Below, one piece after another: positions 1 through 64,000 of a DNA stretch of 64,000 bases. The notes under the pieces were generated by a model. It searched no databases, was not told the origin of the DNA, and saw nothing but the letters and a program-made list of their open reading frames with translations. The stretch is from Octopus sinensis (lineage: Eukaryota): the NCBI RefSeq assembly GCF_006345805.1, contig NC_042998.1:5394001-5458000 (forward strand), given 5' to 3'. Made by a program: the position numbers and the translations under genes. Each line of letters starts with the position of its first letter. Within the stretch, counting starts at the first letter, position 1.

Positions 1-306
1 TTTATTTTCAGAGCAGATATCTAAAATAATGCCACAGCAATTGTGAATTGTATTTGTTGATTTTAATGAGGTGCAGCATATCATACGCCACCTAGCGATC
101 CATCCACCAATGAACCGTCTATCCAATTTTGTTTGTCAATTTGAGGCTGCTATCATGTCGATTGTTGCTTTCATTTCCATCTCCTTCAGAAGTACAATTC
201 TACGTTCCTCCTCCTCCTCCACCTCATCGTCATCATCAGCAGCAGTAACAACAACAGCAGCAGCATCACGACAGTTGTTAAATATGCATTAACATTTCAT
301 TTAATA

Positions 307-706
307 CTATCAGTATCGCCCGGCGTTGCTCGGGCTTGTAAGGGAAATAACTATATAAGCATTTTTAGAGAGTTATAGCCAAAAAGTAGCAAAACAATGC
401 ATTGAAAATGGAAAAAAAATTATGGTAAACTTTTTTTTAAATCATTGACTCATCGTAGACATTTTTAGAGAGTTACTTCGCTTATATAATAGCGAAAAAA
501 TGCATTAAAATGGAAACAAATGATGGCAATTTTCTTTTTAATCGGTGACTCATCGTAGACGCGCGCTAATACCCAGAAGGGCTCGATATGAATCACGACT
601 ATAAGATACCCGGTTTTGGTTAAACTGCACCGCAAAATGTGGGAGTAGTTAGGAATCTAAATTGTAGGAGACAGACAGCACACAACCTCACTTTCATATA
701 TAAAGA
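307..706 (-). mobile_element. Non-autonomous Helitron, copy 1 (3' CTAG mutated)
   Basis: Minus strand starts A|TCTTTATATAT and ends with GC hairpin CCCGAGCAACGCCGGG about 8 nt before the terminus. Two internal ~105-bp repeats. Homologous end to end with 46284-46679. Confidence 0.8.
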
Positions 707-732
707 TTAGTTTAATAGGTATAATCTTAATC

Positions 733-1169
733 AAGGCGGCGAGCTAGCAGAAACCTTAGCACGCCGGGCGAAATGCTAGCGGTATTTCGTCTGCTGCTAC
801 GTTCTGAGTTCAAATTCCGCCGATGGTAAATTTTTTTTTAAATCGTTCGACTTTGCCTTTCATCCTTTCGGGGTCGATTAAATAAGTACCAGTTACGCAC
901 TGCGGTCAATATAATCGACTTAATTCGTTTGTCTGTCCTTGTTTGTCCCTTCTGTGTTTAGCCCCTCGTGAGTAGTAAAGAAATAGGTATTTCGACTGCC
1001 GTTACGTTCTGAGTTCAAATTCCGCCGAGGTCGACTTTGCCTTTCATACTTTCGAGGTCGATTAAATAAGTACCAGTTACGCACTGAGGTCGATGTAATC
1101 GACTTAATCCGTTCGTCTGTCCTTGTTTGTCCTTTGTGTGTTTAGCCCCTTGTGGGTAGTAAAGAAATA
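733..1169 (+). mobile_element. SINE family A, young tail, 1.7-mer form
   Basis: tRNA-like head (GGCGGCGAGCTAGCAGAA ... GAGTTCAAATTCC), central GCCTTTCATCCTTTCGGGGTCGAT domain, tail ending GTAAAGAAATA. TSD AGGTATAATCTTAA at 717-730 and 1170-1183. Confidence 0.9.
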
Positions 1170-1972
1170 AGGTATAATCTTAAGCTTCTGTTAACTTGAT
1201 GTATTTAGTTCGATTCTTTCCACTCTTATAAATAATTTGCAACACAGACTTAACTCATGATTCAGATTTATAAGAGTTTGTAAGGGAGAATAGAACCGGT
1301 CATGTGACGTGCATAACTTTCTCAATGCTTTTCCAATGCAAACAAAACTGATACGGTAGCAATTTAGATTCAAAATTTACCTTCTAATTTCCCTTTCATC
1401 ATTTCTGTAAGAGTACCTTATCGTAACTCATTTCTTTAGTTTTAGTATCGATTGCTTTTTTGTTGTTTTTGTTTTGATAAAATATACTGCAAAGGTAAGT
1501 TATGGTTAATTACATCGATATCAGTTTGTAATTAGTACTCATTTCATCAATAGGATCAAATAAAACAGTAAACCTGGCAGATTTTCGAAACGAGAATGAG
1601 AACTGACCCATACAACTTAAATCGTGAAGCTTTCTACAGCTGTCTTTTCTGCCTATCAGCCATAAGCAAAAGAGTGAATCAATACATTAGTACAAGATAA
1701 CAGATTTGTAAAGGATGGGTGCAACTGATCGTATCAATTATAATATATTTCCAAAGCTAATTTTCTCAGCCTCAGATGAATGTCATTGAAGGTCGACCCT
1801 AGCAGGATTTCAGCTTGGAACACTGAAGTTTAAAATCAAAAACTATGTACTCTTGCTGCTAAATTGGCACTTTTCCTTTGCTCTGATATTGACATCTTAC
1901 ACAGATATACTATTTGAAACTTGTAGAAAAGGAGAGATGCAAACGATTTAATATTCATTATTTAGTCAAAGT

Positions 1973-2171
1973 AAGGAGGCGAGCGAACAGAATTGTTAGC
2001 ACACCGTACAAAACACTTAGCGGCATTTCGTCCATCTTTACGTTCTGAGTTCAAATGCCACCGAGATCGACTTCGCCTTTCATCCTTTCGGGGGTTGATT
2101 AAATAAATACAATTTGAGTACTGAGATTAATGGAAATTTTAGGCTTTCTGTCTATGGAAGAAAAGATTATT
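1973..2171 (+). mobile_element. SINE family A, old tail, diverged
   Basis: Same head and central domain, tail AAATTTTAGGC...GAAAAGATTATT. Confidence 0.8.
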
Positions 2172-2781
2172 TAACCAACATCTTTGGTATTTTACAGTAA
2201 CAGAAATAGCTTTCATCAAGCGTCAAAACTGGGTTGACCAGCCAATGAAGGACCCTCTACACTGTCGATTGACCTCCTAGAAATAGTAACCAAATGTGCA
2301 ATAAAACTGTACCATCTTAAAAATAGAAAGATACATTGATAAACGAGTCCTACATGCAAATTATCAGATGAGATGGAAATATCATAATTGAGAGTCCTTT
2401 ACACATTGGTTTCTATGTATCATGGCTGGTTTCCCTCGGTCTAAACAATAGTAAAACAATTGTGTTACCTCCTTGAGTTACTCATTTGGTACGTTATGGT
2501 CATGATTTGCAAAAGTAATATGTAGTTGGTTAAACTAACGTCAAGTTATAGACTGTGGAACAAGGAAAAACTAGGTCAACACTGACAGGACTTGAAATCA
2601 GAATGTGAAGCGAAAATTCTAAATAATACATTGATCATCAACAACTCAGCAACGCCTTAACCAAAACAGTATACCACCCCCAAACCATTTATGCAATTTA
2701 GTTAGTCGATTTGAGGTTGTTGTCATATTCCTTGTTGCTACCATTTTCGTTTCCATCATAATTATATTCACTACGACCGGG

Positions 2782-3013
2782 AAGGCGGCGAGCTGGCAGA
2801 AACGTTAGCACGCCAGGCGAAATGCTTAGCGGTATTTCGTCTGCTGCTACGTTCTGAGTTCAAATTCCGCCGAGGTCGACTTTGCCTTTCATCCTTTCGG
2901 GGTCGATTAATTAAGTACCAGTTACGCACTGGGATCGATATAATCGACTTAATTCGTTTGTCTGTCCTTGTTTGTCCCCTCTATGTTTAGCCCCTTGTGG
3001 GTAATAAAGAAAC
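2782..3013 (+). mobile_element. SINE family A, young tail, monomer
   Basis: Full head, body and tail. TSD TATATTCACTACGAC at 2763-2777 and 3015-3029. Confidence 0.9.
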
Positions 3014-3048
3014 ATATATTCACTACGACTTTCCCTCTTCTTAATTGC

Positions 3049-3134
3049 CACCACCACCATCATCATCATCATCATCATCATCAAGCAGACTATACTTTCT
3101 CTAATCTCAAAGAATATGATGTATATATATAGTT

Positions 3135-3185
<51 letters not shown>

Positions 3186-3196
3186 AGTTTATATAT

Positions 3197-3244
<48 letters not shown>

Positions 3245-3245
3245 T
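3049..3245. repeat. (CAC/CAT)n and (TA)n microsatellites
   Basis: Direct reading. Confidence 0.9.
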
Positions 3246-4267
3246 TTCTCTTACTGTTATCAGCTTCGTATTCATGTTCTCTTTCTCTAGAATGACCCTG
3301 TTTCACATTTCATTATCCATCATACAACTTATTTCTCTTTTATTGAAAATCCTATCCTATTTTCCTATCTAAAATATTCTTACCTATATTGCTGTCTCGT
3401 TAGTGACCTTATGTCTCTTTATGAGCCATTAGTTAAAAATATCAGAAGAGATATAAGCCAGCGAAACAAATACCACTATTTACGTCTTGATTTCATGCAT
3501 CCTAAATTGTCTTACAAAGAAGAAAAAAAAATGTCTGCGATAACCATTAAATGAATTACTGTTATAAATAGCTTGTATGCCATTCCTCATTACGTTTAAC
3601 TTTCAAGCTCCCGTTAATGTAATTTTTACTTCATTGTATGTATTGTATGTATTTTTTTTCTTTAACCTGAAGCATCTTACCATTAGTATTACAAACTATG
3701 GACGAGCTGATTCCTTATTAGAATTGATGACAATGTAAGATAATATATCTACTTCTGATTTCTGAGATTCCTATTCAAAGGATTCATATTCAAAGGTTAT
3801 CAATAGATTGGTTTCGAGCATATAGGTCGTATCATGGTATATATGGGCAGGACACATATTTTGTGCATATCTAGATTTATCTGCCTAGATATTCTAGGAA
3901 CGTTATCTAAGTGAAGACAGCACTTTAGTGAAATTGTATAGTGGAGAAGGGGGGCCTTAGACGTTTGTCTGTCAAACACTTAACATCTTAAAACTGAACT
4001 TAAGTACTTTAAAGCACGTGCCAAGTGGTTGAGAAATTATTAGTAGCCTCATATAATTTTATATTTTTGTGAGAAGAAACAAATTGAAAATATGACATCT
4101 ATGTTTTCCTGGATTACAAGATGTGAGTAGCAAGGCTATAGTATGCAATCACTGGGAACTTACTACCATTCTATGTTAGAAGTTTACAAGAATTTGTGAC
4201 TAGAGTTAGAGAGTTTTGGTGTGGTCACTTGACGCACCAGTATGTGCTAGTAATAAAATAAAATAAA

Positions 4268-4507
4268 CTTTTAAAGCCTAACCAGGCTCATGGGCCCGGT
4301 TTCCAGGTTTCAATGGTGTATGTGTTCCCAAGCTGGATGGGACACCAGTCCAGAGCAGCGTCACTCATTTTTGCCAGCTGAGTGGAGTGGAGCAACGTGA
4401 AATGAAGTGTTTTGCTCAAGAACACAACGCGTCGGCCGGTCCAGGAATCGAAACCACAATCTTACGATCATGATGCTGACACCCTAACCACTAAGCCACG
4501 CGCCTCT
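4268..4507 (-). mobile_element. SINE family C (tRNA head, CORE-like segment)
   Basis: Minus strand GGCGCGTGGCTTAGTGGTTAGGG ... GGTTTCGATTCC (A/B boxes), then TTCTTGAGCAAAACACTT. TSD ATGTGCTAGTAATA at 4242-4255 and 4510-4523. Homologous to 27762-28004. Confidence 0.88.
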
Positions 4508-6254
4508 GCATGTGCTAGTAATACCAGCCGAAAATCACCCAAGTCGCACCGTATCTTAAAAAAACACAGGACACACTTCAACTGTGAAGTCCTTAATTAT
4601 GCAAAAAGGCGATGTGGTTACAGTTAGAACACATTTGACCATAGATCTATTCGACCAGGGCTGACTTGGGTTAAAGTAACTCAAACAATGACAAGGATTT
4701 GAATTTTTCACTTCGACACTAATTTTTATAGAGGTAGTGGGTGCAATACCATTGATGACACACACCAGATTTCTTTATATATTGAGCCAGTTAAGTATTC
4801 AATTAAATCCACTCTAGCCTTCAAGGAATCTAATATTTTGAAATAACAAAACAGTATTTATACAACCAGTGTGTGATATATGTAATATAGGCATGAAAAA
4901 CATAAAGATATGAATAATTCACGATGAAATGTTCCAACAGATGGCACAGCTGATCGTCTTGTTTGAACAGTAGCCTTCGAGATCTGATGGCTCTGTAGTG
5001 TACATCGCATTCTTTCATTCTCTGACTACTTAATTCACCGAGGCAGTAAAATTTCCAGTGATTCTTATCATCACAAGTCTCATATCCGGGCTTTCTGCCA
5101 TGCCCCACCAATCTCATGGCATTTATTTTTTTTATTTATGTGAATCTACAACTAAGCATAGATCTAGATTTGTTCTATGGGTGTCGAAGTTCATTTTAGC
5201 ATTCTATATGTGTTAACTCTACTCGACCATGGGTCCTTTTTCGTGATATATTAGCGTGTACCAGCTGCCTGTATTGTATCACAAAATGGAGGCGTGCCAA
5301 AAAGCTAAGTCTCCACTAATATACTTTATCGTGAATCTTGTGAGACACGTGTTCGGTCTGCCTTTTCGTCTCCTCCATTTTGAATACAACATACAGAATT
5401 TTCTAATTTCTTCACCTACTAGGATAATAGGCCATTCCATACCTCGGTTAGTTCTGTTTGAAATTACGCTTTGAAATTGCTACAAGAAAATCCCTTGTGA
5501 CTGACGAAAAGCAGATATTTCCGGTTTTCTTTTTCATGCATTTTGATAAGAAACTACTTTATTTCAGAGCTTGCTACTATCACAAAGATTTCTCAGGTAA
5601 TTTTTTTTTTCTCCGCCATATAATTCATATCAAGTGTCTGCCTTCAGCAAAAGAAGGAGCATTGAAAACGATTTTCCCCGTTACTCAATCCTAACTCTCT
5701 ATTCTCTTTTTCTACTTGGTGAAAATAGATGTGATGAGATTGATTATATATGTGCATTGTTGTTGTTGCTGCTGCTGTTTGATATATCATAACGGAAAAC
5801 TTTTGCAATGTTTAGTTTGTGTTTTCAATCAATAAATTATTTATATTTTCTCATGAAAAATATTTACATTTTACCATGAGTTTAAATTGGCATCCATTTC
5901 TTGTTTTTTTTTCCTGTTTGTTTTCTGTGCCGTTATATTCAACTGAATTTTTTTGATAGGCGATATTTCTTTGTCGACTTGTAGCCATTTATTTTAGCTT
6001 GGATGTAAACTCAAAAATTAATGGTGTATAAAATGTCTGAAAATGACCAACCTTTTTCTTTTCTTTCGGAATATGGACGATTCAGATGGGTTTTCTGAAA
6101 GTATTATTTACAAAGAAATATTTACAAAGGAAGGTGAGAAAACATTTTCTACACAGAAACACATTCCCACACTCTTCCACGTTTACTGCTGCTGCTGCAG
6201 CTATTACTACTAAGACTACTACTACTTGTGTTGTTGCTACTAATAATAACTGCT

Positions 6255-6717
6255 CCAAATTTTGACACAAGGCCAACCATTTTTAGGAAGAAGTGGCAAA
6301 TTTATATAACATCAACCCCGTACATGGTTTATATTTATTTATCGACTCCGAAATGACAAAAGACAAAGTTGACTTCAGTGGGATGTGAATTCAGAAAGTA
6401 AAGAAATGCTTCTAAGCATTTTGTTCAACGTGTTAAAGGTTCTCTCAGCTCACCACCTTAATAACAATAATAATAATCCTTCCTACTATACGCACGTTGC
6501 TGCCTGAAATTTTGGAGGAAGAGGAGGAGGAAGGAGAGGAGGGGAGGAGGAGGCTTGTTGATTACATCGATCTCAGGGATCCACTGGAACTTCATCGACC
6601 CCGGAAGCATGAAAGGCAAAGTCGACGTTGGCAAAATTTAAACTCAGGACGTAAAGAGTCCTGAAATATCGCTAAGCATTTTGTCCAGCGTGCTAACGAT
6701 TCTGCCTACTCGTCACC

Positions 6718-6786
<69 letters not shown>

Positions 6787-7001
6787 CTTTTCTACTAAAG
6801 GCACAAGGCCTGAAATTTTGCAGTGAGGGGACTAGTCGATGTAATCGACCCCAGTATTTCACTGGTACTTAATTTATCGACCCCAAAAGGATTAAAGACA
6901 AGTGCAACCTCGACGGAATTTGACCTCAGTATGTAAAGACGGACGAAATGCCGCTAAGCATTGCGCCCGGCGTGTTAATGAATCTGTCAGCTCGCCGCCT
7001 T
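6255..7001 (-). mobile_element. Head-to-tail chain of three old-tail family A SINEs separated by (TAA)n
   Basis: Units at about 6255-6460, 6478-6718 and 6786-7001, each with the reverse complement of the A head and central domain. TAA tracts lie between them. Confidence 0.82.
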
Positions 7002-7029
7002 AATAATGATGATAATAATAATAATAACA

Positions 7030-7884
7030 TTTTCTTTATTAACTATTTCGGGTACACAAAAGCATTGGAGACAGTACAGAAGAGGGGACAACATAGCATT
7101 ATACAAATCATGTGGACAACGAAATAACAGAAACAAAGAAATTGAAAATCAAACAAGAAATAATTCCCCTAAAGAGAGTGAACTTCCAAGCGCTGCTCAT
7201 GAAAATCCCACAAAACCACGGTCAGACTGACAACTAAAGCAAGTGCTCTTCCCATCCCCCTTTCTCAATCTACAGGCACATACTCGGAGCAGATCTGTTC
7301 ACTCGGACTATCCTTACCACTTTCGATAAATTTTGTGATGTCCTCAGCATTACCACTTTCCTTTTGAAAGAAAACTTGAAAAAGTTAATTAGGGCTTAGT
7401 CAAAGGAGAAGGTGTCTGTTTGCAGCCCTTCCAGTCTTATCCGCAACACAACCAGTTTCACCGAAGTCAACGCACCCATGAAATCTACCTCTGCTTGCAA
7501 TCCAAAATAAGGTGGAGATACGATTTTCACTGTGGACCCAGCTGATAGCTAGATCCATCCCATACGCTGCAGGTGTTTAACAGAACTCCACAAGTCAACA
7601 ATGCTCAGACACCGGATGAATGCATGCCGGATGCTTTTGTTACTCTGCACGCACCTTGGGCGGCAAGCCTGGATGATGTTACTTCCGTGTCTGTAGCATT
7701 TACGCTAAACTTGTAATGCTGCCTGGTAGCACTTCCAGGCAAGTATTTCTAGAAATTGTCTATGAGCCCCGCCAGAAAGTCCTCCAAAACAGACCAGTCA
7801 GACGATTTTAGTCAAAATCTGCCACTAATCCTCGACAGAACGCTAAAGTCAAACTTTTACCGATTGCATTACCTGACTGACAGA

Positions 7885-7920
<36 letters not shown>

Positions 7921-10430
7921 TGATCGCCCGTTGGCACTCTAAATGCTAGCGCTTCGTCGAAGTCTAAACTTGATAAGAAACTGCAGCTCTGGCAAAAAGA
8001 CAAGTTGTGGAAAAGCGTATCAGACAAGCGGCGGTCACACTTGCTGGAGATGTCACAGCTTCAGTGCATGTCTGCGCATCATCAGCTATTACATGAACAA
8101 TCCTCCACTTACCAAGGGATAAAAACAAAGGGATCGGAATACCTGGCACTCCACTTTGGTAAGACATGAAATTGAGCAAAGTACGACGCTTAGACTGTAA
8201 TATACGAAAAGAGCGATGGAATTTATACCACCTCTTCCTGACCTTTTAGAGATAGGTTTTTTTTTTTCTCGGTTCGTACCTTGATGCGATTGGTTCTCCT
8301 GTGCGTCACCTCGTCTCAGTTCTTATGTATTTGGAAAGCTTTACAAAACCAGATCGTGAGCAATTTAACCGATCGGGCAAACACCTTACGAATCTATTGG
8401 ACGCCATGGAACTGCCACTCCAAGTACTGAGTTACTGATTTGTCTTGATTGATTATTGCTCCTGTCGCCGTTTCTTGGTCCCTAAGAACAAGCTCAATCA
8501 CATTTATTTGTTGGCGTCTGATACTATGACAATGGTGACATCGTCAGTGTATGCCGACATAGATTTTCCGCATCCTACTTCGTGCAGGATGCCTGTTAAC
8601 ACACCCAGTTTCCAGAAGAGTGGCTCAAGTATCAATACATACAGAAAAAACGAGAAGGGATGGACATGATGGTTCCGATAGGTGGCCATATACCCTTACT
8701 TACAAAGCTGATATCACTGTAGTGTCCCGCTCGCGGAAGAGGGGATTGAAACCGGCTGCTGTAAGAGCAGCCACCAGGTATTGATGGACGACATAATCTA
8801 AAAGTTTTGATTGTGCTAAATTGCTCAGAGTCCCATACATACCAGGTTTCCACATTCTACGTGAGGTGTCGTACGAAATGGAGGTTGTGAAGAGATATTT
8901 TCGGGATGGTACATTTTTGTGAAATATCATCGACAAGCGTCAACCACTTCGCTAACACTTTAACCAAAAATTTTGAAATCTGTGTTTAGTAGGGATACGG
9001 TAGAAAAATTATTAATGTGATTCCCCTTGTTAATGTATCTTCTCATAAGTGAGAACTCAGAATTCTTCCAGCCTTCTGCCACTTGCAGTAAATATCTGCC
9101 AAAGGGGTCTTACAACAAGTCTAATATATAATGTATAGGGATCGGTGCAAATCATCCAAATCAAACGATATGCATCCTTGCAGCTAGCTAATGCTTCCTG
9201 TATTTCTGCAGCTGCTATCGGCTTGTTGCAACATTCTGGTTCTCTTGACGAGAATCGTAGAAGTTTGTCAGGGGTGGACGCTACGTTCCGGTGCTCCGCT
9301 CATACTGAACACTCCATCAAAGTGCTGCTACGAAATTGTACGCATTAGCTATGTGTCATGTGACATGCTTCTATTCTTGTCCACCGAAGACTGAGCTGTG
9401 GCTTTATTGCTACGTTGCACCTCTGCTACTGCCTCTGTAATGCCTTTCATCCTTTCGTATCTTAGAGAACTGGGCTGAGTTCTGACAACACAGCTTCCGG
9501 ACTTCCTGTTGAGATACCGGTCAAGAACCAGTTTTACCACGTGCACTCAGTAGAGATGCCTTTACTGAGCGCATCTTCTCAAATTTTAACTGAGTCTCCT
9601 TCTATACTCTTTGTCGCCATCTTTACTTCTTGACTTAGCCGAATCGATTCTATTTTAATAACTCTTAGTGAATAGCCTTTTGTTGTTGTCGACTGTCACC
9701 GTTAACACTCGTTTAACTAATTCGTTAATCTAATCCCTTTAATTTGGGACGCCGGGAGCGTTGCGCTTAGCTTCCAGTGACCAGTTCTCTGTCAGAGAAT
9801 TCTGTTTAGGTCGACAGTGCAACTCACAAATTTCTAATCTGCGCATCCGAAGATTTTAAATCATGGACAATTTATGCTATCCTGATCCACTGACCTACAG
9901 AAAATTTTATCTAGATATAATCTGAATGATCTAATGTCATTTGTCCATTGTACATTCAGGAAATCCTATACGTACCTGTCAGATAGTTAGAAATGTTCTG
10001 GTAGGCTTACGAGGTTTTTGTTCTGTCCTTTCTTATCTACTAGCTCAACACAATCCAAACGTATATCTAAGATAGTGCTTCAATCGTCCACTAACACTGA
10101 GAAAAGCCTGCAGACACTCGAAGAAATCTAGCTTCCCCGCCCTTGCTCGGGTGTAAACAAGTACTAGTTATAGGGCTCACAATTAGCTGCTGATGATGTC
10201 CTGTACATCAAACTTAGCTTCTATGTCCATAAAGATTGCCAATATCATGAGATTCAGACTCCTCCAGAAGAACATTTAATCTCCTGATCTCATTCCACCT
10301 GGAGATGTGTACGTGTGGTAACCTCCAGAAAGAGGAAAGGTCCACTTACATTATTCCTATTGAAAGAGAGTGACAGGTCTTCCATCCATCGGCTGGCTGT
10401 GGGCGTTTCTACAAGTAATTTCATAGTCTC
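7030..10430 (-). mobile_element. Decayed L1/Tx1-like LINE (EN-RT ORF2 remnant plus 3' UTR)
   Basis: Minus-strand peptides GHWKLSATL (~9757-9783, cf. GxWKLNxxLL), NLAQSKLLDYVVHQYL (cf. LDQxKAFDRVxHxYL), PFSFFLYVLILEPL (cf. PLSPLLYxLxxEPL) and AYTDDVT (YADD motif). AATAAAGAAA at the 3' end. Many stops and frameshifts. 5' boundary uncertain. Confidence 0.85.
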
Positions 10431-11887
10431 TTGTTTATACTTCCCGTGAAATCTCTTCCATGTATTGCCGCGCTGTGGCTTCCACTGTTAGTGTTGTTAT
10501 TTCTATAATTGTTGTAGGTCCTACTTTCAGTATTACATACTATTCTTCAAGTTAGTTGTTGTAGGTGTTTCTGATGTGGTTGCTACTCTTATGTTGATGT
10601 TATGGTACTGACTGTAATGGTGGCTTTCTATAAGCTTACATTTATATTGTTTCGTGAAACAATAGGCCCTAGGTCGATTAGTGTCTGCACAAGTGTAGTA
10701 CTGAGGTCTTCCACGCTCAACTGTCGTCTGAACTTACTGCCTTCCTGAGATTTCTGCAAGGTTAGAGTTATTATTCAGTGTCTCAGGTTTCACATTAATC
10801 ACAATTTCCAACCCCATCCCAATCCAACTTTCATTTCAAAATCTCTTTCTTTTTTTTTTCTAGCAGCATGCTAAGATGTTCCGAAACCATATATTTTACC
10901 GCTCCACTCACCAATAGTCTAGTCCTGGTGGTATAGGCGGGATTTGTACTTGGATTACTCTCCGTCTCAAGTAGTAGGGTTTCAGTGTAAAATCTTCAGT
11001 CGTTTATGGATCGGTGGAGTGTTTGTGGTCTAAACTTTCCGAATGGCAAATACCTCAGATGTATCCGAACGTATGAACATGTCCTACAAACTTTATGCCT
11101 GAACAAATGTTTTTTAGTCAGATTGTAGTTTGGTCTAAAGAAATACGAACTAATTTTAGATAAGAATCTATACAGAATTGTATTCCTTTGTGTTTGCTCT
11201 AAAACGTGTCCCGGTTCACTTAGTGTAATGCTTTCCTCCACGTCTTTCAAATGCTCATGCCCTTTGTCGAGTGAAACATTTAAACTCTGGTAATCTCGGT
11301 AAAATAAAAAAAAATTGCTATGCGTTCACTTGGTGCTTTTGCCGCTACTACTGTTTTGTTACGTTTGTTAATAGTGTTACCGTTCCTTTCAATACTACTT
11401 TGAATACTTCCTCCCTTCCATGATCATAATGCTGTCTTCGCTACCATTGCTGCTGTTGCTACTGCTTTCGCTCTCGTTAATATTGTCTAAATTATTATAC
11501 TTGTTTTTGCTGTTACTGAAATTCCCTTTTGTCACAATAACACTATTCTCAATTAAAGGAAATTTGAGCTTTCAATGCTTGAATTATATTTTCGTTCCCT
11601 TCTACGTATTGTACCTGCCTTTCCGAGTCACCTCTTACTGATCCTATCAGTATACTGACAATGGAAGCCATCGCCATTGGTGTAAAACATAATGTTTTTC
11701 AAAACAAAATTTGAAAATACTTGTAATAAATTTCTGAGTCCAAAGGGGCGAGAAACGAAGAGTCAATCAGTCCTTGGTGTTTTGGTTGGTTTAAACAAAT
11801 TAACAATTTTTAAGCGTATAAAAAGGACAAACTTACGAGTTGTTGTTGACACCATAATAATAATAATAATAATAATAACACCAACAA

Positions 11888-12233
11888 CAACAAGAGAACT
11901 CAGAGAACGCAAGCCTACGCCAAGATAACACCAACATCCTCTCAGGATTAGCAAGAAATGATTTTTTAAATGAGAATATCTGAAATAAACTCGACTGCTC
12001 TCACAAACGAGAATAATAAAAATGAACCCGACCACTCTCAAAAAAATTAAGTAAAAAAGAGGAAATATATTCCAGAATTCTTGTCCGTCACTGGATTGAT
12101 CCTAAAATCTAATCAGTTCGTGCCAGTCACGAGGACAAACATCCCTGAAAATTTCATCCGAATCCATCCAGCGGTTCTTGAGAAATCTTGTTCGCGGACA
12201 AAGAAACAAACAACAAACACGACTAAGGCAGAG

Positions 12234-12237
<4 letters not shown>
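11888..12237 (+). mobile_element. Helentron-like non-autonomous element (HINE/DINE style)
   Basis: Begins ACAAGAGAACTCAGAGAACGCAAGCCTACGCCAAG, contains AAATTTCATCCGAATCCATCCAGCGGTTCTTGAG followed by a CAAA-type repeat, and sits between TAA tracts. Assignment rests on recalled architecture. Confidence 0.55.
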
Positions 12238-12301
<64 letters not shown>

Positions 12302-12302
<1 letters not shown>

Positions 12303-12640
12303 GTCTCTAAAAGAAATGGAGAAACTTTCAAAATACAAAGACCTGGAAATGGAGGTAACCAGAATGTGGAATCTAAAAACAGAAACAATTCTTATCATAG
12401 TAGGTGCATTAGGCATGATAAAAAATATTCAGACAAATACATAACAAAAACACCAGGACTTACAAACACATATAACATACAGAAAATTGCACTACTAGGC
12501 ACTGCACACATCCTACGCAGAACACTTTCCATACAATAACCATCAGAGCATCGCAACAAATCACAGCACATACCTAAGGCACACAGAGCTGCGCTCGGTA
12601 GTGAAGTGAAAGCACTCTATAAAAATAAAACTACTGAATG
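12302..12640 (+). mobile_element. R4/Dong-like non-LTR retrotransposon 3' fragment
   Basis: Translates EKLSKYKDLEMEVTRMWNLKTETILIIVGALG and, after a frameshift, IQKIALLGTAHILRRTL* (C-terminus of the restriction-like endonuclease domain). (TAA)n on both sides. Confidence 0.88.
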
Positions 12641-13308
<668 letters not shown>

Positions 13309-13309
13309 T

Positions 13310-13722
13310 CGCTTTATTATAAGCATAAGGCCTGAAATCCCAATACTTGACTGTTACTTTTTCCAAAAAGATGAACATGTAAGTCAACCACGGCCACATT
13401 TGAACACAGAACGTAAAAACTGCCGAAATACCATTAAGCATTTTCTTTCCCGCGTACTTATTTCTGCCAGCAAAACGCTTCTAATAATGGTTTCAAATTT
13501 TGGTATAAGGCCAACAATTTCGGGTGAGGGAATAAATTGATTGCATCGAATCACCCCCCACCACCCAACTGTCCACTTGGTACTTAATTTATCGACCTCG
13601 AAACGATGAAAGACTAAATCGAAACCGGTGGCATTTGAACTCAGAAAACAAAGTCTGAAGAAATGAAGAAATGCCGCAAAGCATTTTTTACAGAGCGGTA
13701 ACGATTCTGCCAGCACGTGATC
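13310..13722 (-). mobile_element. Two diverged old-tail family A SINEs in tandem
   Basis: Reverse-complement ATTTGAACTCAGAA, GGTACTTAATTTATCGACC and AAGGCCTGAAAT motifs, followed by (CAA)n(TAA)n. Confidence 0.72.
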
Positions 13723-13727
13723 ATCGC

Positions 13728-13809
<82 letters not shown>

Positions 13810-14699
13810 TTCATGTATGCATGATATTTTGCTTAAATTCAATTCCAAGTATAACTTTTACTTTAAATAAGAAATTATAAAACTATATTTTGCATATTAT
13901 TGACAATTCTCAGTCATTTCAAGCAGTCTGGTATTTCTTCAAGGATATTTTCTGTTTTCCAGTTTTATGATGTTATTGTTTTGCTTTTTTTTATTTTTAT
14001 TTTTATTTTTTGTGTGTGTCCGTTCCATTATATTCATTAAAACACACCTGGGAGCTGTGCATTAAAATGGGAATCTTGTTTTGTAGCAAATTAGCCTTTA
14101 TTTGCTCCCAATTTCTTTTGATAACTCAGAAGAATTTTTTTACGAATTTTGAATAAAATCAATTGATTTAATAGCTGGAGGAATATAAAATTTTAATCAA
14201 AAATTTTTCAAAAAAATGGTGATGTAATTTAAAGGAATTGTGGCCTGTTTGATGAATCTTATATTTCATTCATTCGTCATAGCAGAAATAATTTGGCCTT
14301 TAATATCAAGTTGCGAACTGGAAATTGAAAAGAGTAATTTTTCTAAATTGAATTTAGACATTTTTCCTGAAACATGTTCATAATATGTATGTATATTTCT
14401 CAAAGACAAAACGATGGCTACTTTCAAGTTATCTTTTCTTTCATTAATAACTTTCCAGCCAACATATACAGTATTTTTCCTGGACATGTCTGCTTCTATT
14501 GTTTTAGATGTCTCAAGAGAAATGCCCCGTGACTTGCATATAATTATGGGAATAATTACTGCAAATACAATACATGGATATGAATATACATGCACACACT
14601 CATATACATACATATATATGTGTGTGCATGTGTTTGTGTACACAAACACATGGATGTATATATGTTTGTGCATATATGTAAGTATGTATATTGCTACCA

Positions 14700-16500
14700 G
14701 TTGAAAGCCCCTCGCACCGTACACTAGCAGGCTTCTGGAGTCATCAGGAGAAAAAGTGCCGGTTTCAGAGCCTTCTTCTCCACTGTAACCTGGATAAAAT
14801 TCATGATGGTATTTACTTTATGTTGAATTAGGCCTTGCGACAGCAATCATTAATTCGTAATGTTTCCAATGAATCCTTTACATCTATCTTCGATTGGATA
14901 GTGTTCTGCTTTCTAGTTTGATCTTTACAATTCTAGAGGAGCTGTTCATAACGGTGTCCATGTTTTCTTCATGAGAAACCGTTATCTCTTCCAAGTTTAC
15001 TTTCTTATTTCTTTACTGCCCAAAAGAGGTTAAACGTAGAGGGGACGAACAAAGGGATTAAATCGATTACATCGACCCCAGTGCTTAAATGGTACTTATT
15101 TAATCGACCCCGAAGGGATGAATGGCTAAGTCGACCTCGGCGGAATTTGAACTCAGAACGTAGCGGCAGACGTAATACATATTTCTTTACTACCCACAAG
15201 GGGCTAAACACAGAGAAGACAAACAAGGACAGACAAACGGATTAAGTCGATTACATCGACCCCAGTGCGTAACTGGTACTTATTTAATCGACCCCGAAAG
15301 ATGAAAGGTAAAGTCGACCTCGGCGGAATTTGAACTCAGAACGTAGCGGCAGACGAAATACCGCTAAGCATTTTGCCCGGCATGCTAACATTTCTGCCAC
15401 AGCTTGCCGCCTTTCTTTTACTTTCTTTCTCTCACACCGTATGATATCTAATTTCTTTGTAACTAGAATGGTGAAGAATCCTTGGCATTCCGATAAATCT
15501 GCAACCACCTTCCAGTAGGCGTTCCACTTTCCATCGTTCGCAGGAAGTTTCTTCTCATGATGGATCTGCTGTGCAGGACGCACAAAAATAATGAAATTTA
15601 TGGCTGGTTTCTTCTGAGGTTTGTTGCCAGTTTTATTCAGCGCAAGTTGATTCTATGCAGTATTGAAGAGGATCTTAATGACTAGACTGTGGCTCCAGAT
15701 ATATCTATTCAACGCCAGTAAGCAGTTGGAAATAAAATGCTTCACTGTTCTTACTTGCCTGCATCTGCATTTATCACTCTTTCATACGTACCATCCCACC
15801 AATTTGTAGGCAACAGAAAGGCATCGGAGGATGAACGAATCAAAAAACTTCGTCGTGATGTACTCATTCCCGCTTCCGTGCTACTCCCATCTTGTCATTT
15901 GTCCTTGTTGAGAGCATTGAATCAAATGAAGCTCTTTTCTCTCTGATTCCCTTTCCTTGACTGTTGTTAACAACAAATCTGCGTTTACTCAGCATCATAC
16001 TTGAGAATAGTCTGAGCCGATCTGAGCCAAACACACGTCACTTCAGGTCAATTTGTGTGGCACCCACAAAATATCGGTGTTTATTTGAAGACAGGATGTC
16101 ATCTGTTCCTGCTTTTGTTTTCCCCTTCCTGGCTGTTTTTACATCCGTGGATTACTCCTTATTTCTCTATCCTTCACCTTTCTTAGCATCACCACTGTTC
16201 GTACCTTCCCAACTTCATATTTTTGATGATTGCCGTCAGTTGTAATTGCATTGAGACAACTTTACAATAAAGAGCTGAGCTGTTCGTTATCCGATGTAGA
16301 TCTAGCCATTTCCTAATGAACACATTGCACTTTTGCACAACAATTTGAACCTGTGACAGTGCCACCTCGTATAGTAATAGTGGCCACCAAAGGCATCGAT
16401 GTAAGCCAATCTGAAGACACCATATATATACTTGTCTAGTGATTTGAATCATCAATCGCTTTTAGTCCAATCTTTGCTTGCTCCATAATCTGCATCCCGC
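14700..16500 (-). mobile_element. Decayed Hero-like (R2 superfamily, RLE) retrotransposon 3' half
   Basis: IWCLQIGLHRCLWWPLLLYEVALSQV...FIRKWLDLHRITNSSALY (16189-16455), QGQMTRWE (~15890-15910) and EITVSHEENM (~14960-14990, cf. ELTVPWEE). Interrupted by a SINE at 15006-15412. Confidence 0.75.
15006..15412 (-). mobile_element. SINE family A, young tail, 1.7-mer form
   Basis: Two units joined near 15180. Candidate TSD TTTACTTTCT at 14996-15005 and 15417-15426. Confidence 0.9.
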
Positions 16501-16604
16501 GATCCTAGCTGACAAGGCTTCAGCTTATGCACGGCACTGAGAGAAAGAAAACGGAGAAAACTGACATATAGACACCAATTTATTAGAATATACATACATA
16601 TATA

Positions 16605-16823
16605 TATATATATAAATGAAAGATTGGAGTTGAACGACGATTTAACAAAATTCCTTATTCTCGACATATGTTTTGAAGACTGCATATTCTTAATTCCGAA
16701 GGAATAAAGGGTGCACCCTTTATTCCTACGGAATTAAGAATATGCAGTCTTCGAAACATATGTCGAGAATAAAGGAATTTTGTTAAATCGTCGTTCAACT
16801 CCATTCTTTCATTTATATATATA
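16605..16823. repeat. Near-perfect spacer-less palindrome (~109-bp arms) in (TA)n
   Basis: Axis AAAGGGTG|CACCCTTT at 16713/16714. Three mismatches and one indel between arms. Confidence 0.95.
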
Positions 16824-16962
16824 AAAAAAAAACACAAATTTCCACACGAAAGCACGTGATTTCTGCCCTTGGCATGTAGTTTCAACCGTGTTTTCTGATG
16901 TGAATTTGCTACCCGGGTATCGGTTAACCGAATTATCCATACTAGGGTAATTCATTCAACTA

Positions 16963-17002
<40 letters not shown>

Positions 17003-17006
<4 letters not shown>

Positions 17007-17440
17007 ATCCAAACAAGAAAGCAGAAAAAAACACAACAACGCGAGGACGTGGAACAAATATAGTATTATTGGACGCTCAGAAAAGAAGGAAAGAAGGAGG
17101 GTTTAACGTTTCGAGCGGAGCTCTTCGTCGGAAACATAGGAGAAGGAAAGATCCAGAGAAGGGAAGACAGGGAAAAAATCGCCAACGGTACACACGCGGT
17201 CACATTATATATATATATATATATATATAGTTAATCCAAACAAGAAAGCACAAAAAAACACAACAACGCGAGGACGTATAACAAATATAGTATTATTGGA
17301 CGCTCAGAAAAGAAGGAAAGAAGGAGGGTTTAACGTTTCGAGCGGAGCTCTTCGTCGGAAACATAGGAGAAGGAAAGATCCAGAGAAGGGAAGACAGAGG
17401 AAAAAAATCGGCAACGGTACACATCGGGTCACATTTTGAA
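17003..17440 (-). mobile_element. Two tandem ~205-bp TA-embedded elements with hammerhead-like motif
   Basis: Near-identical copies 17003-17205 and 17230-17440, flanked and separated by (TA)n. Confidence 0.85.
17101..17135 (-). ncRNA. Minimal type-I hammerhead-ribozyme-like motif (second copy 17328-17362)
   Basis: GUUU-CCGACGA-A-GAGC(UCC)GCUC-GAAACGUU-AAAC: stem I GUUU/AAAC, stem II GAGC/GCUC, palindromic ACGU in place of stem III. The core has U4 to C. Confidence 0.6.
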
Positions 17441-17454
17441 TATATATATATATA

Positions 17455-17628
17455 AGGAGAGTTCACGAGAAATAAAACAAAAGACGAAGACAGGTGGTGT
17501 AGAAAACAAACGGATGTATTAATATAACGCTCAGGAATTGAAAAAGTATTTTACGTTTCGGGCCTACGCTCTTCTACAGAAAGGGACGCAGAAAAAACAA
17601 GGAGAGAAAAAATGTGTTTAGTGGCTAC
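17455..17628 (-). mobile_element. TA-embedded ~175-bp element, second hammerhead-like subfamily
   Basis: Homologous to 33921-34097 in opposite orientation. Motif UUU-CUGUAGA-A-GAGC(GUAG)GCCC-GAAACGUA-AAA at 17549-17583. Confidence 0.75.
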
Positions 17629-17699
17629 GTATGAACTATTGATTCCTGCCAAACCAATTCATTAGTTACAGTTTATTGTATTATTTACTTTTTCCCTTT

Positions 17700-18350
17700 T
17701 CGTTTCAGCTTAGATGGCCTGTAAACGTTACGGGAACTAGTCATCCTAATCTGAATAAGCCATTTCCAAACATACTTAATTCTTTGAAATATATCTTAAA
17801 TTATCAAAGTGCTCTACAACTTTCAGTTTTAACTATTCTCATCGTCTTTACACTCTACACTTACTCTGTAACATAATGTTTATATTCAGTAACGTCTCAG
17901 CCACTCTAGCGTTTATATATGTTTATTAGTCTGATGTACACCTCTCTCGTTCCATGTATCACCGTCGCCTTTCAAGCCATTTTATCTTAATTAACAAGTT
18001 CTTCTTTGTCCCATTGTACTATTTTCCCACTATACCCAATAAGTAAGAGAGACGCTAAATCATGTAATCTAGAATACTTCTAGCTCCTGGAATACTTTTT
18101 CTAAATGTATTGTTCATGTTGGTTTCTTTTGTCATATCTAACTCTATCGTATCAGTGTTCCAAATATGTTTCACGAGCTTATTATATAGCAATTGTATCC
18201 CAATTATTCCACGATTTTCCTCTTCTCATTTTCAATATCCCTGCTTTTAATCCCAAAATTACACTCCAATATCACCATGTCTTTATCAAATCTGTATAAT
18301 GTATGGAAATTGCTCCAAGCTATTCCAAACCGACGATGGGTTTATGCTTT
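17700..18350 (-). mobile_element. Possible highly decayed LINE apurinic-endonuclease region
   Basis: Weak minus-strand matches: DMVILECN (cf. xxIxGDFN), MNNTFRKS and SILDYMI (cf. SQIDYI). Confidence 0.35.
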
Positions 18351-18837
18351 GAATTCATAGAAGTAATGTTAAAGTTATGATGCATATCAAAGAAGCAAAC
18401 TGAGAACATTATTATGAAGGGAAATTCCACTATTACTCCTAATACTTACTAAATTATTATTGTATCAAGTAGTGGTTTTCTTTACTTTCTTTTGGTGACA
18501 TCAATCAGTTTTCTTATATTTCCCAATACATATATTAGCTCTGAGCATACTACAGTCCAGAAATATGGAAATGAAAATATATTTATGATATAAACATGTA
18601 ATCTTGTAGTAACGGATCTAATAAGTATTCTAAGTTTAACTATAATTTCTGCTTACATATTAATAAACATTTTAGGTAATATTACAGCACGCATGTTTCT
18701 AAATTTTGAGTGCGAATTTATTGTAATTGCTTAACTTTCATTCTTCACATTTTAAATACTTCGTTTTCAAGATTCTTATATTTCGACAGATTTTCCTTTG
18801 CTCTTAGAAAGGTTTGTGATATCTATCAGTATGTGTA

Positions 18838-19125
18838 GTAGAGGCACATAGCCTAGTGGTTAGAGCAGCGGGTTCACAGTCAAGGGATCAGACCGGGTGA
18901 TGTGTGTGTTTATGAGCGAAACACCTGAGCTCCACGCGCCTCCGGCAGAAGGTAATGGCGAACTTCTGTTGATTCTTTCGCCACAACTTTCTCTCACTGT
19001 TTCCTCCTGCATGTTGCAGCTCACCTGCGACGGACCGGCGTCCCGTCCAGGTGGGGAACCTATACGCCAAGGAAACCGGGAAACCGGCCCTTATGAGCCA
19101 GGCATGGCTCGAGAAGGAACAAACA
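18838..19125 (+). mobile_element. SINE family D
   Basis: AGAGGCACATAGCCTAGTGGTTAGAGC head. Shares a 3' block GCGACGGACCGGCGTCCCGTCCAG...GAAACCGGGAAACCGGCCC with family C. Confidence 0.82.
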
Positions 19126-19862
19126 TGTATGTGTGTCGTTTCCTTGGCTTTCACTGGTATGTCTGGACTGTGTTTCTTGATGTCGTTCTCGGACTGTGAC
19201 CAGATCGTTGTCATGTAACATGTTTGGTACATGCTTATACCACTTCATGATTGCTTTCACATGAAAATATATTTATGATATGAACATGTGATCTTGTAGT
19301 AACAGATCTAATAAGTATCGGTTATATCTGTAGATATCAGTAGATATAGTTGTCAGCTCAATCGTGTCTGTGTGCATATTCGAATTTAATAAGAACAAGG
19401 CAAGGAATATATTCAGATATGGCAAATCTGAAATGATGCTGTCCACCGTCACCTTGTACTAGCTTCACATTCTACACACATTGTTCTTTTGTTCTTTTTT
19501 CGTTCTTTTGTTCTTATAATTGTTTGTGTCCTTACATAGGTCTGATACAGCAAGAATGAGCACATCCATTTTCCTTTTTCATCCGGGGATTTTGATACAC
19601 TGTCAGCCCATACAAATTATAACCTACCTTTGTAACGTTCCCATTAAATAAGACCCGTGTTGCAAATAGTACACATCATAATCGTCATCTTTATAATCAT
19701 CATCATCGTCATCATCATCGTATGTAGAGACTCAAAGCATTTAAGAACTTCCTGCCAACTGCCGGAGACAGGAGTAGGAAGATCCCCACATCTGCCGACG
19801 CGTTCTCCATAAGAGCAACATCAACATGAAAAGCAGTTGCAGCATCACCAACAGCAGCACGA

Positions 19863-20050
19863 GTAGAGGCGCAATGGCCCAGTGGTTAGGGCAGCGGACT
19901 CGCGGTCGTAAGAACGCGGTTGCGATTCCCAGACCGAGCATTGTGAGTGTTTATTGAGCAAAAACATCTAAGCTCCAGGAGGCTCCGGCGGGGGAAGGGG
20001 GTGGTGAACCCCGCTGTACTCTTTCACCACAACTTTCTCTCACTCTTTCT
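19863..20050 (+). mobile_element. SINE family D, 3'-truncated
   Basis: AGAGGCGCAATGGCCCAGTGGTTAGGGC ... GGTTGCGATTCCC head, and CACAACTTTCTCTCACT shared with the 18838 copy. Confidence 0.8.
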
Positions 20051-20343
20051 CATACTTCTGCCACAAAGCAGAGGAACCATGGTGTAACCCACTGTGGTGT
20101 GGTAAACTTTCAGACCCTAGTCTAGATTGTGAATCCTCTGTACCCCAGGATGGTTCAGCTTTCCACCTGTTAAAAACCACTGTTTACAGAATGAGGATAA
20201 CAACGTAGCATTTGCACCCGTGCAACCGCCAGTCTATCGCGTATGGTGGGTGGATCTTCAAGTTGTCACACGTATTCTTAGTAGCTGAGAGAAGGCTCGA
20301 ATTAGAGATTATTCTTTGTGGCTAATGGCGTGAGTCCTGATTG

Positions 20344-20485
20344 GAAGAAGAAGAAGAAGAAGAAGAAGAAGAAGAAGAAGAAGAAGAAGAAGAAGAAGAA
20401 GAAGAAGAAGAAGAAGAGAAGAAGAAGAAGAAGAAGAAGAAGAAGAAGAAGAAGAAGAAGAAGAAGAAGAAGAAGAAGAAGAAGA
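20344..20485. repeat. (GAA)n microsatellite
   Basis: Direct reading. Confidence 0.95.
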
Positions 20486-20962
20486 CAGCCGCATGAAACG
20501 CAACAGCACCAAAAACGATAACAGCAGCGTCAAAAGGAGAAACAGGAGAATTACAGTCACCAAGATTAGCAGATACCAACACGACAATCCCTCCCACAGC
20601 AAATTTCTGTGACAACAAAAATTCGCCTTACGAAGAGAACGATTTCAAAGATTCGCCAGAATGGATACTTATCAAAGGAGGAGGTAAAACGGGAAATGAA
20701 AAATATCGCACCAGACAAAATACAAGATCTTAGATGAAGAGACACAGAAACTAATAACCACACACTCACAACACATAAAGCAACACAATCGCAAATACCT
20801 CCAATATTATAAATGCCATCAACATTTCAAACACTACAATAAATGGAAAAGCAAAATAATGTACAGCAACAACCAAAGCAGCATCCCGAGACCAAATAAA
20901 CAAAAAACTTTATCAACTACACAACCGAACAAAAGATTGATAAGGCATATACATCAACATAC

Positions 20963-21110
20963 GTGGAGGTACGTGGCGTAGTGGTTAGTGTGTTGGATTC
21001 GTGATCGTAAGAATGTGGTGGCTTCGATTCTAGGAGCGGTCGATGCGTTATGTTCTGAAGCAAAACACTTTATTTCACGTCGCTCCAGTCCACTCGGCTG
21101 ATAAAAAAAC
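20963..21110 (+). mobile_element. SINE family C 5' part, diverged
   Basis: GGAGGTACGTGGCGTAGTGGTTAG ... GCAAAACACTTTATTTCACGTCGCTCCAGTCCACTC. Confidence 0.75.
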
Positions 21111-21129
21111 AGCGGCAACGTAGATTTCC

Positions 21130-21800
21130 AGTCTCTTTTCTATTTTGCAAAGATCAAAGAGAATCTCAGTGAGGATCTAAAGAGCAAAATCAAATGTTTC
21201 AATCTCTTTTCTGCTGCTGCTGCAAGAAAACATGGGTAAGTTTCAGAGGTTTACACAACACGTCATGACTTGAACACCACGGCCTCAGTGTGCACAAGAT
21301 TCCATCTCTGCTCTCTACACAAAATGCACCAATTCGTTGGCAATATATGTCAAGGTGCCGAGGATTTCAATGGCATGAGATTACTCAAACATCCACACTC
21401 TCTTAGGTGGAGTACAGCTGCACTGATCTGATCATATTATTGGAATAGAAGGAAAATGGCTTCAGAAACATCGTTTCTATGGGGAGTTAGTAGACGAGGG
21501 GAGAAATTCTGTCGGTGAACAGTAAAAATAATACAAGGATACTTCCAAGTCCTTCTCAGTTAATTTAGAATCATGCGAGTATCTTGAAGTTGAAAGGTCT
21601 AGCTGATGCGGTCTTATATAAAAAGGAGTCGTAATTCCTAAGCAAGCTAAGAACAGAAGGGGAGGAGAAGAGTAAATTGAGAAAGTCCAGAGCCACTTGT
21701 GCGCGGATACAAAAACGTGACAGCAACTTCCGGGTACATGCATGAAAAAGGATGTCATAATCGTTATTTGCATGAACGGAGGGGATATCTGTAAATAAAT
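21130..21800 (+). mobile_element. Decayed RTE (BovB-like) LINE 3' region
   Basis: Broken reading resembling RTE C-termini: FHLCSL, PSIHTLL-like, FYGEL..GR.SVG.Q.K.YKDT. Confidence 0.6.
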
Positions 21801-22919
21801 TTCGAAGAACACTGAACGAATTTGATTGTACTCAGTCAATCAGAGTTGGACTGGAGCTAATGAAAAAAGAAAAAAAAACAGCTATATTTTAAAATGCTCA
21901 ATTTCTTAGTTCAAGTTTTCTAAACGAAAAATTACACTTAATAAACGATTACATATTCCTCAATAAGTTTTCAAGTCGACATGTGTTATTTTTCTTTCTA
22001 TTCTGTTATTTAAAGCAGCTTAAAGTGATGTAAAAGTACACAAAACCTTGCATAATTTAGTTTAACTTTCAAATACGTAGCGAAAGACTGGTTGAAATTT
22101 CTGTGCTTATGAACAGATAAATTTCGACGTCTTTTTAGTCCCACATACTTGATAGTTAAACCAAATAAAACAATTTACTTAATTATTTATTTTTCCGTTA
22201 TTATAAATTAAATTTGGCATGTTGTAAATGGCCAATTAGTAACAAATACATTAGACAGAAAAGTCTGTGAGAAGATTACAATCAATTTAAAATAAAACAA
22301 TTTACAAAATAAACTATATTATTTCCAATTATATCCTATTCATTTCTCTCTGAACAGACGTTCTACTTTTCATATCATTTACAGAAAGGATCAGCTTCTA
22401 ATTGCTAATCCTACAGTATTCTGAGTAAACGTTGACAATAAACTTAGTTAGCATGTGTAATGTAATCATTGTATATCCAGATTCCTACATTTTACAAAGT
22501 ATTTTTCCTTTAGTTTCATTAACAAGAATGATATCTTTGCATGTGAAAATCTCTCAAAGCATTTCTCTGGCATATTCAAACCAGTGGGCTTTAATTAAAT
22601 GATTAAAGCAACTAAAAGAGTAATCATATTATTATGTTTTTATCTAAATGCGTGTTTTCTTCTTTAGTTTTTTTCTTCTTTTTTTTTTTAATGTCTGGCA
22701 TTGAGAGAACTTGTTTGTAAAATACCATTGGAAACAATGATGTTTGTGCCAACCATAATAATGGTGATGGGGTGCGGTTGTTTCTTTTGATGACAGTGAT
22801 GATGGTGAAGTTGATAATGGTGGTATTGCTGATAATAATGGTGGCGGCGTTCTGGTGGAGATGGTACTTGTAGTGACTATCAGTAGTAATGGTGGTGGTA
22901 ATGTGCCTGCTGCTTCTCA

Positions 22920-22976
22920 TGGTGATGATAATAACGACTATGACGATAACGAAGATGATGATGATGATGATGATGA

Positions 22977-23012
<36 letters not shown>

Positions 23013-23018
23013 TGATGG

Positions 23019-23055
<37 letters not shown>

Positions 23056-23122
23056 ATTTCGGAGGGAGTGAGAATAATGATGGTGATGTTGGTAGGAGGA
23101 GGAGGAGGAGGAGGAGGAGGAG
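22920..23122. repeat. Compound (GAT/GAC)n and (GGA)n microsatellite
   Basis: Direct reading. Confidence 0.9.
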
Positions 23123-23450
23123 AAATATTGTGACGATTGTTATAATATCAAATTTAGTGACTACAAAATCGTGCAGACTCAAGCTGGGAAGCTAACAAAT
23201 TGGCTGCGCAATAGAATTAAAATCTTGGTATACAGGAAACGTGTCCATCATTCTATTTGTGGCTAGTATATCTTGAATAAAGAAAAATAAATACCATCCA
23301 TCGTTCAACTGGTTCGTTCCGGCAATCACATTGACTCATCATGCCACTGTTTTAGTGTATTACCATTTGATGATTTTCTAAAAGCGGTTCCTAGAAATGA
23401 CCTACGCCAGTTCATGGTCTAATATTTGAGAGTCGATGTTAGAATCGAAT

Positions 23451-23665
23451 AAGACGGTGAGCAGGCGAAAGCGTTAGCAAGCCGGGCGAAATGCTTAGCG
23501 GCATTTCTTCCGTCTATACGTTCTGAGATTAAGTTTCGCCGAGGTTCACTTTACCTTTCATTCTTATGAGGTCAATAAAAATGAGTACCAGTTGAGTACT
23601 GGGGGTCAATTTAATTGACTTGACCTGCCCTCCGAAATTTCTGGCCTTGTGCCAAATTTTGAAAC
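23451..23665 (+). mobile_element. SINE family A, old tail, diverged
   Basis: AAGACGGTGAGCAGGCGAAAGCG head through GAAATTTCTGGCCTTGTGCC tail. Confidence 0.78.
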
Positions 23666-24723
23666 CCATATTAGATTTCTATGTTCAAGTTGCATCCAGT
23701 AATGAGTACCATGGATTTTTTTATAATTAAACTTTCATAGAATACTTATCAGAGAGATACTCCTCAAATAAATGTTAGTAAATGCATATGTAAAAATGTC
23801 TTTGGTAATGTATATATCCTCTTTTTATTGTTTTAGCTATCTTTATCAACAAACTTATACGTTTAAAACGTTGTATGGAGATATTATTTTGAGTTCACTC
23901 CTTTACTAAGAATGACACTGTTATTATGTAGCCATCTTTATGCATAACGATGTTAACTCATCCCTCGATACTCCCAAAACACTGAAAATATAAGGTATTA
24001 CAATACGTCAGTGCAGTTTTAGAGACGTTAAAAATACTCTTTTGATCTTAGTAACATGCTTGAGGGCTTTCCTCGCACAAAAAAGCGTTCATATAAGTAC
24101 TTCCAGGCCTGAGAACACTCCGTGTTATTCCATACTCTTCAGAGTATCTCCACTAACACCGTATTAGATATATTAAGATCATCAGGCCCATAAAGCGATT
24201 AGTTTCAGGCGTCATTCTTCAATTAATGACCCTTTTCTCGTTAATTTCGAAGGTGTGTCACATAAAAAGAGATCATCTTAATGTTTACAGTCCTAAGAGA
24301 ACTCCACATTGTTTTATACTCATAACTTGAAAGTATTTCCTCTCACATATTAAATATATCCTCGCCATAGTCTGTAAGTCTATAAGAAGAACCCATTCTT
24401 TGTTAATTTTTCAGCTTAACTAAAAGTTTTGCAATATACTTCAAACTAGGATTTCTAGGTTGAGACACAATATCACAAATTTTAGGGTAAGGTACAAATA
24501 GATTGTATCAATCCCAGTACATTCCTGGTACTTATTTTACCAACAACAGAAGAATAAAATGCAAAATTGACCCTAGTAAGATTTGAACTGTGAACGAAAA
24601 TGTGACTTATTCGGTGCTACTTTGGCGTGGGATCTACAACTTAAAGAGTGATTACTTTAGGCTACATTTAAGTTTACTTTTCAATTTCTAAAACCCTCAT
24701 GATGTTGACTAAATATTTTTTAT

Positions 24724-24917
24724 AGGCGCAGGAGTGGCTGTGTGGTAAATAGCTTGCTTACCAACCACGTGGTTTCGGGTTCAGTCCTACTGCGTGGCAC
24801 CTTGGGCAAGTGTCTTCTACTAAAGTCTCGGGCCGACCAAAGCCTTGTGAGTCTATTTGGTAGACGGAAACTGAAAGAAGCCAGTCGTATATATGTATAT
24901 ATATGTGTGTGTGTGTG

Positions 24918-24975
<58 letters not shown>

Positions 24976-25180
24976 TTGTCCCCTAACACCGCTTGACAAC
25001 AGATGCTGGCGTGTTTATGTCCTCGTAACTTAGCGGTTCGGCAAAAGAGACCAATAGAATAATTACTCGGCTTACCAAGAATAATTTCCGGAGTCGATTT
25101 GCTCGACTAAAGACGGTGCTCCAGCATGGCCACAGGCGAATGACTGAAACAAGTAAAATAGTAAAAGAGTAAAAGAGAGT
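24724..25180 (+). mobile_element. SINE family B (tRNA head, CORE-like ACCTTGGGCAAG, internal TA/TG microsatellite)
   Basis: GGCGCAGGAGTGGCTGTGTGGTAA head and (GAGTAAAA)n tail. Homologous to the 40953, 47185 and 58655 copies. Confidence 0.88.
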
Positions 25181-26524
25181 AAATTATTTTCTACATATTT
25201 TGCATTGTGAATGAAAGTTTTCAAAATTCTTACTATTTTAGTAATAATAAAACTATGTCTCATTTATGTCTCAGTAAATCGTAATAAAAGACCAATAATA
25301 AGCAATATAATAACTAAAATGAGCGCGTAGATCACACATGTATTGCAGCCGCGAGTTTTGCAACGTAGAAAAACTAAGAAGTAACATAAAGTAATCGCCC
25401 TTGAAGTTGTAGATCACCCGCCAAAGTAGCACCAAATATTCTAAAGCATTATGTCCGATGCTCTACTATTTCTGTAGAGTAATATTCTTCAGTATCTACA
25501 ATAACTAATTAACTATCTTCTTCACATATGACTGCATCTACCTTACTATATTTAAGGGGATATTTACAGATTCTATACTTGCAGCGTATTCTAATTCCAG
25601 TAATCTGAGTCAATGTTGGAAATGATATTTCAATTTCAATGTTGTATAAACATAATCAAGCCCCGAATATTTGCCGGTAGGCTGTGGAGGGTGTGGTGGA
25701 GAATACTCTCTCACAGTTCCTGGGATTAAAACACTGGAAAGCCACGGACAGGCGAGACAACTAACCCCAAATCTACACAAAACATTTACGTTAAGTATGT
25801 ATGGTCGATAATGCTCATTTCACTAGCGTTGCTTTTATTTCATATTTGAATTTAATTTATATATCATTTTACTCACTGCTGTTATGTACCTAAATATCTT
25901 AATTTTTCACAACAGATCTTTTCCTGTTTGACTCTCTTTTTTTAAAGCCAAGTATTCGTTATTTGTTTAAATCAAAATGTTTTAAGAGGAGCAAACATAA
26001 TCTGTGGTGTTATGATGATGATTGTAATAGAGATGACAAGGAAATTGGCGGCGGCAGCGATGGTAACGGTGGTGGCCTTCGTGTTGGTTGCAGCCGTAGT
26101 GGTGCTACTGCTCATGATGAAAATGAGAAGATGAGAAGGAGAAAGAAGCAGAATGCTGTTGTTGCAAACCATGTGACTATCGTATCGTGTGGAATCAAAC
26201 CGAGAAGCTAAGAAATTATATTTGCTTTGATATTGAATTAAAAACTCGATTTGTAAGAAATATACCCGTAATTCTATTTGTAACTGGTATAAGTTGAATA
26301 ATATAAAACAAACCTCTGTAAAGGACAGGTTGTCAATACATAGAGAGGCAGGAGAAAATATGATAATCTTCTATATATAAACGAAACAAGAAGATTCTTC
26401 CGAATCATCCATTAACATTGATCACTCATTCCAATCACTGTTATTGTACAATGGGAACATGTATCACTCTTCTTCTTCTGATACTACTACTTCTACTACT
26501 ACAACCACAAATAGGAGTAAGAAT

Positions 26525-26700
26525 CTTTTCTATTTTAGGTACAAGGTCTGAAGTTTTGAGGGTGGGCATAAGGTGATTACATCGACCCCAGGACGTAACT
26601 GGTACTTGTTTTATCGAACCCCAAACGAATGAAAGAGAGAATTGACCTCGGTGAGATTTGAACTCAGAAAGTAAAGACCCAGAGCAAATGATAACTGGTA
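26525..26700 (-). mobile_element. SINE family A, old tail, diverged
   Basis: Reverse-complement central domain and old tail. Confidence 0.7.
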
Positions 26701-26703
26701 CTT

Positions 26704-26735
26704 GGTGGTGGTGGTGGTGGTGGTGGTGGTGGTGG

Positions 26736-26767
<32 letters not shown>

Positions 26768-26950
26768 GTTGTCCTAATGCTGGTATTTTTGATATTGTTG
26801 GTATTGTCACTCTCTTCCTTGTATAATTATCGGGGTTGCTAGCGGCAACAATGTTCCCGAAAGTGTTGATTCATCTGGTGGTGGGGGTAGTGGGGGGATA
26901 GTGGTGGTGGCGGCGGTGGTGGTGGTGGTGGTGGTGATGATGGTGGTGGT
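26704..26950. repeat. (GGT)n/(GCT)n low-complexity tract
   Basis: Direct reading. Confidence 0.85.
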
Positions 26951-27761
26951 GTCATCTGTTGAAGATGCCATGAATTTTCTTCTATTTTTGCTCGACCTAT
27001 CGTTGCTGCAATCGCATCCTTCATTTTCGTTAGCGCACGTGACTCCGATAACAGTGATAAGTGTAATTATGGGATTGGTGGTCGTAATGTCACCAGCCGC
27101 CACTGTCAGAGACTGCAACTTCTACCTCGAGTGAAAAAATAGAAGTTGCATGCTAAAATATTTCTCTTTAAATGAAAAAATAACACATTATGTTTCTGTT
27201 GGTTTGTTTCATCAGGCTTACCTCTATTTCTTGTTAGTAAACGTAAACGATGCTATATTAAAGTAAATAATTTTTTAACTATTTGATAATGCTGATGAGA
27301 TTTTCTAGTTTGAACCCTTTTCCACCATTTAACTTTAAATTATGCATTTAAAGGAGATTGTGGGTGAACCTAGTGCCCATCTTCTTATGCAGTGCACCAT
27401 TGCCGTTTTATGTTTTTGAGATATCTCAAAGGCAACGAGCATATGAAAATCAGCTGTACTGTCACTTTACAAAATCTCAGTAGATATTTCTGAGTGGTTA
27501 GAGCTCCAACCACAAAGTTATTGGTTACATTGATAACAATCAACATACTTCTCTATTGTTTCGTGTTTAGAACTTCATTGTGAGATCGAGTTTACTCAAA
27601 TTCAGTATTTTTTGAGCCAGTCATTTGGAACTGAATCAAGAAACAGTCCTGTGGTTGATTTAAACAAGTATATTTTATTCTCCCACTACTATTTTGTAAA
27701 TAAAGTGTTAGTGAATAAGGACTTGGGTATACCTTTTCATAATTTAAAAATAAATGCGCCA

Positions 27762-28004
27762 TTTTAAAGCCTAACCAGGCTCATGGACCCTGTTTCCCGG
27801 CTTCTATGGCGTATGTGTTCACCAGCTGGACGGGACGCGCCAGTTCATCGCAGCGTTACTCATTTTCGCCAGCTGAGTGGACTGGAGCGACGTAAAATGA
27901 AGTGTTTTGCTCAAGAACACAACGCGTCGCCCGGACCAGGAATCGAAAGCACAATCTTACGATCATGATGCTGACACCCTAGTTACTAAGCCACGCGCCT
28001 CCAC
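27762..28004 (-). mobile_element. SINE family C, full length
   Basis: Homologous to 4268-4507. Candidate TSD ATACCTTTTNATA near 27729 and 28005. Confidence 0.88.
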
Positions 28005-28446
28005 ATACCTTTTAATAGGAAAAATTCTTTTTCTTTTTGCAAATGTTTAAGCAAATGATAAGATATTGTGTAGATGTGTTCTAGTCTTTATTTGTGAATC
28101 ATTGTTGTTCTCCCAGTAACAGCCATCTATATATTTTGCTCCGATTATATGACGGCTTACTGAAGGTTGACCTTATCTAGCTGTATTATGTGTGAAATGA
28201 CAAACACTAGAAATTTTAAGTGTTGCCTATTAAAGGACCTTCCCAAATTCCGAACCTGTTCAGAACAACGAGCTAATCAAACACTGCAATATTTTCATGA
28301 GATGACTTCACTTTCATACCATGTTGCTGCCAACATAAACCATAGCAATGAAATCAACGCCAATAGAAGCGTCAATGCCAGTAACAACAACAACAACAGC
28401 ATCAACGACAACAACAAAGCATTTTCTGTTGTTAAGACAGATTTCT

Positions 28447-28680
28447 TATTTCTTTACTACCCACAAGGGGAAAAACATAGAGGGAACAAACAAGAACAGA
28501 CAAAGGGATTAAGTATATTACATCGACCCCAGTTCGTAACTGGTACTTAATTTATCGACCCCGAAATGATGAAAGGCAAAGTCGACTTCGGCGGAATTTG
28601 AACTCAGAACGTAGCGGCAGACGAAATACTTCTAAGCATTTCGCCCCGGTGTGCTAACGTTTCTGCCAGCTCACCGCCTT
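28447..28680 (-). mobile_element. SINE family A, young tail, monomer
   Basis: TSD TAAGACRGATTTCT at 28433-28446 and 28681-28694. Confidence 0.9.
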
Positions 28681-30289
28681 TAAGACGGATTTCTAACAAG
28701 CTTTTAAACAATCTGACGAGGGATCCACTATGTGGTCGTATTATCTGTTACAAACAGTTGTCAATTTTTTTTCTTTCTCAAATCATACCCTGTCGTCTTG
28801 GAAAAAGGGTACATTGGTAATAGGCCTCTAAGTTCTGTGCACAAAGGAAAAAATCGATGGCTACAGCTAGAATGCCTGTGATCACAGAACCCTTCAAGTA
28901 AAGCCGAGTTGATAGTAAACAACTTCTTGCATGTGTATTTGATTCCCAAAAATATCTTTAATTTTTTCTTTAGTAAATGTCTGATATGCTTCTATAATGT
29001 TAATGAATATTGCTCATTGCAAAAACTTGCGGATTGTTATTGTTTTGACTATTGTTGGTGTTAGTTTTGCCGTTGCTGCTGTTATTGTTGTTTAACCCGA
29101 ATCAAACATAACTGAACCGACATGATCAAAGACTTTCCAACCTTTCCTTTGCATTTTTTATTTCTAAATCTACGAATACACAACCAGCGTATCCGTTTGT
29201 ATAACTGCAGGATACGAATAACAAGTATTGTCTACTATTCTAAAGCCAACTGAGTGACTGCGTAATGGGCTTCATGTTGGTTTGAAGGTTGTTTTGAAAT
29301 TTTGAGAAAAACGCACTCCACAAAAAAATGGAATTTTTAAAGTATTGCTTACGGCAGATATTTTTTAAGTATCACATTTTGTCCCTCGGAAACCTTAATT
29401 TCTACAACATAAACAAAATTAGTACCAACAACTCCACCAACGCAAAATTGTACGATATAAACAAGCAGCTAAAATTGCGAGCGAAAGGGAAGTTTAGACG
29501 TAAGTTGAATCCAATCGCCAGAAGAATCGTGGTAGTGATGCACTACAAACGTGTGCGCTTCTCTGCCTGTGCCTGAGAAATTTGTTCAAGAACGGACAAA
29601 GAAGCAGTTTATACACTTCTACTTTGCAAAAGCTGAAGATGCAATTAATATGCCTTAAAAATCATGAAAGGAAACCCTAGACAATATATGAGACACATGT
29701 AATCCATTGTTCTATATATGTCTAAGATGTTTCTATCCTTCAAGACAAAAAAAAGAAATCAAAGTATAAAGATATGCTGGAAATAAGCACGTTGGAAATG
29801 CAACACGTGACACAACATAACTGGTACTACAGATAACGAGACTGGAGGGATAAGATGCGATGGTGACGTCAGTGGTATTTGAACTTAGGCTACAAACTAA
29901 ATTTCATCTTATGATGGTTCCTGATCCAGGTACGAAACTAGAAATTTTGAGAGGAGTGTTTAGTCGATGTCATCAGTTCCAATGTATCCTAGTACTTTGT
30001 TTTCTCATTCCTAAAACGATGAAAAGTAAGATTTACCTTGAAAAAGGTAAATTGAAAAGTCATTATTAGAGCTCGTTTCAACTCTAATAATGGCTTCTGA
30101 ATTGGAGACAAGATCAGCAATTGACATAAGCGGGGTTTGAAATCAAAAATGCAAACAGCCATAACTAAACACAAGCTGACAATTAACGTTGCTTCTAATT
30201 TAGATTAAACACAGACCTAGCAATTTTAAGGGGAGAAAATGATGTCATATTAAAATAATAATTTTTCCCAATTTTTCTCCCTAAATTAA

Positions 30290-30670
30290 ACTTTCTAACA
30301 TAGGCACAAAACCTGAAACTGGAAAAGTTAATTGTCGATTATATCAGCCCCACAAGTTCACAACGAATTTACGTTACGGATCTCGGATGAATAACTGGCA
30401 AAGCTGAGGCTAAGCATTTTGTTTCCCGTGCTAAAGATTCCGCCTTAATAATAGTTGGGAATTTTGGTACAAGACCAGCAATATTTAGGAGCAGAGTAAA
30501 TCTGTTACATGGGCTTAAATGCTCGACTAGTACTTATTTTATTGACCCCAAAAGATGAAAAGCAAAAGTTGACCTCGACAGTATTTGAACTCAGGACTGT
30601 AAAGGCAAAAAGAAATGCCGTTATGCATTTTTGTTCAGCGTGGTAACGATTCTGCCAGCCCGCCGCCTTA
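30290..30670 (-). mobile_element. Two diverged old-tail family A SINEs in tandem
   Basis: Heads end CCGCCTTAA at about 30448 and 30670. Central domain recognisable in the second unit. Confidence 0.68.
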
Positions 30671-32861
30671 ACCATAATGTCAACTGTTATAATTAGTTCT
30701 GAAAATGTTTCTTCCATTTTCAAAGGATCAATGCCCTGTTGTGACAATGTGACACATTTCAACTCGTTGGTAGAAGCATGCATTTATAGTTATTTTCCTG
30801 TTAATTCATTAGCGGTTTAGATACATTGACAAAATCTTCCTCTAATATATATTGTGCCAAATAAATAAAATAGTTTTATTATCCTCATAATTTTATCACA
30901 AGCTTCAATGGAGCTCTTTTAGTTTACGTGTGATTTTATCTACTGTTTTTATGGCTGTTTCTGTAGTTGAGGCGCCGTCAATTGTGATAGGCAAATGTCT
31001 CATCAATGATGACAATTTTCTTATTTTTAAATGTCAGTATGCAATGTGCCCTTCCTTTCTTTGAAAGACGACAGGATATTTTCTGTTATTTCTAGCAGAG
31101 CCATCGATCTAATAGAAATTCTATCGGTAGCATGTCTAAAATGCTGCTGGATGTGTGCGTGCTCACATACAGAGAAAGATACATCCGTTGATAAATTCCT
31201 CATGAATAGACAGAGAAGCATTAAATTACACGGTCTCTTCCTAGATTTTAATAATATCTTTATCAAATACGATAATCGAATATTTGTATGTCTGCATAAC
31301 AAGGAACCTTAACTGTGCATTTAGAAATAAAAAGGAAAAATTTTAAAAAAAACATACTGAATTAATCCATTTTTCTCTTTTACTTTTCCCCACATCCCCC
31401 AGTGAAGATATTGTTTGTGAAAGTATCAGTGCGATCATTGAATCTTTTGAAGACACGCATGCACACACGAATAAGATGAATGAATAAATAATTTGTCCAC
31501 AATTTCAGTGCGTTAATATAATAGCAGACGCAATTTGATTATTTGAGGTTGAACGACCATTGAATAATTAATTATATCGGGTTTTGTCTTAATTACGCAA
31601 TACCGGATTTTAAATTAATTTACATTTCTGTAACAGTGCCATAATTTTCTACGAAAGAGTTCTTTCTTTGCTTGTGAACTTTGTTCATTAAATTAAATAT
31701 GCTCTCTCTCCCTGTTAAGACGTTTCTAATGCTTCCTGGAAGATTTTTTTCTAATGCGACTTTTTTTAAAGCTGGTTTTCTACGATAAATGTTCAAATAA
31801 ATATTGAATATTTTAGTCGCAGTCGGGCGTGTCTAAAAGGAACCGGACGGATTGTGCCGGATGAATGGTGACTGATTAAAATATTCGGCTCTCTTTTACA
31901 ATTGCTAAAATAAATCTTCACATGAAAAATATAGTATTTGGCTTGATCACCTGAAGGTCACTAGTTGTGTTTAAAGAGATACGTCCACTTTGCCTTTTAA
32001 ACTGTTTCGGCTATAATAAAAGCGAGCTGAAATATCTCTGTATGAATTCTTGGGATAAATATGTTTTCAGTAGGAGTTTCTTACAATAGCTGTTACAAAA
32101 ACTTTACCTGCCATATTTCTATGGAAAATGATGCCTTTGTTTAAATTACTTTTGAACATAATGAAGAAATGAATATAATAACTGTGTTATTACTCAGCTG
32201 GTGCTTGGAACATGAATTCACAAAGAATTTTTATGGAAGTTTGATCACAGGATGTTTGTATCATAGAAACACTGGTGGTGTTCCGGGTTGCTGCAAAAAT
32301 GGTTACTAAAAGGGGAAAGTGACCTATTCAGGACCAAAGAGGAAGAAACCCAAATATGCTTACCTAACGGATGTAACGAGATATAATTCAATTACTTTGT
32401 CAGTAAATCACAACTTAAATCGGATACACCATATTCCTATAAAAAATTTTCAAAAAATATGCCAGTCCGTTGTCTTTATCCTGTAAGGATATACACGAGA
32501 ATAAGAGAAAGAATAGGCAACGTACACGAAAAGGAATCTACGTAATGAATTAACTTTTGATTTTAGATCTGAAAAGCGTTCTCAATAAAAAGCTGAAGTA
32601 TAATATACGCTTAAGACTCCTGCAAAGGGTTAAATTTATAGATGTGTGTGTGTGTGTGTGCGGTGTGTGTTTATGTGTATGTATGTATATATGTGTATAT
32701 ATACATATGGTGTGTGCGTATATATACATACCTAAATATGATCCATGTGATCATATTTAAAAATTATTAGGATGTTAAGATAACTTTATTAACATGAAAC
32801 CAATGACATCCTTAATACACAAAGAAACTTTTGTCCAACAATGTGGTGTTAGGCACTCATT

Positions 32862-33275
32862 CTCATTGTACGACAGGATCCCAAAATACTTCCTGTGTGG
32901 GGAATAGGCCACTGGCTAAAGAGCACGAGAACGACCTCATTTTCGTTTCAAAAGTGTCTGTAAGAGGGATATGAAGTCGCTTGATATAGACGTCCTGAGA
33001 TGGGATAAAGCCGTAAACGATAGCCCACATTGGAGACAAATACTGCGAAAGAGAATGAAGCGGGAGAAAGAAAAAGCAGGAAAAGAGCACTCGACGGAAG
33101 GAAAAACCAGTAGGGCCGGCAGTGAGCTCCTTTAAATGCAGTTGCTGTATGCATGATTGCCACTCCCGTGTGGGCCTGTGCGGCAACGGCAGATGATGCA
33201 CCACCATCAAGGGCTGACACAATTTCTTCGGGCGTAGATTCATGGCCTCTCGTGACCGACGGATGACCACTACTA
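32862..33275 (+). mobile_element. RTE (BovB-like) LINE 3' end
   Basis: RIPKYFLCGE*ATG*RARERPHFRFKSVCKRDMKSLDID and terminal CxxCxxDCHSRVGL motif, short 3' UTR. Confidence 0.85.
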
Positions 33276-33920
33276 TACACACACACACACATACAGACAC
33301 ATGTATATGTATAAACAAATATACATATAAATGTATGTATATATATATATGAGTGTGTATATATATATACATGTGCATGCGTCTGTGTATATGTATGTGT
33401 GTGTGTGTGTGTATGTGTGTGAGACGTAAATTTATTATCCTTTGGTTTTGCACTTCTTTTGTAAGAAAAATCATAGACCTCTCAAAGATAAATCGACATA
33501 AAGATAAAGCTATACAGCAGGCAATATATTTGCTCAGTCAATGATTTTAAAATATGGTCTTCCGATATTGTCACCAATCAGGTTTCCTGAAAAGTATTCT
33601 GGATTTTGATAACGATTGCACAGTTTCTAAGAGCTACACTGATATCAACAGTGTCAAAGATTCTATTTTTTGACATATTCTTATCGTTATCAATGACTGT
33701 ATAACTGTATTTTAATACAATTATGATAACCATTTTTTAACACAACAAAGCTTATAATCTGTTTGTAAAGAAGTGAAACCGGTTGATTCAATAAGCATCT
33801 TTAAAAAACCTCTGCATTTTCAAACTCTCTTTGCTATATATTTTCGCAAGTTTACTTTGTTATATATATGTATATATATCTGTGTGTATATATATGTATA
33901 TATATATATGTAAATATATG

Positions 33921-34097
33921 TCGTTAGCTCCTACACGCATTTTTTTCTCTCCTTGTTTTTTCTGTGTATCTTTCTGTCGAAGAGCATAGGCTCGAAACGT
34001 AAAAGACTTTTTCTATTCTTGAGCGCTATACTAATACATTTGTTTGTTTGTACTCCACCTGCCTTCGTCTTTTGTTTATTTTCGTAAACTTTCCCTT
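33921..34097 (+). mobile_element. TA-embedded ~175-bp element with hammerhead-like motif
   Basis: UCUUU-CUGUCGA-A-GAGC(AUAG)GCUC-GAAACGUA-AAAGA at 33969-34006. Homologous to 17455-17628. (TA)n flanks. Confidence 0.75.
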
Positions 34098-34132
<35 letters not shown>

Positions 34133-34157
34133 GTATGTATGTATGTATGTGTATATG

Positions 34158-34204
<47 letters not shown>

Positions 34205-34220
<16 letters not shown>

Positions 34221-34384
34221 ATATACATACATGAGAAACCGGTTATTTCTACAAAAATAATGTCACAATACACAAAAGTTTATATAATTTTCCTAACATG
34301 ATTTTAATATATTTTTAACCAATTAATACAAATCTTCTGTAGTTTTTACATTCTAACCACGTACTTTCACGTACCAACTCTCGC

Positions 34385-34435
<51 letters not shown>

Positions 34436-34920
34436 TAAATTCCTCACAATATGAGGGTCTCTTAAAGTCAAAACTACCATAACAAATACGCTGACTGCTT
34501 GATAAATTTTTTAAAGATTTTATCCTATTTTAAAATTATATATATATGTGTGTGGTGTGTGTGTATGTATGTATGTATATATACATACATGAGAAACCGG
34601 TTATTTCTACAAAAATAATGTCACAATACACAAAAGTTTATATAATTTTCCTAACATGATTTTAATATATTTTTAACCAATTAATACAAATCTTCTGTAG
34701 TTTTTACATTCTAACCACGTACTTTCACGTACCAACTCTCGCACCCTATATATATATATATATATTATATATATATATATATATAATATATACATAAATT
34801 CCTCACAATATGAGGGTCTCTTAAAGTCAAAACTACCATAACAAATACGCTGACTGCTTGATAAATTTTTTAAAGATTTTATCCTATTTTAAAATTATAT
34901 ATATATGTGTGTGTGTGTGT
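34205..34920. repeat. Tandem duplication, period 358 bp
   Basis: ATGAGAAACCGG at 34231 and 34589. Non-microsatellite parts appear identical. Confidence 0.92.
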
Positions 34921-36038
34921 GTGTATGTATGTATATATATATATAATATATACATTGATATATATGTATATATGTATATATAATATATATATATATGAAT
35001 ATATATAATATATATTTGTATATATATATATATATATAATATATATATTAATATAATATATATGTATATATAATATATATATATATATATAGAGTAAAAG
35101 AGTAAAAGGGTAAAATAGAGAGTATATTTATATACATTCTTACACTCACACACATGCACACATACACATACACACACATACACACACACACACACATATA
35201 TATATATGCATTTGCATGTATAAGCATGCATGTTGTGTATGTATGTATGTATGTATGTATGTATGTATGCATTGATAGGTATATGTCTGTCTGTTTGTGC
35301 GTATGCATGTATTTATGTGTGTAATTACTCCAAGTTCAACTTTTGAGATATTTTAACTTCTCTCACAAAACAATAATGAATAACCTCTAATTGAAAGAGG
35401 TGATGATAGATTTCTAAATTACTGCCAATTGTAGTCGCGATGGCATCCATATTTAAGTCAAATCCTTTCCCCTACTAGGCTTTCCAGCAGAGAAGGCCTG
35501 CTTGTCTATCGAATAGTTTCAGTAGTTACATTTCCTTTCTGTCATTTCGATGAAATTAGCTTCTTTACTATTATAGGCAAGTTGATTTAATTAACTTTTA
35601 CACTCACTTTACGTTCTTCATTTTGTACTATTCATTAGAACCTGAGTTGTTTGTTTTACTTTGCTGTGTGTTTTTATTATTATTATCTTTTTTTTCGGTT
35701 TTTCATTTTCTTTCCTTCTGATAACATTTCCAAAATACTTTTTGGTGTCGCTTTTCAGCTGAATTCAATCTCACTTAGAGTTAGTTATCAATCATTTAGC
35801 TTTCTTGTTTAACGGTAGGTAATTACGAGAGAAGAGCGCTTTCAAAGATTTCACAAAAACTATTATTGGACTCGCCCAGAAGATAACGAGTTGAGTGAGA
35901 GAATGGTGACCTCGGTCTCAATATGATGACCTCACTATTTTAGATATTATTAAATCTCTTTGCAAATCATACATATGTATGTATACATACACATATACAT
36001 GTATGCATACGAGTGTACATACATATATATGCATATAC

Positions 36039-36094
<56 letters not shown>

Positions 36095-36968
36095 TATATA
36101 TATCAACGTTGACTATTTTATATTTATTATGGTGTCCATATCAAATTCCACTGTGATACAAGGCAAAATTGCAATTTCATTTCGATGCAACCTTCTCGTA
36201 GATAAGAAAGTCTTTAGTACTGTGTAAATCCAAGATATTGAATTCCAGCTGCTGCTTGTATCAAAATCGATTTATTATCCTATACTTTATTTCTTTGACA
36301 GGGCAGAAGGCTAACATTTTAGGTGGCTAGAGGCATAGGCAATTGAATCAAAGTCAAAATATTAATGGTATTATTTATTTATCAACTTATTTACTTATAT
36401 TAACACCTCGGAAAGAATGCAAAATAAAGTAAATGCTAATAGAATTCGAGCTCAAAATGTTGAATACCAATATTTTGCTTCTCAGTACCCGCTTGTAATG
36501 AATGATGTTTAACAAATGCTTCCTTATTGTGCTTTGTTAATAAAATAATTGCCGACTAGGAGGAGAGAAAAACCACGCCATGTCTGTAGAAGCTACTTAA
36601 ACGATGCAGTGTGAACGTGCAGAATCAGTCAGTCTGTGTAACAAGTTGTTTGCACAAATGTCCAAAACAGCCGAAGATTGTCTGCCCGGAAAGAGGCGAC
36701 GCGTGTGAATCAATCGGCTGCTCTCAACACTATGATTAGTTTGGCACCAAACTGTGTTTTAATGAGATGACAATAGGTTACATTTCAGAATATCTTAGGA
36801 TCCATATCCCGCCACAGCTTCACGCTGATTGGCCGATCATATGAAACTGTGGTGGCTCACTCGTGATGTCTAGCCGAGTATATAGCAATTAGCGTCCGGA
36901 TTTCTGCTACACAATACTGTGATTGACATATGCAAGTATGTTTTTTTTCTGTACTTTCACATCCCCCA

Positions 36969-37305
36969 ATAAAGGGTAAAGAACCCCTTCGATCATGAAT
37001 GACCATGGGATTGCACCTAAAAAGTTCCCCTCCAAGGTACAATTCCGGTAAGTTTGTATATAGAAGACCTGCAATCGCTCATGCATACCAGCCTCCCCTC
37101 TCCACACCATTGATGTTGTCCAAGGGAAAGGCAAAGACCGAAACAGCTTGGCATCAGTGATGTCGCAACTCATTTCTATAGCTGAGTGAACTGGAGCAAT
37201 AAAGTGTCTTACTCAAGAATATAACATACAGTCTGGTTTGGGAATCAAACTCACTACTTCATGATTGTGGGCCTGATGCTCTCGTCACTGAGCCATTCGC
37301 CTTCA
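36969..37305 (-). mobile_element. SINE family E (C-like head/CORE with a different tail ending CTTTACCCTTTA)
   Basis: Minus head GAAGGCGAATGGCTCAGTG, then TTCTTGAGTAAGACACTT. The tail recurs as a fragment at about 41554-41600. Confidence 0.72.
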
Positions 37306-37419
37306 CACATATATAACCTACTTATATAACCTACTTTTGAATGTCATTTTCTCACATTCATCTTACATTTCTGCAAATATGCCTAGAGTTAAGAAGTTGA
37401 AGAAATAATGATTCAAATT

Positions 37420-37573
37420 TCGACACAAGAGCAGCAATTTCGACCTCAGAGCATGACTGGTACTTATTTTGTGGATCCTGAAAGGGTAAAGTCGACCTCG
37501 TCTGAATTTGAACTCAGAGATGCCGGTAAGCATTTTGCCAAGTGTGCTAACAATTCTACCAACTCGTCACCTT
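37420..37573 (-). mobile_element. SINE family A, old, internally deleted
   Basis: AAAGTCGACCTCG...ATTTGAACTCAG...CTCGTCACCTT. Confidence 0.68.
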
Positions 37574-38448
37574 GAAAAAATAATGAACACTTATATATTC
37601 CCTATTAATTTACGATAAGTTAATTATTTTTAATGAAAACGTTGAATAGACGTGGGAGAGAGAGAGAGTGAGAGAGAGAGAGAAAAGAGAGAGAGAGAGC
37701 GTTGCAAGGGGAAAAGACGAAAATGACAGAATAGGCAGTCAAAAATTTCAAATGGAAGGAATTGAACGATAAAGGTTATGAATGAAGTGTGCGTGTGAGA
37801 GAGAGGAAGATGAAGAACGAAAAGAGAAAGATGTTGGAATGAAAACAAACATCAATATATTATTTCTGACAATACTCGATAGATATAGTGTTAAAGAAAT
37901 TACAAATGTTTCTCACCATTATCTAAACAAAACAACTTTGGTAATCACTTATTTTTAATGAAAACATTTTAACAAACCGGCAGAGAGAGCGAGAAAGACA
38001 ACAGGCGGACATATGCCGTACTAAATATAAGTTTCTTTTGTGAATAAAATATATTTTGCGATTCAAACGTGTATTTTAATTTTCAATTAGAAAACGTGCA
38101 TGAAGAACTATTCTGATTAAAACTTGAAGTTTGAAGATTTTTTTAGTATTTTGTAAACAAGGGAAACTTTCATAACTTCTTTCTTTTAATAAGAGTTACA
38201 TCGTCCAACTAATTGATAAACAGCTTCCTCCATTATAGTATAGAAGTCATGTGACTCATTTACGTCACTGCAAATATATTTGTGTTTGTATGTAACAATG
38301 CAGTGATATGAGTGAACGAGCGTGTTTTACACACTTAAATATTATCAGTCGGGAATAAAAGGATAACAAAGTCAGTAGGTCTCATTACATTCCGAGGTCA
38401 ATGTGTTCAGGTTCACTTTGTCTTTTATTATCTCCTTATAGATAAAAT

Positions 38449-38865
38449 AAGGCGGCGAGCTGGCAGAAACGTTAGTACACCGGGCGAAATGCGTAGCGGT
38501 ATTTCGTCTGCCGTTATGTTCTGAGTTCAAATTCCGCCGAGGTTGACTTTGCCTTTCATCCTTTCGGGGTCGATAAATTAAGTACCAGTTACGCACTGGG
38601 GTCGATGTAATCGACTTAATACCTATGTCTGTCCTTGTTTGTCCCCTCTATGTTTAGCCCCTTGTGGGTAATAAAGAAATAGGTATTTCGTCTGCCGTTA
38701 CGTTCTGAGTTCAAATTCTGCCGAGGTCGACTTTGCCTTTCATCCTTTCGGGGTCGATAAATTAAGTACCAGTAACGCACTGAGGTCAATGTAATCGACT
38801 TAATCCGTTAGTCTGTCCTTGTTTGTCCCCTCTGTGTTTAGCCCCTCGTGGGTAGTAAAGAAATA
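38449..38865 (+). mobile_element. SINE family A, young tail, 1.7-mer form
   Basis: Junction AAAGAAATA|GGTATTTCG at 38681/38682. Confidence 0.9.
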
Positions 38866-39343
38866 TATTCTCTTCCTATACATAAGATAAATACTAGTTC
38901 TGTGTCTACCATGCACTTCTGTAGACACAATCCTGTACTATTGTTGATGTCATAGACTGTGCACCTGTTGAGATACTAGTCATATAATAATGTCCGTTCA
39001 ATGAACTGATTCACGACCGTGAAAAATTACATCATTGCTCTAATACAGCAAATATTTGCTATTACCATCACACCGCTAAAGACTGAGGGCTTGAAATTAG
39101 CCCACGTTACATTCTTTGAAATAATAACACGAAATACTTTTCAAATTTTCTTTTTGTTTCTCATTGCATGACTTCCTCATCTCATTATTCCAAGTTGCAT
39201 GCACCTAGTGCATGAGTAAAAGCATTCGTTTTTCTGCTAGTTTTATATTAAACCAAAACTATAAACGAGATGTCTTAGTCGATACTCCTAAACAAAATGC
39301 TACGTGTATATATCTGAATAACAACATAAGAGAGAAGTAATAA

Positions 39344-40180
39344 ATATTGGTCACAAAGGCACAAAGTCAGCAGTTTCAGGGTGGGGGAGAAGTTGATCAC
39401 ATCGACTCCAGTGTTTAGCTGGTATTTATTTTATCGATCCTGACGGAATGAAAGGTACAGTCGACCCCGGCAGCATTTGAACTCAGAACATGAAGTCGGA
39501 GAAAATGCTGGGAAGCATTTTTCTCCGGTGCGGTAACGATTCTTATTTCTTTATTGCCCACAAGGGGCTAAACATAAAGGGGACAAACAAGGACAGAAAA
39601 TCGGATTAAGTCGATTACATCGATCCCAGTGCGCAATTAGTAGTTAATTTATCGACCCCGAAAGGATGAAAAGCAAAGTCGACCTCGGTGGAATGGAACT
39701 CAGAACGTAACGGCAGACGAAATACCTATTACTTTACTACACACAAGGGGCTAAACACAGAGAGAACAAACAAGGACAGACAAAGGGATTAAGTCGATTA
39801 TATCGACCCCAATACGTAACTGGTACTTACTTTATCGACCCCGAAAGGATGAAAGGCAAATTCAACCTCGGTGGAATTTGAACTCAGAACGTAACGGCAG
39901 ATGAAATACCACTAAGCATTTCGCCCGACGTGCTAAAGTTTCTGCCAGCTTGCTGCCTTATATTGGTCACAAATTCTGGCACAAAGCCAGCAGTTTCAGG
40001 GTAGGGGATAAGTTGATCACATCGACTCCAGTGTTTAGCTGGTATTTATTTTATGGACCCTGACGGAATGAAGGGTACAGTCGACACCGGCAGCATTTGA
40101 ACTCAGAACATGAAGTCGGAGAAAATGCTGGGAAGCATTTTTTCCCCGGTGCGGTAACGATTCTGCCCACTCGTCGCCTT
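39344..40180 (-). mobile_element. Young family A 1.7-mer (39544-39959) inserted in an old family A SINE with ~200-bp flanking duplication
   Basis: 39344-39543 repeats at 39960-40164. The old head is completed at 40165-40180. Confidence 0.88.
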
Positions 40181-40305
40181 AACGGAAGAATACACGTTAG
40201 AGATATGCTCACTAAAGAATTACCGCTATTCCTTTTCCAATTCCAATATTATCGTTTGTGATTCAAATATTTTTACCATTTTTTTGCCACTCTCATTCTC
40301 CTTTA

Positions 40306-40360
<55 letters not shown>

Positions 40361-40802
40361 ACTCTCTCATCTCCACCAATAAATCGTACTAAATATGTTA
40401 GGATTAAATGCATCGGAAAGAAGACGTTTTAAAACTATATCAACACAGGGCGAAGTATCAGTAGAAATGCGAGGCCTCCTGCAGGTTATTAGTTACATAT
40501 TTGTACTTAAGAATGAGAATGCGTGAAGATACACAACATATCGCAGTTTTATGCGCTCGCATATGCACAGACAGATACATACATATACACACATATATAC
40601 ATAAATAGACAGCTACATGCATACCTACACACACACACACATAGACATATGCACACATGCATATATACATTTATACATACAACTCACACATATTTATTTC
40701 TCTACCTACAGATACTGATATATATATATATATATTAGAAGAAATGAGGTACTCAGAAAATCGGATGGTTTATATTTACAGATATTTATTTGTATATTAC
40801 AT

Positions 40803-40953
40803 TTTTTATATATATATATATCATATCACTTAGATCATTAGCGCTTTCTCCCATTCTAGTGGGGTTTTCAAATCAAACTGTTTGATTTGAAAACCCCACT
40901 AGAATGGGAGAAAGCGCTAATAATCTAAGTGATATGATATATATATATAAAAC
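40803..40953. repeat. Near-perfect palindrome (~75-bp arms, 1-nt spacer) bounded by (TA)n
   Basis: Axis TCAAAC-T-GTTTGA at 40879. One mismatch in the unique part. Confidence 0.95.
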
Positions 40954-41183
40954 TCTTTTAGTCTTTTACTCTTTTACTTGTTTCAGTCATTTGACTGCGG
41001 CCATGCTGGAGCACCGCCTTTAATCGAGCAACTCGACCCCGGGACTTATCCTTTTGTAAGCCCAGTACTTATTCTATCGGTCTCTTTTGCCGAACCGCTA
41101 AGTAACGGGGATATAAACACACCAGCATCGGTTGTCAAGCAATGCTAGGGGGACAAACACAGACACGCACACACACACACACG

Positions 41184-41218
<35 letters not shown>

Positions 41219-41390
41219 TATATATACGACGGGATTCTTTCAGTTTCCGTCTACCAAATCCAATCACAAGGCTTTGGTCGGTCCGAGGCTATAGTAGAAG
41301 ACACTTTCCCAAGGTGCCACGTAGTGGGACTGAACCCGGAACCATGTGGTTGGTAAACAAGCTACTTACCACACAGCCATTCCTGCGCCT
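40953..41390 (-). mobile_element. SINE family B, full length
   Basis: Reverse complement of the 24724-25180 architecture. Confidence 0.88.
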
Positions 41391-41604
41391 AAGTTACGAT
41401 CGTTTCGATAACTTGTAGGGTTTTTACATCAATCAACGTTACATTAAAAATTTTTAAATATATGATCTGAATATGCTCTGTATATAATTTTGTATGGATG
41501 CTCCACATTGTTTATGATGTAACAAACGAAATACTCGTAAATGATTAATACATATAAAGGGCAAAGATCCCCTTCGGTCACGAATGACCATGGGATTGAA
41601 CCAA

Positions 41605-41634
<30 letters not shown>

Positions 41635-41635
<1 letters not shown>

Positions 41636-41746
41636 TGGCCTGCTCGCTTAGCCAGCGGGGTGACGTCATTCGAAGGCTAAAACAATGCGAACGCATTGTG
41701 ACCAGCGATGTGTAACAACATCTGATGGTCTGGTCGGTCACGTGAT

Positions 41747-41754
<8 letters not shown>
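41635..41754 (+). mobile_element. Short element fragment in (TA)n ending in TCACGTGA repeats (probable SINE/LINE 3' end)
   Basis: GC-richer 120-bp island ending GGTCACGTGATCACGTGA with TA tracts on both sides. Confidence 0.45.
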
Positions 41755-41822
<68 letters not shown>

Positions 41823-42819
41823 ATATATATGTATATACATACATATACATATACATATATATATATCGTCGTAGGCAACCTCTGGTATCCGAGTAGTTAA
41901 TCTGTATCGAGTGATTCAGTGTCTTTATCCTGATAGAATACCTGTGTGTGAGTGTGTATATATATATATGTTTGTGTGTGTATTTGTGTGTGTGTATATA
42001 TATGTGTGTATGTGTGTGTATGTATGTATGTATGTATGTGTGTCAATGTATGTATGTATATGTATACCTACACGGTCGATGATGTGAGGGACGCATATGC
42101 TCACATGATTTCAGTTAGAAAATAACAACACACACATACACGCACACATGCTGGCATACGCAAACATCATACTCGCACACAGAAACAAAAACACGCATGT
42201 ATTCTTCACATTCTCAAACACACATCACGTGTACACATATGAAACGCACTTTAAGTACACAAACAGAGAAATACAAGCGTATTAAATAGAAAAACAAGGC
42301 CACTTCCGACACTTTCGTATATATGTTTTAATCTATCCTGAGATTTGTATATGGTGATGAGTAAATAACGTGTAAATTAGTAGACCTGTATCAAACAAGT
42401 CGCGTTTAAATAAATATTGACATAGGTTTTACAAATATTGGACAATTTTCTTTTTGTCCATTACTGTCGCTTTCTCTTATAATTTTTTTATTGTTCCTGA
42501 TGTAAAAATACGTGAGCATTTGTATGGTATATAGAACTGCATTTTATATGTTTGCATTTGTTGATCCACACAAAATGAATGTATATGTGGCCACGCCTCG
42601 ACCTAATCGTTAATATATATGTCGATGCAAATGTCGCTAATAGAAATGTCAAACACGCTAAGTAGTCATGCTAAAAAATAATTCTGATTTCTTTTTAAGG
42701 ACCAAAAGAAGGCCAAACCTCAAAACCTGTATATTATTATGTACTATATTATTTTCTTTTTCTAATGGGACGTTTTTGCAATGAACTCTCGCCACACACT
42801 CATGTTTGTATGTATGTAT

Positions 42820-43170
42820 GTGCTAACGTTTCTTATTTCTTTACTGTCCACAAGGAGCTAAACACAGAGGGGACAGACAAGGACAGACAAAGGGATTAAG
42901 TCGATTACATCGATCCCAAGTGCGTAACTGGTACTTAATTTATCGATCTCGAAATGATGAAAGGCAAAGTCGACCTCAGCGGAATTTGAACTCACAACGT
43001 AACGCCAGACGAAATACCGCTAAGCATTTCATCTGGGGTGCTAACGTTTCTGCCAGCTCGCCGCCTTCAAACGGCAGACGAAATACCGTTAAGTATTTCA
43101 CTCGGCGTGCAAATGATTTTTATTTCTTTATTGTCGACAAGGGGCTATACACAGAGCGGGAAAACAAGGA
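42820..43170 (-). mobile_element. Nested family A SINEs (full young copy 42834-43067 plus head and tail fragments)
   Basis: Young tails abut GCTAACGTTTCT (42833) and GCAAATGATTTT (~43120). Confidence 0.82.
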
Positions 43171-44794
43171 AAGCGTATGGCTTAGTACTTAGACCTTGGT
43201 TGGTCAAATGAACGTGATCCCACCAGTGCTTGGTGGGATCACGATCGTTAGGCCGGACGGACGTTGAATTTTCGGATCGAGTATCCTGTTGTGCATTTAG
43301 GTAAGGTACTTCACTTCGCGTTGTCTTTGTCTATCCAAATGGCAATTAGTGCCAGTGGAACCTAATAAGAAAATCTTGTGACGCCCTGACATCTTGTTCA
43401 AGGAAGACACTTTTACTTCAAGCTGCTTATAAATCGTTGAATCCAAGACAATTTCAAGCGTCATTCCAATAGGCCTATATGCTCAAAATAGACGTTAGCG
43501 TAACAGACAGACAGACAGACAGACTGGCAGACAGGCATCTATACACTTAGTAAATAAACCATACTGACATTCGAACATCGGTTGCTTGAATATAGCAGTG
43601 ATTTCAATACATTTCATATCAGCATTGTTGCTTAGCCTTTGTCAATCTTGATAGAGCAGACATTTAAACACAGTCATAGCAAATTGGCTCTTGTCATCGT
43701 TTTCTCTTTCAGATCCTACATCATCCGCTCTATTTATGGCAGTAGATGTAATCTGAAAATCATTTAGCTTCTAGCTACTATTTCTTGCAGTTTCGATGAC
43801 CAATTGTATTTAGAATTTTTCTCAATCAGTTTTGGTGGTGTTGTTCAACTTTATGTTATTATTTAAAACATCTTCAGAGTTACACTTATTATATACATCA
43901 CTTTTTAAGTGATCCTCTATTTATCAAGAATCGTTAAAGAGCTTAGAGCTTTTTGATTCTGAAAGTGTAGCTTGCTTACACATTCCTCGGGTGAATTACG
44001 TCACCAATGGAAATTTCATCAACAAATGTCTGAAATATTTTAACATTCTCCCTAGAATAGTCGATTCATACTATTTTTGTATCATGCACGAGAAAGGTAC
44101 GTGAACAGCAAAGGTGTCTTGGTTGAATCAGCCTTCAATTTCATAATTAAATTTCTGTATATATGTCAAAATATGCGTAAACATGTCATATCTGTTAATT
44201 CAGTTGCGCAGGTAATCGTTCTTTATGATGCATTTATTCTTGGTGCTTTAGCCAATTGCGATTGAAGATCTATCAGCTTGTTCTGTATGAGATATGTACA
44301 CCATGCAAGTTGTAATGTTAATGAAAAAGAGATACCACGTAGATACGTAGTAGCATTTTTAGAATATCACAGTTCTGTTTAATACAGATCGATTTCTCTT
44401 CAAAATATTAACAAATTTTCTCTTTGCTTGTTATAATGATTTTGGAAATGCAGAAAGAGATCCAACAGATTCTTTCAAATTTCACCTCGCAATCACATTA
44501 CCAAAATGTCCCTAAGGGTTTTTGATTTTTTGTATCTAAGTCTTTCGATGAATCGAATAAGAAAATAATAATAATAAGTCTCATTTCAGAATACTTCTAG
44601 GTATTTAAATATTCATATATCATTTTTCTCTTTCACTTGAGCCTTTGACTGTAGTCTGTACTAATGGGATCATCAGCAGGCATTTAAAATAATAGGTAAA
44701 ATAATTTGTTAACTTCTTTTACATATAGAATAACTGTATAAATACGTTTTTTTTAAATATCATCTCCTTTTTAAAATGTTATTCATAAAGTGAG

Positions 44795-45123
44795 AATCAG
44801 TTTGAAAGTCTTGAACATACTGTTCACATTTTCTCAAATGATGTAGGTATGGAATTTGGGATTGAAAAGTGTACTATATTAGTAATGAAACGAGGAAAAC
44901 TTGAAGGAAACCAGGGATTTTAAACACCCTATACATAGGCAAACGATGGAATGTCCTGTAGCGCTTCTACATGACATTTGCCTCTTAGGGATAGTAAAGA
45001 TTATCAGAAGGGTTTTGAGCACTTGAAAGATTATTGAAAGGTTGCGGATATATAAGGTTATAGGTAGTAACCCGCTACCCACATAAATTTTACAAAGAAT
45101 AAGAACAAACCTCAGTCAAACCC
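44795..45123 (+). mobile_element. R4/Dong-like element, internally deleted
   Basis: FSNDVGMEFGIEKCTILVMKRGKL (RT region) joined to ICLLGIVKIIRRVLST* (C-terminus). The 3' end AGTCAAAC runs into (TAA/CAA)n. Confidence 0.78.
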
Positions 45124-45150
45124 AATAATAATAATAACAACAACAACAAC

Positions 45151-45181
<31 letters not shown>

Positions 45182-46283
45182 GTAATAATAATAATAATAA
45201 TAATAATGATAATAACAATAGCTATTGATTCTCTTCATATTTCCTTTCAGCTGCTGCCCAAATCATATTAAATCGATAGTAGCATTACACTATGATACCT
45301 CACACTACATTATAACTCAGAGAAGATATTTTCTGCAGGGTTTGTAGATGATTATGGATTACTCGTGTTAGGATCTTTCTCTAGTGGAAAGAAAGAGAAT
45401 ACTTCTCTCACTCTTCTTATGGAAAGGTAGATAGCAATATTGATCACATCACTAAGTTTCGAGGAAAAATAGTTTTTCTAGAATATATGATTGCTTAGTG
45501 ATTCTTAATTTGTAAGCCTCAGCTGTTGGATGAAGAGAATCTCTTTCTTTGAAACTATTCATTTGTGAAGCAGAGCTTATTATTTATTTCATAGAGTCAG
45601 AAGTTCACTAGAAATTTCCAATGTTTTCTTTAAAAGATAGCTCTTGAAAAATAGTGTTTTGGTTGGTAATATATCAAAAAATGTACGCTAGATTGTGTTG
45701 AGTTCATCTACACCAGCTGGCGGTTTTTGACCAAAATAATGCATGTTATCTGTCATTTAAGCTATAAATAATGTTCGTGAACTTTAACTTAAGGACCACT
45801 CTTTATCCAAGACCCATAACCTTGTTCGAGGCTTATATTCGATTATTTAATAGCAAAAGTTTGTAACAGAAACCGTGTAAATATTGAATGTATGAATATA
45901 GTGGACGACGGTAACTGTTTACACCATCTAATTATCTGGTCTATACTAAGTTTTAAAATTCAGCAAACACATTTAATCTACAATCAGATTAAGCGCTCTT
46001 ACTCTGAGTAGATCTTTGGTTCCTTTGGTAAACTGTAAAGGCGCTACTCACTTTGTATGAATGGGGAATACGATACATTAATAATTCTCATCATACCAAA
46101 TTGGGATTGTTTTAGTATAGATATGCATCATAGAAAATTGCATGCGATTCCAGTATTTATGTGTTAATTTTTATAAACGGTTGGAAATGAATGTTATAAA
46201 CTATTCTGTCTACAAAACATACCCGCATCGTTGGCTGCATCAGGACCGAAATATCCATCCGTATGGGACTTGTTTATGGTATA

Positions 46284-46679
46284 CTAGCAGTATCGCCCGG
46301 CGTTGCTCGGGTTTGTAAGGGAAATAAATATATAAGCATTTTTAGAGAGTTATAGCCAAAAAACAGCAGAAAATGCATTAAAATGGAAAAAAAATGATGG
46401 TATTTTTTTTTTAAATCGTTGACTCATCGTAGACATTTTTAGAGAGTTACTTCCCTTACATAATAGCAAAAACAAATGCATTAAAATGGAAAAAAATGAT
46501 GGTAATTTTTTTTTAAATCGTAGACTCATCATAGACGCGCGCTAATACCCAGAAGGGCTCGATATGAATCACGACTATAAGATACCCGAATTTGGTTAAA
46601 CTGCACCGCAAAATGTGGGAGTAGTTAGGAATCTAAATCGTAGGAGACAGACACACAACTTGACTTTTATATATAAAGA
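46284..46679 (-). mobile_element. Non-autonomous Helitron, copy 2
   Basis: Minus strand A|TC...hairpin CCCGAGCAACGCCGGG...CTAG|T: canonical termini and AT target. Confidence 0.88.
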
Positions 46680-47184
46680 TATGCATCATAGAAAATTGAA
46701 TGCGATTCTAGTATTTATGTGTTAATTTTTATAAACGGTTGGAAATGAATGTTATAAACTATTCTGTCTACAAAACATACCCGCATCTTTGGCTGCATCA
46801 GGACCGAAATATCCATCCGTATGGGACTTATTTATGTGCTGATTGAAATTTAACCTTTAATAAAGACCGGCTAATTGGGTAATCTGAACAGCCGATACCA
46901 CTATCGATCTTGATAGGTATAATAATTACACGTTTCCTGTTACTAAATCTTGTTATTAAATTGTCGATTATTAGCCTCAAAGAGGTTATTGGTGTCACCT
47001 GATGTTTTATAGAGGCCGCTTTGTCTAACTTACGTATTAATGATTACGAGGTAATATAATGAACAAGCTATAAGACTCGTCTATATAACACTTACTCGCG
47101 CTTCTTTCGCCTGTGTCAGTTAGCCACTGAGTTTAATCATAACCAATCAACGTAGTGAATCTGCTTAGGATAATTATCACTTTT

Positions 47185-47565
47185 GGTTGTGTGCTTAAAT
47201 GGTTTGCTTTGCAATCACGTGGTTTCGGGTTCAGTCTCACTGCTTGTCATCTTGGTTGCCTTTCTTCTGCAATAGCCCGAGGACAACAAATGTCATGAGT
47301 TGAATTTGGTTGAAAAGAAACTATGTGGAAGTGCATTGTATATATGTATGTGTGTGTGCACGCGTGCGTACATGTTTTTGTGTTTCTCCTATATCACTTG
47401 TGAACTGGTACTGGTTTATTTACGTCCACTTATCCCAGCGGCTTGGCAAAGCGACTGATAGAATTAGTAGACATTAAAAGAAAATAAGTACTAGGTCGGT
47501 TTGTTCGACTAAACCTTTCAAAGTGGTATCCTAGCATGGCCGCAATCAGACGATTGAAGCATGTA
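47185..47565 (+). mobile_element. SINE family B, old diverged copy
   Basis: CACGTGGTTTCGGGTTCAGTC ... AGCATGGCCGCA. Confidence 0.7.
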
Positions 47566-48281
47566 AATGTGTCATGGTTGCTGATAAGATATCTTAAAAT
47601 ACCCGGCAGAGCCTAACGTCGGAGTACTGGCAAGAAACATATTCTAAAATTAATTCTGAGAAAGTCACAATCACTTCATCATTATTTTCGACAGGTAAAC
47701 CCGTAAGGTCTTTCTCTAGAATATATTTCATAGCAGAACCAATCCTATAAAGTCGGTACGTATTTTCTTCTAATATTAAAATTTTTGATGTAACGCTGAT
47801 TGGTGTAAAAATCCTACCAGTTCCATCTTTTTCCTAGTTTCAGATGTTTCCCTTCACCATGAAGGCACATTTCAACTGAATATAGCGACGATGTTAATGT
47901 TCGAGTTATATTGCCTTAATGTCTACAGTACGTAGTTCTGTGTATCTAGCAATGTCTAGCGGCATTCTGATATTGTAAGAGCTGGTTTTAGAAGTTCTGT
48001 TATTCGTGTGCTTTTTATTCTTATAGTATCTTTTGTGACTGAGCTCTAACTATTACATTACATTACAATAGAACCCAGCACACTTTTCATCGACCTCGAA
48101 ATGATGAAAGATAATTTAACCTCACTGGTATTTCAAATCAAAACGTGAAGTTATACCACAATTTGTTTTATACTCTACCATTCGCTTACCACAGAGCGAT
48201 TGATCATCTCTAGGGTGTAAAATAAGGAAGTACAGGGTGGGCTAAAAGTCACGCACTGAAATAGATGACATTATTATTATT

Positions 48282-48771
48282 ATTCAGTAGTCTTATTTTT
48301 ATCACGTGCTTTCACTGCTCTACCGAGCGCAGTTCTGTATACCTTCAGTATGTGCTGTGGTTTGTTGTGGTGCTCTTATTTTTACTGTATTGAAAGTGTT
48401 TTACATAGGATCTGTGCGATTCCTAGTAGTGCTATTTTCTGTATGTTATATATACCTGTTAGTACTGGTGTTTTTATGTATTTGTAAGTATATTTTTTAA
48501 CACAACTAATGCACCTACTATGATAGGAATTGTTTGTTTTTAGACTCCACTTTCGAGTTGCCTCTATTTCCAGATATTTGCATTTTGAAAGTTTCTGTTT
48601 GTTTTAGAGAAGCATTGTCATCTGCTGGTATTGATACATCGATTAGAAAGCATTTTTTTTTTTTGCTGTCCTCTGAAAACTATATCAGGCCTATTAGCCT
48701 TAATTTCTCTATCTGTGTGAATTGCCATATCCCAAAGTATGGTTGCTTTCTCGTTTTCTGTGAACTTTTCT
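48282..48771 (-). mobile_element. R4/Dong-like 3' fragment
   Basis: ENEKATILWDMAIHTDREIKANRPDIV (RLE motif). Same 3' terminus CTACTGAAT as the 12302 copy. TAA-type tracts on both sides. Confidence 0.87.
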
Positions 48772-48785
48772 ATTATTATTATTAC

Positions 48786-48824
<39 letters not shown>

Positions 48825-48980
48825 CATCATCATTATTATTATTATTAACGGTTAAATAAGTACCAGTTGCGCACTGGGGTCGATGTGAACGACTTAATCC
48901 TTTCCCCTAAATTTGAAGCCTTGTGCTTCCAGGAGAAAGGAATATTGTTATCATTACAATTATTATTATTGTCATTTATT

Positions 48981-49380
48981 AAGGCGGCGAGCTGACAGAG
49001 TCGTAAGCACGCTGACCGAAATGCTTAGCGGTATTTCGTCTGCCGCTACGTTTTGAGTTCAAATTCCGCCGAGGTCGACTTTGCCTTTCATCCTTTCGGG
49101 GTCGATTAAATAAGTACCAGTTACGCACTGGGGTCGATATAATCGATTTAATCCGTTCGTTTGTCCTTGTTTGTCCCCTCTGTGTTTAGCCCCTTGTGGG
49201 AAGTAAAGAAATAGGTATTTCGCACATCGCTACGTTCTCAGTTCAAATTCCGCTGAGTTAGACTTTGCTTTTCATTCTTTCGGGATTGATAAATCAAGTA
49301 CCAGTGAAATACTGGGGGATATGTAATCGACTAGTTCCCTACCCCAAAAATTTCAGGTTTTGTGCCTCTATAGAAAGGGT
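48981..49380 (+). mobile_element. Chimeric family A SINE: young-tail unit followed by old-tail unit
   Basis: Junction AAAGAAATA|GGTATTTCG at 49212/49213. The second unit ends AAATTTCAGG...GAAAGGGTTATT. Confidence 0.85.
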
Positions 49381-49406
49381 TATTATTATCATCATCATCA
49401 TCATCA

Positions 49407-49470
<64 letters not shown>

Positions 49471-49479
49471 TATTATTAT

Positions 49480-50224
49480 ATGTTTGACTTTTGCTTTTCA
49501 TTTGCACAAGCTGGCTCCAAGTCTCACCCAGAGACCTCAAGAGACAACAAGTTGGAAGTTTATGTTGGGGTTATGCCTAGGGTGCCATATATTTGGTTTT
49601 GTACTTAGCGTTGCACTAGTGAATGCCTAAAAAAACCATACGAAAATTATGTTTGTTTTAAAACTTGAGATTACATAGAAAATATTTTGCGTAGGATATG
49701 AGCAGTTCCCATGAGCACTATCTTTTGAATTTCTGACATTTTGGGGTTTCCTGGTTTCTGAGTTAGGTAGCAATCAGCCCCTTTTGCTATCATTCCCAGG
49801 GCACCTATGACAACAGGTATTGTTTTAGTCTTCAGCTTCCACATTTTGCTGATTTCTATTTCCAGATCTTTATATTTGCTCAGTTTCTGGTAGGTCTTGA
49901 CAGATACGTTTATATCGATTGGGACAGTCATATCAATGAGGAGGCATGTTTTTTGTCTGAAGTCTTTTACTATGATGGCTGGCCTATTCGCGTCTATCTT
50001 TCTGTCAGTTTGAATGGTGAAGTTCCAGAGGAGTGAGATGTGGTCCTTTTCAAGCACTGGAGGTGGTTTGTGTTCCCACCAGTTTTTATCATGGGGCAAG
50101 TCCAGGCTTTTGCAAATTACCCAGTGAATATATTGTGCAGCTCTATCATGCCTGTTGAGATACTCTGTAGGCGCTAGAAGACTGCACTTGGAGACAACAT
50201 GATCAATGGTTTCATTTTGTTTTA

Positions 50225-50225
<1 letters not shown>
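49480..50225 (-). mobile_element. R4/Dong-like 3' fragment with open ~185-codon frame (part of CCHC knuckle, RHD, RLE domain) and 3' UTR
   Basis: ETIDHVVSKC...RHD...LLWNFTIQTDRKIDANRPAII...IDMTVP...KLSKYKDLE...PVVIGALG...VLMGTAHILRKIFSM* (49671-50225). The N-terminus of the listed ORF is a microsatellite artefact. Confidence 0.92.
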
Positions 50226-50290
<65 letters not shown>

Positions 50291-50334
50291 TATTATTATT
50301 ATTATCATTATTATTAATATTATTATTAATAAAA

Positions 50335-50436
50335 GGGCGGTGAGCTGGCAGAAACGCTAGCACGCTGGGCGAAATGCGTAGCCGTATTTCGTCTACCGTT
50401 ACGTTTTTCTTCTTCTTCTTCTTCTTATTATTATTA

Positions 50437-50475
<39 letters not shown>

Positions 50476-50498
50476 TATCATTATTATCATCATTATTA

Positions 50499-50579
<81 letters not shown>

Positions 50580-50779
50580 TATCATCAGGGCGGTGAGCAG
50601 GCAGAATCGTTGGCACGCTGGACGAAATGCTTAGCGGTATTTCGCCCGTCACTACGTTCTGAGTTCAAAATCAGCTGAGGTCGACTTTGCCTTTCATTCT
50701 TTCGGGATCGATAAGTTAGGTACAAATGAAACACTGGAGGCGATGCAAAATTTCAGGTCTTGTGCTTATAATAGAAAGG

Positions 50780-50780
<1 letters not shown>
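50335..50780 (+). mobile_element. Family A SINE head (50335-50405) and old-tail copy (50588-50780) within (ATT/ATC)n
   Basis: GGCGGTGAGC heads. The second copy ends GAAAGGATTATTATT. Confidence 0.8.
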
Positions 50781-50839
<59 letters not shown>

Positions 50840-51517
50840 TATTTATTTATTTTGTTCATCATGGACAAGTACATGATGAACAAAATGTGTATTCATCATT
50901 ATTTTATTGAATTTTTAAAAAAGTGAAGCATTCCTTTGACAATTCGGAAGACTATAGAACTTATCTTTCTTCCTTGTCTTCTGGACCACCCTGTGTATAT
51001 TAAGGTTTCGGTGTCGTTCTTGTCGTCAGGTAACTAACTTAATCTCACAAGATGCGTTCAAACAAAAGTATTTACATTGTAAACGGTTAATTTTAGTAAT
51101 CTAAAAAACAAAAGTTGCAGAACTGCGACGAAATATAAAGAAATTAAAGCGAATTAATTGTTTTTCTATATGTTTCCATTTCCACTGTTTTTAAATCTCT
51201 ATAATTTTAGCCTATTTTTGTCGAAATTCATGAAGTTTGCAGAACATTTTGAAAGTAAAGAATGTTTGCGTCACACACACATACACAGATAGCCACAGAC
51301 AAACGTATATGGCAGACAATACACTGCCAATGCTTGTCATATTTAATTGGATCCTGTCTAGAACTCAACAATGGTTCTTGCTTACCCATTGTCATTCTTG
51401 TTCTCATATGCGAAATGCCAAATCAAGTTCCAGATGTACACATGCGTACATATATATATATGTATGTATGTATATGTATATATATAGTAAAATATATATA
51501 GTATATATAGTAAAAAG

Positions 51518-51569
<52 letters not shown>

Positions 51570-51639
51570 ATATATATACATGTATACATATACAATACAT
51601 ATATATACATATACATATATATGAATGTATATATATATA

Positions 51640-51684
<45 letters not shown>

Positions 51685-52698
51685 TCTATGTGTGTGTATA
51701 TATATATGTATACATGTACAGAACAGACACGTGCATATATACAATCAAACATATATGGGTAATCACACGCATACATGCAAGCTTGTGCAAAACTTTCTCT
51801 TGCTTTTGTGAAAGAAGAGTTGTACAATGTGGTGAAAGGAAGAGCAATCAGGCTTTAGATTAGCTGTCACACATAAACTCATTATATTCTCTGTGTCGTT
51901 GATTGTGTGAAGAAAGGTTCTAATAACTCAATACCAGGTACTCTATGTATCTTATTGAGTCAATTCCCAACTGTAATTATCATGCCGTCTGCCAGACCTC
52001 CATAAAACAAGACCGTAAGCTATCGATTTAGTCACAGCCAACTTAGAAACTTATCTCTATTTGCTGATTCAGGTTTGTATTGATTTGTTGAGTGTTGTGT
52101 TTTGTTTAGTTTTTGTATTATTTGTTGTTTATCTGATGGTATTTTTTGTTGATATTATGGTTGAGTTGTTTGTTTGTTTTTTTGTTGTTTTTTTTGTTGT
52201 TTTTTTTTTGTGAGGTATTTTTTCGAGGATATTTATTTAATAATAATGTTATTATTATTCATTATTACTTTTGGACTTTCCAATGTGTTTTAATGTATAT
52301 ACCGTTGTGCGTGTGTGAGTATGCGTGAGTGTGTATGTGTGTGCGTAAGTGTGTGTGTAAAGATTTTAAAATATCCCACACTCACACTTGCACGCATACA
52401 AAGGAAGAGAAAAAGAAAGAAAGAAGGAAAGAAAGAAACAGCGAGGGAAACAAAGAAATTAAGAAAACAAAAAGATAGAAAAAGTGGGAGAGATGCCTAT
52501 GTATGATTATGTGTAAAATATTATTTCACAAATTTCGCCGGTTTTTTCTGAATGCAGGTAATCAATAGTTTCCTTAAACCCTAATTTTTTCTCTTCTGTA
52601 TAAAACTATGCATGTGAAAATAACATATGTAGGTATGTATTAATAGATACATCATTATTCATATTCACTCCAATTAAATCATTCATACATATATACAT

Positions 52699-52767
<69 letters not shown>

Positions 52768-52785
52768 TATATATAATATAAATAT

Positions 52786-52941
52786 AAGAGAGTGGCCACT
52801 ATATGGCTCACTCTAGCACCAGTTAATCCAAAAGGTTTCAACCACAAAAATACATGTTTCCCATGAAAGTCAGTACGATTGTTAGCTCACACGGACAGGG
52901 CAAATAAAAAATAACAAAAATACAGATTATTTTGGGACAAT
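52786..52941 (-). mobile_element. TA-embedded fragment related to 62791-63235
   Basis: Collinear motifs GAGAG..CCACTAT.TGG, TCC..AAAGG..TCAACCAC and AAATAAC.AAAATA.AGATT. (TA)n flanks. Confidence 0.6.
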
Positions 52942-52972
<31 letters not shown>

Positions 52973-53179
52973 ATGTATGTATGTGTGTGTATATGTGCAT
53001 GTGTGTGTATGTATGTATGCATGCATGCTACGGGTAACGTGTAACCCATTACAATTTGTCGCATGATTGGGTCATCTGCGACTATATTGGCAGCCCTACA
53101 GAAGTGCCAGGTAAGGAGGGTAGTTTTCGCTGGACACCCTGCTAAGTGAAAAAATAAAGGGTGACTGAACTTAATAGAA

Positions 53180-53387
53180 AATCCTGGAGAAGGACATCAT
53201 GCCCGGAATGGTCAGTGGCAAGAGACGAAGAGGCCGACCAAGAACCCGCTGGCTTGATACCATCAAGAGTGACACGGGAATGGCCATGGCCAATCTGAAA
53301 AAAGCGACCCGGGATAGAACTGGCTGGAGGACACTGCTCCAACGAGTAATCGAGAGTCGACTTCGACTGTGCGGATAGTTAGTTAGT
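53180..53387 (+). mobile_element. RTE LINE 3' end
   Basis: LEKDIMPGMVSGKRRRGRPRTRWLDTIKSDTG...RDRTGWRTLL...RLRLCG* followed by (TAGT)n. Confidence 0.88.
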
Positions 53388-53399
53388 ACTCTGTAGAGT

Positions 53400-54152
53400 C
53401 AACGGCCAGCCAACAGCTGTGAGTTAGAGGCCCATAGTCTTTGTTTAGGCATCATTCTATGAGAAAGAAAAAACTCTGATGTAGCGCGTGCGATTTCATT
53501 TATGTCCGATGATGTAAACTAGTTCTTTAGGGGCTAGAGAATGCGATGTTTAGAGAGTGGCATTGGCTCTGTGCAAGATCTTCCATAACTTTAAAAAGCT
53601 TCAGGCACAGGCATCACTTGAAAATTAACGTCTTTATTGTGTGCTGCATTCAATATCTGGCCACAGCCAAGTCATATCATACAAAGCACCAAATGAAAAT
53701 TCCATGATGAAATGAAGGCATGCGTCAGCGCGAGTGGCAAGCTCTCTCAACACCTGCTGCAAGAGGCGCCCGTCTTTTGTACATGCCTGTAAATGAGAAC
53801 AGGTTCCAGGCAGGATTGGAAAGGCACGAGGACGGTCAAACGATGATATTGTTCGATACTGAGTTGCAACCATTATGTATGCATGTTTGTATGTTTTTCT
53901 TTGGAATTTTTTAAGAGTCTCTCTTTTACAGTGTCAAAGCCGGTCACAAACAAAGAGACAAGGCTTTTTGTTTATGTCAAGACTTCTCTTAGAGTTTCTG
54001 AGTCTCTAAAAGGGTTGGTGTGAGCATATATTCTATATATATGCTTTTGTAGTATCTTCCATATGTTACGGCTTTTGTAGTATCTTCCACATGTTACGGC
54101 CAGCTTATTGTGTTAAAAACCCACTTGGATATGAATTAGGCAGAGCACTGTA
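53400..54152 (-). mobile_element. Decayed RTE RT-domain fragment
   Basis: Remnants resembling AFI/AFDT/LWKIL (54075-54150) and KDYGL (~53430). Confidence 0.55.
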
Positions 54153-54619
54153 TATTCTATATTTCGTGCACGTGAATAAGTGTGTTCGATTGCATAAATT
54201 AGCATTAATTTAGTACACTTTTTTTATACGCATGACACTTTTATACGTAAATGGGTTTGCGTCATTACTGTTTATGTGTGCATGTATGTATTCCATATAT
54301 GTATGAATATGTATGAAAGTGTCTGTGTGCGGTTCAGCTCAAACTTTCAAATAGAGAATTTTGGGAATGCTGAAGAAATTTCGTACCCCTGATTGAGTGT
54401 ATTTCGAGAATGCAAATCAATTTTCACAGTCACCCGGATATTTTTTTTTGTTTTTTGTTTTTACCAAAAATTCTAGTATTTCTAAACTTTCATGCAGGTC
54501 TATTGATACGTCACCCAGTGCACTTATGAAAATAAGTACAAATAATCACCTTTAAGGCGATGCCTCAGCATGGCCGCAGTCAAATTACTAAAACCAGTAA
54601 AAGAATAAAAGAACCTAGC

Positions 54620-56200
54620 TATAATAACTATTATGTTTTTCATTAGTTCTTGATAGATGTTCTTTGCCCAATCTTTTAAATGAGTTATTCACATCTGCCG
54701 GGTGGATGATCTCTATAACAGCGCATAACGTTTGATCCCGTTTCCACAATAATATCTGACTTGTGTCCTTACTTTAGGTCGCTGCTTTTACTGGAATATT
54801 TCACCAGTATTCTTTATCTTTAAATGTGCGTTTAATTTCTGGTTTGCTTTTGATATAGCCATCGGAACAATCCTGCCTATGTATACCGATATAGATATCT
54901 TAGCGATAATTCTATACATCATGGGAAGCTAGTGTCTTGAGGATATTTTTGAACAGCTGATGATATGGGTGATATCCTCCGTACTGGTATGACACAAGTG
55001 ACATTTTTTATCACAATGCGGAGGTCAAAAGGTATCATTATCTTCCTTACCGATTGGGTATTTAATAAATTCCTCCTGCTCTTGAACAAAGGCAGTAACC
55101 CTCAACATAAGATGTAATGTATTTATCGCAGTTCCAGGAGAGGCTAATACGTCTATCAATACTGTTCGTATTCTCTCGCTTGTGGAATATGTATGCATAC
55201 ATAGCTTTCTGCTAGTATGATGTATATTTCTCTCCCAAGTCTCTGCTTCAGTAAGTCAGATCAGCCGTCTGATGTTATTCCTTGTCTTTGCTGTTGAACA
55301 TATACGTGATATATTTGTTTCTTTCATAACACTTCAGTAGTCACTAAATGTCACAATGTGGAAAAAGACTGTTTAGATCGATCTTATATCCTTCCAGTGC
55401 AAAAGGATGGGATGTGAGTAATGTGTGGACCACACAGTCCAACCACTTTATGTGTTTTCTGTCAAGTTTACGGAACAGGGTATCCAGCTTCGTTAGCGTA
55501 AAGGGGGCCAAAACCTGTGCTACGCCACTGTGACACTGCTTCCATCGTTCCATCTAACATATTTTAATTTCTTTATTGCCCAGTCGACCTCGGCGGAATT
55601 TGAACTCAGAACGTAACGACAGACGAAATACCTATTTCTTTACTACCCACAAGGAGCTAAACACAGAGGGGACAAACAAGAACAGACAAACGGATTAAGT
55701 CAATTACATCGATCCCAGTGCGTTATTGGTACTTAATTTATCGACCCCGAAAGGATGAAAGGCAAAGTCGACCTCGGCAGAATTTGAACTCAGAACGTAA
55801 CGGCAGACGAAATACGGCTAAGCATTTCGCCCGGCGTGCTAACGTTTCTGCCAGTTCACCGCCTTAAACCATCTAACAGATTCTGTTAGTTCATTTCTGA
55901 TGAGGAAGTCACTAGTCGATGTTAGTATCTTTCTAGTTCTGATATCCAAGCTGCACACTTATTCAAGACTCCAGTCTAGTACCTCATATATTGGAACTAG
56001 CATCGAATTTGTTGAATGCAGACAGCTCTGACTTCCATACCTCTCGTAGTCTGCTGAAATATTTTATCCCTTTATCACTCTAGCTTTAATCGCAGCCCCG
56101 ACATATTCAATATTCTCAGTTCTGAGCTATTTGTAGGAATCATTACTCATGAATGAGAAAATAGAAAGACCACTCGTATCTACATTTCCTGTCTGGCCAA
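54620..56200 (-). mobile_element. Possible highly decayed non-LTR RT fragment
   Basis: Weak matches LPMMYRIIAK (~54900-54935) and DVNNSF (~54680-54700). Interrupted by a SINE. Confidence 0.35.
55565..55866 (-). mobile_element. SINE family A, young 1.7-mer with internal deletion
   Basis: Junction near 55633. Candidate TSD CCATCTAACA at 55550-55559 and 55869-55878. Confidence 0.85.
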
Positions 56201-56477
56201 CGATCTTATCGTTTAACTTCGAAATGGAATGGTGGAAGCACTCCGTCGGTTACGACGATGAGGGTTCCGGTTGATCCGAATCAACGGATATTTTAATTAT
56301 TATACAATATTACTCTTTTATGTACACTTTTTTATGTACATTCCTTTACGTACACTGATTTGTTCTGCTTTTTATATTTAACCCTACAGTCTCTTATGTG
56401 GTGGTTTAATAAAGTATGTGATTGAGTATTATCTGGTAATTGATATTTGATTTAGATGTATTTCTCCATTTTCTTAT

Positions 56478-56535
<58 letters not shown>

Positions 56536-56545
56536 CGTGTGTATG

Positions 56546-56577
<32 letters not shown>

Positions 56578-56615
56578 CGTGTGTGTATATATCTATCTAT
56601 CTATCTATCTCTCTC

Positions 56616-56677
<62 letters not shown>

Positions 56678-56681
<4 letters not shown>

Positions 56682-56867
56682 TCTTTATTTCCCACTAGGG
56701 GCTAAACATAGAGGGGACAAACAAAGACAAAGAGATTAAGTCGATTACATCGACCCCAGTGCGTAACTAGTACTTATTTAATCGACCCCGAAAGGATGAA
56801 AGGCAAAGTCGACTTCGGCGAAATTTGAACTCAGAACGTAGCAGCAGACGAAATAGCGCTAAGCATT

Positions 56868-56868
<1 letters not shown>
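56678..56868 (-). mobile_element. SINE family A, young tail, 5'-truncated, between TA/TG microsatellites
   Basis: Tail and central domain intact. Confidence 0.85.
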
Positions 56869-56905
<37 letters not shown>

Positions 56906-57929
56906 TGTACGTATGTACGTATGTATATATATGCATACATGCTTAGAGGCGGCGTTGAGGCGTCGTCATGTCACGCTGCACGCCTAGGTCACACTGAACC
57001 AGGTGGAGCCATCCTACTCTAAGTAAGATCACAGCCACCAATTTCTTCTAAAGAGACAGAAATACAGGCAGACATACAGATTAACCCCAAAACTGCACTG
57101 GTTCTTTATTTAACGTGCATTGAGCTGTTGACTTCCCCCAAGAGATTTCGGTTTTTGTAATTTTTGGCACCAAAGAAAAATTCTACGTCACACGTGTTTT
57201 GATATGTTTTCTATATACTCGGGTTCTGCAAATATTCTTTTGATCTACCAGTCTCAATATGTTCATCTTTATTTGATGTTATTCTTTTGCTATCTTATAC
57301 AATTCTACATATTGCTGTTGCATCATACTTTATGGGAAGATATTATGCTTGCGTGTGTATACATATGTATATATGTTCATATGCATGCATATAGGTATGT
57401 ACGCATACATGTACCTCCAGAGTAACTGGCCAGTGGATCAGGATATATAAATACATATATATATACACATATAAACATACATACACACATATATATTTTT
57501 ATATAAACACGTCTATACACACATATATATATACATATATATGCATACACACTCACATAAATATATGTATATATTCACGCATATGTGTGTATGTATGTAT
57601 TTATATAAACATATAAGATCAAAGTATTGCATATTTGTGTGTGTGTGCATATATATGCAGAAAGGGAGAAAAGAGAGCGAGAGAGAAAGAAGAGAGAGAA
57701 AAAGATGTATATATCTGTCGATTTAACATAGTCGCCATCATGATCACAGCCATTATAATCTTCGTGTTTGCAGTCCATTTTGATATTAACAACTTTCTAA
57801 TGAAGTTTATATTTCAGGGCATTGAACTTTCTGCTGTTTATTAAAACGATGTTTTGACGTCTCTTGGAAAACTCTGTGTTTTTTGTTTTTGCTTTTGGTG
57901 TTTTTTGTCTTGTTTTTGCTTTTTGTTCT

Positions 57930-60790
57930 TTTGCCGTTAAGATGCATCTGTGAAGTGTGCTTTTCATCTTATCTCCATGATAGCCTTTACACTTTTTTCT
58001 CTTTGTTTTATCTTCAATATATTCTGACATCACAGTTTTACTGCTAGCACATCTTTTGATCAAAAGCTTTGTCAACTATTGCCGGTTTTCCGTCGATATC
58101 GATGGTTGAACGTTCATATGTAAAATCTCGAGTCGAAATACATAAAATAAGACGTTTTCCTTCACAGATCTCTGTGAACCAAACTGATTATATTGTTCAT
58201 AGCATTAAAATGGCTTGCCCACTTCTTGCCTTCGATGATGAGGGACTCAGAATGAACTGCTACCACTTTCTTATGTCAGGGTTTGTCTTCTGATAGAGAA
58301 TTTCTGTCTTAAGAAATTTGTAGCTATACCAACGGAAGAATCCACCTGGTTCAGTACAGAATCTGTTGTCTGGGAGAGATGGGTCCAATCACTAGCAAAT
58401 AGCATTTCTCTCATTAGCATGTGTTATTTAACCATAATTTCGAGGGGTGACAGCTTTACTAGATTAGCCTCAGCTCTTTTCTACATATATACGCCTTCAG
58501 TTGAGCTGCAGATTGCCTTCTCGTCCTGCTTCAATCCTTCATGCCAGAGGCTCGATTTTAAGAGCTTCCTGATAGCCAAGCGTTTGTAGTATCTTCCACA
58601 TGTTACGGCCAACTTATTGTGTTAAAAACCCGCATTTCTAGTGTCATTCCACACATATGGGTTCCGGGTTCAGTCCCACTGCGTGGCATCTTGGGCAAGT
58701 GTCTTCTGCTATAGCCCCGGGCCGACCAATGCCTTGTGAGTGGATTTGGTAGACGGAAACTGAAAGAAGCCTGTCGTTTATATGTATGTATATATATATA
58801 TATATGTGTGTGTATGTGTTTGTGTATCTGTATTTGTCCCCCTAGCATTGCTTGACAACCGATGCAGGTGTGTTTACGTCCCCGGTTCGGCAAAAGAGAG
58901 CGATAGAATAAGTACTAGGCTTACAAAGAATAAGTCCCGGGGTCGATTTGCTCGACTAAAGGCGGTGCTCCAGCATGGCCGTAGTCAAATGACTGAAACA
59001 AGTAAAAGAGTAAAGAGAGTAATATCATTTGGATATGAATAAGGCAGAACACCGTATAAAAGATGTTTCTTCGCCTTTTAAATCCTCGACAAAAGTAAGA
59101 CTACTATGATTTTCTTAGTGATCAACACTTTCTCTAGGATTTTCCCGGAAAATTCCTCGATATTTCGCCGCATTCATTCCAATCACCTTTCTCAAATTAC
59201 GGAGCCCTGCTAACACATTTTCAGTCTTTCGAGACATCGCCAGCCTCCCACGCTTCCAACATCAATTATTGGCGACATCTAATAAGTGTTTTTATTTCAT
59301 TTATTCACATTTCTTATGTGCTCACGAACACTCTTGTTGCTTTTCTAATGACCTGGTTGTAACCAATAACCCCTCTACACTCGACGTATCATCTTTTGAT
59401 ATAACAGTGGTGTGATACGTTGTATTTTCCGGATTTCTCGCACAACGTGTCCTGGTACGCTGCGCATTTGGTGGAAGAGCTCTACGCATCCTTCATACTG
59501 GCATAGAAGTTCTTCGTGTCTTTGAAGCCAGAAGAAGCTTGTAGCTCTAGTTCCCACTTCTCTAACTTCATCATACCAGTGTAATGTTGTTGTTATCTCT
59601 GAATTTAGCAAAGCTGAAATGATTGTCTGGAAACGCTTCTGTCGAACACTTTTGCGTTATTTACCAGTGAAATAAGAATCCTCACAATTGTGCCAGTCAT
59701 AGTATATTCTTTTTCGTTACCTCAACAATGTTCTAGTTGTTTCATATATTCTAGGGCGAGGACTATTTTGCTTTTATACCACTTGTTTTGTGTTGTATTT
59801 CCCACATCTCCAAAGCATTATCTATATAATATTCTAATATAACATCTACTTTATTATCAATCAATTTTCTTTTCGCTAAATAAATGGATTGGGAAGGTCT
59901 TATCTTGTGTCGTTTGGAATTTAGCGTGATGGCTATCTACGATCGAAGCATCTAGTAGCTTGTGATATAGTTTTCTCTCTCATTGCCCATGTAATGTATA
60001 TATCACCTCTATCTTACTGCCTTGTATAATGTAATATTGGGATTCAGTTCTTTGAGAGACAGTTCATCCAAATCACTTCGTTATTTCTTCTGATTGACAA
60101 CAATTCTGATAATGATGAAGTTCTACTCGGAATATAAAGTGAGGCTAGGTTCCTAATTGATTTGTACGTCCTTTCTCCATGTCTTTTAACCACAGTGGAA
60201 AACTTTTCTACTTGTTGTTTAATGCGGGCAATGAAGCTGCCCATTATTAACAGCTTGTCTCTTTGTACCATATTGCTTTAGTCATTTTCAGAGTACTATA
60301 GAAGTCCTCCTTTGCACTACCAGAGTTGATCGTTGCAGAAGCGTCAACATAAATATGATATAGCATACCTTCGGCCATTTGTTGTGGTTATTTCCTGATC
60401 TAAGTTTGCAATAATACGCTTTTTTATTGTAAAGCCAACATCGGATATGCATCTCTGCTCTACTGATTGCTCATTCAAATTAATTTAATTCATTGCAATG
60501 AATAAATTAAATATTGGGGTCTGTAGTTGTTGCTGTTTGAACTACATGTATTTCTGGTTGTCTAAATGTACTCTGACATTTTTGTCTCACAAAGTGTAGT
60601 TCTTTTTGCTTCAATATCTCGAACATGGTGTGCTTCTCTGAGTGATCAGTTTTTCTACTGTTTATTAACGATCTCACATTCAAATGAAATAGATAACGAT
60701 TTCTTGTGTATCTTCATTGATGATCGGCGCTCGGGAGAGCCAACGGGATCCTTGATCTTTGCTAACCCGGCGGTGATCGATCCAGTATAC
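57930..60790 (-). mobile_element. Decayed RTE (BovB-like) LINE, APE and RT regions
   Basis: RDKLLIMGSF (cf. DKLxxLGDFN), IWMNCLSK (cf. TWMHPRSK), WKILQTLG, LMREMLFASD (cf. LLFADD) and KTEILYQ. Interrupted by SINE B. Confidence 0.78.
58655..59020 (+). mobile_element. SINE family B, 5'-truncated
   Basis: GGTTCCGGGTTCAGTCCC ... AAGTAAAAGAGTAAAGAGAG. Confidence 0.87.
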
Positions 60791-61514
60791 TTTAACCTTT
60801 TAATATAATTTCATAGGGCTTCTTTTAAATTTAAATTAGTGTCATTTCCTTAATGAGTCGTATTATACTGACAGGGTCAAGTTAAATTTGAGAGACGGAA
60901 ATTTTGCAGACGGTTACCAGATTTTTGGATAGGGGAATAGGATGGTAAAAATTCGGTGCATTAGACGATCATGCAGTATGATATTATGATGTGCCTTCAT
61001 TGTTTCTCTTTGTGCATAACGTAATTCACTTTTACCTTCCTCGCACCCAAAGTTAAAAACGTTTCTAACAGACATGGTAAGGCACTAATCTTTAAAGGTT
61101 TTGGACAATAAAATCAACGTAAACCATTAGGGATTCATGCTTTACCATATACCCACATGACATGACTGAGCCAAATAATAAATGAAAGCAATTTTATCAA
61201 CACACTCGCACCAATAGCACTGGAAGTAGTTCTTTCATAAACTGAATATTGTGAGGAATTTTTTATTTCTTCTTTTAGCTCGTTCGATACTTTCCAAGTT
61301 GAATATATTGTCCCCGTTCTAATAATCCATTGTTATTGACATTTGGAAACCTATCTCAGATATAAGATCGTGTATTGCTTTGCCTTCACACCAATATCTG
61401 TTTAATTTCATATATGCATGCTTATATACAGTATTCATACATAATATACATAATATATATAGAGAGGGAGAGAGAGAAGGCGGAAGAGAGAGTATCATAC
61501 CTATCTATCTGTCC

Positions 61515-61556
<42 letters not shown>

Positions 61557-62039
61557 ATATATATATATATATATACATATATACATATGTGTGTGTGTGT
61601 ATAATGCAGACATATAAATATAATACGTGTAAAAATAATATTCATATACAAGGCATATGACATTTATTTCGGAAGACATATTGAATATTGTACAGTATTC
61701 ATACAAAAAAAATATCTTTATCTATACCAGAAGAGACAGATATGGAGTCTTTTTGTGTATGTGAGAATCAGTATTCATTAATGGGTTATTAGCCCAATTG
61801 AGTTCAGAGATAGAAAACAGTTGAGACCGTCTTGCTCATGTCGCTACAAATTTAGTTTACTCTTTTAGCAGAGGAAATAAGACATCTTCAATTTGTAACC
61901 AAATCGTAGACGAAGTGGTTCGATTTCTTGAGTGGAGTGTGTTTCGTACTTTGCTTCAATCACCGTGATGTATATCTGATTGATTTATCATACTACATAC
62001 ATATGTAACAAACATACATACATTCATACATACATGAAT

Positions 62040-62136
62040 ACATGTATAAATTTATATATATATACATATATATATATATGTGTGGTGTGTGTGTGTGTGT
62101 ATGTATATATATATGTATATATATGTATATATATAT

Positions 62137-62171
<35 letters not shown>

Positions 62172-62249
62172 GTATACATATATATATATGTATATATATA
62201 TAGTATTATATATATATATATGTATATATATATATGTGTGTATATATAT

Positions 62250-62340
<91 letters not shown>
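62040..62340. repeat. (TA)n/(TG)n microsatellite (similar tracts at ~34900-35270, 41755-41865, 51445-51710, 52685-52785, 56480-56677)
   Basis: Direct reading. Confidence 0.92.
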
Positions 62341-62341
<1 letters not shown>

Positions 62342-62790
62342 GTATTGCTCCTATGACATTCATATGTCACATTCTTCATTCTTCAAGTGCTTTTTCATAA
62401 AACTGATTTGTTGTCTGACATTATTATAACCAAATAACATCCCTACAATCTATTAGTTAATCTCTCTTAACATTTTTTAAAGTAGATTGATGGATCGTCT
62501 CTGGCAATGTCCTGAGTCTAAAAGTGGTAGTAACATTCAAGCAGACATTCATGGCATTGATTTTTCATTTCTACCTTATATCTGATAGTTGCTAAGTTAC
62601 AATTTTAATTACTCTATTATTACCATTCAAAAAAAATATAAAATCAAAACTAGACTATACCAAAATATACTGATTTACGCATTGTTCTTATTTTGACATC
62701 GTAAGTTACACGAGTTGGTGCAAAAACAAATAACACCGTACAGGAAGCTGTCACTTTCGAGTGTTTATAGCTTTATATATATATATATAC

Positions 62791-63235
62791 AACTATGAGA
62801 GAGAATCCACTATGTGGACGCTCTTACGCTAGATATAGATCCGCAAAGGGACTCAACCACTAAGAATTGTTCTCAAGAAATAATTCAGCACACCAAGAAC
62901 GTAAGCGAGCAGGACAAATGAAAAATAACGAAAATATAGATTAACCCCATACAATTGTTTCACCGTTAATAAATTATGTAAGTTTACTTACATAAATATC
63001 CTCGGATCATCGGTGGAGTACGTCATAAAATATAATTTGTTTAAATTGGTGTTATTGAATTAATATCCAATTTTTTCACCCTCTTTTTGACTTTAATTAT
63101 AAATTAATATGTTCTCAAACCGGCGTATTTAGCGCGCCAGAACGAGGGCATTTGAATGTAACTGTGAATATAATCGGCCGAACTGTTCATGTCTCTGACC
63201 TCGTGTTAATATATGGCGTGCAGTTCGACAAATTA
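62791..63235 (-). mobile_element. TA-embedded putative Penelope-like terminal repeat with hammerhead-like motif
   Basis: (TA)n on both sides, hammerhead fold at 62945-63018, related fragment at 52786. Confidence 0.62.
62945..63018 (-). ncRNA. Type-I hammerhead-ribozyme-like motif with extended stem II
   Basis: CUCCA-CCGAUGA-UCCG[..UUAUGUAAGU AA ACUUACAUAA..]CGGU-GAA-ACAAUUGU-A-UGGGG: stem I CUCCA/UGGGG, palindromic stem III, GUA cleavage triplet. Confidence 0.65.
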
Positions 63236-63269
63236 TATATAATATATATATATATATCGTCTCGACTTA

Positions 63270-64000
63270 ACAGCCCTCATCGTTTGTTTTTACTGTGTTA
63301 TTCTCCTTGTCCTGTCTTTTACTGATTTTATTTGTAATAGTTTTACTGTCTTGTTTTGTTTTTACTGTCCTGTTCTTGTTACCACTTTTACCCCTCCGCA
63401 AAAAATCCCTAATCTTATTTAATTTGCTTTGCGGGAAGGACTGTTTCAACGAAGTCGCGTCTTGTTCTTACCTTCGTCACGCGGAGTAGCCGAAACAGAA
63501 ACTATTCATTAGTGAATAGTTTCTGCTTTGTTATTTACCCGCAACTTCCTCACACTTGTCACTGAAATTACGGGATATATGGACCAATAAGTTATATTCC
63601 TACTGCAGGTTCGATTGGTTTCGAGTATCTGGCTATGGAGAATACTCTCTGAAATACTAAAGAAAGAATTTGAATAGCCACAATCCTTTCGATCACATTT
63701 GCATTGTAACGATTTTTCTTCAAGGGGTCGCAAAAGCTGGTTACGTATTCAAAAGTCAACTATACTGCACCGGGAATTTGTGTCCTGCACTAGTAGTTCC
63801 TCAATTTCGTTTTGTGGTCTCTAGCAATAATCTTGTTGAGCGCAGTTTGTCCGCGACTAGAAGTGATATGGCCTCGTGTTCAGTATAATAGCAATGCCTA
63901 CCATGTGCCAAGAGACATTAGTTGGGAGGAATGGAATGTGTTCATGAATCTCCCGCTTGGATTTGTCCTCACACCATAACATAACATATTCTTATATAAT
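63270..64000 (-). mobile_element. Decayed Penelope-like element, GIY-YIG region
   Basis: Frameshifted remnants resembling CxCR...CPL...NVIY...YIG...SF. Heavily degenerate. Confidence 0.5.

What the first reader, a model, noticed from the sequence alone, without database searches (positions are those of the whole stretch)
16966..17630. Tandem hammerhead-bearing mini-elements nested in (TA)n: candidate retrozyme or Penelope-dependent system
Seen directly: three ~175-210 bp non-coding units, all on the minus strand and each preceded by (TA)n (the first two flanked on both sides). Each has stem I, a C(C/U)GNNGA core, A, a GAGC-loop-GC(U/C)C stem II and GAAACGU(U/A). Stem I differs between subfamilies yet still pairs (GUUU/AAAC versus UCUUU/AAAGA in the 33969 copy). 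Established: Penelope-like elements and metazoan non-LTR retrozymes carry minimal type-I hammerheads with palindromic stem III that can act as dimers. Inference: a read-through transcript would place two motifs 227 nt apart, allowing dimeric cleavage and release of a unit-length, possibly circularisable RNA that is reinserted at TA microsatellites.
Basis: partly seen in the sequence, partly recalled or inferred. Interest (0 to 1): 0.75.

Follow-up and report, generated by a model that had tools for sequence, protein, structure and literature searches.

The report
Penelope retrotransposon tail stubs with hammerheads
These three short pieces are the tail ends of two very common Penelope-type jumping genes that likely landed one after another in the same TA repeat; each carries the family's minimal hammerhead RNA motif with an altered core whose cutting is untested, so this is ordinary in kind and not a new circular-RNA element.

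Summary
The motifs are real: three minimal type I hammerheads (minus strand, two 227 nt apart) and a fourth at 33969 (plus strand); none in 30 shuffles. The retrozyme reading fails. The units (family A twice, family B once) are the 3' ends, i.e. pLTRs, of two sister Penelope-like retrotransposons with a Neptune-type linker. In the same genome they sit downstream of RT + GIY-YIG ORFs, including intact pLTR-ORF-pLTR copies (1008 and 1009 aa). Copies are dispersed monomers (at least 12,610 A ends) ending at (TA)n. The two A copies are not each other's closest relatives, and no other same-family head-to-tail pair occurred among 226 copies. Cores are lineage-fixed variants (A: U4C; B: A6U), also in the intact elements. 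Most copies keep an uncut hammerhead, and 5' ends show no peak at the cut site. Of interest: 36 of 50 A copies are 180-237 nt long, and the pLTR/5'UTR junction encodes a short TA tract. This suggests run-off copies of the transcript's 5' pLTR primed by TA pairing. The scan noted the B core variant before on other DNA (e1-9559914).

The parts
16965..17002 (.). (TA)19 target microsatellite, 3' flank of A1
   Evidence: TRF; sequence
17003..17207 (-). A1: solo 3' end (pLTR stub) of PLE family A, ending ...GGATTAAC at the TA tract
   Evidence: same unit terminates ORF-bearing copies L250, L214, L297, L299
17101..17135 (-). Minimal type I hammerhead motif of A1: core CCGACGA (U4C), extra A, 4-bp stem II, AACGUU; predicted cut between 17105 and 17104
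   Evidence: alignment
17208..17229 (.). (TA)11 between A2's 3' end and A1's 5' end
17230..17441 (-). A2: solo 3' end (pLTR stub) of PLE family A; starts at ATTCAAAA, the commonest 5' start among copies
17328..17362 (-). Minimal hammerhead motif of A2, identical to that of A1; predicted cut between 17332 and 17331
17442..17455 (.). TA tract between B's 3' end and A2's 5' end
17456..17627 (-). B: solo 3' end (pLTR stub) of sister PLE family B, slightly 5'-truncated
   Evidence: same unit follows the C-terminal ORF part in 12 of 30 loci
17549..17582 (-). Minimal hammerhead motif of B: core CUGUAGA (A6U), stem II with one mismatch private to this copy, stem I 3 bp
33923..34095 (+). C: dispersed solo copy of a B-type subfamily (85% to B), motif at 33969-34006, core CUGUCGA, TA tract at its 3' end

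Best explanation
The three units are short 3'-terminal copies (pLTR stubs) of two sister Penelope-like retrotransposons, which were likely inserted in separate target-primed events into one TA microsatellite, and their hammerhead is the ordinary pLTR motif, likely uncut in the RNAs that were copied. Shown: each unit is the end of an RT + CX4CxxC + GIY-YIG element and also forms the upstream pLTR of full-length copies; all copies share one 3' end that abuts (TA)n. Shown: in full-length copies the same boundary is followed by a short encoded TA tract (5-10 nt) and then the 5' UTR. Inferred mechanism: the element's endonuclease nicks (TA)n; the nicked end pairs with the TA tract in the RNA; reverse transcription starts there, inside the RNA. 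The RNA holds this site twice. Starting at the downstream pLTR gives long, variably truncated copies (a minority). Starting at the upstream pLTR lets the enzyme run off the transcript's 5' end after about 200 nt, which gives the abundant same-sized stubs. Each insertion leaves TA tracts that are targets again, so stubs sometimes stack up as here.
For: ORF-UTR-unit-(TA)n continuity in L250, L214 (A) and L228 (B'). Of 20 regions fetched around protein hits, 9 of 10 A-type and 10 of 10 B-type have the unit downstream in the same sense, and 6 of 20 have it on both sides. L291 (1008 aa) and L301 (1009 aa) are open, with pLTR pairs 98.7% and 96% identical. The two proteins are 67% identical. Pfam RVT_1 passes the cut-off for L301; GIY-YIG is below the cut-off; homologues carry PF00078, PF26215, PF28514 and often PF01541. 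Window-type B follows an ORF end in 12 of 30 UTR-selected loci. Exact 3'-end+TA counts are 12,610 (A) and 3,841 (one B subfamily), with control 0. Of 50 A copies chosen by 3' end only, 36 are 180-237 nt, 5 exceed 300 nt, and 43 show the core. B 5' ends have their mode at the A of (T/G)CAGT, with 4 of 29 running further. Encoded TA tract at the pLTR/5'UTR junction in L291, L292, L295, L301, L302, L304, L305, L102. A1's nearest copy is L016 (4 differences), A2's is L020 (6), and A1-A2 differ at 8 sites; their 5' ends differ. Literature: internal initiation near the pLTR-ORF junction, and hammerhead mutants that still insert in vitro (PMC11167929); transcript starts in the upstream pLTR (PMC2377424).
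Against: No transcript 5' end was mapped; the initiator reading rests on a recalled consensus (TCAKTY), and for A only 2 longer copies (L014, L295) show CATTC. A1 and A2 share one uncommon variant (6 of 92 other copies), which fits a local duplication as well. The GCG/GCA 5' subtype of the window's A copies is common among solos (about 10-13 of 20 unbiased) but absent from 27 copies that run into the usual UTR (that set was largely selected by a pattern of the other subtype), so solos may also copy themselves. In the one PLE studied in vitro, initiation was at a site NOT homologous to the cut DNA (PMC11167929). 5' ends are sparser upstream of the cut site than just downstream (18 at -2..+5 against 14 at -3..-26), so a cleaved minority is not excluded. 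No empty-site allele was seen.
Confidence: 0.78

Rival explanations
1. Solo stubs have become non-autonomous, SINE-like masters: an internal promoter transcribes a solo from its own 5' end into the flanking (TA)n, and the PLE protein copies it in trans, giving more stubs of the same size. This can add to the best explanation rather than replace it.
For: Sharp size peak (36 of 50); solos outnumber long copies about ten to one; the GCG/GCA subtype is common in solos and was not seen among 27 long copies with the usual UTR; pLTRs can act in trans in rotifers (PMC3846280, passage); non-autonomous PLE derivatives are known (PMC8557442).
Against: Window-type units at 89-92% identity follow or precede ORFs (L250, L297, L299, L295); GCG/GCA units with upstream UTR-like sequence exist (L014, L152, L212); no solo-specific 5' sequence was found.
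Confidence: 0.25
2. The stubs are ordinary 5'-truncated copies started at the downstream pLTR, and the 200-nt peak comes from a reverse-transcriptase stall or from TA microhomology rather than from the transcript's 5' end.
For: 5' ends are ragged over about 30 nt and favour TA or A matches; truncations run from 20 nt to more than 1 kb; single minimal hammerheads were earlier ascribed to truncated PLEs (PMC4209133).
Against: A wall of similar size in two families with different upstream sequence; copies of 240-3000 nt are rare (5 of 50); B's wall falls on CAGT.
Confidence: 0.2
3. A1 and A2 arose from one insertion, by local duplication through the TA tracts or by a template jump during a single event.
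For: Same orientation, same 5' subtype, one shared uncommon variant; local duplicates exist elsewhere (L382/L383).
Against: 8 differences between them, each being closer to dispersed copies; different 5' ends; the neighbouring B copy shows that independent stacking happened at this very tract; 3 other adjacent pairs are all mixed-subfamily.
Confidence: 0.2
4. One reading: a retrozyme whose tandem is transcribed, cleaves as a dimer, releases a 227-nt circle and reinserts.
For: Motifs 227 nt apart with palindromic AACGUU, so a dimer is geometrically possible; metazoan retrozymes derive from pLTRs (bioRxiv 10.64898/2026.07.22.740005), and a dimer would meet that preprint's loose definition if its descriptor accepted the U4C core.
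Against: Only this locus among 226 copies has a same-family head-to-tail pair, and no copy is permuted or multimeric; a circle would carry the TA spacer, and copies would be arrays; cores are non-canonical; dimer fold +21.5 kcal/mol; minimal PLE hammerheads cleave weakly even as dimers (PMC4209133); 8 of 9 predicted Xenopus dimers did not cleave.
Confidence: 0.04

Closest known systems
Minimal type I hammerheads in pLTRs of metazoan Penelope-like elements (Cervera and de la Pena 2014, PMC4209133; parts 1-2 of 4 read)
   Same: [quoted passage not shown]
   Different: Core changes U4C (family A) and A6U (family B) are fixed in whole lineages; the text read reports only the U3-A8 core covariation; helix II is 4 bp, not 7-8; its supplements were not seen
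Neptune (or Nematis) EN+ PLEs (Craig et al. 2021, PMC8557442; introduction and passages read)
   Same: Single ORF, RT with DKG motif, CX2-5CxxC linker (here CX4CxxC), C-terminal GIY-YIG with CCHH, pLTRs in partial tandems, microsatellite insertion bias
   Different: Clade not placed on a tree with labelled references; long low-complexity 3' UTRs (0.5-3 kb); very strong excess of about 200-nt solos
PAc Poseidon of Anolis, internal initiation (Frangieh et al. 2024, PMC11167929; parts 1-2 of 4 read)
   Same: Reverse transcription inferred to start inside the RNA near the pLTR/ORF junction; AT-rich target; hammerhead cleavage not needed for insertion
   Different: PAc starts at a site not homologous to the target and leaves a 30-40 bp tail; here the boundary carries a TA tract matching the target, and no second end (tail) was noticed
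Athena and Coprina EN- PLEs (as summarised in PMC8557442)
   Same: Short target-matching repeat next to the hammerhead at the element end, thought to assist priming
   Different: Those lack the endonuclease and attach to telomeres; these have GIY-YIG and use internal (TA)n
Metazoan non-LTR retrozymes (PMC7229834, passages; bioRxiv 10.64898/2026.07.22.740005, parts 1-3 of 5)
   Same: Unit size about 200 nt, type I hammerhead, relation to pLTRs
   Different: Retrozymes are tandem arrays, in the 2020 paper with canonical hammerheads and abundant circles; these are monomers continuous with coding PLEs and carry minimal variant motifs

Membership tests
EN+ Penelope-like element (pLTR fragment) | Continuous with an ORF encoding RT and C-terminal GIY-YIG endonuclease | tested here: met
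   (GIY-YIG below the Pfam cut-off; CCHH and YIG/YVG motifs visible in the translation)
EN+ Penelope-like element (pLTR fragment) | Direct pLTR repeats from partial tandems flanking the ORF | tested here: met
   L291, L292, L301, L302, L304, L305; L304 and L305 pLTRs include the ORF end
EN+ Penelope-like element (pLTR fragment) | Hammerhead motif inside the pLTR | tested here: met
EN+ Penelope-like element (pLTR fragment) | Fixed 3' end with variable 5' truncation | tested here: met
Neptune clade | CX2-5CxxC linker before the endonuclease | tested here: met
   CSRSRCNTC in L291 and CSRPRCRTC in L301; shared with Nematis
Neptune clade | Phylogenetic placement with reference Neptune RTs | not testable with these tools
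   No labelled reference set (Repbase) on hand; homologues carry no clade names
Minimal type I hammerhead | Helices I and II, extra nucleotide after A9, palindromic helix III | tested here: met
   88.9% of cells paired against 15-41% for slid controls
Minimal type I hammerhead | Canonical core CUGANGA | tested here: not met
   A: CCGACGA in 71 of 98 copies, CUGACGA in 12; B: CUGUAGA in 58 of 105; B': CUGUUGA in 21 of 25
Minimal type I hammerhead | Compensatory stem changes | tested here: inconclusive
   One pair (G-C in A, C-G in B) among 11, one evolutionary event; 18 of 500 shuffles reach the score; stem I has a U-U mismatch in the intact A' copies
Minimal type I hammerhead | Self-cleavage (as dimer or protein-assisted) | not testable with these tools
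   Genomic proxy gave no peak at the cut site
Non-LTR retrozyme | Tandem arrays of the unit as the usual form | tested here: not met
   9 of 226 copies have a neighbour within 100 bp; only the window has a same-family head-to-tail pair
Non-LTR retrozyme | No autonomous coding body | tested here: not met
Non-LTR retrozyme | Circular RNA intermediate | not testable with these tools
   Only contigs were available, none on record as RNA

The most novel reading that the evidence does not exclude
Tens of thousands of about 200-nt stubs record a PLE priming mechanism: the nicked (TA)n target pairs with a short TA tract encoded at the pLTR/5'UTR junction, and the enzyme runs off at the transcription start, much as EN- PLEs use telomeric repeats. 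Two sister lineages kept transposing after fixing different core changes (U4C, A6U) while keeping the rest of the hammerhead, so the motif would be maintained for slow, protein-assisted cutting or for a non-catalytic role.
Probability: 0.45. Interest if true: 0.5.

Novelty: new member of a known kind. Interest (0 to 1): 0.3.

Why it matters
As a class this is known: PLE pLTRs carry minimal hammerheads and most genomic motifs are stubs. It matters as a caution (two stacked stubs look like a retrozyme dimer) and as a test system. Intact members of both families exist, with naturally altered hammerhead cores and a target-matching TA tract at the inferred priming site. They allow direct tests of two open points: what the PLE hammerhead is for, and how linker-bearing PLEs find and prime on microsatellites.

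Tried and rejected
Rfam scan: no hammerhead model matched; all 101 matches were microsatellite-driven miRNA or snoRNA hits. Pfam GIY-YIG search of the genome: 147 matches; none of the 30 loci fetched ended in A or B, the A/B copies in them being nested insertions; an unrelated B'-parent turned up by chance in the wider stretch L228. Pfam on six ORF fragments of L250, L214 and L228 gave nothing; the intact ORFs did. Cut-site footprint, hand-tallied from the first 100 rows of each search: A 18 of 32 loci start at -2..+5 against 14 at -3..-26; B 10 of 28 at +1..+6 after dropping 2 local duplicates; but the downstream control gave 5 of 32 at -1..+5 and 27 at +6..+26 (p=0.31). So there is no peak, and a TA dinucleotide at A's cut site confounds it; rejected as evidence of cleavage. 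Cap-derived G at B 5' ends: rejected, the G is templated in some long copies. Monomer folding z-scores were 0.0 to -1.7, uninformative. Expression: no RNA holder listed; contigs showed only presence of the families, and no piece spanned the locus, so no empty site could be read. Copy counts were not de-duplicated and were replaced. B lengths were inflated by flanking TA in one reference and were not used. Lunse et al. 2017 (dimer cleavage of PLE hammerhead variants) could not be read. Six literature searches listed no paper on these families, on run-off solo pLTRs or on TA-tract priming; Repbase, Dfam and Arkhipova 2006 were not available, so this is weak evidence of absence.

Full report
Observation. 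The window is animal DNA rich in microsatellites (G000, 2.7 Gb; earlier notes call it an octopus, which no call of mine establishes). A relaxed descriptor found four minimal type I hammerhead motifs in 64 kb and none in 30 block shuffles. A1 (17003-17207), A2 (17230-17441) and B (17456-17627) are on the minus strand; C (33923-34095) is on the plus strand. A1 and A2 are 95% identical with motifs 227 nt apart; B and C are 85% identical; A and B are only about 67% alike around the motif. None of the cores is canonical: A has CCGACGA (U4C), B CUGUAGA and C CUGUCGA (A6U). Rfam has no matching model.

Both units are high-copy dispersed repeats. DNA searches gave 1,482 (A) and 3,123 (B) first-look candidates. 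Exact matches to the 3' end plus TA number 12,610 for A and 3,841 for one B subfamily, with reversed controls at 0. In 60 evenly spaced 10-kb stretches (599.9 kb) I counted 2 A and 10 B-type copies, about 54,000 in all (95% range 28,000-95,000). The 3' end is fixed and abuts TA repeats in 25 of 28 A and 26 of 29 B copies (background 7%); 5' flanks are TA-rich in 21 of 28 and 17 of 29 (background 14%). These 57 copies were the best matches to the window, so they favour full-size stubs.

The units are ends of coding elements. A pattern at A's far 5' edge showed many copies running on into a shared upstream sequence of up to 1.2 kb. In L250 and L214 that sequence is a CA-rich 3' UTR of about 1.6 kb behind an ORF with RT, a CX4CxxC linker and a GIY-YIG domain; L228 shows the same for a B-type unit. 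Searching with the L250 protein gave 121 matches. Of 20 regions fetched around them, chosen for long open frames, 9 of 10 A-type and 10 of 10 B-type carry the unit downstream in sense, and 6 carry it on both sides. L291 and L292 (1008 aa) and L301 (1009 aa) are open, with pLTR pairs 96-99% identical; the A and B proteins are 67% identical. These intact copies belong to sister subfamilies (A', B', 71-77% to the window units); the window's own subtypes (83-92%) are linked to broken ORFs in L250, L252, L297, L299 and in 12 of 30 B-UTR loci. Pfam: RVT_1 over the cut-off for L301, GIY-YIG below it; 2,931 homologues, the best carrying RT and PLE-type domains. The linker marks Neptune or Nematis (PMC8557442); I could not place the clade on a tree.

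The tandem is incidental. Among 226 distinct copies with flanks, 9 have a neighbour within 100 bp: the window's three and three mixed pairs, two of them tail-to-tail on a shared TA tract. A1 and A2 differ at 8 sites, and each has closer relatives elsewhere among 92 copies; they share one variant found in 6 others, so a local duplication is not excluded. The nested dimer fold is possible on paper but lies 21.5 kcal/mol above the ensemble of the read-through RNA (nearest-neighbour model, no positive control). Published minimal PLE hammerheads cleave weakly even as dimers (PMC4209133), and 8 of 9 predicted Xenopus dimers did not cleave (bioRxiv 10.64898/2026.07.22.740005).

The hammerhead. Helices are kept across 9 distinct natural sequences (88.9% of cells paired; slid controls 15-41%), with a single compensatory pair between A and B. 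The core variants are family traits: CCGACGA in 71 of 98 A copies and 8 of 9 A', with a more divergent sister group keeping CUGACGA (12 of 98, linked diagnostic sites); CUGUAGA in 58 of 105 B and CUGUUGA in 21 of 25 B'. In the unbiased A set the U4 form is commoner (11 CUGACGA against 20 CCGACGA of 50). Published passages say that U4C lowers activity in vitro yet allows viroid infectivity, and that change at A6 gives low activity (PMC3088659); for the Anolis PLE, cleavage needs the protein and is not needed for insertion (PMC11167929). Here 43 of 50 A copies retain the region of the core, so they were copied from uncut or religated RNA. A genomic footprint of cleavage was sought and not found: 5' ends are sparser upstream of the cut site but show no peak at it.

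How the stubs likely arise. Of 50 A copies chosen only by their 3' end (the first 50 on contig C1; 40 more could not be fetched), 36 measure 180-237 nt, 5 exceed 300 nt and 9 are shorter, two of these being mis-measured full stubs. B copies stop at or just inside the A of (T/G)CAGT, 4 of 29 running further; many A copies start at ATTCAAAA, preceded by C in the two longer copies of that subtype. Both resemble an initiator (consensus recalled). In full-length copies the upstream pLTR is followed by a short encoded TA tract and then a conserved 5' UTR (8 junctions). Penelope transcripts start in the upstream pLTR (PMC2377424), and PLE reverse transcription starts inside the RNA near the pLTR/ORF junction (PMC11167929). 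I infer that the nicked (TA)n pairs with this tract and that copying from the upstream site runs off the RNA's 5' end, giving stubs of fixed size. This is inference; self-propagating solos and plain truncation remain open.

Comparison and verdict. Membership in the PLE pLTR class is met on every feature tested; retrozyme membership fails on tandem organisation and on the lack of a coding body. The scan has noted true tandem hammerhead families elsewhere in this genome and the A6U family before; those notes are unchecked except where I repeated the test. Supplements of PMC4209133 and of the preprint, and Lunse et al. 2017, were not seen and may already list these core variants. PMC13282606 (passages) reports recently active Penelope families in an octopus and does not mention ribozymes in its main text. 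Verdict: new members of a known kind; interest 0.3.

Noticed in passing
window 16605-16823: Near-perfect palindrome of about 220 bp (96% between arms) flanked by TA tracts, MITE-like; partial relatives in 2 of 60 random stretches
   Followed up: partly
window 49671-50438 (-) and 12051-12539 (+): C-terminal fragments of a LINE with a restriction-like endonuclease next to (TAA)n tracts; R4/Dong-like by recall; no informative Pfam hit
   Followed up: partly
window 16840-16960: Another high-copy repeat directly beside the TA tract, by contig depth
   Followed up: no
window 752-1235, 14991-15413, 38448-38931, 39358-40142, 55582-55875 and others: Dispersed SINE-like family with 184-bp tandem units (families D12, D13, D16, D17)
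   Followed up: no
window 34188-34943: 358-bp local tandem duplication, 98% identical, next to copy C
   Followed up: no
L152:1-300: An A-type unit with canonical CUGACGA core is joined through a short TGGATT match to the middle of the 3' UTR, giving a unit-UTR-unit structure without ORF; a template switch or a secondary initiation site
   Followed up: no
L292:7555-8055: A B' stub sits 10 bp upstream of the 5' pLTR of an intact A' element, a second case of cross-family stacking
   Followed up: partly
L225, L226, L227, L228: Other PLE families with open 775-883 aa ORFs; in the 30 GIY-YIG loci no hammerhead of this type was noticed within 0.75 kb of the ORF end (output partly cut)
   Followed up: no
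G000:C1:13744285-13744500 and C1:38594808-38594955: Inverted (head-to-head) short copies of A and of B, the PLE-typical inverted arrangement
   Followed up: no
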